A stretch of 64,000 nucleotides of DNA, taken from assembly GCA_902461815.1 (NCBI GenBank), contig CABPZE010000001.1, forward strand, positions 129,374-193,373, in the 5' to 3' direction. A model generated the notes under the pieces. That model had not been told where the DNA came from and did not search any database. It saw only the letters and a program-made list of their open reading frames with translations. Made by a program: the position numbers and the translations under genes. Shown here one piece after another: positions 1 to 64,000 of the stretch (its first letter is position 1; every line of letters begins with the position of its first letter). This DNA is from an uncultured Anaerotruncus sp. GTDB lineage: Bacteria > Bacillota > Clostridia > Oscillospirales > CAG-272.

Positions 1-953
1 CCTGTGGCTCCGACCGCACAAAGCGCATTCATCAGATTGAATTTTCCCGGCATCGGAATTTCAAGCGAATATTCCTTTTCTTCGTAACGGACTGTACCTC
101 TTACGCCGAGCTGATTATCATTGCGGGTAAGTTCGGAGCTTTCAAGAAGATAGTCGGCTTTGCTGTCTGATGCGGAAAATGAGATCTTTGCCGATCCGGA
201 GAAATCGCTTATCATATATCCGGACATTTTGTCGTCAGCGTTGTAAACCGCGTATTTTGCGCCGAAGTCGGTGAACAACTTGTGTTTTGCCGCGGCATAA
301 TGCTCGATACTTGGGTGTTCTGCGCCTCCTATGTGATCTGGTGAAAAGTTGGTAAAGCAAACTGTGTCAAAATCAATACCGCGCACGCGGTTAAGATAAA
401 GCCCCTGTGAGGATACCTCCATGACAAGCGCACGTATTCCTGAATCGACCATTTCGCGCATTAAGCGCTGAAGCTCAAGGCTTTCCGGCGTGGTGTTTAC
501 GGTGGGGATCGTTTTTCCTGAATATATTATCCCGCTTGTGCCGATATAACCTGTCGGTATTCCGGAACGGTTGAGAATATGTGCCGCCATCATGGCAGCT
601 GTGGTTTTTCCTTTGGTGCCGGTGATGCCTATTACCTTCATTTCACGCGATGGAAAGCCGTAGAATGCCGACGCAAGGTCGGCAAGAACCGCGCGTGTAT
701 CGGTATTTACAAACTGAATCGCGTCATCCGGAAGCGCAAGACGGTGTGAAACAAAAAATACACGGCAGCCGTGACCGTATGCCGCGGGGGCAAAGGTGTG
801 CCCGTCAGTAACCGCGCCGACAATGCACACAAAAACTGAATTACTGTCGGCTTTACGGGAATCACTGCACACAGACGTTATATCCGGAGCCTCGCCGAGG
901 TTCTTTATATATTTTTTTAGTCCTGCAAGTTTTAACAGCGTGTCAAGACGCAT
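1..953 (-). CDS. murE: MurE-type Mur ligase (UDP-MurNAc-L-Ala-D-Glu:diamino acid ligase), N-terminal ~317 codons; the 3' end lies beyond the window start
   Basis: My own minus-strand translation from the ATG at 953 gives MRLDTLLKLAGLKKYIKNLGEAPDITSVCSDSRKADSNSVFVCIVGAVTDGH...EMKVIGITGTKGKTTAAMMAAHIL...LVMEVSSQGL. It has the Mur-ligase P-loop GITGTKGKTT. It is missing from the ORF track because it is open at the window edge. Confidence 0.85.
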   Translation of the reverse strand, partial: MRLDTLLKLAGLKKYIKNLGEAPDITSVCSDSRKADSNSVFVCIVGAVTDGHTFAPAAYGHGCRVFFVSHRLALPDDAIQFVNTDTRAVLADLASAFYGFPSREMKVIGITGTKGKTTAAMMAAHILNRSGIPTGYIGTSGIIYSGKTIPTVNTTPESLELQRLMREMVDSGIRALVMEVSSQGLYLNRVRGIDFDTVCFTNFSPDHIGGAEHPSIEHYAAAKHKLFTDFGAKYAVYNADDKMSGYMISDFSGSAKISFSASDSKADYLLESSELTRNDNQLGVRGTVRYEEKEYSLEIPMPGKFNLMNALCAVGAT

Positions 954-1155
954 TGGTTTTACCGTTATGCCGCGTGCGGCATCCTTTTATGTAGTTTGTA
1001 CGTTTAAGTATACCACATTTTTGAGAGAAAATAAACCTTTTACGTTAAAAAACATACGTAAATTGCTGAAAAATTCTTCCAAACACTTGAATTGTCAGCT
1101 TTGAGGTAGTATAATAAACAAAAGAATCCACGCTTTTTTCAAGAGGATCTGTATT

Positions 1156-1749
1156 ATGAATCAAAAAGATGCGCTCAGAATTTTTTCCCATATTCCGCAG
1201 CTTGCCACGCGGCGCCTTGTTCTTCGCGGTCTGAGAGTCTCGGATTCATACGATATGTATGAATATGCCCGACGCCCGGACGTAACGCGTTATCTCACAT
1301 GGCAGCCGCATCCGAGTCGGGAATATACGAGGGAATATCTTGAATATATTCTGACGCGATATCGGGCGGGAGAATTTTATGACTGGGCTGTCATATGGCA
1401 CGAGGACGGAGAGCCGTCGGACAAGATGATAGGCACCTGCGGCTTTACGCGCTTTGATTTTTCAAATAACTCCGCCGAGATCGGATATGTTATTAATCCG
1501 GAATTCCGCGGCAGGGGAATAGCCGGAGAGGCGGCAAGACGTGTCATACGCTTCGGATTTGACGAGCTGGGGCTTAACCGCATAGAAGCGCGATACATGG
1601 ACGGGAACATCGCCTCGCGCAAGGTGATGGAAAAGCTCGGCATGAAGTACGAGGGTACATACCGCAGTGCGCTCAGAGTCGGCGGAGAATATAAGGACGT
1701 CGGCGTTTTCGCATTGCTTTCTGAGGAATACAGCCGCTGGCACTCATAA
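1156..1749 (+). CDS. GNAT family N-acetyltransferase (RimJ/RimL-like)
   Basis: 197-aa ORF. Acetyl-CoA-binding type motif INPEFRGRGIAGEAARRVIRFGF. RBS-like AAGAGGA lies upstream of the ATG. Confidence 0.8.
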   Translation: MNQKDALRIFSHIPQLATRRLVLRGLRVSDSYDMYEYARRPDVTRYLTWQPHPSREYTREYLEYILTRYRAGEFYDWAVIWHEDGEPSDKMIGTCGFTRFDFSNNSAEIGYVINPEFRGRGIAGEAARRVIRFGFDELGLNRIEARYMDGNIASRKVMEKLGMKYEGTYRSALRVGGEYKDVGVFALLSEEYSRWHS

Positions 1750-1774
1750 TTCGTTCAGTTTTAATCAACCACGG

Positions 1775-1823
1775 AAAAACACCAGCCTCACGCAGAACTC
1801 GTTCCGCGTGAGGCTGGTGTTTT
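1775..1823. terminator. Bidirectional intrinsic terminator between the convergent GNAT and permease genes
   Basis: AAAAACACCAGCCTCACGC...GCGTGAGGCTGGTGTTTT: a GC-rich perfect stem flanked by an A-run and a T-run. Confidence 0.8.
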
Positions 1824-1842
1824 ATATTATATGCTTGTTTAT

Positions 1843-3204
1843 TTATTCGGCTTTTCCGTCTTTGTTTTTCTTACCGTTGAGCATAAGGTTTACAAGTATG
1901 CCGAGGATAAGAGCGGTAGCAACCGAAGTAAGGGTTATTTTGCCGAAGCCGAGAGCCATTCCGCCGACGCCGGTAATGAGTATGGTGGAGGCGACGAAGA
2001 GGTTACGGTTGTCGCCGAGATCAACATTCTGGAGCATCTTGAGGCCGCTGACGGCGATGAAGCCGTAAAGGGTGATGCACACGCCGCCCATTACACAGGA
2101 GGGAATGGTGGAGAGGAAGGTTACGAAGGGAGCGAAGAAGGAGATGAGCATTGCCAATATTGCGGTGGTGAATATGGTCATGACCGAAGCGTTTCCGGTT
2201 ATTGCAACGCAGCCGACGCTCTCGCCGTAGGTGGTGTTGGGGCAGCCGCCGAACAGTGCACCGACAAATGAGCCAACGCCGTCGCCGAGAAGGGTGCGGT
2301 GCAGACCGGGATTTTCAAGCAGATCCTGCTCGATGATGCTGGAGAGGTTCTTGTGGTCGGCAATGTGCTCGGCAAAGACCACGAAGGCAACGGGAATGTA
2401 TGCCACGGCAATCGTGCCGATGTATGTACCGATGTTTCCGTCGGCAAAGTCATAGTTGCCGCTGAAGGCTTTTACGAAGGTGAAGTCGGGATACCACTGC
2501 ATATTGGAGAACTTGGAGAAGTCGACGATCTTGAAGGCTTCGATATCTGCCGCCGTACCGATACCGGTGAATATTGCGGCGGCGGCGTAACCGGCAAGGA
2601 TACCGATAACGAAGGGGATGAGCTTCATCATCTTTTTGCCGTACACGGAGCAGAGGGTAACGACTGCAAGGGTTATAAGCGCGCATACAAGGCAAGCGAT
2701 CGAGTGAGCATCCATGGCGAAGGCTCCGGAGGCATTCTTTGCTCCGCTGATAGCATCGCCGACGGCGTTACCCGCGAGGGAAAGACCGATGATTGCAACT
2801 GTGGGACCGATAACGACTGCGGGCATGAGCTTTGTGATCCAACGCACACCTGCGAATTTAACGATAAGAGCGATTATCACATAAACGAGGGCTGCAAATG
2901 CCGCACCGATGATAAGACCGAGGTATCCGACCGAGGCGGAAACTCCGCCGGCGAACGCCGCGCCCATTGATCCGAGAAACGCAAAGGAGCTGCCAAGGAA
3001 AACGGGGCTTTTGAATTTTGTGAAGAGAAGGTAAACGATAGTTCCCACGCCTGCCCCGAACAGAGCGGCGGACTGGGACATTCCGTTGCCGATGATGGTA
3101 GGGACTGCGATGGTCGCTGCGAGAATGGCGAGAAGCTGTTGCAGTGCGAACACAATAAGCTGTCCGAACTTGGGCTTGTCTTTTACACCGTAGATGAGTT
3201 TCAT
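1843..3204 (-). CDS. NCS2 family nucleobase:cation symporter (uracil/xanthine permease type)
   Basis: Polytopic membrane ORF MKLIYGVKDKPKFGQLIVFALQQLLAILAATIAVPTII.... I chose the start at ATG 3204 because GGAGG lies 6 nt upstream. The ORF-track start at 3270 has no RBS. Confidence 0.85.
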   Translation of the reverse strand: MKLIYGVKDKPKFGQLIVFALQQLLAILAATIAVPTIIGNGMSQSAALFGAGVGTIVYLLFTKFKSPVFLGSSFAFLGSMGAAFAGGVSASVGYLGLIIGAAFAALVYVIIALIVKFAGVRWITKLMPAVVIGPTVAIIGLSLAGNAVGDAISGAKNASGAFAMDAHSIACLVCALITLAVVTLCSVYGKKMMKLIPFVIGILAGYAAAAIFTGIGTAADIEAFKIVDFSKFSNMQWYPDFTFVKAFSGNYDFADGNIGTYIGTIAVAYIPVAFVVFAEHIADHKNLSSIIEQDLLENPGLHRTLLGDGVGSFVGALFGGCPNTTYGESVGCVAITGNASVMTIFTTAILAMLISFFAPFVTFLSTIPSCVMGGVCITLYGFIAVSGLKMLQNVDLGDNRNLFVASTILITGVGGMALGFGKITLTSVATALILGILVNLMLNGKKNKDGKAE

Positions 3205-3438
3205 GAAAACCTCCGATAGCGTGCTGTTGCCTTTACAGACGCCGTTTATTTTCCCCGTTTCAGTCCTCAATCGTTACGCGCTAATGGGTATAGAAAATAC
3301 CGCCATGTCTCGGTTTTCGTGACATAGCGGCGCACAGCACGACCTGCATGACGGATGACTCCGCCGGGTCGTATTTATTATTTCCCTGTATCCTAACTGC
3401 GCGCATCTGCCGACATCAGTTGATCCGGTTCTGATAAA

Positions 3439-3467
3439 ATAATACCACATTCGCGTTTGTTTGTAAA
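3439..3467 (-). promoter_or_regulatory. Candidate sigma-A promoter of the nucleobase permease
   Basis: The minus strand reads TTTACA-17 nt-TGgTATTAT (extended -10). This would give a leader of roughly 225 nt. Confidence 0.4.
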
Positions 3468-3709
3468 TAGTAAATGTCGAATTTGAGAAGTAAAAAAATT
3501 GAGCTTGTAAAAGTTGTTTTTTGTCCAATTTATCCAAATTGACAAAGCGGGAATATACGGCAACGTAAAACAGCGCTCTGGTGAGGGCTTGCAATGACGT
3601 ATGTCGGTGCTGCCTTGTGGCATGGTCTCAATATGTGCGTTAAGATTATTTTTAATTCCGGGAAACAATGTAAAAATGAATAGCTGCGGGAAAAGACATG
3701 CAAAATGAC

Positions 3710-3738
3710 TTGACAAAACGCCGTTTGAGGGATATAAT
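3710..3738 (+). promoter_or_regulatory. Candidate sigma-A promoter of the RpiR-family gene
   Basis: TTGACA (3710-3715), 17 nt, TATAAT (3733-3738). Confidence 0.6.
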
Positions 3739-3782
3739 TTAATTGAATAAAATCACAATGCGTCGGGGGAGCGGAACAGTCA

Positions 3783-4646
3783 ATGAATAATAATTTGCTC
3801 GTACTTATGGAGAAGCGGATGCCCGAATTTTCAAAAGGGCAGAAACGCATAGCCCGGTATATTCTTGCTCATTACGACAAAGCGGCGTATATGACAGCGT
3901 CGCGTTTGGGCTCTATTGTTGAAGTTTCGGAATCAACTGTTGTGCGTTTTGCAATAGAGATAGGTTTTGACGGCTATCCTGAGATGCAAAGAGCGCTGCA
4001 GGAGCTTATCCGCACCAGACTTACGGCGGTTCAGCGCGTGGATATAACAAACAATCTGATAGGTGACGACGATGTTCTTGACAGGGTTCTGGCGGCGGAT
4101 GCCGAGAAGATCCGACGCACGCTTGACGAGGTAGACCGCAGCTCCTTTGAGGCCGCTGTCGATAAAATAATCTCCGCAAAATCGATATATATTATCGGGG
4201 TGCGCTCATCCTCCGCCCTTGCAGGATTTCTGAATTTCAACTTCAGAATGATACTTGATAATGTTAGATTTGTGCAGACCACCTCGGGAAGCGAGATGTT
4301 TGAGCAGATAATGAATATCGGTCCGGACGATGTTCTGATAGCGATAAGCTTCCCGCGCTACTCAAAGCGGATAATCAACGCTGTTGAGTATGCTTCCGAG
4401 GCAGGGGCTGATGTTATCTCGATAACAGACAGCCATCAGTCGCCCATCGCCTCGGGCGCTGACCAGCTTCTGCTTGCAAGAAGCGATATGGTCTCTTTTG
4501 TGGATTCTCTGGTCGCTCCGCTTTCTATTATCAACGCAATGATAGTTGCGGTGGCACGCAAGAAGCCGGATGAAATACGCAAGAGGCTTGAAAAGCTTGA
4601 GCAGATCTGGGACGAATATGACGTATATGACAAAACGCAAGGCTGA
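3783..4646 (+). CDS. MurR/RpiR family transcriptional regulator (N-terminal HTH plus SIS sugar-phosphate-binding domain)
   Basis: MPEFSKGQKRIARYILAHYDKAAYMTASRLGSIVEVSESTVVRFAIEIGFDGY is a typical HTH_6 region. It is followed by an SIS-like IYIIGVRSSSALAGF segment. Confidence 0.85.
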   Translation: MNNNLLVLMEKRMPEFSKGQKRIARYILAHYDKAAYMTASRLGSIVEVSESTVVRFAIEIGFDGYPEMQRALQELIRTRLTAVQRVDITNNLIGDDDVLDRVLAADAEKIRRTLDEVDRSSFEAAVDKIISAKSIYIIGVRSSSALAGFLNFNFRMILDNVRFVQTTSGSEMFEQIMNIGPDDVLIAISFPRYSKRIINAVEYASEAGADVISITDSHQSPIASGADQLLLARSDMVSFVDSLVAPLSIINAMIVAVARKKPDEIRKRLEKLEQIWDEYDVYDKTQG

Positions 4647-5931
4647 GGAACGCAGGGAAGCTGAACCTGCAGGAAATATGCCGCGCCCGGAAGTTGCGGT
4701 TATCGGGGGCGGAGCCGCCGGTATGATGACCGCCGCCACTGCCGCAAGGCATGGTGCGGCGGTCACTCTTTTTGAGCGCGAGGAAAAACGCGGCAGAAAG
4801 CTCGGAATTACCGGGAAGGGAAGATGCAATCTGACCAACGACTGCACGCGCGACGAGTTCATGGAGAATGTCCCCGGAAACGCGCGGTTTATGTTTGCTT
4901 CATTTTCCGCTTTTGATCCGCGCGCGGTGATGGAATATTTCGAATCTCTCGGAGTTCCGCTGAAGGTTGAACGGGGAAGAAGGGTCTTTCCGGTTTCCGA
5001 CCGCGCCGGAGACGTGGTTTTTGCACTTGCGCGTGAGGTGGATTCATCGGGATGCCGCACTGTTCATGCCCGCGTCGAAGATATAAAGGTCAATGACGTA
5101 GGCGGGTTCACCGTAACGACCGCCGCCGGAAGCCGGAGCTTTGACCGTGTTGTCATTGCAACGGGCGGCATGTCGTACCCGCGTACAGGTTCAACCGGAG
5201 ACGGCTATGCTTTTGCGCGTAGTATGGGACATATGGTGACAGAGCTGCGCCCGTCTCTTGTGCCTATTGAATCCGGGGCGGCCCTTTGCCGTGAGGCGAT
5301 GGGGCTTACGCTGAAAAATGTATCACTGACTGTAAGGGACGCACAGAGTGGTAAAAATGTTTTTTCAGACTTCGGCGAATTGCTGTTTACGCATTTCGGG
5401 CTTTCAGGACCATTGGCGCTTTCCGCTTCGGCGGCGATAAGAAATGTCGGAAATACTGCTTATGAAGCGGTGATAGACCTCAAGCCCGCACTCGACGAAA
5501 AAACACTTGACCGCAGAGTTCTTTCCGACTTTGAAAAATTCCGCAATCGCGATCTCGTTAATTCTTTGGGCGGACTTCTTCCGCAGAAGCTGATTTCCCC
5601 GTTTGTGGAGCTTGTCGGTATTGCACCGGACAAAAAAGTCAACTCAATAACGCGTGCCGAGCGCGCAAGGATAATATCTTGTCTGAAAAACCTTGTTATT
5701 CCGATCTCCGGACTGCGTCCTGTTGAGGAAGCAGTGGTAACGGCGGGAGGAGTATCCGTAAAGGAGATAAACCCGAAGACGATGGAATCCAAGCTGGTTC
5801 CGGGGCTTTATTTTGCGGGCGAGATCATTGATGTGGACGGATACACCGGGGGCTACAATCTTCAGATAGCGTGGTCTACGGGGCATGCGGCGGGAATCGC
5901 AGCGGCTTTTACGGGTAATAATAATCACTGA
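4618..5931 (+). CDS. HI0933/BaiN-like NAD(P)/FAD-dependent oxidoreductase (aminoacetone oxidase family flavoprotein)
   Basis: Dinucleotide-binding VAVIGGGAAGMMTAATAARHG, and a C-terminal GLYFAGEIIDVDGYTGGYNLQIAWSTG typical of the family. The start is uncertain: ATG at 4618, 4627 or 4678. The ORF-track start at 4546 lies inside the upstream gene. Confidence 0.8.
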   Translation: MTYMTKRKAEERREAEPAGNMPRPEVAVIGGGAAGMMTAATAARHGAAVTLFEREEKRGRKLGITGKGRCNLTNDCTRDEFMENVPGNARFMFASFSAFDPRAVMEYFESLGVPLKVERGRRVFPVSDRAGDVVFALAREVDSSGCRTVHARVEDIKVNDVGGFTVTTAAGSRSFDRVVIATGGMSYPRTGSTGDGYAFARSMGHMVTELRPSLVPIESGAALCREAMGLTLKNVSLTVRDAQSGKNVFSDFGELLFTHFGLSGPLALSASAAIRNVGNTAYEAVIDLKPALDEKTLDRRVLSDFEKFRNRDLVNSLGGLLPQKLISPFVELVGIAPDKKVNSITRAERARIISCLKNLVIPISGLRPVEEAVVTAGGVSVKEINPKTMESKLVPGLYFAGEIIDVDGYTGGYNLQIAWSTGHAAGIAAAFTGNNNH

Positions 5932-6106
5932 TATGTCAGCATGAGGTTTGGTGACATAAATACAATTTTGTGGGATATATCAGAATAACAGGATATTGCA
6001 TTAGCGGTTCAAGGTTATTTTGACGCTGTTTGTGAATCCACGGTAAACAAAAAGTAAACAATGCCTCAAGGTTGCAACTTTCGGGGTGAAAAAGGAGTTA
6101 TTAATA

Positions 6107-6838
6107 ATGATACGCATTGCGATTGACGGTCCGAGCGGCGCCGGTAAAAGCTCGCTTGCCAAAGGGCTTGCCGCACGGCTTGGTATCAACTATCTTGACA
6201 CCGGTGCTCTTTACAGGACAGTAGGATACGCTGCGCGTGAAGCCGGTATCTCTCCGGATGACCGCGAAGCAGTAGTTCGCCTGCTTGAGAGTATTTCGGT
6301 CGAAGCGGTATTTGAAAACGGAACGCAGATGATGTATCTTAACGGCAGAGCACTTGGAGACGAGATACGTCAGCATGAGATCTCGTCATATGCCTCGGCG
6401 GTCTCGGCAATTCCCGAAGTGCGTGCCTTTCTGCTTGAAACGCAGCGCGAGGTCGCGCGGCGTGAAAGCGTGGTGATGGACGGGCGGGACATCGGTACGG
6501 TCATAATGCCGGATGCCGACATAAAAATATTCCTTACCGCCTCCGCAGAGGAGCGCGCTGAAAGGCGTCGCCGCGAGTTAGCCGAACGTGGCGTGGTCGC
6601 AGAATATCCGAAGATACTTGCCGATATTAAGGAACGTGACCGCCGTGACAGCGAACGCGATATTGCTCCTCTGCGCGCCGCTCCAGACGCCATATTGCTT
6701 GACAATTCCGGTTTTACGCCCGAAATGAGCACTGAAGCCGCGCTTCGGCTTATATGCGAGCGTTCCGGAGATATCCTGCCGGACGGTGTGTGCGAGGCGT
6801 GCAGAACCGACGGCGGAAAGGCGGACGGCTGCCGATGA
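6107..6838 (+). CDS. cmk: Cytidylate kinase
   Basis: MIRIAIDGPSGAGKSSLAKGLAARLGINYLDTGALYR. AAAGGAG RBS lies 9 nt upstream of ATG 6107. Confidence 0.9.
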   Translation: MIRIAIDGPSGAGKSSLAKGLAARLGINYLDTGALYRTVGYAAREAGISPDDREAVVRLLESISVEAVFENGTQMMYLNGRALGDEIRQHEISSYASAVSAIPEVRAFLLETQREVARRESVVMDGRDIGTVIMPDADIKIFLTASAEERAERRRRELAERGVVAEYPKILADIKERDRRDSERDIAPLRAAPDAILLDNSGFTPEMSTEAALRLICERSGDILPDGVCEACRTDGGKADGCR

Positions 6839-7470
6839 AAAGTAAATTTTATGCGGTTGCACATTTTCTGCTCGCCTGGCTTGTCAAGGTGATCTTTCTT
6901 GTCTTTTCAAAAAACCGAAAAAATGAGCCGCGACTTTCAGAGGGACCGTATATCGTATGTGCGAATCATATATCGGCAATCGATCCCGTGATAATATGCG
7001 CGGCAACGCGGCGACAGCAGCCGAGATATATGTCAAAGGCGGAGCTTTTCAGGATCCCGGTGCTGGCTCAGCTGTTAAGGGCGATCGGAGCCTATCCCGT
7101 GGATCGCTCTGGTGCGGATGCCGGAGCCGTCCTCAAAACCGTGAAGATGCTTAAGAGCGGGTATTCCGTGGGTATGTTTCCCCAGGGGACACGTCGTCCG
7201 GGAGTCAACCCGGAAGATACGTCGGTTCGTTCAGGTGTGGGGTTTATCTGTGCACATTCTCACGCGCAAGTGCTTCCCGTTTATCTCAAGGTGCGCGGAA
7301 ACCGCATGGGCTTTCTTCGCCCGGTCAAGGTGATCTTCGGCAAGCCGATACAGTACGAGGAATATACCGGTGGCGGAGAATATGAAAAAGATGCCGCGTA
7401 CATTTCAAAATACATCTTTGCGCGCATATGCGAGCTTGGGCGCGAGGACGTCGGTGATAAGAAGAAATGA
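6835..7470 (+). CDS. plsC: 1-acyl-sn-glycerol-3-phosphate acyltransferase
   Basis: Acyltransferase motifs NHISAIDP (HX4D) and FPQGTR. The ATG at 6835 overlaps the cmk stop (ATGA). Confidence 0.85.
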   Translation: MKSKFYAVAHFLLAWLVKVIFLVFSKNRKNEPRLSEGPYIVCANHISAIDPVIICAATRRQQPRYMSKAELFRIPVLAQLLRAIGAYPVDRSGADAGAVLKTVKMLKSGYSVGMFPQGTRRPGVNPEDTSVRSGVGFICAHSHAQVLPVYLKVRGNRMGFLRPVKVIFGKPIQYEEYTGGGEYEKDAAYISKYIFARICELGREDVGDKKK

Positions 7471-9563
7471 GCTGGAAGTTTGAAAGGGTATTTCCTGAGG
7501 GTGGATTTGTCCGTGTTGCCGGAAGCGCCGGTTTTTGCTTCGGCGTTCGCAGGGCAACACAGCGGGTCGAGCAGGCGATAAAAGAAAAGAAGCCAGGCGA
7601 CCGCCTTTACACGCTCGGAAAGCTGATACATAATGACAGCTATCTCTCACGTCTTGCCGATGCGGGCGTTGAGGTGATATGTGAGGAGGATATCCCGCGT
7701 ATCTCACGCGAAGCCGTCAATACAGATTCATATGTTTTCATACGCGCTCACGGTATTACCAAAGAGACCGAGGAGTTACTGAAAAGTGCGTCGCGGGAAA
7801 ATCCGCGCTTTCACTGTATTGACTGTACCTGTCCGTATGTCAAGAAGATACACCGCATTGCTGCGGAAAATTCGGGTACTGACGGAAAAGGGGAACGGGA
7901 GTTCATACTTATCGGTTCTGCGGAGCACCCCGAGGTAAGGGGTATCATGAGCTACTTTGAAGGCAGAAAGAATGCATATGCTACTGCCGAGGAACTGCGT
8001 GTTGCGTTAGAACGTGAAAAGATGGATTATAATGTAAATACAGTTCCTGTTGTGGCAGCTCAAACCACTCAAAAAATATCTGAGTGGAAAAAAAGTCAAG
8101 AAATTATCGAAAAGCTATATACAAGAGCGATAATTTTTGATACAATATGTAATGTTACGGAATCCCGTCAGCTCGAGGCGGAACGGCTTGCGGCGATGTG
8201 TGATCTGATGATAGTTATCGGCGGACAGGACAGTTCCAACACATCAAAGCTTTGCGCGGTCTGCCGCTCGGTCTGCAATAATACGATCAGAATTGCAGAC
8301 GCGGGAGAGCTTGGCGGAATCATTCCGAACACTCACCTTAAGGTGGGAATTGTCGCCGGTGCTTCAACGCCGGACGACATAATAGAGGAGGTATTCAAAA
8401 CAATGAGCGAAACTAAACTCGACAAGGTTGAAATTGAAGGTGAAAACTTTGACGAAATGCTCAACTCAGCGTTCAAAACTTTAAATACAGGAGACACCGT
8501 TACCGGTACAGTAATCGTCATAAGCGATCTCGAGATGAAGCTCGACCTCGGCGCTAAAGTAACCGGTATACTGACCGCCGATCAGACTACAGACGATGCT
8601 TCTGTAAAGCTGAGTGAGATGTACAAGGTCGGCGACCGCATAGATGCGTTCGTCATCCGCGTCAGCGACGTGGACGGTTGCGCGATGCTTTCAAAGAAGC
8701 GCGCAGACCTTGACAAGAACTGGCACAAGATTGCCGAAGCCAAGGAGAACAATGAAACGCTCGAGGCTGTTGTCACCGAAGCGGTAAAGGGCGGCGTTGT
8801 GGCTTCCGTTATGGGCGCCCGCGTATTCATTCCCGCATCCCAGACTGCACTTCCCAAGGAAGCTGATCTTACTCAGCTGGTTGGCAAGACGGTTAAGTTC
8901 AAGGTGATCGAGGTCAAGCCCCAGGGCAAGACCGTAATCGGTTCTATCCGCGCTGCGGCAAGAGAAGAGCGCCGTGCGCTGGAGGACAAGTTCTGGTCTG
9001 AGATCGAGGTCGGCAAATACTATCACGGTACCGTGCGCGGCATGACCGATTACGGTGTGTTTGTTGATCTGGGCGGAGTGGACGGAATGCTCCACAAGAA
9101 GGATCTTTCCTGGAGACCGATACATAAGCCCGCAGACATTCTCAAGCTCGGCGATGAGCTTGACGTGTTCGTAAAGTCCTACAACCCCGAAAAGAAGCAG
9201 ATATCCCTGGGCTACAGAACCGAGGAGACTCATCCGTGGCGCGTTTTCAACTCGCTTTACAAGCTGGGCGACGAGCTTGACGTTACGATCTCAAGCATCA
9301 TGTCCTACGGCGCTTTCGCCCGTATTACAGATGATGTGGACGGACTTATCCATGTGTCGCAGATAGCCCTGACCCGCGTTGACAATCCTGCCGATGTGCT
9401 TCAGGTCGGTCAGACTGTCCGTGTCAAGATCATAAAGATCGATGACGAACAGCAGAGAGTAAGCCTTTCCATCCGCGCAATTCTTGAAGAAGCCGAGCAG
9501 GCTGAGGACTCCGCTGACGAGAGTGCAGAGGTGTCCGAGGATGCTGCGGCAGACGCAGAATAA
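7467..9563 (+). CDS. ispH: Bifunctional 4-hydroxy-3-methylbut-2-enyl diphosphate reductase (IspH) / ribosomal protein S1-like fusion
   Basis: The N-terminal ~290 aa is IspH-like (AGSAGFCFGVRRA, IRAHGITKE, IVIGGQDSSNTSKL). The C-terminal ~400 aa carries four S1-type OB repeats (e.g. GDTVTGTVIVISD, YYHGTVRGMTDYGVFVDL, ISSIMSYGAFARI) and an acidic tail. The start overlaps the plsC stop (ATGA). Confidence 0.9.
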   Translation: MSWKFERVFPEGGFVRVAGSAGFCFGVRRATQRVEQAIKEKKPGDRLYTLGKLIHNDSYLSRLADAGVEVICEEDIPRISREAVNTDSYVFIRAHGITKETEELLKSASRENPRFHCIDCTCPYVKKIHRIAAENSGTDGKGEREFILIGSAEHPEVRGIMSYFEGRKNAYATAEELRVALEREKMDYNVNTVPVVAAQTTQKISEWKKSQEIIEKLYTRAIIFDTICNVTESRQLEAERLAAMCDLMIVIGGQDSSNTSKLCAVCRSVCNNTIRIADAGELGGIIPNTHLKVGIVAGASTPDDIIEEVFKTMSETKLDKVEIEGENFDEMLNSAFKTLNTGDTVTGTVIVISDLEMKLDLGAKVTGILTADQTTDDASVKLSEMYKVGDRIDAFVIRVSDVDGCAMLSKKRADLDKNWHKIAEAKENNETLEAVVTEAVKGGVVASVMGARVFIPASQTALPKEADLTQLVGKTVKFKVIEVKPQGKTVIGSIRAAAREERRALEDKFWSEIEVGKYYHGTVRGMTDYGVFVDLGGVDGMLHKKDLSWRPIHKPADILKLGDELDVFVKSYNPEKKQISLGYRTEETHPWRVFNSLYKLGDELDVTISSIMSYGAFARITDDVDGLIHVSQIALTRVDNPADVLQVGQTVRVKIIKIDDEQQRVSLSIRAILEEAEQAEDSADESAEVSEDAAADAE

Positions 9564-9585
9564 TTTTTCAACCGTATAAACTATG

Positions 9586-9637
9586 CCGGCGACGGTTCAT
9601 ATCCAAGGGTTTGAACCGTCGTCGGTTTTTGTTTTTT
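9586..9637 (+). terminator. Intrinsic terminator after ispH/S1
   Basis: CCGGCGACGGTTCA...TGAACCGTCGTCGG followed by TTTTTGTTTTTT. Confidence 0.85.
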
Positions 9638-9719
9638 GTAGAATGTACTTTTTGACGTATTAAAGTGCGTTTCCCAGCGTCACCAGGAAAGAAACAGATA
9701 ATTATTTGGGATTATGTAC

Positions 9720-9748
9720 TTGAAAAAACTCGTATTTGGGTATATAAT
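9720..9748 (+). promoter_or_regulatory. Candidate sigma-A promoter of nagB
   Basis: TTGAAA, 17 nt, TATAAT. Confidence 0.5.
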
Positions 9749-9803
9749 GTTGTTATGACGGTAAACACCGCATGTCATCTTTTGAAAAAAGGTTGGTTTA
9801 CAA

Positions 9804-10538
9804 ATGAGTATCAGAGATTCGATCAGAGTATGCCGCGACTATAATGAGATGTCGCGTATGGCGGCGGAGGTATTTGCCGACTACATAAAGAATAATCCCC
9901 ACGGTATTCTCGGACTTGCCACCGGTTCTTCTCCCGAGGGGCTTTACGCTTGCCTTGTCGAAAAATATAATAAAGGAGAGCTTGATTTTTCGGGAATAAT
10001 TTCCTTCAATCTTGACGAATACTATCCCATAGAGCCGGACAACGACCAGAGCTATCGTTATTTCATGAATCATCATCTGTTTGACCATGTGAATATCAAC
10101 AAAGGGAATACATTTGTTCCAGACGGCACTGCCGCCGATCCTGACGCCTTCTGCCGTGCATACGACGAGCAAATAAAGGCGGCAGGCGGGATAGGTCTTC
10201 AGCTTCTTGGCGTTGGTCAGAACGGACATATCGGCTTTAATGAACCTGCGGACGAGCTTATAGGAGGCACTCATCTTACCGAGCTTACCGAAAGCACTAT
10301 AAAAGCCAATTCGCGGTTCTTTGCATCTGCCGACGATGTACCGCGCCATGCGATAACTATGGGCATTGACAACATCATGAGCGCCGCAGGTGTGGTACTT
10401 GTAGTATCCGGAAAAAACAAACACGACGCGCTTATGGCACTGCTCGACGCGCCCGAAGATCCGCATGTACCGGTGACTCTGCTTCGCAGACATAAAAACC
10501 TTATGGTATTCTGCGACGAAGACGCTTATAACGGCTGA
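9804..10538 (+). CDS. nagB: Glucosamine-6-phosphate deaminase
   Basis: LGLATGSSPEGLY...FNLDEYY...LLGVGQNGHIGFNEP are hallmark NagB motifs. Confidence 0.9.
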   Translation: MSIRDSIRVCRDYNEMSRMAAEVFADYIKNNPHGILGLATGSSPEGLYACLVEKYNKGELDFSGIISFNLDEYYPIEPDNDQSYRYFMNHHLFDHVNINKGNTFVPDGTAADPDAFCRAYDEQIKAAGGIGLQLLGVGQNGHIGFNEPADELIGGTHLTELTESTIKANSRFFASADDVPRHAITMGIDNIMSAAGVVLVVSGKNKHDALMALLDAPEDPHVPVTLLRRHKNLMVFCDEDAYNG

Positions 10539-10564
10539 AATTATCTGAATTTTGGAGCATCAAA

Positions 10565-11137
10565 ATGACCGATGAGGTAATGATGAAGGAAAAAATCAAG
10601 GCGGAAGCGCAGGCGGTTCTTGAAGAACTGCTTGAGTCCGCTTCGTTTCGCGCGGGGGACATACTTGTAGTCGGATGTTCGACATCAGAGGTCGTTGGCG
10701 GTACGATAGGGAAGAATTCTTCCGCTGATGCCGCCGAAGCGATATATGAGGCGATAGCTCCGGTGCTTGCCGAGAGTGGAATATGGCTTGCCGCGCAGTG
10801 CTGCGAGCATCTTAACCGAGCGCTTGTGGTTGAGCGTGAGTGCGCCGAGAGATATGGTCTTGACGAGGTCTGTGTTCGTCCGCAGCCCCACGCCGGAGGC
10901 TCATGGGCAACAAAGGTTTACGATTCCATGAATGACCCTGTAATGGTTGAGCGTATATCCGCTCACGCCGGAATAGACATCGGTCTGACTCTTATCGGTA
11001 TGCACCTTCGCCCGGTGGCTGTACCGGTACGCACAAAGCAGCGCACGATAGGCTGTGCGGCAGTTGTGACAGCGCGTACAAGACCCAAGCTTATCGGCGG
11101 AGCGCGAGCGGTCTATCCCGACGGTTTTTCAAGGTGA
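10565..11137 (+). CDS. TIGR01440/DUF436 family protein (YwlG-like, function unknown)
   Basis: GDILVVGCSTSEV...AAQCCEHLNRALVVE...PHAGGS matches the pattern I recall for this family. Confidence 0.65.
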   Translation: MTDEVMMKEKIKAEAQAVLEELLESASFRAGDILVVGCSTSEVVGGTIGKNSSADAAEAIYEAIAPVLAESGIWLAAQCCEHLNRALVVERECAERYGLDEVCVRPQPHAGGSWATKVYDSMNDPVMVERISAHAGIDIGLTLIGMHLRPVAVPVRTKQRTIGCAAVVTARTRPKLIGGARAVYPDGFSR

Positions 11138-11210
11138 ATCGCACAGTGCTGTATCAGCAACACGGTGCGGAAAAAATTTTTCTCAGCTTTCTCAAAAGAC
11201 AAAAAAATAA

Positions 11211-11240
11211 TTGACATACTGCCGTCCTGTGTGATATAAT
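11211..11240 (+). promoter_or_regulatory. Candidate sigma-A promoter
   Basis: TTGACA (11211-11216), 18 nt, TGaTATAAT ending at 11240. Confidence 0.55.
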
Positions 11241-11279
11241 AGAATCGTGAATTTCGCTTGGGGAGGAGGGGTTACTGAT

Positions 11280-12107
11280 ATGTGCGCTTGCGGGCGACAG
11301 ACATATATAGTCACCTCCTGTAAGGGCGGAGTCGGCAAATCGACCGTGGCTGCAAATCTTGCTGCAGCTCTTGCTTACAGCGGTCGGAGGACGCTTATTA
11401 TCGACTGCGATTTCTCAAACCGCTCGCTCGACTTGATCTTCGGTTGCGAGGACAGTGTTATTTACGATATCTGCGACCTCACCTCCGGTCGGGTCTCTCC
11501 CGACAGGGCAATAATCAGAAGCGAAAGATGTGACGAGCTGTTCTTTATTCCTGCTCCGCTTGTTACAAGTGAAACATTTGATTCCGAACAGTTCCGTCGT
11601 GCGCTTGACCGTGCCGCGGATTCGGTAAACGCTGAATTTGTTATAATTGATACTCCCGGTGCTTCGGACGGAATAGTATCGGTCGTTGCTCCGGCAGCGC
11701 AGGGCGCGCTGATAATCGCATCTCACCAACCGACATCCATACGTGGCGCCGAAAAGATGGGCTACATACTCGATGAGCTTGGAATCGGAGAGCAGTACCT
11801 GATAATAAATATGTTTGACACTGCTTCGGTGCTTTCGGGCGACAGACCCGGAGTAAACGAACTTATTGACAAAACACATATAAGACTTCTCGGTGTTATC
11901 CCGGCGTCGCCGACACTTGCGGCAGAGCAGGAAAAGGGCAGACTGGCTGTTGAAGGGAAGCTCACGAAAAAAGGCATAAAGGTAAAAAAAGGCTGCCGCA
12001 CAGCGGCAGACGCTTTCCGGGAGACGGCTATGAGGCTTTGCTCCGAGCGCGTGCCTTTAATGTCTGACATGCCGGAGAGGAAACGCAAAAAACTGTTATA
12101 TACTTAA
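11280..12107 (+). CDS. MinD/ParA family P-loop ATPase
   Basis: Deviant Walker A in IVTSCKGGVGKSTVAANLA; Walker B FVIIDTPG. Start ATG 11280 lies behind GGAGGAGG. The ORF-track GTG at 11247 lies upstream of that RBS. Confidence 0.8.
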   Translation: MCACGRQTYIVTSCKGGVGKSTVAANLAAALAYSGRRTLIIDCDFSNRSLDLIFGCEDSVIYDICDLTSGRVSPDRAIIRSERCDELFFIPAPLVTSETFDSEQFRRALDRAADSVNAEFVIIDTPGASDGIVSVVAPAAQGALIIASHQPTSIRGAEKMGYILDELGIGEQYLIINMFDTASVLSGDRPGVNELIDKTHIRLLGVIPASPTLAAEQEKGRLAVEGKLTKKGIKVKKGCRTAADAFRETAMRLCSERVPLMSDMPERKRKKLLYT

Positions 12108-12136
12108 ATAATCATTCTGAAAAGTGAGGCGGAGTA

Positions 12137-12559
12137 ATGGAAATAGCAATTATAGCTCATGACTTGAAAAAGGAGCTTATGACACAGTTCTGTATTGCTT
12201 ACTGCGGAATACTGAGTAAGCACAGCCTTTGTGCCACAAGCATTACTGCAAAGTATATTTCCGACGCCACAGGACTTCACATTGAGCGTCTGCTGACAGG
12301 TCATCAGGGTGGCGAGGAGCAGATCGCGCTTCGCATAGCATACAATGAGATTGATCTTCTGATCGACTTCCGCGATACGCGCCCTGAGTCAACTCACAAC
12401 GAGCGTGAGCAGGAGCTGCTCAGAATGTGTGACCTTTACAATATCCCGGTAGCCACAAACATCGCCACTGCCGAGGCGCTGATAATTGCCCTTGACCGCG
12501 GAGATCTTAACTGGCGCGAGTATGTAAACCCACATTCAAAGATCAACAGCAGAAATTAA
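12137..12559 (+). CDS. Methylglyoxal synthase-like (MGS-like domain) protein, divergent at canonical active-site positions
   Basis: IAIIAHDLKKELM...NIPVATNIATAEALI resembles MgsA. However, the ATGTTG, GGDQQ and PHxPD motifs are replaced by ATSITA, GGEEQ and THNERE. Confidence 0.7.
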   Translation: MEIAIIAHDLKKELMTQFCIAYCGILSKHSLCATSITAKYISDATGLHIERLLTGHQGGEEQIALRIAYNEIDLLIDFRDTRPESTHNEREQELLRMCDLYNIPVATNIATAEALIIALDRGDLNWREYVNPHSKINSRN

Positions 12560-12574
12560 GAGCGACAATAAAAA

Positions 12575-12775
12575 CAGCGGGACATGTTTACGCGGATCGT
12601 GCACGCACAGAGAGAGGACAGAAGCTGAGAGTCCTTCATGCGCACCGCGTCGATACCACCCGTCTGGAAAAATGAATATCTGCATTTTGCATCAAGAGTG
12701 AAAAGCTCGGGTGGAACCGTGCGGTAAATTGCCACACCCCGAACAGTCGTTATGACTGACGGGGTGCGCTTTTTA
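12575..12775 (+). promoter_or_regulatory. T-box riboswitch leader (threonine specifier) with terminator, upstream of thrS
   Basis: AGAGAG and GCTGAGAG stem I elements. ACC ACC (12655-12660) lies in the candidate specifier loop. The T-box sequence is GGGTGGAACCGTGCGG (12709-12724). The terminator is CACACCCCG...CGGGGTGCGCTTTTT, ending near 12773. Confidence 0.85.
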
Positions 12776-12817
12776 TATATAAAAAATTTAATGCTTTTGC
12801 ATTACGGAGGAATTGAA

Positions 12818-14752
12818 ATGAAGATCACATTCGGAGAAAAAGTCTGCTTGTCGGATATTCCGATAAGCGTGTATGACGCCGCGCGCGCCGCCGGCGCCAT
12901 AAGCCGCGAGCATATTGCCGCGAAGGTAAACGGCAAAGTATGCGAGCTGACCCACCTTGTCGACGGCGACGCCGAGATCGAACTGCTTACATTTGCCGAT
13001 GAGGACGGCAAGCACGTTTACCGTCACACCGCCTCTCACATTCTGGCACAGGCTGTAAAACGGCTTTACCCCGACACAAAGCTGACAATAGGTCCTGCTA
13101 TTGAAAACGGTTTTTATTATGACTTTGACAGCGAGATCTCCTTCACTCCCGAGATACTTGAGAAGCTCGAGGCGGAAATGAAGAAGATAATCAAGGAAAA
13201 CCTGAAGATCGAGCGTTTTGAGCTGCCACGTGAGGAGGCTGTAAAGCTCATGACCGAACGCGATGAGCCGTACAAGGTTCAGCTTATCAATGAGCTGCCG
13301 GAGGGTTCGGTAATCAGCTTTTACCGTCAGGGTGAGTTTGTTGATCTGTGCGCCGGACCGCATCTTTTCTCGACCGGTACTGTAAAGGCGGTCAAACTGA
13401 CTCAGTGTACGGGCGCGTACTGGAAGGGCGACCAGAACAACAAGATGCTCCAGCGCGTATACGGCATTGCTTTCCCGTCCAAGGATGAAATGAAAGAGTA
13501 TCTTGAAAAGCTCGAGGAAGCCCGCAAGCGCGATCATAACAAGATCGGACGTGAGCTTGAATACTTCACCACAGTGGATTACGTCGGTCAGGGTCTTCCC
13601 ATAATGCTTCCGAAGGGCGCGAGGACGATTCAGGTGCTCCAGCGCTTTGTTGAAGACGAGGAACGCCGCCGCGGATATATCCTGACCAAAACTCCGTTTA
13701 TGGCAAAACGTGAGCTGTACAAGATATCCGGACACTGGGATCATTACCTTGACGGTATGTTTATTATCGGAGATCCGCACGATGAGACTAAGGAATGTCT
13801 TGCTTTGCGTCCGATGACCTGCCCGTTCCAGTATCAGGTTTATCTGAACAAAAAGCGCTCATACCGCGATCTTCCCATGAGGCTTGGCGAGACGTCAACA
13901 CTTTTCCGCAATGAGGACAGCGGCGAAATGCACGGACTTATCCGTGTCCGTCAGTTCACGATATCTGAGGGACATCTGGTTCTTGCTCCCGAACAGCTGG
14001 AAGAGGAATTCCGTGGCTGTCTTGACCTTGCGCAGTATATGCTGAAGGCTTTGGGATTTGATCAGGACGTCACGTACCGTTTCTCACAGTGGGATCCCAA
14101 TAATACGCAGAAATATGAGGGAACTCCTGAGCAGTGGGATGAGGCGCAGGGGATCATGAAGCGTATACTTGACCATATCGGTCTGAATTACACAATAGGC
14201 ATTGATGAGGCGGCGTTCTACGGACCTAAGCTTGACATTCAGATGAAGAATGTTTTCGGCAAGGAGGACACGATCATCACGATTCAGATCGACCTGCTGC
14301 TTGCAAAGAAGTTCGGTATGGAGTACACAGATAAGAATGACAAGCGCGTAACGCCTTATATCATTCACCGTACATCTATGGGCTGTTACGAACGCACGCT
14401 TGCTCTGCTCCTTGAAAAATACGGCGGAGCTATGCCAATGTGGGTAGCTCCGGTGCAGGTGAAGATCCTTCCTATCGGTGTTGAGCATGAAGAGTATGCC
14501 CGCAAAGTATACGACGAGCTTGACAGGGCAGGGCTTCGTGCGGAAGTGGACGCAAGAAACGAGAAGATAGGATACAAGATCCGTCAGGCACAGCTTGAAA
14601 AGGTACCGTATATGCTTGTGGTCGGCGACAAGGAGCGCGAAGAAGGAACGGTTGCGGTTCGTTCCCGCCGTGCCGGAGATGAAGGTGCAATTCCGGTTGC
14701 TGATTTCATCGCAAAGGCACTTGATGACGTAAAGACCCTGAGACTTGACTGA
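12818..14752 (+). CDS. thrS: Threonine--tRNA ligase
   Basis: MKITFGEK... TGS start, HTASHILAQAVKRLYP editing-domain motif, and class II core (FRNEDSGEMHGLIRVRQFT). GGAGG lies upstream of ATG 12818. Confidence 0.95.
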   Translation: MKITFGEKVCLSDIPISVYDAARAAGAISREHIAAKVNGKVCELTHLVDGDAEIELLTFADEDGKHVYRHTASHILAQAVKRLYPDTKLTIGPAIENGFYYDFDSEISFTPEILEKLEAEMKKIIKENLKIERFELPREEAVKLMTERDEPYKVQLINELPEGSVISFYRQGEFVDLCAGPHLFSTGTVKAVKLTQCTGAYWKGDQNNKMLQRVYGIAFPSKDEMKEYLEKLEEARKRDHNKIGRELEYFTTVDYVGQGLPIMLPKGARTIQVLQRFVEDEERRRGYILTKTPFMAKRELYKISGHWDHYLDGMFIIGDPHDETKECLALRPMTCPFQYQVYLNKKRSYRDLPMRLGETSTLFRNEDSGEMHGLIRVRQFTISEGHLVLAPEQLEEEFRGCLDLAQYMLKALGFDQDVTYRFSQWDPNNTQKYEGTPEQWDEAQGIMKRILDHIGLNYTIGIDEAAFYGPKLDIQMKNVFGKEDTIITIQIDLLLAKKFGMEYTDKNDKRVTPYIIHRTSMGCYERTLALLLEKYGGAMPMWVAPVQVKILPIGVEHEEYARKVYDELDRAGLRAEVDARNEKIGYKIRQAQLEKVPYMLVVGDKEREEGTVAVRSRRAGDEGAIPVADFIAKALDDVKTLRLD

Positions 14753-14767
14753 GTATCTCATAAATAC

Positions 14768-14810
14768 AAAACACGGGCTGCTGCGCAAAATGCGCAGCAG
14801 CCCGTGTTTT
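14768..14810. terminator. Bidirectional intrinsic terminator (thrS / DUF4349 gene)
   Basis: AAAACACGGGCTGCTGCGCA aaa TGCGCAGCAGCCCGTGTTTT. Confidence 0.9.
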
Positions 14811-14817
14811 GATATGC

Positions 14818-15723
14818 TTATTTCTTTTTCTTTCTGGTTGCAGCCAGAACTGTTACCACGATAACTAAAACTATTACGGCAAGCGTAATGATCGCGGGCA
14901 GTGCCGAGACGATGAAAACGGCAACATCCTGCCAGAACTCTCCGAAGCTTTGCCAGCTCGATGCGAAAGCCTTTGAAATACGGCTTCCGAATGTGGGGGA
15001 CTCGGCAGGGGTAAGCTCAAGCACCTCGCGCAGGTTGATCGTTACGGTCGAATAGCTGACGCGGTTGTCATAGTTGCGCAGTCTGGCTTCAAGCGCGGCG
15101 ATATCCTGCTCGGTCTCCGAAAGGCGTTTCTGAAGCGTAAGCCAGAAATCGTACTGTACCGCCGTGTCAATTGATGCCATCATTTTTTGCAGACTTTCAC
15201 GCTCAGCCTTGAGTGTATCAAGGCGCGCCGCGGCGTCATAATATGCCTCTGTTACATTTTCGGCGCTTGAGGAGGAGCTTGTGACATTCATAATGCTTCC
15301 AAGACCCGACACAAAGTCCTCGTATTTGTCCGCGGGAACTCGCACAGTCGCCGTGAGACGGCGGGAGGAACGTCCTGAGCCGTATGATATACCGGTGGAG
15401 CCTTGGCTCTCAATATATCCACCCACTGCGTAGATGGCGTCTGAAAGCGCGGCGGAAGTTGTGTCAAATTCGCGCGTTTCGCCCTCAATGGTGCAGGTGC
15501 GGATTATTTTCTGACCGGCTTCCTCCAAGTCGGAAACTTCAATAAGACCGCTTGAGACCGAGTCTTTGTCAGAGTAATTAGGAATTTCTGCTTCCGCACT
15601 GTTGCCGAAATATCCGTCAGATGCAGCACCCTGGCTGCTGCAGGAGCAGAGCAGAAGGGTCAGAAGGAGAAGAAACGAGCAGAATGCGTATAAAGCTTGC
15701 GTTTTTTTGAGGCTTCTTTTCAT
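14818..15723 (-). CDS. Putative lipoprotein with coiled-coil region and C-terminal TM anchor (DUF4349-like)
   Basis: Signal and lipobox LLLTLLLCSCSS, a central heptad-like region (DTLKAERESLQKMM, DIAALEARLRN), and a C-terminal hydrophobic segment followed by RKKKK. Start 15723 has 9-nt spacing from GGAG. Confidence 0.55.
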   Translation of the reverse strand: MKRSLKKTQALYAFCSFLLLLTLLLCSCSSQGAASDGYFGNSAEAEIPNYSDKDSVSSGLIEVSDLEEAGQKIIRTCTIEGETREFDTTSAALSDAIYAVGGYIESQGSTGISYGSGRSSRRLTATVRVPADKYEDFVSGLGSIMNVTSSSSSAENVTEAYYDAAARLDTLKAERESLQKMMASIDTAVQYDFWLTLQKRLSETEQDIAALEARLRNYDNRVSYSTVTINLREVLELTPAESPTFGSRISKAFASSWQSFGEFWQDVAVFIVSALPAIITLAVIVLVIVVTVLAATRKKKK

Positions 15724-15768
15724 GGCGTACATCTCCTTTTTGTGCTTTTATTTGTTTGGTTTGAGCTT

Positions 15769-18426
15769 TTATCTGAGCTTTGCCAGAGCGGCTTCAATGC
15801 CGGCAAGTGTTTCGCGGTATTTCTCAAGCTTGGCTTTTTCGCCGTCCACGACTGCCGCGGGAGCTTTTGCAACAAATCCTTCATTTGAGAGCTTGGCGGA
15901 AAGCCTTGCTATCTCACCGGTGACACGTTTTTGCTCGCCCTCAAGACGTGCGCGCTCTTTAGCTGTGTCAACAAGCTCGGAAAGCGGCAGATAAACCGTA
16001 GCCGCCGGGGTGATGATCTGCGCGGCGTCGTCGGCGCTGATGATTCCAGCAAAGCTGTCGCTTACCTCGACCTCTGAGGCAGAGGCAAGGCGCGTGAAGA
16101 AGGGATATGTCGCTTCTCCGAATGAATCGGAATATTTGGTTTCGATAAAGATCTTTGTTTTGCGTGAGGGTGCGACGTTCATCTCGGTGCGGCGTGCGCG
16201 TATTGCTTTGATGACGGCGATAAGACGTTCGGTCTTTTCCGCCTCGTCTGTAAAGTCGAGTGACGGGTCCGCTTCGGGATATTTTGCGATCATAATGCTT
16301 TTAGCGTCGCCGTTATGAGGCAGCGCGCCGTAGATCTCTTCGGTGATGAAAGGCATAAAGGGGTGAAGCAACTTAAGAGTTCCGATAAGAACATATGCAA
16401 GCACGCTTTGCGCCGTGCGGTTTTCCTCGGTATCGTGCGCTGCAAGACGCGCTTTTGTCAGCTCAATATACCAGTCGCAGTAGATGTCCCAGATGAAATC
16501 GTAAATGGCGGAAAGCGCCACACCGACCTCGTATTTGTCAAGCGAGGCATTTACCGAAGCCGCCAATCCGTTGAAGCGCGTAAGGATCCACTTGTCCTCG
16601 GGGGCGAGCTTATCGGCTTCAGGGAGTGCTACGCTTTCAATTGTAAGATTCATTCTCACGAAACGGGAGGCATTCCACAGCTTGTTGGCAAAGTTTCGCG
16701 CAGCCTCGATCTTTTCGTCAGAGAAGCGCATATCGTTTCCGGGGCTGTTTCCGGTTGCAAGCGCAAAGCGGAGGGCGTCTGCACCGTATTTGTCGATTAT
16801 TTCAAGCGGGTCTATGCCGTTTCCGAGAGATTTGGACATCTTGCGTCCCTGCGCGTCACGCACAAGTCCGTGAATGAACACATGAGAGAAAGGCTTTTCA
16901 CCCATGAATTCAAGTCCCATGAAGATCATCTTGGATACCCAGAAGGTGATGATATCGTATCCGGTAACCAGCACACTTGTAGGATAGTACTTCTTGAGGT
17001 CGGCGGTGTTGTCAGGCCAGCCGAGAGTGGTGAACGGCCACAGGGCAGAGGAGAACCATGTGTCAAGCACATCTTCCTCCTGAGTCATGTTGTGAGAACC
17101 GCATTTCGGGCAGACATGAACATCCTCCTCGGAAACGGTCATTTCGCCGCAGTCAGAGCAGTAATATGCGGGAATGCGGTGTCCCCACCAGAGCTGGCGG
17201 GAAATACACCAGTCGCGGATGTTTTCCATCCAGTTGAGATATATTTTTGAGAAGCGCTCCGGAATGTAATTAATGTCGCCGTTCTTGACCGCGGCAATTG
17301 CCGGCTCGGCAAGCGGCTTCATTTTTACGAACCACTGGCGGGACGCCACAGGCTCAAGCACCGTTCCGCAACGGTAGCAGTGAGCGACATTGTGAGTACA
17401 TTTTTCAACCTTTTCAAGCAGACCGAGAGCGTCAAGATCGGCGACGATCTGTTTTCTGGCTTCGAAACGGTCAAGCCCCTGATACTTTCCGCCGTTTTCA
17501 TTGATATGAGCGGTGTTATCAAGCACGATAATGTTTTCAAGATTGTGACGGAGTCCGGTCTCGTAGTCGTTGGGGTCATGAGCGGGGGTGATCTTAACGC
17601 AGCCTGTTCCGAAGTCACGGTCGACATTTTCGTCGGCTATTACCGGAATTTCGCGTCCGACAAGCGGAAGTATCAGTGTTTTTCCGACAAGATGAGAATA
17701 CCTTTCGTCACCGGGAGCTACGGCAACTGCGGTATCGCCAAGCATTGTTTCGGGGCGTGTTGTCGCAACAACAACGTATTTGCCTTCTTCGCCCTTGATA
17801 GGGTAGCGGAGATGCCAGAAAGCGCCCTCAATTTCCTTGTGTTCGACCTCGGCGTCGGAAATAACGGTGTTGCAGTGCGGGCAGACGTTGGTTATACGCA
17901 GACCGCGGTAGATAAGGCCCTTGTTGTAAAGAGATACGAAAACGCGGCGCACGGCTCGGGAAAGCTCGTCGCTCATAGTGAACGCTTCACGGCTCCAGTC
18001 GCAGGACGATCCCAGTTTTTTTAGCTGATTGATTATTCTGCTGCCGTACTGAGCCTTCCAATCCCAGACGCGCCTCAAAAACTCTTCGCGTCCCAGATCA
18101 TAGCGTGTAAGACCTTCGTTTTTGCGCAGATATTCCTCCACCTTGATCTGCGTGGCGATTCCGGCATGGTCGGTCCCGGGAATCCAAAGGGTGTTGTAGC
18201 CCTGCATACGCTTGGCTCGGATAAGAATATCCTGAAGAGTTTCGTCAAGCGCGTGTCCCATGTGAAGCTGACCGGTTACATTGGGAGGCGGAATAACGAT
18301 GCAGAATGGCGGACGGTTGTCGTTGGGGTCAGGCGTAAAATAGCCATTGTCTGACCACATTTTGTATATCCGATCCTCAAAATCCTGCGGATCATAGGTT
18401 TTCGGAAGTTCGTGGATCTGTTCCAT
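15769..18426 (-). CDS. valS: Valine--tRNA ligase
   Basis: Class I motifs [13 protein letters not shown] and KMSKSLGN, plus a C-terminal coiled coil. Start is at [13 protein letters not shown] (ATG 18426). Confidence 0.95.
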
Positions 18427-18483
18427 ATTATGATTTTTCCTTTCGGTAATAAATAACTGTGTCAAAGGGCGGGAAAGTGTATA

Positions 18484-18735
18484 AAAACAAAAAGCCCCCA
18501 CATCCTATCAGGACGCAGGAAGCGCGGTACCACCCGATTTCGCGCCGGTAAGCGAAAGAACACACCGACGCACTCTTATATATCCGGATAACGGCGGATG
18601 CCGCAGAAAACTACGCCCTATGGTTTCATTTTCTTCGCTCGTGGGGCGACTTCGACTGCCGTCAGCCGCGGACTTTGCACCAGGTGCCCGCTCTCTTCGG
18701 ACTCGCACAGCTTACTGCTCCCCGTCATTGCGTTT
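18484..18735 (-). promoter_or_regulatory. T-box riboswitch leader (valine, candidate specifier GUC) upstream of valS
   Basis: The minus strand shows AGAGAGCGGGCACCTGGTGCAAAG (stem I), GAAGUCG (candidate specifier), and the T-box AAATCGGGTGGTACCGCG (plus-strand 18523-18535). A terminator helix follows, then CTTTTTGTTTTT. Confidence 0.85.
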
Positions 18736-18744
18736 GTTTGTCTC

Positions 18745-18773
18745 ATTATAGCATACTGCATATTGTTTGTCAA
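18745..18773 (-). promoter_or_regulatory. Sigma-A promoter of the valS T-box leader
   Basis: Minus strand TTGACA, 17 nt, TGcTATAAT. Confidence 0.7.
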
Positions 18774-18855
18774 GGGTTTTATTGAAACCGTGAGTACGTG
18801 AGTGCTGAAAGCTGTTGATATGTCATAAAAAACTCAAAAAAATTCAAAAAAACTA

Positions 18856-18884
18856 TTGACAAACACTCAGAGCTCTGCTATAAT
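18856..18884 (+). promoter_or_regulatory. Sigma-A promoter of tRNA-Thr
   Basis: TTGACA (18856-18861), 17 nt, TGcTATAAT (ending 18884), about 17 nt before the tRNA 5' end. Confidence 0.75.
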
Positions 18885-18900
18885 ATTGCACGTTGGGTCT

Positions 18901-18976
18901 GCTGCTATGGCTCAGTCGGTAGAGCACATCCTTGGTAAGGATGAGGTCGTCAGTTCGATTCTGACTAGCAGCTCCA
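18901..18976 (+). tRNA. tRNA-Thr (anticodon GGU), CCA encoded
   Basis: I folded the cloverleaf by hand. Acceptor GCTGCTA/TAGCAGC; D arm GCTC-AGTCGGTA-GAGC; anticodon arm CATCC-TTGGTAA-GGATG; T arm GTCAG-TTCGATT-CTGAC; then T-CCA. Confidence 0.9.
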
Positions 18977-18979
18977 AAA

Positions 18980-19012
18980 CAGCCGGAAGATTCAGTCTTC
19001 CGGCTGTTTTTT
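18980..19012 (+). terminator. Intrinsic terminator after tRNA-Thr
   Basis: CAGCCGGAAGA ttcag TCTTCCGGCTG followed by TTTTTT. Confidence 0.9.
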
Positions 19013-19025
19013 GTGTCTGCGGGAT

Positions 19026-20426
19026 TTATTTTTTTCGTGGTAATGTCAGCATCCGATACTCAATGAGCTGCGGAATACAGCGCAGGCGGCGAGGTTGAGT
19101 CAGGCACCGCCACAGCCACTCAAGGCGCAGTCTGATAAAGAGCTTGGGCGCACGGCGCACCTCACCCGCCCATACGTCCACCGCGCCTCCGAGTGCGGCG
19201 GCAACGCGCACCCCTGCTTCCCGCAGCATCGGAAGATGCTCGTATATCCAGTGCTCCTGACGCGGAGAGCCAAGACATACGATAAGCAGGCGCGGCTTTG
19301 CCATCAGCAGTGCCGAGGTCAGTGCCGCCTCGTCAGCCGCCTCAGCGTAACCGTCGTATGCTCCGAAAACTTCAAGCCCCGGAAGCTCATTTTCAAGCCG
19401 CTTTGCGGCTTTTTTTGCAATTCCGTGCTTTCCGCCGAGCAGAAATACCCCCGCGTGTTTTTCGGCGGCAATTTTCATTATTTCGTAACCGAAGTCTATC
19501 CCTGCTACTCGCTCAGGGAGCGGAGTTCCGAGGCGCTTTGCCGCGTCCACAACACCTCTGCCGTCTGCAAGCGAGAGAGAAGCGGAGTTTATTATACGGC
19601 AAAAATCCGGGTCGCGGCGGCATTGCATTGAGATCAGGGGATTGGGGGTGAAGACCGTCATTACTCTGTCACCGCCGTTTGTCAGTTCGTCTTGCGCCTT
19701 GCTTACGGCATTTTTGAGCGTAATATTATCAAAAATGACACCGAGCACCGTGACGGTATCGCGTACGTTATTATTAGCCGGAATAAAACCGAGCGCCCCT
19801 GCCGCGGGAGAAACCTCGACAGTGCTGTCGAGGTTTCTGCAAAGCGAAATGACACCGACACGGTCTGCTTCCTTTTTCACAAATCGGTCTGTCAATGTTC
19901 CGTCGGGGATTGCACGACAGTCTAAAAGTCTTCCGCCCGCGTATTTTGAAGCCGCCTCGAGCGCCGTCCAGCCGCAAAGAAAGCTTTCGGGTGTGTCTGT
20001 GGTTTCAATTCCGCGCGGTGCAAGCCAACGCGCGGCAAGCCTTTTGCGCTGTTCGGCTTTTTCGCTGCTCTCAGGCAGGGAAAGATATTCAAGATCAATT
20101 CCGACCTCGCCGCCGTCGGACAGCGCGCATACTACTGTACCGTTGCTGTGAGATATCGAAAAACAAATATTCGGCAGAGCAGGGAAATAAGGCTTGCCGT
20201 TTTCGTTCCGGCTTATGAGAGTGTTTTCGCCGTGAGGAATTCCGGCGCTTTCAAGCATCGAAAGCAAGAGCGTTGCCCCCAAAAGTGACATTTCCTGTTC
20301 CGCGTCTGATTTACGCGTAAGGCTTTTGGTATACTCAGCGCCGAAAGCTGATATCAGCTTGTTCTTATCGACACACGGTGCACCGCAATTGCCCGTTTCC
20401 GCACAGTCGAGATAGACGTGTACCAT
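19026..20426 (-). CDS. Fusion protein: N-terminal Sfp-type 4'-phosphopantetheinyl transferase domain plus C-terminal WecB/TagA/CpsF (GT26) glycosyltransferase domain
   Basis: The N-terminal half has the PPTase motifs NENGKPYF, FSISHSNG, VGIDLEYL and WTALEAASKYAGG. The C-terminal half has VLGVIFDNITLKNAV...VFTPNPLISM...LADGRGVV...VFLLGGKHG...LIVCLGSPRQEHW, typical of the TagA/WecG family. It is one uninterrupted 466-codon frame. Confidence 0.75.
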   Translation of the reverse strand: MVHVYLDCAETGNCGAPCVDKNKLISAFGAEYTKSLTRKSDAEQEMSLLGATLLLSMLESAGIPHGENTLISRNENGKPYFPALPNICFSISHSNGTVVCALSDGGEVGIDLEYLSLPESSEKAEQRKRLAARWLAPRGIETTDTPESFLCGWTALEAASKYAGGRLLDCRAIPDGTLTDRFVKKEADRVGVISLCRNLDSTVEVSPAAGALGFIPANNNVRDTVTVLGVIFDNITLKNAVSKAQDELTNGGDRVMTVFTPNPLISMQCRRDPDFCRIINSASLSLADGRGVVDAAKRLGTPLPERVAGIDFGYEIMKIAAEKHAGVFLLGGKHGIAKKAAKRLENELPGLEVFGAYDGYAEAADEAALTSALLMAKPRLLIVCLGSPRQEHWIYEHLPMLREAGVRVAAALGGAVDVWAGEVRRAPKLFIRLRLEWLWRCLTQPRRLRCIPQLIEYRMLTLPRKK

Positions 20427-20428
20427 TT

Positions 20429-21019
20429 TCAGTCCGTGGTTTGACCGAGCAGGCGCAGAAGATATGACTCAAGCGTCTGCCATGACATGGCGCCCACATG
20501 ATTTCCGATTATATTTCCGCTTTTGTCGATGAACAGCGTAAGAGGTATCGAATAAACCGAATAAGTGTTTGCGGCGTCCGATTTTGTGTCGTAATAGACC
20601 GGGAAGGTGTATCCCTCCTGGCTGACAAAGCTCTTGACCCCCTCTATTGTTTCGGATATTCCGTCAGTGAGATTGACCATCAGAAAATTCACGTCGTTGC
20701 CGTATTTAGTGTACATTTCATTGAAGTCCGGAAGTTCGGCACGGCATGGCGGACACCATGTCGCCCAGAAATTTATAACGATAGGCTCACCTGCAAAATC
20801 CGAAAGCCGGACTTCGTTTCCGTCGGAATCAAGCACGGTAAAGTCAGGGGAGTTGAATTCCTTCTGGCTTTCGGCGGTCGATGAGTCGCCGCTGCTGACC
20901 GGGGGAACGGTAAGTTCGGGCTCGTACTTTTCCGAGAGCTGTGTGTAAAGTATGACTGCTACGACAAACAGTAATATAAAGGCAACGGCGGCTATTATCA
21001 GTTTTAAGTTTTTTTTCAT
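20429..21019 (-). CDS. TlpA/ResA-like membrane-anchored thiol:disulfide oxidoreductase (thioredoxin fold)
   Basis: N-terminal TM anchor (MKKNLKLIIAAVAFILLFVVAVILY) and active site WATWCPPC. The stop is 2 nt from the downstream fusion gene's ATG. Confidence 0.85.
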   Translation of the reverse strand: MKKNLKLIIAAVAFILLFVVAVILYTQLSEKYEPELTVPPVSSGDSSTAESQKEFNSPDFTVLDSDGNEVRLSDFAGEPIVINFWATWCPPCRAELPDFNEMYTKYGNDVNFLMVNLTDGISETIEGVKSFVSQEGYTFPVYYDTKSDAANTYSVYSIPLTLFIDKSGNIIGNHVGAMSWQTLESYLLRLLGQTTD

Positions 21020-21041
21020 CTCATTTGATTTCCTTTTTGAT

Positions 21042-21734
21042 TTATTTAAGGAGGGCGAGAAGCCGGTCAAATAGTCCGGCTGCCATGGTTATTCCCACAA
21101 CGATCAGAAATATGCCGCAAACAAGATTGACAGTGCGGTAATGACGCTTGATGAATCCGAACGCGGAAGTAAGACGGTCGATAAGCAGAGCGGAGATGAC
21201 AAAAGGGATACCGAGTCCCAGCGAGTAGCATAACAGGAGCATCGCTCCGGTCAATGCTCCTCCGCCGGATGATGAGGCAAGCATCAGCGCCGAGCCGAGA
21301 AATGCGCCGACGCAGGGCGTGAAGCTGACGGAATAGACCACTCCGAACAGAAACGCCGATAAAACGCTGTTTATCTCGCCCGTGTCCTTCATCATGCCGT
21401 TGAACGGAAGTCTGAAAACGCCGAGATATCCCAGCCCGAATATTATTACTATTAACCCGCACACGATATTGACCGCTGTTTTATAACGTGTCAGGAAACC
21501 GCCCAGCGCTCCGGCAAAAAGTCCGAGAAGCGTGAAAACAAGCGTAAATCCGATAACGAACGCAAGAGAGCGGAAAAGGACATTCCGCTTGCCGTGTGCC
21601 GGATCTGGCGTTTTGCCTTCGGCGTCCGGATGTGCATTACCGGCAAAATACATGACGTACAGCGGAAGCATGGGAAGCATACACGGAGAAATGAAAGATA
21701 TAAAGCCTTCAAGAAAGGTGACAAGATACTGCAT
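21042..21734 (-). CDS. ccdA: CcdA/DsbD-family thiol:disulfide electron-transfer membrane protein
   Basis: Polytopic ORF with the two conserved Cys contexts FISPCMLPMLPLY and SFTPCVGAFLG. Confidence 0.85.
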   Translation of the reverse strand: MQYLVTFLEGFISFISPCMLPMLPLYVMYFAGNAHPDAEGKTPDPAHGKRNVLFRSLAFVIGFTLVFTLLGLFAGALGGFLTRYKTAVNIVCGLIVIIFGLGYLGVFRLPFNGMMKDTGEINSVLSAFLFGVVYSVSFTPCVGAFLGSALMLASSSGGGALTGAMLLLCYSLGLGIPFVISALLIDRLTSAFGFIKRHYRTVNLVCGIFLIVVGITMAAGLFDRLLALLK

Positions 21735-22059
21735 ATTATTTCCTTGTTTTGTTGATTTGTATCACGCATCTGAATGCGAGGCACTGATAAAATTATACAT
21801 TGTAAACCGTCTGGAGTCAATAGATTGAGCTTCAAAAGTCAAAAGAAGTGTCGGATGTGCCGGAAAATCAAAAGGATTATTGTCAAAACTCCAAAAAAAC
21901 CGCGCGATGTGTACGAAATGTTTGGAGGATGTAATAAAAATGATAAATTTTCAACAAACCTCTTGTATATTTGCCCGGAATAAGATAAAATATATAGTGG
22001 CAATAAATGGTCTGCAAAAACAAAAAACAAACCAATTAAAAAACGGAGGATATCCAATT

Positions 22060-23091
22060 ATGTCAGTAAAAGTTGCTATTAACGGTTTTGGCCGTATCGG
22101 CCGTCTCGCTTTCCGTCAGATGTTTGACGCTGAGGGCTATGAAGTAGTCGCTATCAACGACCTTACCAGCCCCAAGATGCTCGCTCATCTGCTTAAGTAT
22201 GATACCGCGCAGGGTTCTTTCCTCGGCCGTATCGGCGAAGGCAAGCACACCGTTGAGGCTACCGAAGATTCTATCATCGTTGACGGCAAGAGCATCAGAA
22301 TTTACGCTGAGAAGGATGCCAACAACTGCCCCTGGAAGGCTCTCGATGTTGATGTTGTTCTCGAGTGCACCGGTTTCTACACCTCCAAAGAGAAGTCCAT
22401 GGCTCACATCAATGCCGGCGCAAAGAAGGTCGTTATTTCCGCTCCCGCGGGCAATGACCTCAAGACCATCGTTTACAGCGTAAACGAAAAGACCCTGACC
22501 CCCGACGATCAGATTATTTCCGCTGCATCCTGCACCACCAACTGCCTTGCTCCTATGGCAAAGGCTCTTAACGATGCATACCCCATCGTTTCCGGTATCA
22601 TGACCACCGTTCACGCCTATACAGGCGACCAGATGATCCTTGACGGTCCTCAGCGCAAGGGTGACCTCAGAAGATCTCGCGCAGGCGCTCAGAACATCGT
22701 TCCTAACTCCACCGGCGCTGCCAAGGCAATCGGTCTTGTTATTCCGGAACTGAACGGCAAGCTCATCGGCTCCGCTCAGCGCGTTCCCACTCCTACCGGC
22801 TCCACCACCATTCTGGTTGCTGTTGTCAACGGTAAGGACGTGACCAAGGAATCCATCAACGCCGCTATGAAGGCTGCTTCCAACGAGTCCTTCGGCTACA
22901 ACACCGACGAGATCGTTTCTTCCGACGTTATCGGTATGCGTTACGGTTCTCTCTTTGATGCCACTCAGACCATGGTTTCTAAGATCGACGACAACACCTA
23001 CCAGGTACAGGTAGTTTCCTGGTACGATAACGAGAACAGCTACACAAGCCAGATGGTTCGCACCATCAAGTACTTTGCCGAACTCAAATAA
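22060..23091 (+). CDS. gap: Type I glyceraldehyde-3-phosphate dehydrogenase
   Basis: [19 protein letters not shown] and the catalytic [18 protein letters not shown] lies upstream of ATG 22060. The ORF-track N-terminal extension is implausible. Confidence 0.95.
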
Positions 23092-23115
23092 GTTTGGTTC
23101 ACAGCTGAATATTCC

Positions 23116-23153
23116 AAATGCGGCCGGTGCGCGTAAGCGCGCCGGTCGCATTT
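23116..23153 (+). terminator. Terminator hairpin after gap
   Basis: AAATGCGGCCGGTGCGCG taa GCGCGCCGGTCGCATTT. Confidence 0.7.
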
Positions 23154-23232
23154 GGACTCTTTACAACCACACCCTTTTATGTTATACTTAAGAAAACATC
23201 CGGATGTGACATATTTAAAAGGAGGCTGCGGT

Positions 23233-23901
23233 ATGCCGAGAATATTACTTGTTGAGGATGACGCGGGAATAGTATCGGGGCTTACGGATTTTCTGCGTTC
23301 AGAGGGCTTTGAGGTTGAAAATGCCCCGGGGCAGTGCGAGGCGCTCAGTCTTGTTGAGGCAAACCGGTTTGACCTTTTGCTGCTTGACGTCTCACTGAGA
23401 GACGGAAACGGCTTTGCCGTATGCTCTGCCGTCAAGGGCAAATATGATATTCCCGTGATATTCCTTACCGCATCTGGAGATGAGGGAAGCGTAGTTGCCG
23501 GACTGGATATCGGAGCAGATGATTACATATCCAAGCCCTTCCGCCCGCGGGAGCTTGCCTCGCGCATACGAAGCGTACTCCGCCGCAGCGGAGGTGCGAG
23601 AAATATCATTCAGCTTGACGATCTGACGGTTGACACCGATAAGGGTACGCTGACAAAGAACGGAGAGGATATTGCGCTTTCTGCGCTCGAATACCGTATT
23701 CTTCTGGTCTTCATCAGCAATCGCGGCAGGCTTTTGTCACGCACGCGACTTTTGGAGGAGATATGGGATGTCGGCGGCGATTTTGTAAACGACAACACTC
23801 TGACAGTTTATATAAAGCGCCTGCGTGAAAAAATTGAGGATGACCCACAAGATCCTAAAATCATCAAAACCGTACGCGGGCTGGGATACAGGCTTGACTG
23901 A
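23233..23901 (+). CDS. OmpR-family response regulator
   Basis: MPRILLVEDDAGI receiver domain, phospho-acceptor context LLLLDVSL, and a C-terminal winged helix (LSALEYRILLVF...IKTVRGLGYRL). AAAGGAGG lies upstream of ATG 23233. Confidence 0.9.
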   Translation: MPRILLVEDDAGIVSGLTDFLRSEGFEVENAPGQCEALSLVEANRFDLLLLDVSLRDGNGFAVCSAVKGKYDIPVIFLTASGDEGSVVAGLDIGADDYISKPFRPRELASRIRSVLRRSGGARNIIQLDDLTVDTDKGTLTKNGEDIALSALEYRILLVFISNRGRLLSRTRLLEEIWDVGGDFVNDNTLTVYIKRLREKIEDDPQDPKIIKTVRGLGYRLD

Positions 23902-23902
23902 C

Positions 23903-24907
23903 ATGAATATTTGGAAAAACCCTGAGCTTCGGCTGGAAATTATACTTCATATAGTGTTGACGGCAGTGCTCGCCGCCGTGGGCTTTTGCTTTGGCGCGGT
24001 AAGCGGTATTATGCTACTGGTGTCAGGCATACTTTTTACGGTTTTTTATCTTGCCTCGGTATACATGCGTTATCGGAGCATTGTGCGCCTGAGTCAGAAT
24101 ATTGACCGGATACTGCACGGTCAGGACAGCATTTTGTTTTCCGAGAGCCGAGAAGGAGAGCTTGCGATACTTGGCAGTGTGATCCAGAAGATGACGGTTC
24201 GCCTGCGCGATCAGGCGGATATACTGGTGAGCGATAAACAAAGACTCAACGACGCAATCGCAGATATTTCGCATCAGCTTCGCACGCCGCTCACTTCAAT
24301 GACACTTACAATATCTCTGCTTTCCGAAGAAAATCTTACGGATGCGCGCCGCGCAGAGCTGATGCACGAGCTTAAAAAATCGCTCCGGCGCATCGACTGG
24401 CTTATTGAAGCGCTGCTTAAGATATCAAAAATTGACGCGGGAACGGCGGAATTCAAATCCGAGCCGGTATCTGTCCGTGGGATGGCGGAACGAGCCGCCG
24501 CACCTCTTCTTATCCCCATGGAACTTCGCTCACAAAGACTTTTGCTTAATATTGGGGAGGAGAGCTATATAGGGGATATGTCATGGAGCGTCGAGGCGGT
24601 GGGAAATATTCTCAAAAACTGCGTCGAGCATACGCCCGAGGGAGGAACCGTTGAGATCGCGGCGACGGAAACGGCGCTTTATACAGAAATAAATATCCGC
24701 GACAGCGGCTGTGGCTTTGATCCGGAGGACATACCGCATCTTTTTGAACGCTTCTGGCGCGGCAAAAACGCGAAGGACGATAGCGTCGGCATCGGACTTG
24801 CGCTCGCCAGGACGGTCATATGTGAGCAGAACGGGACGGTTTCGGCGTCAAACGGCAAGGACGGCGGCGCGTGCTTCAATATACGTTTTTATAAAAGAGT
24901 AATATAG
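23903..24907 (+). CDS. Sensor histidine kinase, intramembrane-sensing type (two adjacent TM helices, almost no extracytoplasmic loop)
   Basis: The two TM helices lie within aa ~10-60. H-box ISHQLRTPLTSM, N-box LKNCVEHT, G-boxes IRDSGCGF and GIGLALAR. The start is 1 nt after the response regulator stop. Confidence 0.85.
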   Translation: MNIWKNPELRLEIILHIVLTAVLAAVGFCFGAVSGIMLLVSGILFTVFYLASVYMRYRSIVRLSQNIDRILHGQDSILFSESREGELAILGSVIQKMTVRLRDQADILVSDKQRLNDAIADISHQLRTPLTSMTLTISLLSEENLTDARRAELMHELKKSLRRIDWLIEALLKISKIDAGTAEFKSEPVSVRGMAERAAAPLLIPMELRSQRLLLNIGEESYIGDMSWSVEAVGNILKNCVEHTPEGGTVEIAATETALYTEINIRDSGCGFDPEDIPHLFERFWRGKNAKDDSVGIGLALARTVICEQNGTVSASNGKDGGACFNIRFYKRVI

Positions 24908-25079
24908 TAGTATATAAACTCGCGGCAAAACAAGCTGCCTCGGATTTATAGTCAAATACACAAAGTCGGCGTTCGGTGGCTTACGGGGCTTGGAAAAACC
25001 TCTTGCGACTCGCATAGATAAAAAATTTAGTAAAGTTGTGATCAAAGCGGCGGCACGGCGTTGCAGAAGCGTTGGTTTT

Positions 25080-25107
25080 GGGGTGTCGCGTTTTGACGCG
25101 ACACCCC
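25080..25107. terminator. GC-rich hairpin without a U-tract, 20 nt downstream of the minus-strand lipoprotein gene
   Basis: GGGGTGTCGCG ttttga CGCGACACCCC: a perfect 11-bp stem. Confidence 0.4.
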
Positions 25108-25126
25108 GGGGGACAGCGTATAATGT

Positions 25127-26107
25127 TTACTTAAGCCATACGGCGACAGTGGCGAAATCGGTAAAGGTATCGGGCAGGGTAAATCCGTCCGCTCTCGTCA
25201 ACGGGTTAGGATCGTGCAGCTTTACTTTATAGTAGTAGATAATAACGGGTGTTCCGTCATCGTCCAATGTCAGTTGACGCTTGGAAAGCTCGCGGCTGAC
25301 GTATTCAAGCTCCGCATCCTCTTTGCAGTACATGGCGGTTATCTGTTCCTCCGCCATCGCATCGCACGCCGCCGCGTCAAGTCGGCTTGAAACCTTGTTG
25401 GCGATTCCTGTTGTCGGGGGCGTCTTTACATACCGCACTCTGCCGTTTGCGTATATCCAAACATTTGCGAAGTCGGCAGCGCGTATGCCGGATACCGTGG
25501 CATAAAATGTTACTTCATACCATCCGTAGCTCATCAGATCGGGATCGTATCTGTAATTAATGCTATAATCGTTATAGTATTTTTCGTCAGTATACTTCGC
25601 TATCTCTTTTTTTGCCAATCCAACGAGTTCTTCTTCAGATAATTGATTCGCTAAAAGTTCGGAATTGCTATATCCATCGTAATGGCCAAACATATATCCG
25701 ATAACTTTAGATGTGTTTCCGGTAGGGAAGTAAACGCTAACGGATTGCCCATTTTCGTCTTTACATCCGTAAACATCATATGTATCCGGCATACAGTACC
25801 CTGCTAAGTTGGTGGTTCTGTATACTACCGAATAAGTATTTTCATCAATTACGACATCAACCTTCTTGCCTTTTTCCGAATCCAATTCACGCATCTGGTT
25901 GTAATTCAGGATCGTTCTCAAAGCGTTTATGTCGCTTTCGTTTCCCGACTGCACTATATATCCGAGAGAAACGAGTGTATCGGAATTGCCACCAATTGTC
26001 GCGGTATATGTTGGCTCAGACGCTTTGCTTACCTGCGAACACCCACAGAAAAGCATTACAATGATAATCGCAAGGCATATCGAAAAATATTTTCTGATTT
26101 CACGCAT
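25127..26107 (-). CDS. Hypothetical lipoprotein, no family recognised
   Basis: Signal peptide and lipobox MREIRKYFSICLAIIIVMLFCGCSQ. Tyr/Asp/Asn-rich 326-aa ORF in AT-richer DNA. Confidence 0.6.
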   Translation of the reverse strand: MREIRKYFSICLAIIIVMLFCGCSQVSKASEPTYTATIGGNSDTLVSLGYIVQSGNESDINALRTILNYNQMRELDSEKGKKVDVVIDENTYSVVYRTTNLAGYCMPDTYDVYGCKDENGQSVSVYFPTGNTSKVIGYMFGHYDGYSNSELLANQLSEEELVGLAKKEIAKYTDEKYYNDYSINYRYDPDLMSYGWYEVTFYATVSGIRAADFANVWIYANGRVRYVKTPPTTGIANKVSSRLDAAACDAMAEEQITAMYCKEDAELEYVSRELSKRQLTLDDDGTPVIIYYYKVKLHDPNPLTRADGFTLPDTFTDFATVAVWLK

Positions 26108-26121
26108 AACTATGTTCCTCC

Positions 26122-26688
26122 TTAACCTGTATAATTATCATTTACGATGTAAATGACATTGGTGTTTGAAAAATCATACTCTGTATAGCTAATATTGCCT
26201 AAGGCGTTAAGAATGTTTTGCGCTGTAATCTCACCCGATGATTCAGCCTCGATATTTAAGTAATACATGAATTGGGCAATCCATCCATTGGCGTTGTCGC
26301 AGTCAATTTCAACATTAAACCCAATCGTATTTTCCGCACCATTCAAATATGTCGCTCTGACAAGGTTGTCGGCATTCTTCCCGCCCGCTCCGGTCAGACA
26401 GCACATATAAAGTATGAGTTCGGATTTTGAAAACTCTGGCGACGTACCCGATTTTACTTTGGATGAAAATAAAACCGGAGAATACAAATTGCTGTCTCCA
26501 AACCATATTGAATTTTGCATGCCATGACCGCGGAAGATAAATACTTTTGAGCTTATCATATCAGCAAATGCAACATCTTCATTGCTTATTGACTGCTTTT
26601 GCGTTATTGATGCCGAAGTGCCGTAAATATTGCGCAGATAAGCGGCTGTGGTCGTAAGGTATGACGAATGATCATGGTTACCGCCCAA
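26122..26688 (-). CDS. Hypothetical small protein with a caspase-like (clan CD-like) His...Cys arrangement; the 5' end is problematic
   Basis: 188-aa ORF from TTG. It contains VFIFRGHG and, about 41 residues later, LILYMCCLTGAGG. The frame stays open upstream to 26771, where a GGAGGG-preceded ATG (26772-26770) sits one nucleotide out of frame. Confidence 0.5.
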   Translation of the reverse strand: MGGNHDHSSYLTTTAAYLRNIYGTSASITQKQSISNEDVAFADMISSKVFIFRGHGMQNSIWFGDSNLYSPVLFSSKVKSGTSPEFSKSELILYMCCLTGAGGKNADNLVRATYLNGAENTIGFNVEIDCDNANGWIAQFMYYLNIEAESSGEITAQNILNALGNISYTEYDFSNTNVIYIVNDNYTG

Positions 26689-27276
26689 TGCTGACGGAAT
26701 ACCGATAAGTGTCGCCGTATTTCTTCCGCCGCTCGTTACGGCAATATGGGCGTTTCCGGTTCATTGTTCCCTCCATTTTTGTTATTCACGTTGCTTCTAA
26801 GGTTTTGTACATACGGTTTAATTGACCACAGAAAGTTGATTCCATGAAACACATTACTTACTATTTCAATTATCCTTTCACGACACACCTCCATTCAATA
26901 TAAAAGTTATACGATATAGGTCATCTCACTTTTACATAACATCCCCCCTATAATTATAACATGAATTTTCACAAGTTCCTGCAAGTCAATTCACCGTGCA
27001 GATATTGGTATCAATTCCTTCATTGATACCATCTGCCATCATTATATCGTGATATTTCTCAATTGTCAACATGTTTCGCTCGTTTTTTTGTGCAATTTTG
27101 AAAATTATGCCGGTATACAGACGCAGTGCGGGCGCTACCGCTTCCCGACCTTGCGGATTGCGGCTTTGATCGTGACCGATAAAGCTTTTGTGACCTTTCA
27201 GTTATCATAAAGTCACCGGGGTGTCACTTTGTTCCTATATTCTTATGACATCAAATTCAAAAGAGAGGTGTATACT

Positions 27277-27770
27277 TTGGAAATTCTTAAGGTTGAGGAT
27301 CTTACAAAGTTATACGGCAATGGAGAAAACAAGGTCAGGGCTGTGGACAACGTTTCCTTTTCGGTGGAAAAGGGAGAGTTCCTTGCAATAATAGGTCCGT
27401 AAGTCTCGCAAGTCAACGCTTTTTCACATTTTTGGTGGGGTTGACCGTCCAACCTCAGGAAAGGTATATATGAACGGGCAGGACATTTACGCGCAGAATG
27501 AGGATCACTTGCAATCTTCGCCGCCGTCATGTGGGACTTATTTACCAGTTTTACAATCTGATCCCGGTGCTTGACGTGGTCGAAAACATAACGCTTCCGT
27601 TGCTTATGGATGGCAGTAAGGTCGATGAGGAAAGACTTGACGAGCTGCTGAGGACATTGGGACTCAGCAACCGACGCAAAAATCTGCCAAATCAGCTTTC
27701 TGGCGGGCAGGATCATTACTATTGAAGACAGACGCACTGTGAAAGACGAAAAACTCAGGTGTGCAAAGCC
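27277..27770 (+). pseudogene. ABC transporter ATP-binding protein remnant (MacB/FtsE-like): frameshift in Walker A plus an internal deletion after the signature motif
   Basis: Frame 1 reads LEILKVEDLTKLYGNGENKVRAVDNVSFSVEKGEFLAIIGP, then a stop. The next frame reads FGGVDRPTSGKVYMNGQDIY...VGLIYQFYNLIPVLDVVENITLPL...NQLSGGQ. The sequence then jumps straight to the C-terminal IITIEDRRTVKDEKL. The Walker B, D-loop and H-loop region is absent. Confidence 0.85.
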
Positions 27771-28182
27771 ATGAATGTCTTTCAAAAATTCACGAGGATA
27801 TCTTTGCGCCGCAACCGTTCCAGCAAACTGGTTACCATAATCGGAATCATGCTGTCTATGGCTATGTTCACAGCGGTCGTTGAGGCGGTTTACAGCGGAA
27901 TGCAGTACCTTGTACGCGCCGAAACGGTGCGTGTGGGAGCATTTCATGGGTATTATTACGATATGAGCGCCGATGATGTGGAAAAGTTCAGAGAAGCGGA
28001 CGATGTCAGCGATGTTACGGTATGGCAACAGGTCGGTTGGGCTGAAATTGAAGGCAAAAATGAATACAAGCCCTATCTCCTTAGGCAGTATATTTGCTGT
28101 TGTTTTTGCGACAATGATATATTCTACGCGAAAGCTCAAAAAGGACAACCCGATCGATTCGCTTAAAAACGAAGATCTGTAA
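27771..28182 (+). pseudogene. FtsX/MacB-type ABC permease remnant (N-terminal ~105 aa joined out of frame to the last ~30 aa)
   Basis: MNVFQKFTRISLRRNRSSKLVTIIGIMLSMAMFTAVVEAVYSG... (TM1 plus the start of the extracytoplasmic domain) ends near 28085. A different frame then gives LGSIFAVVFATMIYSTRKLKKDNPIDSLKNEDL and a stop, the typical FtsX C-terminus. Intact proteins of this type are several hundred aa longer. Confidence 0.8.
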
Positions 28183-28224
28183 TTATCCGATGTGTTATTT
28201 TGCGAATACTGCCGCCGTCCGGGG

Positions 28225-28253
28225 TTGACAGCGGCGCGCGGGAATGGTATAAT
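28225..28253 (+). promoter_or_regulatory. Sigma-A promoter of asnA
   Basis: TTGACA (28225-28230), 17 nt, TGgTATAAT (ending 28253). Confidence 0.7.
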
Positions 28254-28286
28254 AAGCGCATAGTTTTTATGACAGGAGTTATTGTT

Positions 28287-29291
28287 ATGCCGCTTATCAT
28301 TCCCAAGGGTTATCGCTCCGATCTCACCGCGCGTCAGACGCAGATCGCCATTAAAAAAGTCAAGGACTTTTTCCAGACTGACCTTGCCAACCAGCTCAAC
28401 CTCCGCCGTGTGTCGGCTCCGGTATTTGTTGACTCGGCAACGGGCCTTAACGATAATCTGAACGGTGTTGAGCGTCCGGTGTCTTTTGATATAAAAAATT
28501 GTTCCGGCAGCTTCGAGGTGGTTCATTCCCTTGCAAAATGGAAGCGTTATGCGCTGAAGAAGTACGGCTTTGCGCCCGGCGAGGGACTTTATACCGATAT
28601 GAACGCCATACGGCGCGATGAGGACACAGACAACATCCATTCCGTATTTGTCGATCAGTGGGACTGGGAAAAGGTTATCCTGAAGTCCGAGCGAACCCGC
28701 AGCACGCTTCATGCCACCGTCCGGTATATATATGACGCTCTGCGTCAGACCGAAAATTATATTGCAGACGATTACAATTTTATAGGTCATCTTCTGCCTC
28801 CTGAAATTACATTTGTAACCGCGCGGGAGCTTGAGGCAAAATATCCGTCTCTGACGCCTAAGGAGCGCGAATACCGCGCGGCAAAGGAGTACGGCGCGAT
28901 ATTCCTTGAAGGCATCGGTGGCGCGCTGTCGGATGGCAAGCCGCACGACGGTCGCGCGCCTGACTATGACGATTGGGAGCTGAACGGAGATATCATTGTA
29001 TATTATCCGGTGCTTGACATAGCGCTTGAGCTTTCAAGCATGGGTATTCGGGTTGATGAGGATGCCATGCGACATCAGCTTGAAATTGCCGGCTGTCCCG
29101 AACGTGCAAAGCTACCCTTCCACCGCGCGCTGCTTGCCGGAGAACTGCCGTATTCAATAGGCGGCGGAATCGGCCAGTCAAGAATATGTATGTTCTTCCT
29201 GCGCAAGGCTCATATCGGCGAGGTTCAGGCGTCCTGCTGGCCGGAGGATGAGGTCAGTGCCTGCACTGCGGGAGGAATATTCCTGCTGTGA
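28287..29291 (+). CDS. asnA: Aspartate--ammonia ligase (asparagine synthetase A)
   Basis: FEVVHSLAKWKRYAL and GGGIGQSRICMFFL are AsnA hallmarks. Start is at MPLIIPKGY (ATG 28287) after AGGAG. Confidence 0.9.
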   Translation: MPLIIPKGYRSDLTARQTQIAIKKVKDFFQTDLANQLNLRRVSAPVFVDSATGLNDNLNGVERPVSFDIKNCSGSFEVVHSLAKWKRYALKKYGFAPGEGLYTDMNAIRRDEDTDNIHSVFVDQWDWEKVILKSERTRSTLHATVRYIYDALRQTENYIADDYNFIGHLLPPEITFVTARELEAKYPSLTPKEREYRAAKEYGAIFLEGIGGALSDGKPHDGRAPDYDDWELNGDIIVYYPVLDIALELSSMGIRVDEDAMRHQLEIAGCPERAKLPFHRALLAGELPYSIGGGIGQSRICMFFLRKAHIGEVQASCWPEDEVSACTAGGIFLL

Positions 29292-29303
29292 TACATATAT
29301 AAT

Positions 29304-29341
29304 AAAGCTCCACCGTGAAGATGATCCATGGTGGAGCTTTG
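29304..29341 (+). terminator. Terminator hairpin after asnA
   Basis: AAAGCTCCAC...GTGGAGCTTTG. Confidence 0.7.
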
Positions 29342-29349
29342 TCAAAGAA

Positions 29350-29384
29350 GAACGCCCCAATCGGTTTTTCCGTTTGGGGCGTTC
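29350..29384 (-). terminator. Terminator hairpin after the ttcA-like gene
   Basis: GAACGCCCCAA...TTGGGGCGTTC; the minus strand is followed by a T-rich TTCTTTG. Confidence 0.6.
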
Positions 29385-29422
29385 GTTATATGCTGTAATG
29401 CTACAATATGACGGGTGAGAGG

Positions 29423-30190
29423 TTATTCCTCGTCCTCGTCAGAGTATGCTGTGACTCCCGCCATTCTGCCGAATTCGCGGAAACCGTCCACGCCGCCGCG
29501 CTGGATCGCGCCGTATATGCGGTATTTAAGCCCTCTGTTTTCGCGGTCAAGCCGGGCAAGGAATTTCTTCATTTCCTCACGCTCGGTGTTGCCGTTGGCG
29601 GGGCAGGTGGATTCCACCACCGGAAGCTCCGCTTTTTTGGCAAAGTAGCGTATATCCTTTTCGGGCATATATATCATCGGGCGTATAACGGTCACGTCGC
29701 TGCGAGACAGGTATGTTACCGGGCTGAAAACTCCTATTCTGCCCTCATAAAAAAGGTTAAGCATAAAGGTTTCGACCACATCGTCAAAGTGATGCCCGAG
29801 GGCAACTTTGTTACAGCCCAGCCTGTGAGCGGCGTTATTGAGTGCACCGCGGCGCATTTTGGCGCAGAGCGAGCAGGGATTATGCTCCTTTCGGTACTCA
29901 AAAACTACCTTTGATATGTCGGAGGGAATTATATGATATTCCACTCCGAGCTTTTCGCAATATCCGGCGACTCCAGAAAAATCCATTCCCTCGAGTCCCA
30001 TGTCTATGCTTATCCCGCAAAGCTCGTACTTCTGAGGATAAAAGCGCCGCATTTCGGCAAGCGCGGTAAGCAGGGTCAGCGAGTCCTTTCCGCCGGAAAT
30101 TCCGACGGATATTTTGTCGCCTTCGGATATCATTTTATAGTCCTCGCACGCACGGCGGGTATAGCTGAGAATTCTTTTGGTGTCGCTCAT
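29423..30190 (-). CDS. ttcA: TtcA-family tRNA 2-thiocytidine biosynthesis protein (PP-loop ATPase)
   Basis: PP-loop ISVGISGGKDSLTLL and Cys motif NPCSLCAKMRRG. The ATG overlaps the upstream stop (ATGA). Confidence 0.8.
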   Translation of the reverse strand: MSDTKRILSYTRRACEDYKMISEGDKISVGISGGKDSLTLLTALAEMRRFYPQKYELCGISIDMGLEGMDFSGVAGYCEKLGVEYHIIPSDISKVVFEYRKEHNPCSLCAKMRRGALNNAAHRLGCNKVALGHHFDDVVETFMLNLFYEGRIGVFSPVTYLSRSDVTVIRPMIYMPEKDIRYFAKKAELPVVESTCPANGNTEREEMKKFLARLDRENRGLKYRIYGAIQRGGVDGFREFGRMAGVTAYSDEDEE

Positions 30191-30855
30191 CGGTTAAACA
30201 GAAATGCCTCCAGCTCGGAAATGTTTTCAAAATAAATATCGCTTGCGCGGCGCATGAATTCTTCGATCTTCTTACTTTGCCTTGCCCAACCTGCGGCGGC
30301 AAAACGCACACCTGCGGCACGGGACATATCAAGTCCGGGCTTAAGGTCGTCCACCATAAGCAGCTCGTACGGCGCATAGCCGTGCTTTTCCATTATGTCA
30401 AGCAGCGGATACGGGTCGGGCTTGCGCTTGCCCTCGCCGCTGTCCCATGCGTAAACGCCGTCGGGCAAAAAGCCGAAATTATGTTGCCAGTCGCGGAGTA
30501 TATTGTCGGTATATGAGTGCGAGACTACAAATACCTTTCCGCCTGCCTTCATAAAACGGCTTATGACTTCCTTTAATCCGGGCACGGCTTCCGGTATCGT
30601 TTCTTTAACGAACCGCTGCCAGTTGTCAAATTCAAAGCTCATTTCCTCGACGGAAAATCCGAGTATCTTTCTGAAAAAAGGCTCAAATCCGGGGTCGAAG
30701 CAATAGTCTATGAATTCCTCGTAATTGTAACGGACTCCGGGGCGCAGCTTTGACATGGTGTCAAGAAACGCCGGATAATTCACTTCGGGGGTGGACAGCA
30801 CGGTAGTGTCGTCGTGGTCAAGCACGAGGCACGGAAATTTGATTTTTGAATTCAT
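30187..30855 (-). CDS. HAD superfamily hydrolase
   Basis: Motif I LVLDHDDTTV and motif IV MVDDLKPG. Confidence 0.75.
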   Translation of the reverse strand: MNSKIKFPCLVLDHDDTTVLSTPEVNYPAFLDTMSKLRPGVRYNYEEFIDYCFDPGFEPFFRKILGFSVEEMSFEFDNWQRFVKETIPEAVPGLKEVISRFMKAGGKVFVVSHSYTDNILRDWQHNFGFLPDGVYAWDSGEGKRKPDPYPLLDIMEKHGYAPYELLMVDDLKPGLDMSRAAGVRFAAAGWARQSKKIEEFMRRASDIYFENISELEAFLFNR

Positions 30856-30873
30856 ATTTCAGATCCTTGATGT

Positions 30874-31653
30874 TTATTCGTCCGCGCCTGCGAAGGAGCA
30901 GGTTTCATATATACGCGCGGCGCGGTCAGTCATGCGGCGCGCATCTACGTTTCCGGATGGTGCAGGGTAGAGAACCAGTGGGCGTGTGATCTCAAGCGAC
31001 GGGGCTGCGCCGAGCTTTGAGGTTACAAGCACCGCCGACGGTCGTGACATGACGTCAGGGTAGATCTCCGTCATCCGTTTGGGTTCAAGTCCGCTTGCGC
31101 GCATAGCCTCAAACAGGTCAGGCAGACGGTTAGGACGGAATACGCAGTAAAAGAGTCCGCCGAAGTTAAGCAGCCTTGCCGCGGCGGCGCAAAAGTCGCC
31201 GATACCGCCGAATATCTCATGCCTTGCTATCAGCTTTTCCGGGGCTTCGGAGCGGTGTCCGGTATCGGGACGCATATACGGTGGATTTGAAAATACAACG
31301 TCAAATCTGCCGCCTAAGCTTTCCGGTCTTGCATCCCTTATATCGCCGCACTCTGGAAAAAATACTCCGTCAAGCCGGTTGAGTTTGGCATTTTTGCGTG
31401 CCAGCTCGGCGTAATCCGGCTGGATCTCCAACGCACGTATCTCTGGAAATTTGCCGTGCGAGGCGCAGAGCAGGGAAATGACCCCGGTTCCGCAGCCAAG
31501 CTCGCAGGCGCGTCCGCCGCTTTTATTGATATAAGCGGCAAGCAGATAGGAATCGGTGCCCCAACGCAGACCGCGTGTTTTCTGTATTATATTGAGGTGT
31601 TCACCGACGGCACACAAGCGCTCGCCGGGACCTGGCTTGATTTCAGAAGACAT
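30874..31653 (-). CDS. tRNA1(Val) (adenine37-N6)-methyltransferase-like SAM-dependent methyltransferase (YabB/TrmN6 type)
   Basis: SAM motif ACELGCGTG and catalytic VFSNPPYM. Confidence 0.75.
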   Translation of the reverse strand: MSSEIKPGPGERLCAVGEHLNIIQKTRGLRWGTDSYLLAAYINKSGGRACELGCGTGVISLLCASHGKFPEIRALEIQPDYAELARKNAKLNRLDGVFFPECGDIRDARPESLGGRFDVVFSNPPYMRPDTGHRSEAPEKLIARHEIFGGIGDFCAAAARLLNFGGLFYCVFRPNRLPDLFEAMRASGLEPKRMTEIYPDVMSRPSAVLVTSKLGAAPSLEITRPLVLYPAPSGNVDARRMTDRAARIYETCSFAGADE

Positions 31654-31692
31654 AAAAACCTCGTTAATCAGTTGACGGTTACACAGACAATT

Positions 31693-31730
31693 AAAAACGC
31701 GGGCTGCAACGCAAAAGCGCCGCAGCCCGC
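31693..31730 (-). terminator. Intrinsic terminator after the ferredoxin gene
   Basis: Minus strand GCGGGCTGCGGCGCTTTTGCGTTGCAGCCCGC followed by GTTTTT. Confidence 0.8.
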
Positions 31731-31760
31731 ATGACCGCGGAAGTGACCGCGGCAGATGCC

Positions 31761-31931
31761 TTATTCGGCTTTGGGAGCCTCAACAGGGCAAACGCCGGCG
31801 CAAGCGCCGCACTCGATGCACTTATCGGGGTCAATTACGTATTTGCCGTCGCCTTCGCTGATGGCGCCGACCGGGCATTCACCCGCGCAGGTGCCGCAGG
31901 CGATGCAGTCATCACTGATTTTGTATGCCAT
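31761..31931 (-). CDS. 2x[4Fe-4S] clostridial-type ferredoxin (56 aa), below the ORF-track size cutoff
   Basis: My own translation gives MAYKISDDCIACGTCAGECPVGAISEGDGKYVIDPDKCIECGACAGVCPVEAPKAE. It has two CxxCxxCxxxCP motifs. GGAGG lies 8 nt upstream. Confidence 0.9.
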   Translation of the reverse strand: MAYKISDDCIACGTCAGECPVGAISEGDGKYVIDPDKCIECGACAGVCPVEAPKAE

Positions 31932-32074
31932 GATAGTTTACCTCCATATGAGAATAGATATATTGTATCACAAATAGCGTGATATGCAAGTGTTTTTTTG
32001 AAAAAAATTTTTAATCCCGTATAAACTTTGGCGAAAAAGCATCGAAAAGAGGAAAAAACAGAGAAAAAAGCGGT

Positions 32075-33538
32075 TTATTCCTCGGGAAGCACATCACTGT
32101 CGTCATCCTGAGAGTCAGCCGTACGGTCGGGCTGACGCGTGCTGCGGGAAATGACTTTGACGCTGTCACGGTGATAAGTTTTGGGTGGATCACCGGGTTT
32201 ATCGTCAAGACGTACCTTTACTGTGCCGGCAATAGGGCTGTTTTCGGTAACGATTCCTCGTCCGTCGGCGGTTTCAACTATTGAGTCGACCGGGGGAGTC
32301 AGCTTGATCTCCTTTTCATATGTGTCATGCTCAAAACGCAGACAGCACATAAGTCTTCCGCAGCAACCGGATATTTTTGATGAGCTGAGTGACAGACCCT
32401 GCTCCTTTGCCATTCGTATCGACACCTGTGTAAAGTTGGGAAGAAAACTGGCGCAGCAGAGCTTGCGTCCGCAGACTCCGCAACCGCCAAGCATTTTCGC
32501 TTCGTCGCGTATTCCTATCTGTCGCAGCTCGATGCGTGTGCGGAAAACAGAGGCGAGATCCTTTACAAGCTCGCGGAAATCAACGCGCCCTGCGGCTGTG
32601 AAATAAAATATAAGCTTGGTGTTGTCAAAGGTATAGCTTGAGCCGACAAGCTTCATGTCAAGCCCGTGAGCGGCGATCTTTTCGGCGCATACGGTTAGGG
32701 CGGCAGCCTCGCGGCGGTGATTTTCCTCATTTCTGCGGGCGTCCTCCTCATTTGCACGTCTTCCGACTGCTCTGAGTGGCTGTACAATGGTTTCGTTGGG
32801 AACAAATGTGTTGCCCATGCTTATCTCACCGTACTCAACTCCACGCGAGGTCTCCACTATTGCGTGCTCTCCGCGAACGAATTTATCGGCTCCTGGAGCA
32901 AAGTAATAGGTTTTGCCCGAATTTTCAAAACGTATCCCCACCACCTCGGTGGTGTTTTCGGATTGCTTTGCGGGTGTCGGTGTGAAGCTGTGCGGCAGCA
33001 GGCATTCGGGAAGAATTTCATCGTCGGGGATCCTGAAAGCGTCCGGAGGAAGCTCATAGGAATCCGCCGAGGTGCTTACAAGCGGCTCGGATGAATTTCT
33101 TCCGATGCGGTTATCGTCAAACAGGGAAATATCCGCAAAGCGGTCTGAGCTTTCAAAAGTCTTTTTCTCGTCATTGTCGTATGATACTTCAACGGAATGG
33201 GCTTCTTTTTCAACTGTTGACTGCTTCGCTCCGCGGTTGGTATCGTTTCGGCTTTGCTGTGGCTGACGGCGCTTGCCTGTGCGATCCTTTTTATAGTCGT
33301 CACGCTTCTTCTGCGACTCATTTTTGGATTGCTGCTGATTCTTGGCCTTTATTTTTTCGTGTGAAACAGTTGCTTCCTGCGTCACATCTTTGGGCTGACG
33401 GTCGTTTTCATGCTTATTCTGAGGACGCCGTCCCTGTTTGCGTCCTGCGTTCTTTGCGCGTTTGTCCCGCCCTTTTTCTTCGGATCTGCCGCTTTGAGCG
33501 GTTTCCGCGATTTTATTCTTATCTTTGCTTTCGTCCAT
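32075..33538 (-). CDS. ricT: PSP1-domain protein (YaaT/RicT, stage 0 sporulation family) with a ~200-aa basic low-complexity N-terminal extension
   Basis: Core VVGIRFENSGKTYYF...EHAIVETSRGVEYGEI...CGRKLCCASFL...CCGRLMCCLRFE. The N-terminus is K/R/Q/E/D/N-rich with no predicted fold. Confidence 0.8.
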   Translation of the reverse strand: MDESKDKNKIAETAQSGRSEEKGRDKRAKNAGRKQGRRPQNKHENDRQPKDVTQEATVSHEKIKAKNQQQSKNESQKKRDDYKKDRTGKRRQPQQSRNDTNRGAKQSTVEKEAHSVEVSYDNDEKKTFESSDRFADISLFDDNRIGRNSSEPLVSTSADSYELPPDAFRIPDDEILPECLLPHSFTPTPAKQSENTTEVVGIRFENSGKTYYFAPGADKFVRGEHAIVETSRGVEYGEISMGNTFVPNETIVQPLRAVGRRANEEDARRNEENHRREAAALTVCAEKIAAHGLDMKLVGSSYTFDNTKLIFYFTAAGRVDFRELVKDLASVFRTRIELRQIGIRDEAKMLGGCGVCGRKLCCASFLPNFTQVSIRMAKEQGLSLSSSKISGCCGRLMCCLRFEHDTYEKEIKLTPPVDSIVETADGRGIVTENSPIAGTVKVRLDDKPGDPPKTYHRDSVKVISRSTRQPDRTADSQDDDSDVLPEE

Positions 33539-33566
33539 TTATTAAAATTCCTTATTTAATTGTTTT

Positions 33567-34622
33567 TTATCTGCGGGCTTCTGATGCTTCGGCAGCATTC
33601 ATAAGTCCGAAAACCGTAAGACGGGTATTGGCGTTGCGGGAGAGCAGATCCCGTGCATTTTCTACTGCGTCGTATAACGACAGCAAACGTGTAAGTGTGT
33701 ATCCTCCGCAGATTTCCTCGGCTTCATCTGCATCGGCAAAAAAGCGAAGCGGGGCTTTTTCACTTTTTTTCAGCAGAGCAAGATCGCGAAGTGCAAGCGA
33801 GAGATCGTTAAGCATTCGTGACGCTTCTTCACGCTTACCCGATGAATACGGTTGAAGCAGAGACAGAAGCTCCTGCCCGTGTCCTCTCGATGCGGCAATG
33901 CGGCAAAAGCCGACTGCGGCGGTGCGTCGGGCGGTTACTGCGTCCTTTTCCTTGCCGGAAAAAAGCTCTATTGCACGTCCCGCGCTTCCGTCAGACGCCA
34001 TGATGATCCCGCGAAAGGCGGATTTGTTTTCGCGCTTAAGCTCTTCCGCCTCCGGACAACGTTCAAGCGCTATCTCCGCAACAGTGTCCGGAGGAAGCGG
34101 CTGCATTCTGAGCGAGGGCGCACGGGAGCGCACGGTTTCAAGCAAGCTTCCTGAGCTTTCCGCTATCAGCAGGAACACAAGGTATGACGGAGGCTCTTCA
34201 AGAGTAAGCAGCAGTGCGTTCTGAGCCTGTGCCGTCATTGTATCCGCGTCGTTTATAATGTATATTTTATATTCAAGCTCGTTAGGAAGTATATGAACAT
34301 CGGTGCGCAGTGCGCGGATCGTATCAATTCCGAGACTTGCCTTGCCATCCTCACGCGCAACTGTTATTACGTCAGGTGATATTCCGGCAAATATTTTACG
34401 GCAAGTGGGGCATTCGCCGCAAGGTAGCGGAGCGTTTGTTCCAGCCCGCTCACAGCAAAGCGCTGCCGCAATGTTTTTTGCCAGGGTGCGCCTGCCGCTT
34501 CCTAAGCGCCCTTCAATGATGTAGGCGTGCGCAAGTCCACCGGCTGACATTATGTCCCCGGCAATGCGCACACGGAGAGCGGAGTTGCCCTTTATTTGCG
34601 GGAAACACCTGTCAGCCTCCAT
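33567..34622 (-). CDS. holB: DNA polymerase III subunit delta'
   Basis: LAHAYIIEGRLGSGRRTLAKNIAAALCCE, Zn-module-like PCGECPTCRK, IYIINDADTMT, NALLLTLEEPP. Confidence 0.85.
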   Translation of the reverse strand: MEADRCFPQIKGNSALRVRIAGDIMSAGGLAHAYIIEGRLGSGRRTLAKNIAAALCCERAGTNAPLPCGECPTCRKIFAGISPDVITVAREDGKASLGIDTIRALRTDVHILPNELEYKIYIINDADTMTAQAQNALLLTLEEPPSYLVFLLIAESSGSLLETVRSRAPSLRMQPLPPDTVAEIALERCPEAEELKRENKSAFRGIIMASDGSAGRAIELFSGKEKDAVTARRTAAVGFCRIAASRGHGQELLSLLQPYSSGKREEASRMLNDLSLALRDLALLKKSEKAPLRFFADADEAEEICGGYTLTRLLSLYDAVENARDLLSRNANTRLTVFGLMNAAEASEARR

Positions 34623-34715
34623 AATGCGCGCCTGCCTTTCTTCACCTTATATTTATTATATCATTTACACATTAAAAAGTCAATATCTTTGATCGACCGT
34701 TGCGTTCATGCTGAA

Positions 34716-35471
34716 TCATCCTATCAGCGTATCCATTACGAGCATCAGGCAGAAGCCGACGAGCAGGGAATATGTTGCGCCGCGCTCATTTCCGTGCGAA
34801 TGTGTTTCGGGAATCATTTCGTCACTTATCACATAAAGCATTGTCCCTCCGGCAAATGCAAGGATAAATGGTAATACGGCGGATGAAATGCTTGCGGCAA
34901 AATATCCCACAAACGTTCCCAGAACCTCTACAAGTCCGGTTGCCGCAGCCGCGATGAAAGTGCGTTTTTTACTGATCCCCGCCGCAAGCATAGGCGCAAT
35001 TATTACCATTCCCTCCGGAATATTCTGCAACGCTATTCCGCCTGCTACTGCCAACGCGTCGGAGGTGCTTCCCGCACCAAAACCGACTCCGGCGGCAATT
35101 CCTTCCGGAATGTTATGTATTGCAATTGCCAGAACAAACAGCAGGACTTTGTTCAGCTTTGATGTCCCGTCGGGATGCGATTCTGAATCGACGCCCACCA
35201 GCTTGTGCAGATGCGGAGTCAGGCGGTCGATGAAATTCAGACACAGTGCGCCGCAGAAAACTCCTGCAATTGTGACTATCAGGGATACGATCCCATCTCC
35301 CAACGACGGAAGGATAAGACCGATTATTGCAGCGGCAAGCATTACACCGGCTGCAAATCCAAGAGTGATGTCGCTGAATCTGTGAGAGTTTTTTTTGAAT
35401 ACAAAGCCAAGAACAGCACCTATAACGGTTGCTCCTCCGACGCCCAAAGCTGTCAAAAAAACGATTTTCAT
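34716..35471 (-). CDS. ZIP family metal transporter (ZupT-like)
   Basis: Polytopic ORF with AIHNIPEGIA and LQNIPEGM motifs. Confidence 0.85.
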   Translation of the reverse strand: MKIVFLTALGVGGATVIGAVLGFVFKKNSHRFSDITLGFAAGVMLAAAIIGLILPSLGDGIVSLIVTIAGVFCGALCLNFIDRLTPHLHKLVGVDSESHPDGTSKLNKVLLFVLAIAIHNIPEGIAAGVGFGAGSTSDALAVAGGIALQNIPEGMVIIAPMLAAGISKKRTFIAAAATGLVEVLGTFVGYFAASISSAVLPFILAFAGGTMLYVISDEMIPETHSHGNERGATYSLLVGFCLMLVMDTLIG

Positions 35472-35713
35472 ATAATATGCCTTTCATTATTCTACTTATT
35501 ATTATTTGTCGGGAACCCAAAATGTTCATTATGTATTATTATACCATATCTATTCTGTATGTCAACATCGTCAAAACATTTTGAAGTGAAAGTTTATTTT
35601 ATCGGGTTGTGAAAAAACGCGATACTGAGCAAAAAAAATAAATACATTCGTAATCTTTTGAATTATTGTGGAAGAAATCCTTCATTTTCAAAAAACAAAT
35701 TGCCGTTAAAGTA

Positions 35714-35742
35714 TTGACAAGGAAAGCGTTATGTATTATAAT
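35714..35742 (+). promoter_or_regulatory. Sigma-A promoter of the opp operon
   Basis: TTGACA (35714-35719), 17 nt, TATAAT (35737-35742). Confidence 0.65.
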
Positions 35743-35796
35743 ACAAGCAATTAATTGTTGATCAATTTTTTTGAAACGAAAGGCGCGGTAGTTTTA

Positions 35797-36723
35797 ATGC
35801 CCAAAATGCTGTCTTATGTGCTGAAACGGCTTCTGCTCGGGGTGCTGTCGATTTTCATAATAATTACAATTACATTTTTTATAATGCACGCAATACCCGG
35901 CGGTCCCTTCAACAGCGAAAAAGCCGTAACAGCCACAACTAAAGCTGCACTTGAAGCCAAATACGGCCTTAATAAGCCGCTTGGTGAGCAGTACCTGACA
36001 TATCTCAAGGATATTGTAACTAAATTTGATTTCGGTCCATCCCTCAAGCAAAGAGGAAGAATGGTTCAGGATATAATCATGGAAGGCTTTGCCGTGTCAG
36101 CAAAGCTCGGTCTTACCGCCGCAGGTCTTGCAATCGTATTTGGCATGACTCTCGGTTCGGTTGCTGCGCTCAATCGTAACAAGTTCATTGACCGCGTGAT
36201 TATGATAGTGACGACTGCGTTTGTTGCAATGCCATCGTTCATTGTAGGAACATTTCTGCTTTTGGTCTTCTGCGTCAATGTCGGATGGTTTCCGGCCAAC
36301 GGAGATGCCGCCGGCGGACTTGTGCTTCCTATTATTACTTTGATGCTTTATCCTATGGCATACATTACAAGGCTCACCCGGTCGAGTATGCTTGACGTTC
36401 TTGGTCAGGATTATATACGTACCGCAAAGGCAAAGGGTGTTTCAAGCGGTATGATAGTTTTCAAGCACGCATTGAAGAATGCCTGCATCCCTGTAATCAC
36501 ATATGCCGGTCCGATGATAGCCTTTATTGTCACAGGTAGCCTTGTTGTGGAGCAGATATTCGCTGTTCCGGGCATCGGACGTAAATTTGTTCAGAGTATT
36601 ATCAACCGCGATTACACGCTTATTATGGGTACCACGATTTTTCTTGCCGTACTTATTATTGTTATGACGCTTGTTTGTGACATACTTTATAAAGTCGTAG
36701 ACCCTCGTATTGATTATGAATAA
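35797..36723 (+). CDS. oppB: Oligopeptide/dipeptide ABC transporter permease (OppB type)
   Basis: MLSYVLKRLLLGVLSIFIIITITFF N-terminus and DYIRTAKAKG EAA loop. Confidence 0.9.
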   Translation: MPKMLSYVLKRLLLGVLSIFIIITITFFIMHAIPGGPFNSEKAVTATTKAALEAKYGLNKPLGEQYLTYLKDIVTKFDFGPSLKQRGRMVQDIIMEGFAVSAKLGLTAAGLAIVFGMTLGSVAALNRNKFIDRVIMIVTTAFVAMPSFIVGTFLLLVFCVNVGWFPANGDAAGGLVLPIITLMLYPMAYITRLTRSSMLDVLGQDYIRTAKAKGVSSGMIVFKHALKNACIPVITYAGPMIAFIVTGSLVVEQIFAVPGIGRKFVQSIINRDYTLIMGTTIFLAVLIIVMTLVCDILYKVVDPRIDYE

Positions 36724-36734
36724 GGGGGCAGAAA

Positions 36735-37814
36735 ATGGATAAGAAAAAACGCTTTGCGGCGCTGAGACCCTTTTCAATGCATGTTGATCTTGATCAGTTC
36801 AACCCTGCATCAGACGAAGAAAAGTTTATGCAGGCGAAAATGCGCCCCTCTACGACCTTCTTCAAGGATGGAATGCGGCGGTTTTCAAAAAACTGGGTTG
36901 CTATGACGAGCCTGATCATTATTGTGCTGATCACACTCGGCGCAGTATTTATTCCGATGTTCTGGCCGTATACATACGATCAGATGCTTGGAGTCAGACA
37001 GGGAACACTTGTTGATAAAACATACAACAACCTCAAGCCCTTTGAATACGGAGAGACCGAACAGGCGCGTATAGCCGCCGGAGAGAAGGTATTTCCTCAT
37101 CTTTTCGGAACAGACAGCGCGGGACACGATTATTTTATCAGAGTCGTATACGGAGCAAGAGTGTCTCTTGCAGTTGGCTTTTTTGCAAGTATAATCGTAC
37201 TGATAATCGGTATGGTGTACGGTTCGATCTCAGGCTATTGCAGTGGAAAAGTTGACCTTGTAATGATGCGGTTTGTGGATATTATTTATTCGCTTCCGGA
37301 TATGCTGGTTATTATTCTGCTTTCCGTTGTGCTCAGAGAAAAGCTTGCCGGAGTTATTGAGGGTACATGGCTTGAAACAATAGGCTCGAATGTTATCAGT
37401 ATGTTTATCGTTTTCGGACTGCTGTACTGGGTGAGCATGGCTCGTCTTATAAGAGGTCAGATACTCTCCCTGCGGTCACAGGAGTATGTTCTTGCGGCGC
37501 AGTCATTCGGTGCGTCCGGTTCTCACATCATAAGGAAGCATTTGTTGCCCAACTGTGTCAGTGTCATTTTCATCTCAACTGCGCTTCAGATACCCAACGC
37601 CATATTTACCGAGAGCTTCTTAAGCTTCCTCGGTCTTGGTGTTTCGGCTCCTATGCCGAGTCTCGGTTCTCTTGCAAGTTCGGCTCTTGACGGTATTTAC
37701 TCATATCCTCACCGCCTTATTATGCCGGCAGTGGCTATCTGTCTTATCGTGCTTTCTCTCAATCTGCTCGGCGACGGTCTGCGCGATGCGTTTGACCCCA
37801 AGCTGAAAAACTGA
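36735..37814 (+). CDS. oppC: Oligopeptide ABC transporter permease (OppC type)
   Basis: HLFGTDSAGHDYF, the SLAVGF... BPD_transp_1 core, and EYVLAAQSFGAS EAA loop. Confidence 0.9.
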   Translation: MDKKKRFAALRPFSMHVDLDQFNPASDEEKFMQAKMRPSTTFFKDGMRRFSKNWVAMTSLIIIVLITLGAVFIPMFWPYTYDQMLGVRQGTLVDKTYNNLKPFEYGETEQARIAAGEKVFPHLFGTDSAGHDYFIRVVYGARVSLAVGFFASIIVLIIGMVYGSISGYCSGKVDLVMMRFVDIIYSLPDMLVIILLSVVLREKLAGVIEGTWLETIGSNVISMFIVFGLLYWVSMARLIRGQILSLRSQEYVLAAQSFGASGSHIIRKHLLPNCVSVIFISTALQIPNAIFTESFLSFLGLGVSAPMPSLGSLASSALDGIYSYPHRLIMPAVAICLIVLSLNLLGDGLRDAFDPKLKN

Positions 37815-37825
37815 GGAGGAAGGTA

Positions 37826-38845
37826 ATGGCATTACTTGAAGTTAAAAATCTACAGACCACATTCTTTACCGCCGCAGGTGAGGTAAGGGCTGTAAGCGAT
37901 GTTTCGTTCAGTCTTGACCGCGGCAAGGTGCTTGGCATTGTCGGTGAATCCGGCAGTGGAAAGAGTGTTACAGCATATTCTATCATGCAGATACTCACGC
38001 ACCCCGGACGTATTGTCGGCGGTAGCGTGATATATGACGGTGAAGATCTTGTAGGTGCATCACAGGATACGATAAAGCACATCCGCGGTAATAAGATCAG
38101 TATCATTTTCCAGGATCCTATGACAAGCCTTAATCCGGTGTACACCATCGGGAATCAGCTTTGTGAGGCAATTCTGCTTCACACCGACAGAAACAAAAAA
38201 GAAGCCCGCGAGCGTGCGCTCGAGCTGCTTCGGCTTGTTAATGTCAATGAGCCCGAAAAAAGACTCAAGCAGTATCCCTATGAGCTTTCAGGCGGAATGC
38301 GACAGCGCGTTATGATCGCTATGGCTATTGCCTGCGAGCCGGATATTCTTATAGCCGATGAGCCGACGACTGCGCTGGATGTAACGATACAGTCTCAGAT
38401 ACTTGAGCTTTTACAGTCGCTTCAGAAGGAGCTTGGACTTGCCATCATAATGATAACCCATGACCTGGGCGTTATCGCTCAGCTTTGTGACGAGGTCATT
38501 GTAATGTACGGCGGCAAGGTGTGCGAGCGCGGAACGGCAGATGATATCTTCTATGATCCGCTGCACGAATACACCAAGGGACTTTTGCATTCAATTCCGA
38601 GCGTTACATCTGCCGGGAAAAAGCTCGTTCCGATAGAAGGAACGCCTGTCGATCTGCTTAATATGCCCAAGGGATGTACTTTCTGCCCGCGTTGCAAAAA
38701 TGCAATGAAGATATGTCTTAACGAATATCCCCAGATGCTTCAGTTTTCCGATACGCATTTTTCCTCTTGCTGGATGAATGTCAAGGAAGCTATTGAAGAA
38801 AACATTATCACACCGCTCCCGAAGGAGGAAAAAAATAATGAATGA
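37826..38845 (+). CDS. oppD: Oligopeptide ABC transporter ATP-binding protein (OppD type)
   Basis: Walker A GESGSGKS, signature LSGGMRQR, Walker [13 protein letters not shown], and a C-terminal oligopeptide-type Cys motif CTFCPRC. Confidence 0.9.
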
Positions 38846-39803
38846 TGAGATCCTCCTTGAAGTAAAAAATCTGAAAAAATACTTTGACATCAGCACAGGA
38901 GCTTTCACCTCAAAACCGCTCAAGGCGGTGGATGATGTGTCCTTTTACATCAAAAAGGGGGAAACACTTGGTCTTGTCGGAGAATCGGGCTGCGGAAAGA
39001 CCACAGCGGGAAGAACTATCCTGAATCTCTATAAGCCTACGTCAGGTGATATAATCTTCAATGGCAAAAAAATTAAATCCCGTTCGGATCTTAAAGAATA
39101 CCGAACAAAAGCAACAATGGTATTTCAGGATCCGTATTCCTCGCTTGACCCACGTATGACGGTATCTGATCTGATCGGAGAGCCGCTTGATGTGCATAAG
39201 ATCTATAAAACACGTGAGGAACGTAATGAGCGGATAAATGAGCTTATAAAGCTCGTTGGTCTTTCAAGCGAGCACGCCTCACGCTACGCGCACGAGTTTT
39301 CAGGAGGTCAGCGTCAGCGTATCGGAATTGCCCGTGCACTTGCGGTCAATCCTGAGTTCATAGTTTGCGATGAACCGGTATCGGCGCTTGATGTTTCGAT
39401 TCAGGCTCAGATAATCAATATGTTTCAGGATCTTCAGGAGAAGCTCGGGCTGACATATCTGTTTATTGCGCACGATCTGCTTGTTGTAAAGCATATCAGT
39501 AACAGAATAGCGGTCATGTATCTCGGCAAACTGGTCGAGCTTGCGGGCGCGGACGAAATATATGATAACCCTATTCACCCTTATACAGCATCACTTTTGT
39601 CAGCTGTTCCGGTGCCGGATCCCAAAATCGCGCGAGCCAGTAAGCGCATAGTGCTTCAGGGCGATATTCCGAGTCCTTTGAATGCACCGTCCGGGTGTCC
39701 TTTCCGCACGCGCTGTCCTTATGCCACGGCAGCGTGCGCAGAGTCAATGCCCGCGCTGACTGACAGAGGCGGAGAACACTTCGTCGCCTGTCATATCAAA
39801 TAG
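38838..39803 (+). CDS. oppF: Oligopeptide ABC transporter ATP-binding protein (OppF type)
   Basis: Walker A GESGCGKTT, signature FSGGQRQR, Walker B FIVCDEPVSALD. ATG 38838 follows GAAGGAGG and overlaps the end of oppD. Confidence 0.9.
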   Translation: MNDEILLEVKNLKKYFDISTGAFTSKPLKAVDDVSFYIKKGETLGLVGESGCGKTTAGRTILNLYKPTSGDIIFNGKKIKSRSDLKEYRTKATMVFQDPYSSLDPRMTVSDLIGEPLDVHKIYKTREERNERINELIKLVGLSSEHASRYAHEFSGGQRQRIGIARALAVNPEFIVCDEPVSALDVSIQAQIINMFQDLQEKLGLTYLFIAHDLLVVKHISNRIAVMYLGKLVELAGADEIYDNPIHPYTASLLSAVPVPDPKIARASKRIVLQGDIPSPLNAPSGCPFRTRCPYATAACAESMPALTDRGGEHFVACHIK

Positions 39804-39836
39804 TTCCCCTAAAAAAATAATATAAAGGAGTTTATC

Positions 39837-41690
39837 ATGAAAAAAATTCTATCACTCGCGCTTGCGGTTGTGATGCTTTGCTCAGTTGTACTTACCGGCT
39901 GTGCAAAGAAAACTACCGAAGCCATCTCGGTATGCCTTGCATCCGAGCCTCAGACAATTGACCCTGCGCTTAACTCCGCTGTTGACGGCGCCACCATGAT
40001 CATTCACGCCTTTTCCGGTCTTGTCGGTTACCGTCAGAATTCCAAGGGCGCGCTTGAACTCTTTGCTGACTGCGCTGCCGAGCTTGTTGAAGGTGTAGCA
40101 GGTGCCGACGGCAAGGTAACGTACACCTACACTCTTCGTGACGGTCTGAAATGGTCGGACGGTTCAGAGCTTACCGCTGCTGATTTCGTTTACGCCTGGA
40201 ACAGAGCCGTTGATCCCATGACTGCCGCAGACTATGGCTACATGTTTGATGTTATCGACGGTTATGAAGCTGTTTGCGACAAGTATGAGCTGAACGAAGA
40301 CGGAAGCATCAAGCTTGATGCCAACGAAAAGCCTGTTGTTAAAAATCCCGATGCGAAACTCAATGTTACCGCTGACGGCAACAAGCTGACGGTCGTTCTT
40401 AAAAACGCAGTTCCTTACTGGAACGAGCTGCTTGCTTTCCCGACCTACATGCCCGTAAAGCAGTCTGTTGTTGAGGCTGATCCCGACGGTTGGGCAACCA
40501 AGCCTGAGAGCTACATCGGCAACGGTCCGTACATCATGACAGAATGGGTACACGACTCCAAGATCGTTTACAAAAAGAACGAGAACTATCACAATGCTGA
40601 CGCCATCACCGTAAATCAGATCAACTTCTACCTCTCCGATGACGCCAATAACATGCTTGCCAACTTCAAAAACGGTACATGGCAGATGATCGACGATGTT
40701 CCTACCGAGGAAATGGCGGCGCTTGCCAAGGATTATCCGAACGAGTATCATGTAACGGGTCAGATCGGTACTTACTATGTGATATTCAACGTAAATAAGG
40801 ACATCCTTCCTGCTTCCAGCAAGCTTATCGGTGCAGAGAAGGAAAAGGCTGAAGCTGAGGTCAGAAAGGCTGTTTCGCTCCTGTTCGATCGCAACTACAT
40901 TGTTGAAGAGATTGGTCAGGCAGGTCAGCTTCCCGCTTCCTCCTTCGTCGCCATGGGTCTTACCGATGCTGACGGCAAAACCGAATTCAAGGACAATGCC
41001 GGCGACAAGAGTAAGAACGGTTATGTCGGTTATCTGAACACCGCAAAAGAGGCATTTGAAGCCAACTGTGCTTCTGCTGTTGAAACTCTGAAGAAGTATT
41101 ATACTTATGATGAGGCAACCAAGAAGTTCACGGACTTCCCGTCCATGACTTACCTCTATAATACAAGTGACGGTCACCGTGCGATCGGTGAATATCTGCA
41201 GCAGGCTCTTGCCGCTTACGGCATCACCATGACACTTGAAAATCAGGAATGGAACACCTTCCTTGAGACCCGTAAGAACGGTGGTTACACCATTGCACGT
41301 AACGGCTGGCTCGCCGACTACAATGATCCTATTTCCTTCCTGGATATGTGGATCACTGCTTCCGGCAATAACGACGCTCAGTTCGGTAAGGACGACCACA
41401 AGAATCTTGCTTGCTACTCTGTAGACCTTACCTCTCTCGGTATCGACTACAAGAAGACCGACGCAACATGGGCTGAAACCTATGACTATGTTATAGGTCT
41501 TGTCAAGTCCACAACTGATACCAACACCAGATATGCTCTTATGCATGTTGCTGAGGATCTGCTTATGGAAAGCGGAGCAATTGTCCCGCTTTACTACTAC
41601 ACCGACATTTATATGTGCTCCGAAAAGCTCGAGGGTATGTTCTCATCTCCTCTTGGCTATAAGTTCTTTATGTACTCTAATCTTAAGTAA
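39837..41690 (+). CDS. oppA: Peptide ABC transporter substrate-binding lipoprotein (family 5, OppA type)
   Basis: Lipobox VVLTGCAKK. Large SBP_bac_5-like ORF (WSDGSELTAADFVYAW, GNGPYIM). Confidence 0.9.
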   Translation: MKKILSLALAVVMLCSVVLTGCAKKTTEAISVCLASEPQTIDPALNSAVDGATMIIHAFSGLVGYRQNSKGALELFADCAAELVEGVAGADGKVTYTYTLRDGLKWSDGSELTAADFVYAWNRAVDPMTAADYGYMFDVIDGYEAVCDKYELNEDGSIKLDANEKPVVKNPDAKLNVTADGNKLTVVLKNAVPYWNELLAFPTYMPVKQSVVEADPDGWATKPESYIGNGPYIMTEWVHDSKIVYKKNENYHNADAITVNQINFYLSDDANNMLANFKNGTWQMIDDVPTEEMAALAKDYPNEYHVTGQIGTYYVIFNVNKDILPASSKLIGAEKEKAEAEVRKAVSLLFDRNYIVEEIGQAGQLPASSFVAMGLTDADGKTEFKDNAGDKSKNGYVGYLNTAKEAFEANCASAVETLKKYYTYDEATKKFTDFPSMTYLYNTSDGHRAIGEYLQQALAAYGITMTLENQEWNTFLETRKNGGYTIARNGWLADYNDPISFLDMWITASGNNDAQFGKDDHKNLACYSVDLTSLGIDYKKTDATWAETYDYVIGLVKSTTDTNTRYALMHVAEDLLMESGAIVPLYYYTDIYMCSEKLEGMFSSPLGYKFFMYSNLK

Positions 41691-41718
41691 TTTTATTACT
41701 GCTTAAGATAACAATCAA

Positions 41719-41760
41719 ATATCCCCCGCGGAGTTGCCTTGGCAGCTCCGCGGGGGATAT
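41719..41760 (+). terminator. Very strong hairpin after oppA (no U-tract)
   Basis: ATATCCCCCGCGGAGTTGCC tt GGCAGCTCCGCGGGGGATAT: a ~19-20 bp stem with one G-U pair. Confidence 0.55.
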
Positions 41761-41867
41761 TGACATAAAACTGTAAGTTGACACGATAGTTGCGGCATGA
41801 TATAATTTATACAATATACATATGCGGTCGGGCATAGCTTGAAACAGTCGTTTCCTACCGTGAAAGG

Positions 41868-43340
41868 ATGGATCTTGATATGGAAAGAAGCTCAGGAGTT
41901 CTTATGCACATTTCTTCACTGCCGGGAAAATACGGCTGCGGGGATTTCGGTGAGGGTGCGCGTAAATTCATTGATACAATAGCGGAATGCGGCTTTACAT
42001 ACTGGCAGGTGCTGCCGTTCTGCGTTCCCGATGAATATGCATCGCCTTATAGCTCCATGTCGACGTTTTCCGGGAATCCATACTTTATTGACCTTGAGGA
42101 GCTGCACTGTCGCGGTTTACTGACTGATGAGGAGCTAAGCTCTGCGGTTCAGAATACGCCGTACAGCTGTGAATTTGCCCGACTTGCCAATGAACGTCTG
42201 CCGCTTTTGCTCCGTGCCGCAGAACGTGCTTCGACCGATCAGGTGCTGAAAGCGGAAATTTACGGGTTTATGAAACATAACCCGCGTGTGTCGGAGTTCT
42301 GTCTATTTATGGCGAAGCGTTCGGCAAACGGCGGAAAATGCTGGACCGAGTGGACGACGGAGCGGTTTGATGACGGAGTGCTGTTCGCATGGGAGTTTAT
42401 CCAGTATGAGTTTTTCACTCAATGGGCAAGAGTCAAGAGTTATGCCAATTCGCGCGGTATTCGCGTGATTGGGGATATCCCATTTTATGTTGACCTTGAC
42501 AGCAGCGACGTGTGTGGCAGCCGTGAGCAGTTCCTGCTTGACAGCGACGGCAGACCTGAGTGGGTCGCCGGAGTCCCGCCCGACTATTTTTCCGAGGACG
42601 GTCAGCTTTGGAGAAACCCGCTTTACAACTGGAAGCAAATGAACGTGGACGGTTATTCGTTCTGGCGCGACAGGCTGTCGTTTATGCTTTCGCTTTTTGA
42701 CGGAATACGCATCGACCACTTCCGTGCGGTCGAGTCCTACTATGCAATTCCGGGAGATGCCGAGACAGCACGTGAGGGTAAATGGCGGCGCGGACCCGGA
42801 CTGAAGTTTGCCAAAATGATCAAAGACATTGCAGGCGACCGTCTGATAATCGCCGAGGATCTTGGTGACGATACGGCAAAAGCACGTGTGCTTATCGGAA
42901 AATGCGGTTTTCGCGGTATCAGGGTCATGCAATTCGGCTTTACGTCCGGGAATGATACTTACCACCGGCCGCACAGCTTTCCCAATGTGTGTGCGGCTTA
43001 TACCGGAACTCACGACAACAACACCCTGCTTGGCTGTGTGTATGAGATGCCTCCCGAATGCCGACGCGAGCTGTTTGATTACTGCGGCTGTCCCGAGGAC
43101 TTTGACGCGGCGTGCGTTCAGATAATCCGAACTCTTATGGAGTCTCCTGCCGGGCTGGTCATACTCCCCATCCAGGATATTCTGGGCTTTGGCGCAGACA
43201 CCCGCATGAATCGTCCGGGGATCGGCGAGGGAAACTGGGGCTTCCGTATCACATACGACCAGCTTTCCTCCGTAAACTCCCAAAGATACCGCAGGATGAA
43301 CGGGCTTTACGGCCGCGTCGTCACTCATAACGGCATATAG
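41868..43340 (+). CDS. malQ: 4-alpha-glucanotransferase (GH77 amylomaltase)
   Basis: SGVLMHISSLPGKYGCGDFG, IRVIGDIPFYV, IRIDHFR, IIAEDLG, YTGTHDN. An alternative start is at 41880. Confidence 0.9.
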   Translation: MDLDMERSSGVLMHISSLPGKYGCGDFGEGARKFIDTIAECGFTYWQVLPFCVPDEYASPYSSMSTFSGNPYFIDLEELHCRGLLTDEELSSAVQNTPYSCEFARLANERLPLLLRAAERASTDQVLKAEIYGFMKHNPRVSEFCLFMAKRSANGGKCWTEWTTERFDDGVLFAWEFIQYEFFTQWARVKSYANSRGIRVIGDIPFYVDLDSSDVCGSREQFLLDSDGRPEWVAGVPPDYFSEDGQLWRNPLYNWKQMNVDGYSFWRDRLSFMLSLFDGIRIDHFRAVESYYAIPGDAETAREGKWRRGPGLKFAKMIKDIAGDRLIIAEDLGDDTAKARVLIGKCGFRGIRVMQFGFTSGNDTYHRPHSFPNVCAAYTGTHDNNTLLGCVYEMPPECRRELFDYCGCPEDFDAACVQIIRTLMESPAGLVILPIQDILGFGADTRMNRPGIGEGNWGFRITYDQLSSVNSQRYRRMNGLYGRVVTHNGI

Positions 43341-43440
43341 GAAGAAAAATATCAGATTTTTTCTGATGCACCCAACCTTTTTGACTTTTTCCGCGTCTTA
43401 TAGGTGAACCCCGAAAAAGAAAGCACACGAAAAAAGGAAG

Positions 43441-46044
43441 ATGCAGATGACTGAATATTTCGACAAAGACGACAATACCCTTGTTGAGCTTACGTTGCTT
43501 GGCAAGGAGCAGGCATACGAGGAGCTGGTTACCCGTCACGAGCGCTCGGTGAAAGGAACGGCTTATAAGATCACGCGGAATGAATTTTCCGCCGAGGATG
43601 CCGCGCAGGATGCTTTTGTTTCTGCATGGATGAATCTTTCCTCTCTCCGTGAACGTGATAAATTCGGTTCATGGGTATGCTCGATAGCAAAAAACTGCGC
43701 ACGCACGCTTGAGGCGCACTATCGCAGTACGATGCCGGATATCAGTCTTGACCTGCTTGAAAACCTTGATCTTACCGGATCTGACGAAAGCGGCTTGCTT
43801 GGGATGCTTTCCGATGACGGTAAAGCGGAGGAGATAAGACAGGCGGTAAGCGAGCTTAGCGAAAAGATACGTGAGACTGTAAGTCTGCATTACTTTGAGG
43901 GGCTTTCGGTGAAACAGATCGCCGCGAAGCTGTCCCTTCCGGAGGGGACGGTCAAATGGCGTCTTTCTGAGGGGAGAAAACAACTTAGAAAGGGTTACGG
44001 TGTGATGGAAAAAACGTATGAAGAAAATGAAGCTCTGGTTGCACGTGTTATGAGACAGGTCGAACAGCTTAAGCTGTGGCGGCTGAAAAATGACAGGAGT
44101 GGTTTTGAGGCAGAATACCGTGAAGTGCTTGCAGCCGTTGAGTCTCTTGCGGATTCAAAGGAAAAAAGCCACGCTCTTGCCGATGTGCTGATCCACGGAT
44201 ATTGGTGGATACCAGGAGAAAAGAACGATGAAGTTATGGCAAGAATCAAAAAAGCGGCGGAGAAAGGTCATAATGACGATGTAATGGAGTCGGTGGTTTG
44301 CAGCGAACACGAAAAACTGGAAGGACAGCAGAAGATCGACTTTATGCTGAACACTCAGATTCCTTATCTGACTGAAAACAAATACCGCAAGTCATTGGGA
44401 TACGTCTGGTTTTGGCTGGGGTATGCATACCGCCAAAACGATGACATTGAAAAGGCACTTGAAGCATTCGGAAAGGTGCTGGAAATTCTGACGCCTTCCG
44501 ACGTCTATTATGCTAACGCGCTGGCTGCAATCGGTGCTGAAAAACGTGTGCTTGAATCAAAAAAATCTCCCGAAGTCATAAAGACATTTCCGCATCCTAC
44601 CGGTGAGGTTTTTCGCTATGTTGGCGGTAAGCTGTATTTCTGGCAGCAGCCGGGATACAGTTGCGGAGTTTGGGATATGGAGTCGAGTCTGTTTTGGAAT
44701 TGCAGCGGATGCGACAGTATTATTTATGATCCGGATATGCTTCCGGGTGATAAAATTACATCCTCTAACGGAAAAGTGACTCTGACATACACAAGAGACA
44801 ACGCAAGTGTTGATACTCCTGCCGGAAGATTTTCAGGCTGTTCGGTGTTTACTCTTGAGGGAAACCATCACGGCGTGAAATACTGTGAGACATACTTTTG
44901 CCCGGGAGTAGGTATTGTAAGTCAGATAGTCGAAAGACGCGGCGCAAGATATCAATGGCAGCTTTCGGAGTATTCGATATGCGGGGGAAACGGGTTTATT
45001 CCCTTTGCGGCGGGCAACTGTTGGAAGTATGTTCAGACCGTACCGGATAACGCCCTCATAGTTGAAAATGAAAATATATTTGAAACTACGGCGTTTGAAA
45101 ACGGAATGGCAACTGTATCGGCAATGTCATATACCCAACACTGTGGATATCGCGATACATGGGAAGGCAAGATCATTGAGGCGAGAAATGAATACTGCGA
45201 TCGCTCAGATAAGCTTTGCGATGTGGAACCTGCGCTTCGGCGCGCCGGAGAGCTTGCCGTAACTCCGCGCCAGAAGCGTCATACCGAGATCGCCTCTGAG
45301 GTAATGAGACGGATAATGTCCTGCGATCCTGAGACAAATCCCGGTTACACCGAAAAAGGCAGATGGAATTTCTTTGAGTATGATGCAGTAACAAAGAAGA
45401 ACGGACGAGTATGCTTTGATTATATCAGAAGGTACTGCTTTGAGTGGAAAGACATGGCTCGCACCGATTCAGAGGGCAAACGCGTGCTGTACAACTTCCT
45501 TTATGACATTTTGCACGACGCGGCAGACTGCGTGTGGTCTGACGAGTGGGTGCCGGGCTACAAATTTGAAAAGAATGGACAATATCCTACCAAGGATTTT
45601 TGCGTGCTTGATGAGGAGAGCGTCACAACTCCTGCCGGAACATTTGAAGACTGCCGTCACATTACGTTTGAACGTCAGGGCTTGAAGGGCGGTGCAGCAT
45701 ACCGGGGCGGAAGGTTTGACTATTGGTTTGCGCCCGGAGTGGGAATAGTTAAGTTTTCACATCCGATAGGAAAGGAAAATGTTGAAAATATCTGGCAGCT
45801 CACCGAATACCTCGGTACGGGCGACGGATATTTCCCGATTGATGACGGACTTTTTCGCAGATATGAGCCGCATACTCTCGGTAACGGTTGGCACGGCTCG
45901 GTGGAGTACACGTTTGATAAGGATGAGGGCGGCACAGTAATGTTCCGCAATGCGCTCGGTACGCAGGATCGCGCCGAATATGAGGCTGATAAAGCCAAAG
46001 CAGAAGCCGAAAAAGCCGCAAAGGAAGCTAAGAATAAAAGCTGA
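43441..46044 (+). CDS. ECF-type sigma-70 family factor fused to a ~670-aa non-membrane C-terminal region of unknown function
   Basis: Region 2 is HERSVKGTAYKITRNEFSAEDAAQDAFVSAWMNL. Region 4 is LHYFEGLSVKQIAAKLSLPEGTVKWRLSEGRKQLRKG. The ORF then continues without a stop or any hydrophobic segment and ends in a KAEAEKAAKEAKNK tail. The likely start is the second ATG (43447), given the RBS spacing. Confidence 0.8.
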   Translation: MQMTEYFDKDDNTLVELTLLGKEQAYEELVTRHERSVKGTAYKITRNEFSAEDAAQDAFVSAWMNLSSLRERDKFGSWVCSIAKNCARTLEAHYRSTMPDISLDLLENLDLTGSDESGLLGMLSDDGKAEEIRQAVSELSEKIRETVSLHYFEGLSVKQIAAKLSLPEGTVKWRLSEGRKQLRKGYGVMEKTYEENEALVARVMRQVEQLKLWRLKNDRSGFEAEYREVLAAVESLADSKEKSHALADVLIHGYWWIPGEKNDEVMARIKKAAEKGHNDDVMESVVCSEHEKLEGQQKIDFMLNTQIPYLTENKYRKSLGYVWFWLGYAYRQNDDIEKALEAFGKVLEILTPSDVYYANALAAIGAEKRVLESKKSPEVIKTFPHPTGEVFRYVGGKLYFWQQPGYSCGVWDMESSLFWNCSGCDSIIYDPDMLPGDKITSSNGKVTLTYTRDNASVDTPAGRFSGCSVFTLEGNHHGVKYCETYFCPGVGIVSQIVERRGARYQWQLSEYSICGGNGFIPFAAGNCWKYVQTVPDNALIVENENIFETTAFENGMATVSAMSYTQHCGYRDTWEGKIIEARNEYCDRSDKLCDVEPALRRAGELAVTPRQKRHTEIASEVMRRIMSCDPETNPGYTEKGRWNFFEYDAVTKKNGRVCFDYIRRYCFEWKDMARTDSEGKRVLYNFLYDILHDAADCVWSDEWVPGYKFEKNGQYPTKDFCVLDEESVTTPAGTFEDCRHITFERQGLKGGAAYRGGRFDYWFAPGVGIVKFSHPIGKENVENIWQLTEYLGTGDGYFPIDDGLFRRYEPHTLGNGWHGSVEYTFDKDEGGTVMFRNALGTQDRAEYEADKAKAEAEKAAKEAKNKS

Positions 46045-46097
46045 GTCATACATCTGTGATCTTATCCTTACCTTTATTTCAAAAAGCAAATAATTAT

Positions 46098-46132
46098 GTG
46101 GCTGTCGGGAACTAAAAACTCCCGGCAGCCAC
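46098..46132. terminator. Hairpin between the convergent sigma-fusion gene and rpe
   Basis: GTGGCTGTCGGGA actaaaaac TCCCGGCAGCCAC. Confidence 0.6.
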
Positions 46133-46154
46133 AGCCTTTGATTGTATATGAGTT

Positions 46155-46844
46155 TTATTCCGCGACATACGGATTTTCCCGTGCTGCCGCGCGCATTGCA
46201 AGCATGACCTGACGGGGGCGCGGTGAACCGAATATTGCCGAACCGGCAACAATGACATTTGCGCCCGCGCTTGTGACAAGACCTGCATTTTCGGCGGATA
46301 TACCGCCGTCCACCTCAATATCGGTGTCAAGCCCGCGCGCGTCTATCTGGCGGCGCAGAAATCTTACCTTTTCAAGTGTTTCGGGAATCAGCTTTTGTCC
46401 TCCGAATCCCGGCACGACAGTCATGACCAGTACCATATCAAGCATTGAAAGGTAGGGAAGCACTTCCTCTGCGGGGGTGGCTGGCGAAATTGCCATTGAA
46501 GCGCGAACCTTGGCGTCCCTGATGCGACTGAGGAGCGAAGCCGGGTCATTTACCGCCTCGCGGTGGACTGTTATTATGTCGGCTCCGGCAGAAATAAAGC
46601 GTTCAAGATATTTTTCCGGAGAGTTTATCATAAGGTGAACATCAAAGATAAGACCTGATCTGGGTCTGAGCGCGGAAATAATATCCGGACCAAAGCTGAG
46701 ATTCGGAACAAAATTACCGTCCATAATATCAAGGTGCAGAAAATCAGCTCCTGCTTCCTCGATCTTTTGTACCGATGATCCAAGCTCGCAGTAATCGGCC
46801 GCAAGCAGAGACGGTGAGATGTACAGCTTTTTCTGTGTATTCAT
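46155..46844 (-). CDS. rpe: Ribulose-phosphate 3-epimerase
   Basis: SPSLLAADY...LHLDIMDGNFVPN...MTVVPGFGGQ...VDGGI. Confidence 0.9.
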   Translation of the reverse strand: MNTQKKLYISPSLLAADYCELGSSVQKIEEAGADFLHLDIMDGNFVPNLSFGPDIISALRPRSGLIFDVHLMINSPEKYLERFISAGADIITVHREAVNDPASLLSRIRDAKVRASMAISPATPAEEVLPYLSMLDMVLVMTVVPGFGGQKLIPETLEKVRFLRRQIDARGLDTDIEVDGGISAENAGLVTSAGANVIVAGSAIFGSPRPRQVMLAMRAAARENPYVAE

Positions 46845-47066
46845 ATGTTGTATCCTGTCCTTTTTTGTAATGCGTGTTGAATTGCGGTGGCATCATTTGC
46901 GCCGCCGCCATATCATGTATATGAGAGAGCGCGGTGTGACGTCGGGAAGGGAAGCGAAAAATCCGCAGTTGCGGGAAGTCGGAAAAGCAGTCCCGGCGGA
47001 TGCCGCTTTTTCTTACGGAGCGCCGTATGTCATTGCGCAGACGGCAGTGTGCGGCGCTCCGGTTTG

Positions 47067-47540
47067 CTACAGCGCTTCAATAAGGCATACGGCGTGGGCG
47101 GCAATGCCCTCGCCGCTGCCGGTAAACCCCAGTCCTTCCTCGGTTGTGGCTTTAACGCTAATAAGGTTTGAGCTGACGCCAAGCGCGGAGGCAATGTTTT
47201 CCCGCATCTTTGGTATGAACGGTGACAGCTTCGGCCTTTGCGCAATAACGGTGGAATCTATGTTGACTATCCTGTAACCGTTTTCCCGGAGAAGCTCCGA
47301 GACGTTTTTTGCAAGCCTGAGACTGTCTGCGCCTTTGTAGCGCGGATCACTGTCCGGAAAATGCTTTCCGATATCGCCAAGTGCCGCAGCCCCGAGCAGT
47401 GCATCCATGATCGCGTGTGTAAGAACGTCCGCGTCGGAATGCCCCAGAAGCCCAAGCTCATATTCAAGCTTTACTCCGCCGAGTATCAGAGGTCTGCCCG
47501 CAACAAGTCTGTGTACATCGTATCCGTGACCTATTCTCAT
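47067..47540 (-). CDS. ispF: 2-C-methyl-D-erythritol 2,4-cyclodiphosphate synthase
   Basis: [12 protein letters not shown]...[22 protein letters not shown]. Confidence 0.95.
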
Positions 47541-48337
47541 TTTTTATCCTCCGAAACGGCGACGCTTTCCTCCTGACTGCGGCGGAACGAGAGGATCGCT
47601 TCGGCAATTGCAAGGTCACAGGCGTTGGTTATTTTAATATTTTCTCTGCCGCAGTCAACCAGCTTTACGCGGTATCCGATGCGTTCGACAAGAGAATTGT
47701 CGTCTGTGGCGGAAAATCCTTCGTCGCGTGCCGTATATGCTGCCGCACGGTAAAGGTTTGCACCGAATACCTGCGGAGTCTGAGCCTGCCACGCGGTGCT
47801 TCTTTCAACCGTTTCGGCAATAAAACCTTTTATGTCCGCAGTCTTAACCGTATCGACTGCGGGAACTGCGGCGCTTGCCGCTCCGTAACGGTATGCGGCA
47901 AGGCAGACCGAGCGTATCATATCCGGAGTTGTCAGAGGGCGCGCTGCGTCTGCAATGGCAAAAAAGGCTGTGTCATTGTCAGCCGCGCATATGCCGTTCA
48001 TTACCGACTCCTGCCGCGTTGCTCCGCCGTGTACCATTGCGCGGATCTTGGTGAATCCGAACTTTTCCCAGTACTCTTCATATATTTCTTCATCTCCGGG
48101 GCGGATGACAAGAATGATATCGCTTATGCAGTCAGCCTGCTCATAGGCGCGCACGGTCATTGCAACAACCGGCATGCCTCCAAGCAGCATGAACTGCTTG
48201 GGAGTTTCTCCGCCCATTCGCGACGATGAGCCTCCTGCCACTATCACTGCGGCAGTGCGGCGATTTTTCAGCTTTCCTACGACGGTACGCAGTATGTCAG
48301 CTATGCCGTCTGCTGTTTTTTTGTCGGAGTTATTCAT
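47537..48337 (-). CDS. ispD: 2-C-methyl-D-erythritol 4-phosphate cytidylyltransferase
   Basis: [21 protein letters not shown]. Start ATG 48337 overlaps the rpiB stop (ATGAATAA). The stop overlaps the ispF start. Confidence 0.9.
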
Positions 48338-48809
48338 ATTTCTGCTCATCAAAAGTCCCGTCTTCAAGCTCGCTTATCATGCGAAGACGGCGCTGGTGAC
48401 GCTCCTCGTCAAGAGGTTCGTTTGAAAGGAATACCTCTGTGATCTCGGCGATCTTATCGTCTCCGATAACACGCGCGCCCATACAAAGCACGTTTGCGGC
48501 ATTGTGCTTGCGGGTCATTTCGGCGGAGTATGTGTCGGAGCAGACGGCTGCGCGTATGCCGCGGTGTTTGTTGGCGGCAATCGACACACCGATCCCGGTG
48601 CCGCAGATAAGTATTCCGAGCGGAAATTCGCCGCTCTGTATGCGCAGGCACAGCTTGTGTACGGGAACGGGATAGTCACAGCTCTCGGTGGAATAGCAGC
48701 CCACGTCGGTGACAGACCAGCCGTTCTTTTGCAGTTTTTCAATCAGCTTAAGCTTCGCTTCATATCCGGCATGGTCGCTGCCTATGATTATTTTTTTCTG
48801 TGTATTCAT
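48330..48809 (-). CDS. rpiB: Ribose-5-phosphate isomerase B
   Basis: KIIIGSDHAGYEAK...ILICGTGIGVSIAANK. Confidence 0.9.
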   Translation of the reverse strand: MNTQKKIIIGSDHAGYEAKLKLIEKLQKNGWSVTDVGCYSTESCDYPVPVHKLCLRIQSGEFPLGILICGTGIGVSIAANKHRGIRAAVCSDTYSAEMTRKHNAANVLCMGARVIGDDKIAEITEVFLSNEPLDEERHQRRLRMISELEDGTFDEQKYE

Positions 48810-48857
48810 TTTGTGTATTTTCCTTTCTATGATCGTTTAAATCTGATAGATAATGTT

Positions 48858-49631
48858 TTATTTGCTCGACGGGGAGCTTGATGCAAGCCGCTCGGCGCGT
48901 TCTCTTTCTGCCTGTGAAAGCCTCAGATATACCGGACGCAGACTTTCCGCATCTTTAACCTCTCCGCGTCTGTATGCTCCAAGTGCTGAAAGAGCCACCG
49001 AGTATGCGGACTGATACCTCAGCTGTTCCGGAGTTTCAAAGGTTGAACCCTCCGGCATGAGACCGCGTACAAGCGAATATCCGTCCCCGCAGAGCCAGAC
49101 CTTGCCGAGCGGGAGCGTTTCGGCTTCAAATTCGGAATAGGCTATGGCGCGGTCGGGCGTAAGGCGTTCAAGTCCTCCGCCGCGGCGTGCAAATCGTGCG
49201 GTGTAAAGCTGACCGCGCCGCGCGTCCATGACGGGGCATATTATTTTGGGTTCACGAGCTTCGGTGTCTGTGTTACCGAAATCAAGATTCCGCGCCAGCG
49301 CCTCAAGCGTTGACACGCCCACTGCCGGGCGTCCTGAGCCGAAAGCGAGTCCTTTTACGGTTGCGACTCCTATTCTTACTCCCGTGAACGACCCCGGACC
49401 TGCGGCGCAGGCGAAAAGCTCAACGTCGTGAGGCTTAAGCGAAAAGGCGGAGAGTATCGACTCCACCATGGGGAGCAATGATTCGCTGTGTGTGTTGCCG
49501 TTATTGAGCGTATACTCAGCCAGCAAGGTTTCGTCCTCGCAAAGCGCTGCGGTTGCGGTTTTGGCTGTACTGTCAAGAGATAATATTTTCATTTTTCTGG
49601 CCGTTGTCCGAAAGCTTGATCTTACGGACAT
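48858..49631 (-). CDS. tsaB: tRNA t6A37 biosynthesis protein TsaB (YeaZ)
   Basis: MKILSLDSTAKTATAAL...AAGPGSFTGVRIGVATVKGLA. ATG 49631 directly abuts the tsaE stop. The homology-style start MKILSLD is at 49592. Confidence 0.85.
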   Translation of the reverse strand: MSVRSSFRTTARKMKILSLDSTAKTATAALCEDETLLAEYTLNNGNTHSESLLPMVESILSAFSLKPHDVELFACAAGPGSFTGVRIGVATVKGLAFGSGRPAVGVSTLEALARNLDFGNTDTEAREPKIICPVMDARRGQLYTARFARRGGGLERLTPDRAIAYSEFEAETLPLGKVWLCGDGYSLVRGLMPEGSTFETPEQLRYQSAYSVALSALGAYRRGEVKDAESLRPVYLRLSQAERERAERLASSSPSSK

Positions 49632-50096
49632 TTATCCCTTCTGTTCGATCAGTTCAATAGTGATACTGCGCTCTCCCTCAATTTCGGTGCGCATAATTGA
49701 CACCCGGATATATTTTTCCGGCAAAGCCCACGGAATTTTTTCGCACCATTCGGCAAGACAGATCCCTCCCCGGCTTTCATAGTCGTAAAATCCGGCAGAA
49801 TACAGCTCGTCGTCATCGTTTATGCGGTACATATCAAAATGAAATACAAGACGCTTGCCGCGGTTGTATTCATTTACAAGAGTAAAAGTCGGCGAGCGGA
49901 CGGCAGATCCGGGGGACATTACTGACGCAAAGCCGCGCACAAAGGCGGTCTTTCCCGCGCCGAGATCTCCGTAAAGAGCAACAAAGGACGGCAGATCGGC
50001 GTTTTGTTCCATCATCCTGGCAAGGCGTACTCCAAGAGCTTCAGTTTCCTCAGCAGACTTGGTTGTTTGTATTGGCAGAAGGAAAGTCCCGGTCAT
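49632..50096 (-). CDS. tsaE: tRNA t6A37 biosynthesis ATPase TsaE (YjeE)
   Basis: LYGDLGAGKTAFVRG...SPTFTLVNEY...HFDMYR. Confidence 0.9.
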   Translation of the reverse strand: MTGTFLLPIQTTKSAEETEALGVRLARMMEQNADLPSFVALYGDLGAGKTAFVRGFASVMSPGSAVRSPTFTLVNEYNRGKRLVFHFDMYRINDDDELYSAGFYDYESRGGICLAEWCEKIPWALPEKYIRVSIMRTEIEGERSITIELIEQKG

Positions 50097-50302
50097 TTTT
50101 TTCGCCTTTCGCTTACACGTTCCCGCGTTCCGTCAGGGCGGACAAGCACGGTGTTTTCAAGTGTTCCGGTAAACTGCGCGCGTACCTCGGCTATATATTC
50201 CGCGCGCAGGGACGCTTGCTCGGCTGCCTCTGCTTCGCTGAGTCCGATAGTGCGTGATTTTCGCGCAAGCTCGTTTATTCTGTCTATCTTTGCTTTTTCC
50301 AT
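50093..50302 (-). CDS. DUF896/UPF0291 (YnzC-like) small protein
   Basis: MEKAKIDRINELARKSRTIGLSEAEAAEQASLRAEYIAEVR resembles YnzC. The stop overlaps the tsaE start (ATGA). Confidence 0.7.
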   Translation of the reverse strand: MEKAKIDRINELARKSRTIGLSEAEAAEQASLRAEYIAEVRAQFTGTLENTVLVRPDGTRERVSERRKK

Positions 50303-50487
50303 TATTGTGCGCAATTCCTTTGCAGCAAAAAAGAATATTACATATAATTATATCACGTCATCATGATAAAATCAATGTTTTAACAGCTCATAAAACGATT
50401 TTGCCGTAAAAAATGAGCTGCTTTGTGTTTTTATGCTGATAAAAACCTGAAAGATGAGCCGAAAAACGCCGAATTTCAAGAAAGGTA

Positions 50488-50516
50488 TTGATTTGATGAT
50501 GAAATAGAGTTATAAT
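50488..50516 (+). promoter_or_regulatory. Candidate sigma-A promoter of galU
   Basis: TTGATT, 17 nt, TATAAT (50511-50516). Confidence 0.5.
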
Positions 50517-50597
50517 ATTATTTAACAAAGATTATCGTAATGAGTTAAACTCAGACTTCCTGAAATTCAAAACACAGGGAAAGGATAAGCTATAAGT

Positions 50598-51509
50598 ATG
50601 ACGAACGAAAAAACTATTCAGAAGGTCAGAAAAGCCGTTATACCGGCAGCAGGGCTTGGAACGCGTATGCTGCCTATAGCGCGTGCTGTACCAAAGGAAA
50701 TGCTGCCGATAGTTGACAGACCCGCTGTTTCGTATCTTGTAGAGGAAGCGGCAAAAAGCGGCATAACAGATATACTTATTATCACCGGACGCGGAAAAGG
50801 CGTTATGGAGGACTACTTCGACTATTCCCCCGAATATGAGGCGAAATTCGCGGAGAAGGGTAAAAATGACGAGATAGACAAAATGCGCGAGACTGCCGAC
50901 GCCTTCGGTGCAAATGTGTATTTTTTACGCCAGAAGCAGGCACGCGGACTGGGACACGCTGTAGGATGCGCACGCGCTTTTGTAGGTAATGAGCCGTTTG
51001 CGGTGCTTTACGGAGATGATATCATTTTCTCCGAAAGGCCGGTCGTTGCTCAGATGATAGAAAGCTACGAACGCTACGGCAGGGCTGTTTGCGGAGTCAA
51101 GCCTGTTCCCGAGGAATTGGTCATGAAATACTGCTCCCTCAAGACTCATGAAATACCGGGCAGTACAAATGAGTTCTTTGTCGACGACATGATCGAAAAG
51201 CCGCGTACTCGGGAGCAGATATTCAGCAATTATTCAATACTTGGCAGGGTTCTGCTTACTCCTGAGATATTCGATATAATTGACAGCACTCCTCCCGGAG
51301 CGGGCGGAGAAATTCAGCTTACCGACGCTATGGGTACTCTGTCGCGCAGACACGGCATGACAGCTCTTGATTTTGAAGGTCAGCGGTTTGACCTTGGCTC
51401 TAAGCTGGGATTTTTGAGTGCAAATGTTTATATGGCGTGCAGACACCCCGAAGTAGGAGATGATTTCAAGGAATATCTGAAAAAATTCATGAGTGAGGAG
51501 CAGCCATGA
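50598..51509 (+). CDS. galU: UTP--glucose-1-phosphate uridylyltransferase
   Basis: KAVIPAAGLGTRMLPIARAVPKEMLPIVDRP. Confidence 0.9.
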   Translation: MTNEKTIQKVRKAVIPAAGLGTRMLPIARAVPKEMLPIVDRPAVSYLVEEAAKSGITDILIITGRGKGVMEDYFDYSPEYEAKFAEKGKNDEIDKMRETADAFGANVYFLRQKQARGLGHAVGCARAFVGNEPFAVLYGDDIIFSERPVVAQMIESYERYGRAVCGVKPVPEELVMKYCSLKTHEIPGSTNEFFVDDMIEKPRTREQIFSNYSILGRVLLTPEIFDIIDSTPPGAGGEIQLTDAMGTLSRRHGMTALDFEGQRFDLGSKLGFLSANVYMACRHPEVGDDFKEYLKKFMSEEQP

Positions 51510-52009
51510 GCAGCAAGGAAAACGGACGCAGATCAAAAGACAATTATTATCTCGATATTGCAGAGACGGTGTCTGAGCGCAGTACCTGTCTGCGTCGTCG
51601 TTTCGGGGCGATAATCGTTAAAAATGACACGATCGTCTCCACCGGTTACAACGGCGCGCCACGCGGACGCGCCAACTGTGACGATCTCGGTGTTTGCTAC
51701 CGTGAAAAGCTCGGCATCCCGCGCGGAGAAAGATATGAGCTTTGCCGGGCGGTACATTCTGAGGCAAACGCAATAATCGCCGCGCCGCGTGATCAGATGC
51801 TGGGTTCAACCCTTTATATGTGCTGCACCTCTCCGGTCGACGGCAGTATAATGCCCGGAACGACCTCCTGCATGATGTGCAAGCGGCAGATAATAAATGC
51901 CGGTATTGAACGTGTTATCGTCAGGGACGACAGAGAAAACTACCGCGTTATAAATGTTTCCGAGTGGATAGAAGATGATGATTCCCTCGGAGGAAAAACC
52001 GGTTACTGA
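51506..52009 (+). CDS. dCMP deaminase (ComEB-type cytidine/deoxycytidylate deaminase)
   Basis: Zinc motifs HSEANAI and SCMMCKRQI. The start overlaps the galU stop. Confidence 0.8.
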   Translation: MSSKENGRRSKDNYYLDIAETVSERSTCLRRRFGAIIVKNDTIVSTGYNGAPRGRANCDDLGVCYREKLGIPRGERYELCRAVHSEANAIIAAPRDQMLGSTLYMCCTSPVDGSIMPGTTSCMMCKRQIINAGIERVIVRDDRENYRVINVSEWIEDDDSLGGKTGY

Positions 52010-52037
52010 AAATAAATAACGGAACTTGAACAGGAAT

Positions 52038-52700
52038 ATGAAGCGAACAAATAAAATATTCAAAGCAATCAGATATATGATGCTCTTTTTGCTTGTCGGC
52101 GCGGCGGTTTTATCGTCTCTTGCCGGATGCGGCAGGAAGCTTGAATCCCACGGAATGAGCATTTATGACAAAAAGAGCGGATCTTCCTACAAATATCTGC
52201 CTGCGTGCTTTGAGGCGGCGGCAAAGTCAAAGGACGCTTACGGAAGCGTTGAGATTTCCGGTGCAAAGCAGGGTCTTTATTCGATACATGGGCTTGATAC
52301 CTCTCTTTGGCTTTGCACGGAATGGGGAGATGTATTGTACGCCGGAGATGATTCCATAGAAACGCTTGATGCGTTCAAACCGGCGAGGGCGTATCTCTGC
52401 TATACCGGGGGAAGCGTAAGTATTTCCTTTGCCGTAGTAGAGGGCGACGCCATTGACGAGGTGATGGATGCATGGGATTCAGGAAAGACGGTCACCAAAC
52501 CGCTATCCGAACCGGACGAGACTTATGCGATAAAATTTGAGTCTGATAAATATCCGGGGCTTTATTATTCGATGTCCGTACTTGTATATGGAAAGGACGT
52601 TTACATTTACAACAAGTATGAAGGCGCAAAATGTATTGTTGCTCCGGACAGTATAGCCCTGCGTCTTGAGGAGTCTGAATACGCGGATGACGCCGAATAA
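52038..52700 (+). CDS. Hypothetical lipoprotein
   Basis: Signal and lipobox MMLFLLVGAAVLSSLAGCGRK. No family recognised. Confidence 0.55.
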   Translation: MKRTNKIFKAIRYMMLFLLVGAAVLSSLAGCGRKLESHGMSIYDKKSGSSYKYLPACFEAAAKSKDAYGSVEISGAKQGLYSIHGLDTSLWLCTEWGDVLYAGDDSIETLDAFKPARAYLCYTGGSVSISFAVVEGDAIDEVMDAWDSGKTVTKPLSEPDETYAIKFESDKYPGLYYSMSVLVYGKDVYIYNKYEGAKCIVAPDSIALRLEESEYADDAE

Positions 52701-53184
52701 AGAATATACTGTAAAGCCGTTTTCGGATGAACACGTGAATCCCGCGGCGGGAATTGAAGCCGCGGTTTTCAGCGCGCCGTGGAGCGCGCGTGCGTTGGAT
52801 GATATTTTTGTTCACTCGGATACCGTATCCGCGCTTGCATGCGAGACTGAGGATGGCTTTCTTGCCGCCTACGGCGGAATCGAATGTGTGCTGGATGAGG
52901 CTAATATTGTAAACATTGCGACAAGTCCTGCATATCGCCGCCGCGGATGTGCCACAGCTGTAATGAGCGGTCTGCTTTTGATAGCCTCCGAGAAAGGTTG
53001 CCGACGTGTAACACTTGAGGTAAGAGAACATAACGAAGCGGCTCAGGCACTTTATCGTTCCTTCGGATTTGAAGCAGTGGGAGTCAGAAAGCGTTTTTAC
53101 AGCTTGCCGACAGAGGACGCACTGGTTATGGAAAAAATACTTGACCAAACTTCTATTGAGAGAAGCCGCACTGAGCGGCATTGA
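52687..53184 (+). CDS. rimI: Ribosomal-protein-alanine N-acetyltransferase
   Basis: GNAT core IATSPAYRRRGCATAVM...LEVREHNEAAQALYRSFGF. Its position directly upstream of tsaD fits. Confidence 0.8.
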   Translation: MTPNKEYTVKPFSDEHVNPAAGIEAAVFSAPWSARALDDIFVHSDTVSALACETEDGFLAAYGGIECVLDEANIVNIATSPAYRRRGCATAVMSGLLLIASEKGCRRVTLEVREHNEAAQALYRSFGFEAVGVRKRFYSLPTEDALVMEKILDQTSIERSRTERH

Positions 53185-53191
53185 GACTGAT

Positions 53192-54226
53192 ATGCTTATA
53201 CTTGGAATTGAATCGTCGTGCGACGAGACCTCGGCGGCTGTTGTCGAGGAACAGAACGGAGTTGTAACGGTACGTTCAAACATTGTTGCATCGCAAATTG
53301 AAACACACAGATTATACGGCGGAGTAGTGCCGGAGATCGCTTCACGCGCGCATATAGAGGCAATTTGCCCGACTGTAAGGCAGGCACTTGACGATGCCGG
53401 GGTCACTCCGCAGGAGCTTGACGCTGTCGCTGTTACCTCTCATCCGGGGCTTATTGGCGCGCTTCTTGTTGGCGTCAATTTTGCAAAATCATTTGCATAT
53501 GCGTGGGGAAAGCCTGTTGTTCCGGTCAATCATGTTCACGCACACACTGCGGCGGCATATCTTGCAGTTCCGGGACTTAAGCCGCCATTTCTTTCGCTTG
53601 TCGTGTCAGGCGGTCATACCTCGTTTTATCATGTTGAGTCATTCACACGCTATCGTGAGCTTGGCGGAACGCGCGATGATGCCGCGGGAGAGGCTTTTGA
53701 TAAGATAGGGCGCGTTATCGGTCTGCCATATCCCGGCGGGGCTGCTATGGATAAGCTTGCTCGCGAAGGCGACACGAGCGAGCTAAAAAAACAGTTCAGA
53801 CTTCCGTCTCCGGCTTTGGCGGGGGATAATCTTGATTTTTCTTTCAGCGGACTTAAAACCGCAGCGCTTAATCTTCTCAACGGCAAGCGTCAACGCGGAG
53901 AGGAACTGGCAGGAGAGGAGCGTGCCGCGTTTGCGTCGGCGTACACCGAGGCAATTGTGAGTGCTATAGTTTCAAAGATCCCTGCGGCTTTGGCTGTAAG
54001 CGGATGTAAAAGGCTTGTTATCGCCGGAGGCGTTGCCGCCAACTCGCACCTGCGTGAAGCGGCTGAGCTTGTCTGCCATGCATGCGGCGCGGAATTGATC
54101 CTTCCTTCAATGTCTCTTTGCGGAGACAATGCCGCCATGGTTGCCGCCGAGGGAGCATTTCTGTATCTTTCGGGAGTGCGCGGAGATACTTCTCTTAACG
54201 CTCACGCCGATGACGGAGATAACTGA
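53192..54226 (+). CDS. tsaD: tRNA N6-adenosine threonylcarbamoyltransferase TsaD
   Basis: MLILGIESSCDETSAAVV...VNHVHAH...VSGGHT...GGVAANS. Confidence 0.95.
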   Translation: MLILGIESSCDETSAAVVEEQNGVVTVRSNIVASQIETHRLYGGVVPEIASRAHIEAICPTVRQALDDAGVTPQELDAVAVTSHPGLIGALLVGVNFAKSFAYAWGKPVVPVNHVHAHTAAAYLAVPGLKPPFLSLVVSGGHTSFYHVESFTRYRELGGTRDDAAGEAFDKIGRVIGLPYPGGAAMDKLAREGDTSELKKQFRLPSPALAGDNLDFSFSGLKTAALNLLNGKRQRGEELAGEERAAFASAYTEAIVSAIVSKIPAALAVSGCKRLVIAGGVAANSHLREAAELVCHACGAELILPSMSLCGDNAAMVAAEGAFLYLSGVRGDTSLNAHADDGDN

Positions 54227-54257
54227 GAATCTGATAAATTAAAGACGGGAAAATAAA

Positions 54258-54971
54258 ATGAGTACAAACGAAAAAGAAAGCATAAATTATGGTGAGGATC
54301 ATCATAAGAATATCTCTGACGCGGTTATAAAGAGACTCCCGCGGTATTACAGATACCTTCGTGAGCTTCTCTCGCACGGTCGTACACGAATAAGCTCAGC
54401 CGAGCTTGCCGGAATAATGAATGTTACCGCGTCGCAGATAAGGCAGGATCTCAACTGCTTTGGTGGCTTCGGTCAACAGGGCTACGGTTACAATGTTGAA
54501 AAGCTGTACACGCAGATCCTTGATATACTCGGAGCTAATAACGGATATAATGCCGTAATAATCGGTGCAGGCAATCTCGGAAGAGCCATAGTTCGTTCAC
54601 CGATGTTTGAGCGCCGTGGAATAAAGGTAACGGCAATGTTTGATACTAATCCTGCGGTCACTGGAGATGCTGTCGCCGGAGTCATGATTTACCCGTCCTC
54701 CGAGCTGTCCGAATACTGCCGCACTCATAAAGTAGACATCGCGGTTCTGACGCTTCCGAAGGAATGCGCAGCCGATGCGCTGCATACTGTTGAGGAGGCA
54801 GGAGTTCCGGGCGTCTGGAATTTTACCAGCAACGAGCTTGATCTTAAGCAAAAAACCGCGATCGTTGAGAATGTTCATCTGGGTGATTCTCTGATGACGT
54901 TATGCTACCGTTTGCATTCCAGCGAACAAAAAAGGACTGATATTTATCCTAAGGATCTATCGCAAAAATGA
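54258..54971 (+). CDS. rex: Redox-sensing transcriptional repressor Rex
   Basis: ISDAVIKRLPRYYRYLRELL...ISSAELAGIMNVTASQIRQDLNCFGGFGQQGYGY...IIGAGNLGRA. Confidence 0.9.
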   Translation: MSTNEKESINYGEDHHKNISDAVIKRLPRYYRYLRELLSHGRTRISSAELAGIMNVTASQIRQDLNCFGGFGQQGYGYNVEKLYTQILDILGANNGYNAVIIGAGNLGRAIVRSPMFERRGIKVTAMFDTNPAVTGDAVAGVMIYPSSELSEYCRTHKVDIAVLTLPKECAADALHTVEEAGVPGVWNFTSNELDLKQKTAIVENVHLGDSLMTLCYRLHSSEQKRTDIYPKDLSQK

Positions 54972-56047
54972 GTGAAAAGACAGAAATAAAAAATGAAGTC
55001 ACAGTCCCGAACACGACGGAAAATACCAAGTCTTTTGATATTGATTACGGTCGCGGCGTGATAGTATTGCCGCGCGCTGCCGCAGAAAAATTTTTGTCGG
55101 CTTCAAAAGATGACATTTTGTCACTTATGTATGCCGCGGCGGTTACTCAGGGATGGAGTGCTGACGCCGCTTCGGAAGCATTCGGAAAGGCTGTTATTGA
55201 AGCACCTGATGAGGCACTGTCTTTCTGGAATGGATCAGGTGTGATAGCGTCTGCGTCCGGTGCAATGTCCGCCAAGACCTCAAGGGAAGAAAAAACTGCA
55301 AAGCCGAGAAAGCTTAAAAAGCCTGAAGCTGCCCTGCCGTCATACACGACCGACGAGCTGACTGAAATTCTTGAGCGACGTGCAGAAACCTCGGCGGTGA
55401 TAGATGAGTGCGAGCGGATGCTCGGCAAGATGTTCAGTACCTCTGAGACAGCCAAGGTGGTCGGACTTATTGATTATCTAGGACTTGACGGCGAGTACAT
55501 AATAAATCTTTGTGCTCACTGCGCGAGAATAGACCGAAAATCGCTAAGATATGTTGAGAAGACGGCATTTGAGCTTTACGACCGCGGAATTACCAGCGTT
55601 GAGGCGCTGGATGAATATCTGAGGATCATTGAGGAAGCCACAAAGCTTGAGGGAAAGATACGTTCGATGTTCGGCATGAACCTCGAACGCGCGCTGACAG
55701 CCCGCGAGCGCGGATTCATTGACGCATGGGTAGGGAAGTTCGGGTATGGGCTTGACGTTATCGGCAAGGCTTACGAAATAACGGTTGATTCTACCGGAAA
55801 GGCGGCGTTGCCTTACGCTAATGCCATTCTTGAGTCGTGGAATTCCGCCGGTCTTAAAACTGCCGAGGATGTTGATGCCTATATTGCTGCACAAAAGGAC
55901 ACCGGTGCAAAAAAGACTGCTCCTGACGGCACGAGCTTCAATACGGATGATTTCTTTGAGGCGGCGCTCAGACGCAGCTACGGAGACACAACTGCTCCGG
56001 TGATACCCGAAGGCTCAGCGGCGCGTCAGGAAAAGCGAAAAAAGTAA
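54968..56047 (+). CDS. DnaD-domain replication initiation / helicase-loading protein (DnaB/DnaD family, Firmicutes sense)
   Basis: C-terminal DnaD-type repeats (LGKMFSTSETAKVVGLIDYLGLDGEYIINLCAHC; MFGMNLERALTARERGFIDAWVGKFGYGLDVI). The start overlaps the rex stop (ATGA). Confidence 0.7.
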   Translation: MSEKTEIKNEVTVPNTTENTKSFDIDYGRGVIVLPRAAAEKFLSASKDDILSLMYAAAVTQGWSADAASEAFGKAVIEAPDEALSFWNGSGVIASASGAMSAKTSREEKTAKPRKLKKPEAALPSYTTDELTEILERRAETSAVIDECERMLGKMFSTSETAKVVGLIDYLGLDGEYIINLCAHCARIDRKSLRYVEKTAFELYDRGITSVEALDEYLRIIEEATKLEGKIRSMFGMNLERALTARERGFIDAWVGKFGYGLDVIGKAYEITVDSTGKAALPYANAILESWNSAGLKTAEDVDAYIAAQKDTGAKKTAPDGTSFNTDDFFEAALRRSYGDTTAPVIPEGSAARQEKRKK

Positions 56048-56069
56048 GTTATAAAAGGAAAACGGTATA

Positions 56070-57053
56070 ATGGGATACAGCAGAGAAAATTACCGTCTTG
56101 TGCGTGAGGAATATGAAAGCCGGAGCCTTGAAGCAAGAAACGCTGCAGACGCACGGCGAAGCGAGCTTCACCGTGTTATTCCGCGTACAGAAGAAATAGA
56201 TCGCGAGCTTTCCGCTACCGGAATAAAGCTGATGGGCGCGGCGCTTGGGGTATCGCACGCGTCAGTTGATGATATCCGCGCCGGTGTTGTTAAACTACGC
56301 GCAGAACGCGCAGCACTGCTTGCGGCGGCTGGATATCCGGAGAATTATTCCGAGCCGCATTATGAGTGCGAGAAATGTCAGGATACCGGATATGTTGACG
56401 GATATATGTGTTCCTGCATGAAGCAGAGGCTTATAATGGCTGGGTATGAGTCGTCGGGGATCGCAAGACTCATGCAGAATGAAACCTTTGATACTTTTTC
56501 TCTCGATTATTACGCCGACGACCGCAGAAATCTTGAAAATATGAGATACATATACCAGACAATGCGCCGCTTTGCCGAAACTTTTGATCCCAAGAGTTCA
56601 AAAAGCATAGCACTGTTCGGGGGAACGGGACTTGGAAAGACGCATCTTTCCACTGCGGCAGCAAAGGTGATAATTGAGCGCGGCTTTGATGTGGTATATA
56701 CCGGAGCTATCGGAATGTTTTCCGATTTTGAGAAAGTTCGCTTCGGAAATGCCTCGGGGCGTGAGAGCGGTGAGAATACAGACAGATATTTTGACTGTGA
56801 TCTGCTTATCATTGACGACCTCGGCTCTGAGGTTGCAAACCAGTTCACTGTCAGCTGTCTTTACGATGTTATCAATACGCGGATAAACAAAGGACTCCCC
56901 ATGATACTCAGCACCAATCTGCGTCAGGATGAGCTGCGCCAGCGTTATTGGGATCGCATAACAAGTCGCATCTTCGGTGAATTTGTCACCCTTATGCTTA
57001 CCGGAACAGATGTAAGAGCCAAAAAGCTCAGAGAAGGAACAAAACTCAGGTAA
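56070..57053 (+). CDS. dnaI: Primosomal helicase loader DnaI/DnaC-type AAA+ ATPase
   Basis: N-terminal Zn module CEKCQDTGY...CSC; Walker A LFGGTGLGKTHL; Walker B LLIIDDLG. Confidence 0.8.
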   Translation: MGYSRENYRLVREEYESRSLEARNAADARRSELHRVIPRTEEIDRELSATGIKLMGAALGVSHASVDDIRAGVVKLRAERAALLAAAGYPENYSEPHYECEKCQDTGYVDGYMCSCMKQRLIMAGYESSGIARLMQNETFDTFSLDYYADDRRNLENMRYIYQTMRRFAETFDPKSSKSIALFGGTGLGKTHLSTAAAKVIIERGFDVVYTGAIGMFSDFEKVRFGNASGRESGENTDRYFDCDLLIIDDLGSEVANQFTVSCLYDVINTRINKGLPMILSTNLRQDELRQRYWDRITSRIFGEFVTLMLTGTDVRAKKLREGTKLR

Positions 57054-57090
57054 ACAATTCGTTCAGGATTACCCGAAAGGAGGTTATCAT

Positions 57091-58749
57091 ATGGTTGAGG
57101 TAACAATTTACGATAAAAAAATTTCCGTCCCGGTCGGGACGCGTGTTATTGATCTTATGAGCGAGGAAGACAAACACAATTACCTTGTTTGTCAGATAGG
57201 CGCTCAGATAAAGGAGTTGAGATACCGCCTTTCCGAAAAGAATGACGGTATGAAAATATCCTTCAAGGGACTTGAAAATATTGAAGGCGGAAAAGCATAT
57301 GAGGCAAGTCTGCGCTTTATAATTGCAATGGCTTTTCATAATATTTATCCTGATGTCAGAATTCGCTTCAGCTACAATGTGTCCCGCTCTGTATTCTGTC
57401 AGGCGCTCACTCCGGGATTTAATATGTACAGGGCTGCCGAGAGCATTAAAAACGAAGTCAGCAGGATAATTGCCGCCGACCTGCCTATCGAGCGTGTAAC
57501 TGTCTCCAAAGAGGAGGCGGAGGAAATATACCGACGCTTCGATCATCTTGATAAGATAGATATCCTCAGATACCGTCCCGAAAGCACGGTAAATCTTTAT
57601 GTCTGCGACGGATATTATGACTATATGCATTCTTACATGGTAGCCTCTACGGGATGCATACGCAAATATCTTATTGAGCCGTACAGCCCCGGGATGATCG
57701 TGCAGTATCCAAGATACGAGCTTGATGCTGAGATACCGGAGTTTGTTGAAGAAACCACATACGGAAGAACACTGCAGAAGGCGTATAACTGGTCAAAAAA
57801 GGCACATCTCCAGACCATTGCCGACATTAACCGCAAGGTCGAGCAAAACAGCATTGTTGATTTTGTTCAGATGTGCGAAGCGCGGCACAGCAATATGCTG
57901 TCCGAGCTTGGCAAAGCTATTGAAGAGGATATAGATAATATACGCCTCATCTGTATAGCAGGACCCAGCTCAAGCGGAAAGACAACATTCTGCAACCGGC
58001 TTCGCATTGAGCTGTTATCACGCGGGATCAATCCGGTTATGATCTCTATGGACGATTACTACTGCAACCGTGACGAGATATGCCGTATTCAGAACACAAC
58101 TCCTGACAGCGTTGATCTTGAGCACATCAATTGTCTTGATATTGAACGATTCAACAAGGATCTGTTTGACCTTATCAACGGTGAAGAGGTCACACTGCCG
58201 CGCTTTAACTTCAAGACCGGAAGACGTGAAAGCGGAAGAACGATACGGGTGGAGGAAAATCATCCTATCATTATTGAGGGTATTCATGCGCTTAACGAGA
58301 AGCTGACAGCATCTATACCCAAGCATCAGAAATATAAGATATATATTGCTCCGCAGGCTCAGATAAATATCGACGACCATTCACCGCTCAATATCACAGA
58401 CCTGCGTCTGATACGACGCATCGTAAGGGATATGAGCTTCAGGGGCAGTCCTGCGGCAAAGACGATCGAAATGTGGCAGTCGGTACGCAACGGAGAATTC
58501 AAGTGGATATATCCCAATCAGGAGGGGGCAAACTTTGTTTTCAATTCCGCACTTCAGTACGAGCTTTGCGTACTCCGCACCAAAGCGCTTCCCGCTTTGC
58601 GTGAGATCAAGTATACCGATCCGCAGTTTCTTGTGGCAAACAGGCTGATAAAGTATCTTAAATATTTCCGTCCCATAGAGGATGAATCGGTAATTCCTTG
58701 CAACTCTCTGATGCGCGAATTTATCGGCGGAAGCTGTTTTGACGTATAA
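57091..58749 (+). CDS. Uridine kinase/phosphoribulokinase-family P-loop kinase with an N-terminal ThrRS-like (TGS plus additional) domain
   Basis: The C-terminal half has ICIAGPSSSGKTTFCNRL, ISMDDYY, IIEGIHALN and RRIVRDMSFRG. The N-terminal ~270 aa begins VEVTIYDKKISVPVGTRVIDL (TGS-like). Confidence 0.7.
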   Translation: MVEVTIYDKKISVPVGTRVIDLMSEEDKHNYLVCQIGAQIKELRYRLSEKNDGMKISFKGLENIEGGKAYEASLRFIIAMAFHNIYPDVRIRFSYNVSRSVFCQALTPGFNMYRAAESIKNEVSRIIAADLPIERVTVSKEEAEEIYRRFDHLDKIDILRYRPESTVNLYVCDGYYDYMHSYMVASTGCIRKYLIEPYSPGMIVQYPRYELDAEIPEFVEETTYGRTLQKAYNWSKKAHLQTIADINRKVEQNSIVDFVQMCEARHSNMLSELGKAIEEDIDNIRLICIAGPSSSGKTTFCNRLRIELLSRGINPVMISMDDYYCNRDEICRIQNTTPDSVDLEHINCLDIERFNKDLFDLINGEEVTLPRFNFKTGRRESGRTIRVEENHPIIIEGIHALNEKLTASIPKHQKYKIYIAPQAQINIDDHSPLNITDLRLIRRIVRDMSFRGSPAAKTIEMWQSVRNGEFKWIYPNQEGANFVFNSALQYELCVLRTKALPALREIKYTDPQFLVANRLIKYLKYFRPIEDESVIPCNSLMREFIGGSCFDV

Positions 58750-58782
58750 GTCTGATTAATTTGATTCTGATGTAAAAAATGA

Positions 58783-58821
58783 CCGGGCAGGTTCGGATCT
58801 TCTTGATCTTTTCCTGCCCGG
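58783..58821 (-). terminator. Terminator hairpin after queH
   Basis: Minus strand CCGGGCAGG...CCTGCCCGG followed by TCATTTTTT. Confidence 0.7.
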
Positions 58822-58827
58822 CGCAGT

Positions 58828-59442
58828 TTATTCTGTTGATTTGGGCTTCGAAAAAACACAGCCGCAGTAATTCTGTCGGTACAGACTGTACTCATGCGAA
58901 AGCTCTATTGAGCGTTTGTATCCTTCGCGTTTTTTGAAGTCGGAGGGAAGAAAAGGCACTCCGTATTCCGCGGCAAGCTCCATGCCTATTTGGTTCAGCT
59001 TTTCGCAGTTTTTCAGCGGACTTATCGATAGCGTGGTACAGAACCAGTCAAATCCATGAGCAGCGGCATATTTTGCGGCGCGCTCAAGACGCAGACGATA
59101 GCATATAAAGCAACGCTCGCCTCCCTCCGGAGCATCCTCTGAGCCTTGTACTGCGGAATAAAACTCCTCGGGATCGTAATTGTCGACAATGAGCTTTACA
59201 TCCCGTGCCAGGGGAAACTCGCCGATAAACCGCCGCTGCTCCTCAGCCCGTTTCACAAATTCACTTTGAGGAGAGATGTTCGGATTGTAATAAAGCACGG
59301 TGATATCAAAATATCGGGAGAGATATTCAAGACAGTAGCTGCTGCACGGGGCACAGCAGCTGTGAAGCAGCAGTGTTGGACGCTTATCTCCAAGAGAGGC
59401 AATAATGCTGTCAAGCTTTTTCTGATAGTTTACAATGTTCAT
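58828..59442 (-). CDS. queH: Epoxyqueuosine reductase QueH (DUF208)
   Basis: LLLHSCCAPCSSYCLEYL and YCGCVFS motifs. Start is at MNIVNYQKKL (59442). The longer ORF-track version would overlap the upstream gene. Confidence 0.85.
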   Translation of the reverse strand: MNIVNYQKKLDSIIASLGDKRPTLLLHSCCAPCSSYCLEYLSRYFDITVLYYNPNISPQSEFVKRAEEQRRFIGEFPLARDVKLIVDNYDPEEFYSAVQGSEDAPEGGERCFICYRLRLERAAKYAAAHGFDWFCTTLSISPLKNCEKLNQIGMELAAEYGVPFLPSDFKKREGYKRSIELSHEYSLYRQNYCGCVFSKPKSTE

Positions 59443-59482
59443 TTTCAGTTTAATGGGCGGCACATCGGTACCGCCCATCTTA

Positions 59483-60820
59483 TTATTTTTCAGATTTTTC
59501 TGATTCACGGTCGTCATCCGCGTCATCGTCGTCATCGCCTTCGGCGGGTTTATTCAGCACTACCGTGAGCTTGGTTACGCGCATATCGTCCATTTCGGTA
59601 ACGATAACGTAAAGTCTGCGATATGTAAAGCTGTCTCCGACGTGCGGATCGGAATTGAGATTTTCTACCGCCCAGCCGCCGACTGTAGAATATTCGCTTT
59701 CAAAGTCGCGGGGCTTATAGTTTATCTCGTTAAAGAAATCGTAAATATTGGTCTCCCCGAGAACTTCAAAGGTATTTTCGCCTGTTGAAACAATGTCGGT
59801 AACTATTTCATCCGATTCATCCCAGATGTCGCCGACCAATTCCTCAAGTATGTCCTCAATCGTTACAACTCCCATTGTGCCGCCGAATTCGTCGATGACA
59901 ATTGCAATATGAGTGCGGCGGTCGCGCAGATGCCTCAGCGCATCGGGCAGATGCATGGTCTTATGCAGGAAGCAGGGCTTGAGCAGCAGGGAACGTATGT
60001 CGACATCGGGATTGTCAACCGCTTCACGGTAGTAGTGATTGAGGTAAAGAATACCGATAATATTGTCGATCCCGTCTTCATAAACCGGAATGCGCGAGTA
60101 GGTCGATTCCTCGATAGTCTCAACAATGGTTTCCCGGTCGTCGTCGATGTCGATGGTTGTCAGATCAATACGGGGAGTCATTACCTCCTCGATGGTCGTT
60201 TCATGGAATTCAAGCGTGGACTGAAGCAAGTCGCTTTGACCCTCGTCGATGACTCCTTCCTCCTCGACTGTGTCGATTATAGAAGAAAACTCCTCCTCGG
60301 TCACATCGACCCCTTCGTTTTTATCCTTGCCCCAGATCTTTCGGAGTACCCACAAAAGCCCCATGACAATGATTACGGCAGGGAATAGTATTATCGTAAG
60401 GATAAGAACAGGAACTGCGACCCAACGCACCACGGTATCTGCGTGCTGCTTGCAGAGACGTTTGGGAACGATCTCTCCGAAGATCAACACGATTATTGTC
60501 ATGATTATCGTGGAGAGCGTGGAAGCAAGTGCGTCTCCGCCATTTACATTTGCCAAAAGTGCAATGGCAATTGATGTAGACGCAGTTGAGGCGGCGATAT
60601 TGGCAAGGTTGTTGCCGATAAGAATGGCAGAAAGGGCAGTGGTAAAGCTTTCGCTTATTTTGCACGCAAGCCGAGCTGTGCGCGAGCCTGATTCGCTGGC
60701 CTTGCGCAAGCGCATTTTGTTTGAGGCGTTGAAGGATATCTCGCTTCCAGAGAAAAACGCCGAAAGCACCAGCATTACAAAAATAATAATTCCGTAGGCT
60801 ATATATTTACCCGCAGTCAT
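59483..60820 (-). CDS. CNNM/hemolysin-family membrane protein (DUF21-CBS pair-CorC_HlyC), acidic C-terminal tail
   Basis: Four N-terminal TM helices (FFSGSEISF), a CBS pair (VMTPRIDL...IPVYEDGIDNIIGILY), CorC-type DEFGGTMGVVTIEDILEELVGDIWDE, and the tail EGDDDDDADDDRESEKSEK. Confidence 0.85.
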   Translation of the reverse strand: MTAGKYIAYGIIIFVMLVLSAFFSGSEISFNASNKMRLRKASESGSRTARLACKISESFTTALSAILIGNNLANIAASTASTSIAIALLANVNGGDALASTLSTIIMTIIVLIFGEIVPKRLCKQHADTVVRWVAVPVLILTIILFPAVIIVMGLLWVLRKIWGKDKNEGVDVTEEEFSSIIDTVEEEGVIDEGQSDLLQSTLEFHETTIEEVMTPRIDLTTIDIDDDRETIVETIEESTYSRIPVYEDGIDNIIGILYLNHYYREAVDNPDVDIRSLLLKPCFLHKTMHLPDALRHLRDRRTHIAIVIDEFGGTMGVVTIEDILEELVGDIWDESDEIVTDIVSTGENTFEVLGETNIYDFFNEINYKPRDFESEYSTVGGWAVENLNSDPHVGDSFTYRRLYVIVTEMDDMRVTKLTVVLNKPAEGDDDDDADDDRESEKSEK

Positions 60821-62121
60821 CAGACACTCACCTCCGGTTTTTCAGGATCGGTGTTTTCGTCGGATGTGAAGCTTTCATCAAGTATGCGGAAGACAAGCTT
60901 TGTCACACGTGTTTCGCTTACTTCGTCAACTATCACTTCAATATTGCCGTAAATAAAGGATTCCTCCTCCTCGGGCAGACGTCCGAAACGCTCCTGAACC
61001 CAGACTCCTACCGGCTGAGCGGCAGCTCTTCCGGCATCGGACGGAATATCAACACCCATACGTTCCAGAACATCGCCAAGCGACAGCGACGGACTCACAA
61101 GAAAACGGTTCCCGCCGAGCTTAATAAAGTCCTCCTCGACAACATCCTCCTCGTCCCATATCTCACCAACCAGTTCCTCAAGGAAATCTTCGATGGTAAC
61201 GATTCCGCAAACGAAATTATTCTCGTCGCGCACGATACCAAGGTAGATCTTGTGCTGCCGCATTGCATCGAGCAGGTCGTCGATATTGTCGGTGCTTTTT
61301 ACAAAATGAGGCTTAAGAAGTACCGAACGGATATTGACCTTTTTGTCGCGTATGTATGCGCGAAGGAATTTCCTTATCGGCAGAACTCCGACAACATTGT
61401 CAAGTGTTCCGTCGCATACAAGAATGCGGGAGTGAGGAATTGATTTGATCCTGTCGATGATCTCTCGGTTTGACAAGCTTACGTCGATATACTGAATATC
61501 GTCGCGCATAGTCATAACGTCACGTGCACAGGTCTCGTCAAAATCAAGCGCAGACTTGAGCATATCGCTCTGCTCCTCGTTCATGACGCCCTGTTCTTCG
61601 GCGGTATCAATTATCTCGTACAGCTCTTCCTCTGTTATCGACGGGGTCTCCTCGTGCTTGAACAGGCGGGAGAAGAAGGATGAGATAATGCCGAAGACCT
61701 TGGCAAGAGGGTAAAATACCTTCATCATGAAGATCATCGAGGATGCCGTGAGAAGCGCTACCGTGTCTGGGCGATCATTGGCGAAGCTCTTGGGGATCAT
61801 CTCGCTGAACAGAAAAACTATTCCGGTGGTGATGAACGTACATGCAAGTGTGGCTGCCTCCGACATATTGTCACCGAAAATACGGGTAACATACAGCGTA
61901 GAAACAGATGCCGCGGCAATATGCGTAATATTTATACCGATAAGCAGTGTAGTCAGCGCTCTGTCGAAGTTATTTGCGACATACATCGCGTTTTTGGCTT
62001 TGCGGTTGCCGTTGTCGGCAAGATTTTTGATGCGGATCTTATTCATGGCGGAAAAAGCGCTTTCGGCGCAGGCAAAATATCCGCCAAGAACTACAAAAAT
62101 TACAAAAATAGCGATCAGCAT
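60820..62121 (-). CDS. CNNM/hemolysin-family membrane protein (DUF21-CBS pair-CorC_HlyC), paralog of the downstream gene
   Basis: Same architecture as its neighbour (CAESAFSAMNKIR, VMTMRDDI, IVTIEDFLEELVGEIWDEED). Its stop shares one nucleotide with the next gene's ATG (TGATG). Confidence 0.85.
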   Translation of the reverse strand: MLIAIFVIFVVLGGYFACAESAFSAMNKIRIKNLADNGNRKAKNAMYVANNFDRALTTLLIGINITHIAAASVSTLYVTRIFGDNMSEAATLACTFITTGIVFLFSEMIPKSFANDRPDTVALLTASSMIFMMKVFYPLAKVFGIISSFFSRLFKHEETPSITEEELYEIIDTAEEQGVMNEEQSDMLKSALDFDETCARDVMTMRDDIQYIDVSLSNREIIDRIKSIPHSRILVCDGTLDNVVGVLPIRKFLRAYIRDKKVNIRSVLLKPHFVKSTDNIDDLLDAMRQHKIYLGIVRDENNFVCGIVTIEDFLEELVGEIWDEEDVVEEDFIKLGGNRFLVSPSLSLGDVLERMGVDIPSDAGRAAAQPVGVWVQERFGRLPEEEESFIYGNIEVIVDEVSETRVTKLVFRILDESFTSDENTDPEKPEVSV

Positions 62122-62292
62122 AAACTGTCACCGTCCATTAAGAAAACCATCTCCTCAAAACTCTTATTTATTGCCGCTACGCTACGGCAGTATTATATTG
62201 ATTATATTCCTTTAGTGTCGGTTTGTCAAGAGTAACTGAGCTTTTTTTATAAATCCTTCGATTTTCGTCACAATGATGAAGTCGGCGTTGTC

Positions 62293-62321
62293 TTGACACG
62301 CAGACGGCGACATGATATAAT
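62293..62321 (+). promoter_or_regulatory. Sigma-A promoter of the sulfatase gene
   Basis: TTGACA (62293-62298), 17 nt, TGaTATAAT (ending 62321). Confidence 0.65.
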
Positions 62322-62365
62322 TATTGCAATATAAAATGAATGATTGATTTTTCCGGAGGCAGTAA

Positions 62366-63682
62366 ATGAATTTTGTTTACGTTCATACCCATGACAGCGG
62401 TCGGATAATGCAGCCATACGGCGTGGCGGCTGATAACCCCGCACTTATGGAGCTTGCAAATGAAGGAACCGTTTTTCGTCAGATGTACTGCACCGCTCCT
62501 ACCTGTTCACCGAGCCGCGCGGGAATGCTTACCGGAATGGCGCCGCACAGCTGCGGAATGCTGGGACTTGCTCATCGGGGATGGTCGCTGAACGATTATT
62601 CCCGCCATCTTGGTAACTATCTTGCCACGCAGGGTTACTATACGGCACTTATCGGAGTTCATCACGAATGCGATAAGAAAAACGCTTCCGTTATTGGATA
62701 TTCAGAATGGACATACGAGGCGGGAAAGGGAAATGACGAGACTGACCGCAATCACATTACCCGCGTAAAGGATTTTCTCGCCGGAGCCAAAGACCTTGGG
62801 CGTCCGTTCTTTCTTTCCTTCGGAATGCGGAATACGCACCGTCCGTGGCCGAAAAATCCGTGTCCTCCGGTTGATTACGTCAAACCGCCATACTATATTG
62901 CGGATACACCCGAAAACCGTCTTGACTATTGCGACTATCTTGAAAGCCTCTCTCATGCGGATGCATGCATCGGCGAGCTGATTTCTTCGCTTAAGGAAAA
63001 CGGTCTTTGGGATGATACTATTGTGCTTTATACAACCGACCACGGTCTTGCATATCCCGACGCGAAATGCACTCTTTATGACAGCGGAATAGGCGTGGCG
63101 TTTATTCTCCGTCGCCCGGGTCAGAAGCATTCGGTTTGCAACGCGCTGTGTACTCAGCTTGATCTGTTTCCTACCGTCTGCGACCTGCTCGGTGTAAAAA
63201 AGCCAGATTGGCTTCAGGGTCGTTCAATGCTTCCGCTGCTTGACGGAAGTGCCGAGGAAATAAACGAATTTGTTTTTGCGGAGGTTACCTTTCACGCCAC
63301 ATATCAGCCCATGCGCTGTGTGCGTAGCAAGCATTACAAGCTCATCCGGTTCTATGACGGTGGAGAGCTTTTGAAAGCGCCTAACATCGACGAAAGCTCG
63401 GCGAAGGATCTGTACTTGAGCAAGCCGCTTCCACGACAGCCTATGGCGAAGGAGATGTTCTTTGACCTTGATGCCGATCCTGCGGAACGTATAAATCTTG
63501 TCGGAAATCCCGAATATGAATCGGAATATCTGCGTCACGCCGCGGCGCTTGACGACTGGATGGTGCGCACCGATGACCCGATGCTGCGCGGTGAAAATAT
63601 GTACACCCTCGGACGCGGAAAAATAATAAATCCGCTCGACGTATGGGCGCCGGACAGCAAATCCACTTATGTGATAGAATAA
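62366..63682 (+). CDS. Sulfatase family protein (Cys-type formylglycine motif), no signal peptide
   Basis: VYVHTHDSG metal site, CTAPTCSPSRAGMLTG (C-x-P-x-R motif), and YTTDHG. Confidence 0.8.
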   Translation: MNFVYVHTHDSGRIMQPYGVAADNPALMELANEGTVFRQMYCTAPTCSPSRAGMLTGMAPHSCGMLGLAHRGWSLNDYSRHLGNYLATQGYYTALIGVHHECDKKNASVIGYSEWTYEAGKGNDETDRNHITRVKDFLAGAKDLGRPFFLSFGMRNTHRPWPKNPCPPVDYVKPPYYIADTPENRLDYCDYLESLSHADACIGELISSLKENGLWDDTIVLYTTDHGLAYPDAKCTLYDSGIGVAFILRRPGQKHSVCNALCTQLDLFPTVCDLLGVKKPDWLQGRSMLPLLDGSAEEINEFVFAEVTFHATYQPMRCVRSKHYKLIRFYDGGELLKAPNIDESSAKDLYLSKPLPRQPMAKEMFFDLDADPAERINLVGNPEYESEYLRHAAALDDWMVRTDDPMLRGENMYTLGRGKIINPLDVWAPDSKSTYVIE

Positions 63683-63699
63683 ATCTGCACATCAGACCC

Positions 63700-64000
63700 A
63701 TGATCTCAAATAAATTCAGAATCGGCGACGCCGTAATGATTGTTGCGGTGTTGCTTTGCGCGGCGATGTCCTGCATTGGAATGTGGATGCCCGCCGAAAC
63801 CGGAAAGGTCGTCGAGGCAGTGAACAGCGACGGTTGCATCGGTACTTTTCGTCTTGATACTGATGGAGAATATATAATTGAATCCGGCGGCTACACGCTT
63901 GTCCTGACGGTATCTGACGGGAAAGCCAGTGTTTCCGAATCAGATTGCAGATGCGGTATCTGCACGGCACACGCCCCGATTTCAAGATCCGGAGAGACGA
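63700..64000 (+). CDS. NusG domain II-containing (DUF1312-like) membrane-anchored protein, partial; the 3' end lies beyond the window
   Basis: My own translation gives MISNKFRIGDAVMIVAVLLCAAMSCIG...YTLVLTVSDGKASVSESDCRCGICTAH. It has an N-terminal TM anchor, a beta-rich domain and a CxCxxC motif. Confidence 0.55.
   Translation, partial: MISNKFRIGDAVMIVAVLLCAAMSCIGMWMPAETGKVVEAVNSDGCIGTFRLDTDGEYIIESGGYTLVLTVSDGKASVSESDCRCGICTAHAPISRSGET

Follow-up and report, generated by a model that had tools for sequence, protein, structure and literature searches.

Single-gene fusion of a predicted phosphopantetheinyl transferase and a predicted TagA-like glycosyltransferase in a small clade of gut Clostridia

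Introduction

Why would a bacterium build an enzyme that activates carrier proteins and an enzyme that initiates a wall polymer as a single polypeptide? 4'-Phosphopantetheinyl transferases (PPTases) are normally free-standing proteins, or are built into synthases whose carrier domains they activate. The question is raised by a gene on a 64-kb stretch of DNA (hereafter the window) from a human-gut Clostridia bacterium. In the list of open reading frames (ORFs), this gene is a single frame that encodes one polypeptide of 466 amino acids, with a candidate PPTase domain and a candidate GT26 (WecB/TagA/CpsF) glycosyltransferase domain.

An arrangement in which a PPTase is tethered to the enzyme that would commit a cell to making a wall glycopolymer is undescribed. 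In the literature searched we found no description of a PPTase-TagA architecture and no publication that names both PF03808 and PF01648. A first-pass annotation of the window had already suspected that this physical coupling was undescribed, and our searches, which returned no relevant paper on a PPTase together with TagA, agree. The same annotation interpreted the fusion as a hint of carrier-protein-dependent modification of a wall glycopolymer. The fusion itself, its intact catalytic residue sets, its rarity and its undescribed status withstand the analysis presented below, which neither supports nor refutes the proposed carrier-dependent wall modification.

Results

An uninterrupted reading frame joins two conserved domains

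The exact 466-amino-acid protein is found on 23 contigs. Another 20 near-identical variants (95-99% identity) from separate assemblies are all 466 amino acids long with an uninterrupted frame, and the frame is also unbroken in 11 diverged fused homologues. The intact fusion thus occurs in more than 20 independent assemblies, confirming that the gene is a genuine single-ORF fusion. Coordinates of the gene, its domains and its neighbors are collected in Table 1.

Table 1. Features of the fusion gene and its surroundings, numbered from the first nucleotide of the window
Feature	Position	Strand	Basis or remark
Fusion gene	19026..20426	-	466 codons, ATG to TAA (stop 19026-19028), single ORF
PPTase domain, group II (Sfp-type), predicted, residues 1-200	19827..20426	-	profile, fold, motifs
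G77-K78-P79, counterpart of Sfp GKP ('EYGKP')	20190..20198	-	alignment
F89-SISHS94; H93 = Sfp His90	20145..20162	-	H93 invariant
G109-IDLE113; D111 = Sfp Asp107, E113 = Sfp Glu109	20088..20102	-	members 1 and 2 of Mg2+ triad
W153-TALEAASK161; E157 = Sfp Glu151, K161 = Sfp Lys155	19944..19970	-	E157 = third Mg2+ ligand
Inter-domain linker, residues 201-224	19755..19826	-	no stop codon, no usable internal start
GT26 (WecB/TagA/CpsF) core, predicted, residues 225-420	19167..19754	-	PF03808, fold, alignment
TagA-type C-terminal tail, predicted, residues 421-466	19029..19166	-	alignment to full-length TagA chain 7mpk
Thioredoxin-like gene	20429-21070	-	Pfam; 5' of fusion gene, co-oriented
ccdA/DsbD_TM	21042-21734	-	Pfam; 5' of fusion gene, co-oriented
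Promoter-like site	21792..21820	-	11/12 consensus matches, 5' of ccdA; consensus scan only
gap (GAPDH)	21880..23091	+	sole neighbor conserved across fused clade and non-fused relatives
Palindromic hairpin, 16 bp, A4/T4 flanks	18976..19010	.	16 nt past fusion stop
tRNA-Thr	18901-18976		convergent with fusion gene

The junction between the halves likewise conforms to its earlier description as free of a stop codon and a ribosome-binding site. Specifically, a codon listing of residues 196-261 contains no stop, and its only start-like codons are the GTG at V227 and the ATG at M256. No Shine-Dalgarno-like sequence is present 5' of V227 in this listing, and M256 sits within the GT26 core. All of the motifs that had been named for the two halves are also found where they had been placed, both in the ORF translation and in the alignment.

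Among diverged homologues, sequence identity is 41-65% for the PPTase domain and 51-67% for the GT26 domain, but 6-42% for the linker. When the window protein is compared with the fused homologue L088 (89% identical), dN/dS values are 0.21 for the PPTase domain, 0.16 for the GT26 domain and 0.84 for the linker. These values indicate purifying selection on each of the two domains and near-neutral evolution of the linker. In the whole-protein structural model the linker has the lowest pLDDT, which falls below 50 at residues 219-221. Because both domains are modeled with high pLDDT while the pTM of the whole protein is 0.55, versus 0.88 for the N-terminal domain alone, and because confidence is lowest in the linker, the tether between the domains is probably flexible.

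The N-terminal half resembles group II PPTases

Standard family models do not capture the N-terminal half. With PF01648 (ACPS) the window protein scores 18.3 bits against a gathering threshold of 25, and the homologue P0026 scores 19.8, although another fused homologue (P0025) carries PF01648 in its precomputed annotation. Scores with the AcpT, HetI and AusB models are far under each cut-off. A check of each half against profile models, as the first-pass annotation had proposed, therefore divides: the GT26 half passes PF03808 and the PPTase half misses PF01648. Failure of the N-terminal half against PPTase profiles was among the outcomes which that annotation had named as refuting.

More sensitive comparisons consistently point to Sfp. 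A search of the PDB matches the N-terminal half to Sfp with E = 1.2e-4 from the single sequence and E = 4.7e-5 from a family profile (1qr0). Alignment of the domain with Sfp by hhalign yields a probability of 96.5% and E = 9.5e-10 over residues 44-167. Among 1.84 billion representative proteins, the N-domain profile matches 16,470 at E of 1e-3 or lower. The best non-fused matches are 190-230 amino acids long, and six of the eight examined exceed the PF01648 threshold. Scores nevertheless separate the fused proteins (E = 1e-77 or better) from the best stand-alone protein (E = 2e-26).

The predicted fold agrees with these matches. An AlphaFold model of the domain alone (pLDDT 92.7, pTM 0.88) forms a pseudo-dimer of two alpha/beta subdomains, at about residues 1-103 and 109-200. 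As a criterion, group II PPTases have two subdomains and about 200-230 residues, and AcpS-type enzymes are trimers of 120-amino-acid chains. When this model is compared with known structures by using Foldseek, the top 33 PDB matches are all group II PPTases (TMq 0.46-0.65), with Sfp itself matched by the predicted structure at E = 3e-10 and TMq 0.61-0.65. Matches of AcpS type appear only at E of at least 0.017 and cover half of the domain. Given the more sensitive profile and fold evidence, we override the failure at curated thresholds and assign residues 1-200, on sequence and model grounds, to a divergent Sfp-type (group II) PPTase domain. The earlier assignment of this half to the PPTases thus survives on sensitive profiles, fold and motifs, but not by the curated Pfam and NCBIfam thresholds.

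An alignment of 12 fused homologues (45-89% identity) shows little or no variation at the known catalytic residues of either half. In the GKP segment, G77 and P79 are invariant and K78 is replaced by Arg in one homologue. D111, W153, E157 and K161 are invariant, and E113 is Gln in one of the 12 sequences (P0029). The roles of the Mg2+ triad are established, and a prokaryotic Asp-Gln-Glu variant occurs in active PPTases (PMC4103896). The fused family therefore retains a triad of the form Asp-(Glu/Xxx)-Glu, together with the catalytic-site Lys and the CoA-binding His. At the position of the Sfp segment RFFSKTE, the fused family instead carries an invariant R133-W-L-x-P-x-G139 motif, such that the substrate or role of the PPTase domain could have shifted.

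The C-terminal half resembles TagA from core to tail

The C-terminal half exceeds general family thresholds by a wide margin, with 173.5 bits for PF03808 (cut-off 27.4, E = 4.3e-51) and 137.5 bits for TIGR00696 (cut-off 69). TagA chain 7mpk is matched in sequence with E = 3.5e-38, and Foldseek superimposes the predicted structure on 7N41, 7MPK and 5WB4 with E = 1e-17, TMt of 0.94-0.95 and rmsd of 1.3-1.6 A. The motifs characteristic of GT26 are L228-GVIFDNITLKNA, F259-TPNP263, L286-ADGRGV, L330-GG and L385-GSPRQEHW.

In TagA from T. italicus, Asp65 is the proposed catalytic base and the pocket includes Thr37, Asn39, Arg83 and Gln167 (PMC6493773, PMC8784642). The equivalents of Thr37, Asn39, Asp65, Arg83 and Gln167 in the window protein are T260, N262, D288, R306 and Q390, respectively, and all five are invariant in the 12 homologues. 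Thus, the specificity residues N39 and Q167 of TagA are among those kept. The C-terminal tail of TagA is required for binding to the membrane and for completion of the active site, and the enzyme is regulated by its oligomeric state (PMC6493773, PMC8784642). Of the tail residues E210, W211, R214, R221 and R224 of TagA, the first three correspond to invariant residues (E436, W437 and R440) and the fourth to a nearly invariant one (R447). The exception is R224, which aligns to the non-basic C450, flanked by the basic residues R446 and R449.

Models for specific subfamilies are not satisfied. The NCBIfam TarA equivalog NF041710 gives 162.9 bits against a cut-off of 350, the WecG model 103 against 323, and the EpsA model 100 against 500. 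On the strength of profile, alignment and predicted fold, residues 225-466 are judged to be a complete GT26 glycosyltransferase domain of the TagA/TarA type. Because the TarA equivalog score is under its cut-off, we file the domain as a TagA-like GT26 member rather than a proven TarA.

The fusion gene resides among housekeeping genes

In the window, the stop codon of the thioredoxin gene is followed almost immediately by the start of the fusion gene (TGAAAATG). In this species, transcription of ccdA, trx and the fusion gene as one unit probably begins at a promoter-like sequence preceding ccdA, and the hairpin past the fusion stop is probably a two-way terminator common to the fusion gene and tRNA-Thr. 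The ccdA-thioredoxin pair is species-specific and is missing from the fused loci of other species, and the genes located 3' of the fusion also differ between species.

The surroundings are otherwise of housekeeping character, and gap is the conserved element. In the fused clade, gap is divergent from the fusion gene, whereas in non-fused relatives tagA is followed by gap on the same strand. Because gap adjacency is common to fused and non-fused loci, the GT26 half appears to be orthologous to the housekeeping tagA of those relatives. Other assemblies call a 343-amino-acid gap product, and therefore the true gap start is probably internal to the ORF listed in Table 1.

Partners that might connect the two chemistries are missing from this neighborhood. 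The 64-kb window contains no genes for carrier proteins, AcpS, dlt functions, NRPS/PKS or wall-polymer synthesis, and neither tagO nor mnaA is present in it. In seven other fused loci, no carrier-protein, dlt or wall-polymer gene lies within 10 kb. These searches included phmmer runs with AcpP, AcpA, two DltC and two AcpS queries against every ORF of at least 45 amino acids in all loci and the window. Two matches alone were returned, a weak one to the non-fused locus L019 and one to the stand-alone PPTase of L091. Annotation of the window ORFs was equally empty, and the earlier statement that the window shows no carrier-protein gene is correct.

The fusion is rare and has a single origin

Among the 1.84 billion representatives, the fusion occurs in three clusters. 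It is present in six of 185,579 species genomes, all of which are gut Oscillospirales-like metagenome-assembled genomes (MAGs), and the best match to the window protein among these species representatives is 57% identical. The possibility that this architecture is common, which had been kept in view at the outset, is contradicted by these counts. In a neighbor-joining tree of 81 sequences, all seven fused GT26 domains form one clade without non-fused members, which indicates a single origin. The fusion is therefore monophyletic, rare and restricted to a single small clade of bacteria.

When metagenomes were scanned with the N-domain profile, seven fused genes and a single distant stand-alone gene were recovered, and nothing intermediate between separate and fused genes. 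Likewise, a clade-specific N-domain HMM found no ancestral PPTase-tagA operon in 74 non-fused tagA loci with up to 10 kb of flanking sequence. Since a PPTase is absent from the 10 kb around the nearest non-fused tagA orthologues, no operon-level association appears to stand behind the fusion. The GC content of the gene resembles that of its surroundings, offering no signal of horizontal transfer. With regard to the nearest stand-alone PPTases, P0123 is located on a 5.5-kb contig with adjoining terminase-like genes, and P0124 and P0127 are on contigs of about 1.1 kb, contexts that offer no information on the fusion.

Discussion

At a probability of about 0.5, we favor a bifunctional protein in which two independently active modules sit on a flexible tether, the PPTase being borne to the membrane by the TagA tail, and which originated once at the tagA-gap locus. 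The two enzymes would fold independently and would each be catalytically competent, joined by an unconstrained linker of ~24 residues. Residues 225-466 would be this lineage's orthologue of the gap-adjoining tagA of related Clostridia. By homology, the GT26 module would act at the cytoplasmic face of the membrane to take ManNAc (or a close 2-acetamido sugar) from its UDP-linked donor and attach it to the 4-OH of GlcNAc-PP-undecaprenyl, such that the linkage unit of a wall-attached glycopolymer is begun. Also by homology, the PPTase module would use CoA and Mg2+ to attach 4'-phosphopantetheine to a serine residue of at least one apo-carrier protein whose gene lies elsewhere in the genome. Fusion would fix the two activities at a 1:1 ratio, and the amphipathic C-terminal tail would take the PPTase to the membrane, presumably with no direct chemical coupling of the reactions. 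The gene would have been created by a single rearrangement, local to the tagA-gap locus, in the forebear of a small gut Oscillospirales-like clade, and would have been kept since. That the fusion has been kept under selection across such divergence suggests some functional benefit.

Several observations count against the bifunctional reading. The functional benefit is left vague, the N-terminal domain is remote from stand-alone PPTases and lies under curated cut-offs, an invariant RWLxPxG motif in place of RFFSKTE could mean a shifted substrate or role, C450 is non-basic at the TagA R224 position, and the TarA equivalog score is 163 against 350.

A rather unlikely alternative is that the fusion reports a coupled pathway in the Rosetta-stone sense. 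The PPTase would activate a dedicated DltC-like or acyl-carrier-like protein that decorates the GT26-initiated glycopolymer by D-alanylation or acylation, with both enzymes co-localized at the membrane. D-Alanylation of teichoic acids is known to require phosphopantetheinylated DltC, in keeping with such a scheme. It is also favored by the conservation of both active sites and by the fact that purifying selection has maintained the fusion among species with 45-57% identity, and the TagA tail is a membrane-targeting element (PMC6493773, PMC8784642). However, the fusion gene sits among housekeeping genes, the carrier, dlt and wall-polymer genes that the scheme calls for are lacking in the 64-kb window and in the 10 kb around seven fused loci, and the 74 loci with a non-fused tagA orthologue show no PPTase at distances up to 10 kb. 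With gap as the only conserved neighbor, the carrier-dependent wall modification first proposed for this gene finds no support in the genomic context of these loci.

Doubtful as well is the idea that the N-terminal domain is no transferase, but a CoA- or nucleotide-binding module that regulates or oligomerizes TagA. Such a module might make wall-polymer initiation responsive to the CoA/acetyl-CoA state of the cell, or control the oligomer-to-monomer switch of TagA, an enzyme known to be regulated by oligomeric state (PMC6493773, PMC8784642). The strong divergence of the domain from stand-alone PPTases, its scores under all curated PPTase thresholds and the clade-specific, invariant RWLxPxG motif in place of RFFSKTE are all compatible with this view, as are GT26 proteins with an N-terminal, regulatory-type STAS domain (P0078, P0084, P0094). 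Yet the Asp and Glu ligands for Mg2+, the Lys, the His and the GKP segment are all kept, and the sole departure, a Gln in place of Glu, also occurs in PPTases known to be active (PMC4103896). A pure binding domain would be expected to have lost the catalytic Glu or Lys in some lineage.

We consider it very improbable that the acceptor is not a protein, such that the PPTase-fold domain puts 4'-phosphopantetheine or another nucleotide-donor phospho-group on the lipid-linked disaccharide or nascent glycopolymer. Here the domain would be positioned beside the GT26 active site at the membrane. Support is indirect: the domain is physically joined to an enzyme that makes a lipid-linked sugar, its substrate-side motif is unusual, its catalytic residues are intact and no carrier protein is encoded nearby. 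Nevertheless, the unconstrained linker and low inter-domain confidence oppose a shared active site, and to our knowledge no member of the PPTase family has a non-protein acceptor. If true, this chemistry would be a new cell-wall polymer modification and the first such acceptor for the PPTase superfamily. Finally, a sequencing or assembly frameshift that merged two neighboring genes is effectively refuted, because the same open frame recurs in the 23 identical-protein contigs, the 20 allelic variants and homologues with as little as 45% identity that come from different samples and assemblers, and no fused species has a stand-alone gene for either half at the locus.

The significance of the bifunctional protein depends on what the tether accomplishes. 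If the link is functional, it would indicate a carrier-protein-dependent envelope step (such as D-alanylation or acylation) in poorly studied but abundant human-gut Clostridia, and the carrier protein could be sought with the fusion as a natural handle. If these cells have no PPTase other than the fused one, a single polypeptide would combine two functions, each of them essential or nearly essential in model Gram-positive bacteria. If the benefit is co-expression only, the gene would still be a clear-cut and datable case of a fusion stably maintained at a conserved housekeeping locus, and a warning against over-reading Rosetta-stone fusions. Regardless, public records give only GT26 (PF03808) for nearly all members, and thus the PPTase half is invisible to standard pipelines.

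Comparison with known systems

Residues 225-466 align end to end with TagA/TarA proteins (B. subtilis, S. aureus and Thermoanaerobacter italicus; 5WB4, 5WFG, 7MPK, 7N41), the UDP-ManNAc:GlcNAc-PP-undecaprenol beta-1,4-ManNAc transferases, at ~34% identity, with a predicted fold at TM 0.95 and rmsd 1.5 A, and share the core residues Thr37, Asn39, Asp65, Arg83 and Gln167 as well as E210, W211, R214 and R221 of the tail. In contrast to every characterized TagA, the fusion has an extra 224 N-terminal residues. It also differs in the replaced equivalent of R224, in a score far under the NCBIfam TarA equivalog cut-off and in residing outside any teichoic-acid gene cluster.

The N-terminal half shares with Sfp and other group II PPTases (AcpT, PcpS, Sppt, PptT, AASDHPPT) a predicted pseudo-dimer fold of two subdomains and ~200 amino acids. 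The GKP, ISHS (His90), G-x-D-x-E (Asp107/Glu109) and W-x-x-x-E-x-x-x-K (Glu151/Lys155) motifs of Sfp align with their counterparts, and the Asp-Glu-Glu Mg2+ triad is common to both, with one fused homologue carrying the known Asp-Gln-Glu variant (PMC4103896). Unlike Sfp, the fused domain, which is only about 20% identical to it, falls under the Pfam ACPS gathering score, bears the invariant RWLxPxG in place of RFFSKTE and has Leu, Phe or Tyr in place of K150, the Lys that precedes the catalytic Glu. It also departs from group II enzymes in being fused to a glycosyltransferase and in lacking an association with NRPS, PKS or FAS genes.

PPTases as one domain of a larger polypeptide have precedents in the alpha subunit of fungal FAS and in the enediyne PKSE, each of which carries a PPTase domain at its C terminus. 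In those proteins the partner polypeptide holds the PPTase's own substrate, an ACP domain, whereas the TagA fusion is without one: Pfam detects only PF03808 beyond the PPTase region, and a search for ACP was empty. Other GT26 proteins also combine a C-terminal GT26 domain with an additional N-terminal module, as in STAS-GT26, Bac_transf-GT26 and GT2-GT26 arrangements (P0078, P0084, P0094, P0096, P0099). In these cases the partner either is regulatory (STAS) or takes part in the same polysaccharide pathway; a PPTase is not among them. The existence of such proteins indicates that the N terminus of GT26 enzymes tolerates fusions.

A single gene joins two enzyme domains

The first-pass annotation took this gene for a genuine PPTase-GT26 fusion, and our analysis bears this out. 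All of the motifs it had named were found at the residues assigned to them, both in the ORF and in the alignment. The same frame is present in 23 contigs that encode an identical 466-aa protein, in 20 variants from other assemblies (95-99% identity, 466 aa in every one), and in homologues at 45-89% identity that keep the architecture. From residue 196 to residue 261, start-like codons are limited to a GTG (V227), which has no Shine-Dalgarno-like sequence upstream, and an ATG (M256) that falls within the GT26 core. The gene start nearly abuts the stop of the upstream thioredoxin-like gene (TGAAAATG), and its GC content (0.53-0.56) is like that of neighbouring DNA.

Comparison with the gene of an 89%-identical sister (L088) gives dN/dS values of 0.21 (PPTase domain), 0.16 (GT26 domain) and 0.84 (linker); identities among diverged homologues are 41-65%, 51-67% and 6-42%, respectively. 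The linker is also the least confident stretch of the AlphaFold model, whose whole-protein pTM is 0.55 despite both domains being confident. This pattern fits two constrained enzymes joined by an unconstrained tether.

The C-terminal half matches PF03808 (4.3e-51, 173.5 bits, cut-off 27.4) and TIGR00696 (137.5, cut-off 69), and can be aligned over its whole length with the full-length TagA of Thermoanaerobacter italicus (7MPK, E 3.5e-38). Its AlphaFold model fits the crystal structures of TagA/TarA at an rmsd of ~1.5 A (TM 0.94-0.95). Because this half reaches none of the NCBIfam equivalog cut-offs for TarA, WecG and EpsA, we describe it as a predicted TagA-like GT26 enzyme, short of a proven TarA.

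The first-pass annotation would have given up the PPTase assignment if the N-terminal half failed to match PPTase profiles. At curated thresholds it does fail: residues 1-200 miss every PPTase cut-off (PF01648, 18.3 bits against 25), and the top NCBIfam match, AcpT, covers just 46 residues. This result led to further tests of PPTase identity, and those based on profiles, fold and motifs were positive. Specifically, the sole non-TagA sequence match in the PDB is Sfp, the Bacillus subtilis group II PPTase (1.2e-4 with the single sequence, 4.7e-5 with the family profile). Alignment of the family profile with Sfp by hhalign (96.5% probability, E 9.5e-10, residues 44-167) pairs the motifs GKP, ISHS, G-x-D-x-E and W-x-x-x-E-x-x-x-K. 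When 1.84 billion representative proteins were searched exhaustively with HMMER, the N-domain profile matched 16,470 of them at E<=1e-3; the top 150 are 165-272 aa long, three fused proteins excepted, and six of the eight best stand-alone matches pass PF01648. The top 33 PDB matches to the domain-only model (pLDDT 92.7, pTM 0.88) are all group II PPTases (Sfp, AASDHPPT, PptAb, PptT, PcpS), with E 3e-10 and TMq 0.61-0.65 against the Sfp fold, whereas AcpS-type enzymes match weakly and over half the domain only. Residues D111, E157, K161, H93, G77 and P79 are invariant among the fused homologues. Sequence, profile, fold and invariant-residue evidence together identify residues 1-200 as an Sfp-type PPTase domain, though a divergent one.

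Features of the fusion gene and its surroundings
Feature	Position	Strand	Remarks
Fusion gene	19026-20426	minus	single unbroken ORF, 466 codons
Sfp-type PPTase domain, divergent	residues 1-200		profile, hhalign, fold, motifs
Predicted Mg2+ triad	D111/E113/E157		alignment to Sfp-type enzymes
GT26 domain, complete	residues 225-466		Pfam, TIGRFAM, PDB alignment, fold
ccdA (DsbD_TM) and thioredoxin-like pair	20429-21734	minus	between gap and fusion gene
Promoter-like site	21792-21820	minus	consensus scan
gap (GAPDH)	21880-23091
Palindromic hairpin, 16 bp, flanked by A4 and T4	18976-19010		16 nt past fusion gene
tRNA-Thr(GGT) gene	18901-18976	plus
Sigma-70-like promoter of tRNA-Thr	18856-18884		perfect 12/12 match
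80-aa ORF	18856-19098		overlaps tRNA-Thr gene

Distribution and origin

Fusions of this kind are rare. Only three clusters (50% identity, 1.84 billion representatives) match the N-domain better than 1e-30, all three fused, and 6 of 185,579 species-representative genomes (L005-L010) encode the fusion, their labels being uncultured Anaerotruncus, Ruminococcus or Eubacteriales MAGs. Of eight genes that match the N-domain in metagenomes, seven are fusions. The species to which the window belongs is itself often met in metagenomes of the human gut. We found no description of the architecture in the literature searched; source records give the fused proteins no names, and precomputed annotation lists PF03808 alone for all members but one. 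Both domains belong to well-known families, with the mechanism of each half predicted by homology, and what is new is their combination.

A neighbour-joining tree built from 81 GT26 domains places the seven from fused proteins in a clade of their own, which suggests that fusion happened once. A stand-alone tagA (~240-270 aa) directly precedes gap, in the same orientation, in more than 40 non-fused relatives. In fused species gap is still adjacent, but divergent and facing the PPTase end. Thus, the GT26 half is the orthologue of the lineage's housekeeping tagA, and fusion was accompanied by local rearrangement. Since none of the non-fused tagA genes has a PPTase-like ORF in the 10 kb to either side, the PPTase half derives from elsewhere in the genome.

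The same-strand tagA-gap pairing, which puts a wall-polymer gene beside a glycolytic one, is stable in these Eubacteriales/Oscillospiraceae MAG loci (from the non-fused set L011-L084; e.g. L011 9992-11921, L033 10022-11947). Upstream, on the other strand, there is often a gene resembling those for class II aminoacyl-tRNA synthetases. Among stand-alone proteins, P0123 (208 aa, E 2e-26) is the closest to the PPTase domain. Its gene sits on a 5.5-kb contig (L085 164-2695), ~300 bp away from a 91-aa ORF and a gene like that of the terminase large subunit, which suggests that some such small PPTases travel on prophages.

Gene neighbourhood

Of the fused species, only that of the window and its 89%-identical sister have the ccdA-thioredoxin pair, which looks like a recent insertion. 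Both genes and the fusion gene probably share one transcript from the promoter-like site. The hairpin is common to the fusion gene and the convergent tRNA-Thr gene and could terminate both; the overlapping 80-aa ORF is probably spurious.

Pfam annotation of the window gives housekeeping genes (tRNA synthetases, oligopeptide ABC transporter, isoprenoid, tsaBDE, dnaB/dnaI-like and others). The first-pass annotation saw no carrier-protein gene there. Indeed, Pfam detects no PP-binding protein, AcpS, dlt, NRPS/PKS, tagO, mnaA or LCP in the whole 64 kb, and phmmer with ACP, DltC and AcpS queries was likewise negative.

Several other features were observed. GAPDH is 95-96% identical between fused species (window, L005, L006, L008, L009), against only 46-57% for the PPTase-TagA protein and 61-73% for two-component genes of the same species; either the conservation of GAPDH within the clade is exceptional or its gene may have been exchanged among species. 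A histidine kinase beside a response regulator (23825-24907 in the window, around 5520-6587 in L001-L004) is unbroken in the window and L004. In three further assemblies of the same species, L001-L003, it is split into two or three ORFs, which could reflect real pseudogenisation or variation, or assembly error. Three successive minus-strand ORFs at 25127-28946 (326, 188 and 567 aa) match no Pfam family; two have homologues upstream of tagA in the non-fused locus L033 (7402-9878). A second multi-domain fusion, a 698-aa IspH(LytB)-S1 RNA-binding-domain protein (7467-9563), is encoded downstream of cmk and of a gene for a PlsC-like acyltransferase.

Possible roles of the fusion

In the best-supported reading, to which we assign a probability of about one half, the protein is bifunctional and its two modules act independently. 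Fusion would provide 1:1 co-expression of the PPTase and GT26 enzymes, and the TagA C-terminal tail would bring the PPTase to the membrane. The earlier proposal that PPTase and wall-polymer chemistry are coupled is attractive, but it gains no positive support here and we consider it doubtful. A regulatory, non-catalytic N-domain would fit the divergence from other PPTases and the existence of STAS-GT26 proteins elsewhere, yet is unlikely given that the catalytic residues are retained in full. That the PPTase-fold domain acts on a non-protein acceptor is highly improbable, and an assembly or sequencing artefact is effectively ruled out.

GT26 proteins also occur with other N-terminal modules, namely STAS (PF01740/PF13466; 472-503 aa), Bac_transf (PF02397) and GT2 (extended examples are P0078, P0084, P0094, P0096 and P0099). 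The STAS-GT26 proteins suggest that some TagA-like enzymes are regulated via an N-terminal domain.

For those who work on PPTases and wall polymers, the PPTase-GT26 fusion offers a genuine and unusual lead, though one limited to a small clade.

Comparison with known enzymes

The TagA active site comprises Thr37, Asn39, Asp65 (the proposed base), Arg83 and Gln167, together with tail residues E210, W211, R214 and R221 (PMC6493773, PMC8784642). These correspond to T260, N262, D288, R306 and Q390, and to E436, W437, R440 and R447 of the fusion, and vary little or not at all among 12 fused homologues. Of the TagA residues compared, only R224 differs; it is C450 in the fusion, with basic residues alongside. 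In the PPTase Mg2+ triad, positions one and three are essential (PMC4103896). Position two is Gln in one fused homologue, P0029, as in the known prokaryotic Asp-Gln-Glu class of PPTases (PMC4103896). Where Sfp has RFFSKTE, the fused clade has its own invariant motif, R133-W-L-x-P-x-G139.

Follow-up and report, generated by a model that had tools for sequence, protein, structure and literature searches.

Results

A sigma factor gene with no anti-sigma gene beside it

What sets the activity of an ECF sigma factor that has no anti-sigma gene nearby, and that runs on in the same reading frame into about 680 soluble residues? The question is raised by one gene in the window analysed here, a stretch of 64,000 nucleotides from an uncultured Anaerotruncus sp. 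A sequence-only reading of this DNA had proposed a one-component signalling sigma factor, and the open reading frame for 867 residues that it placed at 43441-46044 on the + strand is exact (Table 1). The true start is probably the second ATG (43447), since no gap is left between the ribosome-binding site and the first ATG, and since P0001, a homolog with 99% identity, has 865 residues. GAAAGG or AAAGGA is found 5' of the start in 30 to 34 of 47 homologs.

The upstream neighbour encodes a GH77 4-alpha-glucanotransferase (malQ), and the downstream one, in convergent orientation, a ribulose-phosphate 3-epimerase (rpe). As had been noted, no anti-sigma candidate is found there: anti-sigma-like domains are absent among the Pfam matches, and no neighbour family is common to more than 8 of 80 related loci. 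The hairpin between the sigma and rpe genes is probably a bidirectional terminator; the RNA fold of 46080-46145 has an energy of -29.6 kcal/mol (z = -6.4 versus shuffles), and the hairpin was not called by a consensus terminator scan.

Table 1. Features of the sigma-extension locus (positions in the window)
Feature	Position	Strand	Remarks
A/T-rich tract, possibly UP-like	43344..43363	+	Consensus aaAAAattTTt, 71 upstream regions
-35 element ACCCAACCTTTT, ECF-type promoter	43370..43381	+	Highest-information block, 71-locus alignment
-10 element CGTCTTATAG, ECF-type promoter	43394..43403	+	tGTCTtAtAg conserved, at a fixed distance
Ribosome-binding site AAAGGAAG	43433..43440	+	Read from sequence; spacing favours ATG at 43447
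ECF sigma and extension ORF	43441..46044	+	867 aa from first ATG; 865 aa from ATG at 43447
Sigma-70 region 2	43525..43704 (aa 29-88)	+	Pfam PF04542, E 2.8e-13; PDB sequence matches
Sigma-70 region 4	43828..43992 (aa 130-184)	+	Pfam PF08281 (E 7e-13), PF04545
Internal Shine-Dalgarno-like AGAAAGGG	43987..43994	+	Within codons R183-K184-G185
In-frame start codon M189 (putative start site)	44005..44007	+	10 nt past internal SD
First extension helix LVARVMRQVEQLKLWRL	44035..44085 (aa 199-215)	+	Most conserved extension segment; AF2 helix, pLDDT ~87-90
TPR-like helical repeats	44086..44559 (aa 216-373)	+	AF2: eight further helices, pLDDT >90
Beta domain D1, DUF3108/YmcC-like	44566..45156 (aa 376-572)	+	AF2 beta-rich, pLDDT ~90 or more
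Three-helix insert between D1 and D2	45157..45327 (aa 573-629)	+	AF2: H574-584, H596-605, H609-627
Beta domain D2, DUF3108-like	45328..45969 (aa 630-843)	+	Pfam PF21347; separate AF2 model pLDDT 90.9, pTM 0.88
Lys/Ala/Glu-rich C-terminal helix	45970..46041 (aa 844-867)	+	AF2; not conserved
14-bp GC-rich hairpin	46097..46133	.	Between convergent sigma and rpe genes

The signatures of sigma-70 regions 2 and 4 reported in the first ~190 residues were recovered with HMMs. PF04542, PF08281 (Sigma70_r4_2, aa 130-182, E 7e-13) and PF04545 all exceed their gathering cutoffs, and the NCBIfam model TIGR02937 (sigma70-ECF; cutoff 42.9) gives 78.9 bits. Sigma70_r3 and r1 have no Pfam match at E <= 1, and the linker between sigma2 and sigma4 is short (~35-40 residues, aa 98-129) and poorly conserved. 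By this domain content, the gene product is an ECF-type (group 4) sigma factor. The PDB sequences closest to its core are AlgU, SigW and RpoE (~29% identity), and the core falls far below every curated cutoff of the named NCBIfam equivalogs (SigW, RpoE, SigM and similar), the best being SigW PRK09641 with 83.1 bits versus a cutoff of 209.

A conserved promoter

The candidate promoter proposed at 43373-43397 is real, and conserved upstream of homologs. An ECF-type promoter, CCCAACCTTTT-N-GTCTTATAG (43369-43403), with an AAC-type -35 and a CGT/GTC-type -10, precedes the gene at ~72 of 80 loci, and is kept across loci whose proteins share only 38% identity. AACCTT or CCAACC occurs in 43 of 47 upstream regions, AAC of the -35 and GTC of the -10 lie 17-18 nt apart, and the A/T-rich consensus aaAAAattTTt lies ~6-8 nt 5' of ACCCAACC in the 71-region alignment. 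The AAC-containing -35, a spacing of 17-19 nt and the (C)GTCT -10 resemble the consensus sequences of E. coli RpoE (GGAACTT-N16-TCTGA) and B. subtilis SigW (TGAAAC-N16-CGTA). A sigma-70-type promoter (TTGACT ... TATAGG) was rejected, because just 12 nt would separate its two elements and other loci do not keep the TTGACT block. The recurrence of the ECF-type promoter at ~72 of 80 loci implies autoregulation, and we infer from it that the sigma factor uses its own promoter, in a positive loop.

A two-block PWM scores 37.3 bits at this promoter, its sole match of at least 12 bits in the window; no other target promoter was found there, nor any regulon site in ~0.93 Mb of related loci. Strong non-own sites with a downstream ORF (~25-32 bits) precede a paralogous extended ECF gene at three loci (L027, L059 and L067), and at L061 one of two strong non-own sites precedes a small ORF. 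No ORF was detected downstream of the five weaker sites (17.6-21.3 bits) in the 0.93 Mb. A metagenome scan with CCCAACCTTTT-N(11-14)-GTCTTA returned 120 loci, mostly chance matches in unrelated environmental DNA, and gave no regulon information. Fourteen of these sites lay 5' of sigma genes, about six belonging to the sigma-extension family and the others to ordinary or other ECFs (25-34% identical).

The fusion across gut and rumen Clostridia

Among gut and rumen Clostridia, 80 species-level genomes were compared, and 78 of them encode sigma and extension in one uninterrupted ORF, at 38-59% identity, where a single ORF was required to cover query residues <=40 to >=800. The full protein has 875 homologs, of which the best 120 are ~840-907 aa long and 52-62% identical, with P0001 as the exception at 99%. 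A search with the extension only, against 1.84 billion representatives, gave 335 clusters (50% identity). Most of its full-length matches bear the extension from about residue 190-200; of longer variants in which the match starts elsewhere, four were scanned, and P0208 and P0214 have N-terminal sigma domains, while P0192 and P0218 show none. Every homolog comes from uncultured MAGs.

Stand-alone extension genes were considered and set aside. Six diverse proteins of ~660-686 aa begin exactly at M189, and for one of them, P0122 (L081), inspection of the contig revealed a contig-edge truncation. The sigma-less P0290 (L082, 667 aa) lies on a contig of ~2.6x coverage where the gene is split, probably by a frameshift. 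Because the cases examined are a truncation and a probable frameshift, sigma-less proteins were not counted as separate genes. Sigma and extension were found as separate genes in no genome among the 80 species-level loci, and on this sampling of sequences the extension occurs only in fusion with this sigma factor. The sequence-only reading had allowed that orthologs might turn out to be two genes; in 78 of 80 cases they are one. A sequencing or assembly artefact, with an ordinary ECF sigma gene joined by error to the gene behind it, has a practically negligible probability and is refuted by the recurrence of the same single ORF in 78 of 80 independent species genomes. A few database proteins lack the sigma part; the two examined on their contigs are a contig-edge truncation (L081) and, most simply, a frameshift (L082).

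Architecture of the extension

The ~680 soluble residues after sigma4 fall into five parts, in the order helix aa 199-215, TPR-like solenoid (to aa 373), beta domain, helical insert, beta domain and tail. As claimed, the long extension has no transmembrane segment (the maximum Kyte-Doolittle 19-residue mean is 1.04). Conservation peaks next to the sigma part: the majority frequency is 0.75 in helix aa 199-215, 0.70-0.71 in sigma2 and sigma4, and 0.48-0.59 in the remaining extension. The tail is the least conserved part of the protein (0.29, with 37% gaps), so the Lys/Ala/Glu-rich stretch that had been described is present here and is no family trait.

AF2 models of the extension are confident (pLDDT >90), whereas sigma4 and the linkers have low pLDDT (34-58) in the full-length model. 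The solenoid matches Pfam TPR_1 and TPR_2 below cutoff (aa 321-349); TPR families are precomputed for most homologs, and Foldseek with the full-length model matched TPR proteins (probability 1.0), BtubC and CTPR among them. Apart from sigma-domain and generic TPR matches, that search gave only multi-domain matches of low TM and high rmsd, and BcsC and ARO/CYC were dropped as homologs on these grounds.

The internal duplication suspected earlier is confirmed by HHalign on sub-alignments (~451-534 versus ~722-812, probability 98.2%, E 3e-14, 37% identity), and is invisible to BLASTP of the protein against itself. There are two such beta domains here, and three in variants of 1050-1150 aa. The extension had also been called Cys/Trp/Tyr-rich. 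Its composition is indeed enriched (C 2.7%, W 2.7% and Y 5.6% in aa 191-867, against 1.1%, 1.6% and 3.2% in the sigma part), but richness in cysteine is not conserved in the family: only C467 and C738 are invariant across homologs, C424 being ~80% conserved. Since just one cysteine per beta repeat is invariant, metal or redox sensing via cysteines is unlikely as a family trait.

D1 and D2 appear, from profile comparisons, to be distant relatives of DUF3108/YmcC, a family of unknown function. PF21347 matches D2 with 30.7 bits (cutoff 27) over aa 722-771, that is, over profile positions 136-183 of 199 only, and it matches 17 of 30 D1/D2 segments, with a best E of 2.4e-9. A combined D1 and D2 profile finds 3fzx and 4fvs among PDB sequences at E ~2e-4, over ~65 residues only. 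What these proteins share is a motif of about that length, (V)xTPAGxFxxC ... W(F)APGVG(I/L)V. Foldseek with the D2 model (pLDDT ~91) found nothing in the PDB at E <= 0.001, and neither 3fzx nor 4fvs is among the 50 matches listed. Its weak Bet v 1/START/lipocalin-like matches (TM 0.2-0.37, E > 0.03) could be called possibly ligand-binding-like, and we do not use them as evidence.

Known DUF3108/YmcC proteins are stand-alone, ~215 aa long, and exported or lipoproteins of Bacteroidales and Proteobacteria; they have been described as beta-barrel proteins of the outer membrane whose function is unknown (PMC4364669). In contrast, the domain in the sigma extension is cytoplasmic, occurs in two or three copies, and is joined to a sigma factor.

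In all, profile and Foldseek-type searches of the extension gave generic, sub-threshold TPR matches, DUF3108-like ones, and no domain of established function; in particular, no ligand-binding or anti-sigma domain is recognisable by Pfam or by Foldseek of the isolated D2 model. Because of this, and because orthologs are single ORFs in 78 of 80 cases, the analysis supports reading the protein as an ECF that lacks an anti-sigma and bears a soluble, conserved extension of an uncharacterised kind.

A conserved, putative internal start at the junction

At the junction of sigma4 and the extension, AGAAAGGG, which we take to match the complement of the 3' end of Firmicutes 16S rRNA, precedes the in-frame codon M189. 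A strong SD (AGAAAGG) at optimal spacing from a start at this position is kept in every locus, and the start itself in 81 of 81 (ATG in 74, ATG one codon earlier in five, GTG in two). An SD match of at least 5 nt is found at M189 in 100% of cases, versus ~1% at other conserved Met columns (M204 and M282). Codon usage is skewed accordingly: R183 is AGA in 64 of 77 sequences versus a 20% background, the top synonymous outlier of 327 columns, and K184 is AAG in 72 of 75 versus 52%. The alternative codon sets CGG-AAA-GGA and AGG-GAG-GGC also preserve the motif. The junction is purine-rich, which could partly reflect the basic residues usual at the end of sigma4. Gene callers choose the M189 start in sequences that have lost the sigma part through truncation or a frameshift.

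With a conserved SD and an in-frame start at the junction, a free extension protein of ~679 aa may also be made from M189. The 'one-component' picture of the sequence-only reading is complicated by the conserved internal ribosome-binding site and start at the fusion junction, which that reading did not mention.

Discussion

How the extension may act

We consider it on balance probable that the gene encodes a functional, positively autoregulated ECF sigma factor governed by its own fused cytoplasmic module, without a separate anti-sigma. By analogy with ECF41 and ECF42, we infer for the extension a role in sensing a signal or in regulating the sigma in cis. The helix aa 199-215 and the TPR-like repeats would dock on sigma4 or sigma2 and so control binding to core RNAP or to the promoter, much as has been suggested for the proximal part of ECF42 extensions. 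The YmcC/DUF3108-like beta domains (two, or three in some variants) would be the input part, binding either a small molecule of the cytoplasm or another protein as partner.

The internal start has a place in the same picture. M189 would probably yield a second product, the free ~679-aa extension, and this could compete with or titrate the fused sigma in trans. More tentatively, the locus could be a two-product sigma/regulator system, fusion plus free extension, where the ratio of the two forms and ligand or partner binding by the beta domains set sigma activity; we hold this to be possible, though less likely than not.

A different weighting of the same start makes the gene a sigma/anti-sigma pair in one frame, with the free M189 extension as the main regulator, a soluble anti-sigma or co-factor in trans, and covalent fusion mainly securing co-expression and stoichiometry. 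This would account well for the conserved 8-nt match to the anti-SD complement with its optimal aligned spacing and a start in 81 of 81, for the compensating codon choices that uphold the SD, and for the use of M189 by gene callers whenever the upstream part is missing; yet if action in trans sufficed, separate genes would be expected occasionally, and none of the 80 loci has them. Given also that Pfam recognises no anti-sigma domain in the extension, and that the SD-like sequence shares its nucleotides with codons of conserved basic residues, we think such a pair rather unlikely.

Alternatively, the extension may be an effector or scaffold, for example tethering the RNAP holoenzyme to a partner, location or substrate, while sigma activity is set by transcription or proteolysis alone. 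TPR repeats are typically protein-protein interaction modules (PMC8999054), the beta modules number two or three by lineage, as in adaptor proteins, and Foldseek recognised no ligand-binding fold in the D2 model. However, the most conserved part of the extension adjoins sigma4, which suits an intramolecular contact better than a distal scaffold, and autoregulation without an anti-sigma would, absent a post-translational brake, mean runaway expression. The scaffold explanation seems improbable to us on these grounds.

Relation to known ECF groups with extensions

The autoregulated sigma factor with its own regulatory module that we favour is an uncharacterised variant within a known class, the extension-regulated ECF sigma factors. 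RpoE- and SigW-type sigmas differ from it in being ~190 aa long and held by membrane anti-sigmas (RseA, RsiW, MucA).

The closest likeness is to ECF42. Sigma factors of that group require their ~200-residue TPR extension for activity, and a contact between its proximal part and sigma4 has been predicted (PMC8999054). In both cases a helical extension of TPR type comes right after the ECF core, there is no cognate anti-sigma, and the predicted position of the proximal ECF42 part on sigma4 is paralleled here by a proximal helix that is the most conserved part of the extension. Could the family simply be a divergent member of ECF42, with the same working mode? We judge this very improbable in view of its ~680 residues, of the two or three added DUF3108/YmcC-like beta domains, and of its surroundings: ECF42 has a conserved YCII-related (DGPF) neighbour, whereas malQ and rpe stand here and no neighbour family exceeds 8 of 80 loci. 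As characterised members of ECF42, the review names Sven_0747, Sven_4377 and Sven_7131 of Streptomyces venezuelae and ECF-10 of Pseudomonas putida (PMC8999054), whereas gut Clostridia carry the present family, and no internal start is reported for ECF42.

For ECF41, the accounts of that group in two sources have a C-terminal extension modulating the core without an anti-sigma (PMC3426412; PMC7826278). The logic of a fused regulatory domain is shared with ECF41 (e.g. SigJ of Mycobacterium tuberculosis) and with the SnoaL groups ECF56, ECF294, ECF295 and ECF205. The fold and size of the extension are entirely different from the single small SnoaL-like domain of ECF41: no SnoaL or NTF2 family matches the protein at E <= 1 (Pfam), and the model is a helical solenoid with beta domains. 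The ECF41 and ECF42 extensions are, as had been stated, much shorter than this one. The 2021 ECF re-classification gives several extension types in its main text (SnoaL-like, ECF42 TPR, Cys-rich, DUF1835 and 5-7 TM), and none of them matches (PMC7826278).

C-terminal extensions are also found outside ECF41 and ECF42, in ECF57, with WD40-like repeats, in ECF52, with a zinc-finger domain, and in ECF53 (PMC8999054; PMC5826349). Since these groups too are described with extensions, an extension-bearing ECF is not unusual as such. ECF52 and ECF53 additionally carry transmembrane and extracellular parts. The present family resembles these three groups in bearing an extension, but has no WD40, zinc-finger or transmembrane segment, and its hosts are Clostridia rather than Planctomycetes and Actinobacteria. 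Pfam gave no match to zf-HC2 or RskA in the protein, and HxxxCxxC is absent in aa 190-260.

Significance

To our knowledge, regulation by an extension is the least understood form of ECF control, and only the small extensions of SnoaL (ECF41), TPR (ECF42) and Cys-rich (ECF238) type have been studied. To this small set the family adds a far larger, multi-domain soluble extension, and three of its features lend themselves to tests: the sharply defined promoter of its autoregulation, the helix conserved at the junction, and a conserved internal start possibly giving a trans-acting extension. The DUF3108/YmcC-like domain is known elsewhere just from exported Gram-negative proteins, and the sigma fusion would for the first time place it in a functional setting, one tied to transcription in the cytoplasm. 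The family is widespread (at least 80 species-level genomes, 335 clusters) in uncultured gut and rumen Clostridia, where transcriptional signalling is almost unstudied. If the two-product system is true, it would represent a new principle of ECF regulation, an anti-sigma or co-sigma nested in-frame in the sigma gene, and limited to this large clade of uncultured gut and rumen Clostridia.

Fusion of an ECF core to a long extension

The protein is encoded by a single ORF, as the sequence-only reading had proposed, and Pfam recovered the claimed region 2 and region 4 signatures, all above gathering scores (coordinates are in the table). On the sigma core, the ECF superfamily model TIGR02937 of NCBIfam scored 78.9 bits for a cutoff of 42.9; the named ECF equivalogs of NCBIfam were all far under cutoff (for example SigW, 83 versus 209 bits). 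Sequence matches in the PDB to residues ~9-185 were ECF sigmas only (AlgU, SigW, RpoE, SigH and others). Residues are counted here from the first ATG; the true start is probably the second, which has a normal ribosome-binding site (RBS) spacing and agrees with the 865-residue, 99%-identical homolog P0001.

Separate genes in orthologous loci would point to a frameshift in this assembly. A search with the full protein among 5.8 billion clustered proteins gave 875 matches, the best 120 of which have the same architecture in ~840-907 aa, at 52 to 62% identity save for the one 99%-identical homolog. When one genome per GTDB species was scanned, 80 loci with full-length relatives (38 to 59% identity) were found, all in MAGs of gut or rumen Clostridia labeled Oscillospiraceae, Acutalibacteraceae, Candidatus Flemingiibacterium, Faecousia or 'Eubacteriales'. 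A single stop-free ORF, running from query residue 40 or earlier to at least residue 800, is present in 78 of the 80, which rules out an artefactual fusion; the two exceptions are a frameshifted MAG (L015) and a truncated scaffold (L070).

The extension alone (aa 201-867), searched exhaustively with HMMER against 1.84 billion representatives, matched 335 clusters only, and in most full-length proteins the match begins at about residue 190-200. Database proteins devoid of the sigma part exist, and the contigs of two were examined: one such protein begins 30 nt from an end of contig L081, and on L082, a contig of ~2.6x coverage, the sigma part has most simply been split off by a frameshift. From this search and these two contigs, the extension is seen only fused to this sigma factor.

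Architecture of the extension

In the AlphaFold2 model of the full-length protein (36-sequence alignment, mean pLDDT 84, pTM 0.69), the whole extension exceeds a pLDDT of about 85-90, and sigma4 and the linkers are low. A helical TPR-like region is followed by two beta-rich domains, D1 and D2. The helical region gave Foldseek matches to BtubC, CTPR and PilF-type repeats, and its TPR_1/2 match is under the Pfam cutoff in the query, yet recorded in most homologs. The internal duplication suspected earlier corresponds to D1 and D2, which are homologous (HHalign probability 98.2%, E 3e-14, 37% identity) and have in common the motif TPAGxFxxC...(F/C)xPGVGIV...W.L.xY.G.G.G..P; BLASTP did not detect the duplication. 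The only invariant cysteines, C467 and C738, lie one in each repeat.

D2 is above the Pfam cutoff for DUF3108_like (30.7 versus 27 bits), and among 30 D1 or D2 segments tested, 17 matched PF21347 and 9 matched PF11306. A joint D1 and D2 profile reached the structural-genomics entries 3fzx and 4fvs with an E-value of about 2e-4, over only ~65 residues. Modeled separately and with high confidence (pLDDT 90.9, pTM 0.88), D2 resembled no PDB structure significantly; the top hits were weak and Bet v 1/START-like (TM ~0.2-0.37). The absence of a transmembrane (TM) helix was borne out, the ~680-residue extension having no hydrophobic stretch (maximal 19-residue Kyte-Doolittle mean 1.04), as was its richness in Cys, Trp and Tyr, about twofold relative to the sigma part.

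Besides short-type members, long-type members of 1050-1150 aa carry a third, C-terminal DUF3108-like repeat (among others, loci L056, L059 and L072, and proteins P0140, P0152, P0164 and P0193). Since the MAG JAZNCE01 has both a short-type copy, frameshifted (L015), and a long-type copy (L067), the two types represent paralogous lineages.

Features of the sigma gene, its product and related loci (conservation is the majority frequency over 77 orthologs)
Feature	Position	Strand	Remarks
T-box leader	18506-18737	-	Rfam, 106 bits, above gathering
tRNA gene	18901-18973	+	
GH77 4-alpha-glucanotransferase gene			upstream neighbor
Two-block promoter site	43369-43403		37.3 bits
Short-type conserved sequence after -10, TTATAGGTGAAnCCCC-AAAA	43395-43420		
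RBS AAAGGAAG	43433-43440	+	directly abuts first ATG
Sigma-extension ORF	43441..46044	+	867 aa
Second ATG	43447		probable start
Codons 179-182	43975-43986		R179 AGA bias
Hairpin between convergent sigma and rpe genes	46097-46133		14 bp, -29.6 kcal/mol, z = -6.4
rpe, ispF, ispD, rpiB, tsaB	46155-49631	-	housekeeping, downstream; rpe convergent
Sigma70_r2	aa 29-88		sigma2/sigma4 conservation 0.70-0.71
Sigma70_r4_2/r4	aa 130-184		
First extension helix	aa 199-215		AlphaFold2; conservation 0.75
Eight more helices, TPR-like	to aa 373		AlphaFold2
TPR_1/2	aa 321-349		Pfam
D1, beta-rich	aa 376-572		AlphaFold2
Three helices	aa 574-627		AlphaFold2
D2, beta-rich	aa 630-843		AlphaFold2
Charged helix	C-terminus		AlphaFold2
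Lys/Ala/Glu tail			conservation 0.29, 37% gaps
Remainder of extension			conservation 0.48-0.59
Long-type palindromes	L056:5912-5965; also L064, L065, L072		alignment of upstream regions
Paralogous ECF-like sigma	L027:9545-11278; L059:9249-10993; L067:76-1821		~556-560 aa

A candidate translation start at the junction

Because six diverse database proteins begin exactly at the Met matching M189, the first residue past sigma4, we inspected the junction DNA. All 81 sequences have a start codon at this point: 74 an ATG, 2 a GTG, and 5 an ATG placed one codon before. Within the R183-K184-(G/E/D)185 codons, 10 nt ahead of the start, lies AGAAAGG(A/G), the complement of the Firmicutes 16S rRNA 3' end (AGAAAGGAGG). 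About 8 nt of aligned spacing separate this Shine-Dalgarno (SD) motif from the start, and the motif equals the genuine RBS of the gene family, GAAAGGA. The purines are retained despite other codons or amino acids, as CGG-AAA-GGA in L018, L037 and L055 and as AGG-GAG-GGC in L023 and L043.

The sigma4 C-terminus is generally basic, and a purine-rich junction might partly follow from this. Codon choice was compared with the gene-wide background and ranked among 327 conserved columns: R183 is AGA in 64 of 77 sequences (background 20%) and ranks first (2G = 168, the next being 82), and K184 is AAG in 72 of 75 (background 52%), ranking fourth. Within the same gene, and hence the same phylogeny, the three conserved Met columns M189, M204 and M282 served as a control; an anti-SD match of at least 5 nt in the -20 to -5 interval precedes M189 in 100% of sequences (mean 7.7 nt), versus ~1% for M204 and M282. 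The most economical reading, to which we give somewhat less than even chances, is that M189 is a functional start producing a free ~679-aa extension besides the fusion.

R179 ranks second among the synonymous-codon outliers of the gene, being AGA in 45 of 77 (background 20%); this bias lengthens the stretch rich in purines and A that precedes the internal SD, and such a stretch would fit a landing site for ribosomes that is free of structure.

Promoter and neighborhood

The candidate promoter pointed out from the sequence proved to be a strong phylogenetic footprint, whose blocks, ACCCAACCTTTT and (t)GTCTtAtAg, recur upstream of orthologs with an AAC-to-GTC distance of 17-18 nt and a preceding A/T tract. 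This layout is typical of ECF promoters. With a two-block PWM, the site was recovered ahead of the sigma gene at 72 of the 80 loci and, in the window, at that place only (sole match of at least 12 bits within 64 kb). As the site stands before the sigma gene itself, positive autoregulation would be expected from the general ECF behavior described in the ECF re-classification of 2021 (PMC7826278).

Further targets were sought with the PWM in ~0.93 Mb of related loci. Extra sites of ~25-32 bits with an ORF downstream precede a paralogous ~560-aa ECF in three loci; L061 has two sites, one of which precedes a small ORF. For five weaker sites (17.6-21.3 bits), no downstream ORF was detected, and no further target was identified in these loci. 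A metagenome-wide scan of the promoter pattern turned up chiefly chance hits, or the promoters of short ECF genes unrelated to this family, and no target. On metagenome contigs L090, L093, L105, L121 and L130, CCCAACCTTTT-N-(C)GTCTTA precedes ordinary ~190-200-aa ECF genes of unrelated environmental bacteria, ~25-31% identical to the sigma core of the window, so that this -35/-10 type is not unique to the extension family.

The paralogous ECF-like sigma, found near the main gene in three loci and absent from the window, has only the sigma core in common with it (30% identity); its soluble C-terminal extension is unrelated, and a very similar promoter, TCCAACCTTTT-N12-GTGTCTATATA, lies upstream. 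In these Clostridia, it points either to a broader group of ECFs with extensions, whose promoter specificities are related, or to cross-regulation.

In the long-type clade, palindromes are conserved in the -10 region and at the transcript start: GTCTAtAAGAC, and after it AAGCGCTT. These palindromes and the short-type sequence after the -10 might serve as operators or as elements of the 5'-UTR; Rfam has no family match at either, its sole matches in the window being the T-box leader and the tRNA gene.

None of the neighbors resembles an anti-sigma gene, as had been noted, and across the 80 loci no gene family is common to more than 8. The downstream cluster, which includes the ribulose-phosphate 3-epimerase gene rpe and in which ispD overlaps ispF by 4 nt, is unremarkable, and nothing evident ties it to the sigma gene.

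Relation to known ECF groups and proposed mechanism

Regulation of ECFs by an extension is already known as a concept: according to the main text of the re-classification, C-terminal extensions are the second commonest mode, in 19 groups (PMC7826278). Closest in kind is ECF42, in which a TPR extension of ~200 aa goes together with a YCII-related neighbor; the present family differs in both length and neighbor, and has two or three beta domains besides. The ECF42 extension is needed for activity, whereas part of that of ECF41 inhibits; by its sequence, the extension described here could act in either way. The family has neither the SnoaL extension of ECF41 and related groups, nor the zinc-finger domain of ECF52/53, which carry TM helices, nor the WD40-like repeats of ECF57. 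Known extensions had been thought much shorter, which holds for ECF41 and ECF42; reviews describe several further groups with extensions. The type TPR plus DUF3108-like in Firmicutes is none of those in the main text of the re-classification (PMC7826278), and it is by these main-text descriptions that we set the family apart.

An intact, conserved ECF core is obligatorily fused to an extension of several domains that is itself conserved, folded and cytoplasmic, and its gene has its own ECF-type promoter, with neither an anti-sigma gene nor a conserved partner gene. The extension would stand in for the anti-sigma factor. By analogy with ECF42, where the proximal part of the extension is predicted to contact sigma4 (PMC8999054), the junction helix and TPR part may contact sigma4 or sigma2; the repeated YmcC-like beta domains would serve as input, sensing a ligand or partner protein, and free extension from the internal start may add a trans-acting layer.

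Real and conserved, the gene represents an uncharacterised variant of the extension-regulated ECF sigma factors, with a well-defined promoter that is presumably autoregulatory and a candidate start nested at the junction, and its extension family is so far confined to uncultured gut and rumen Clostridia.
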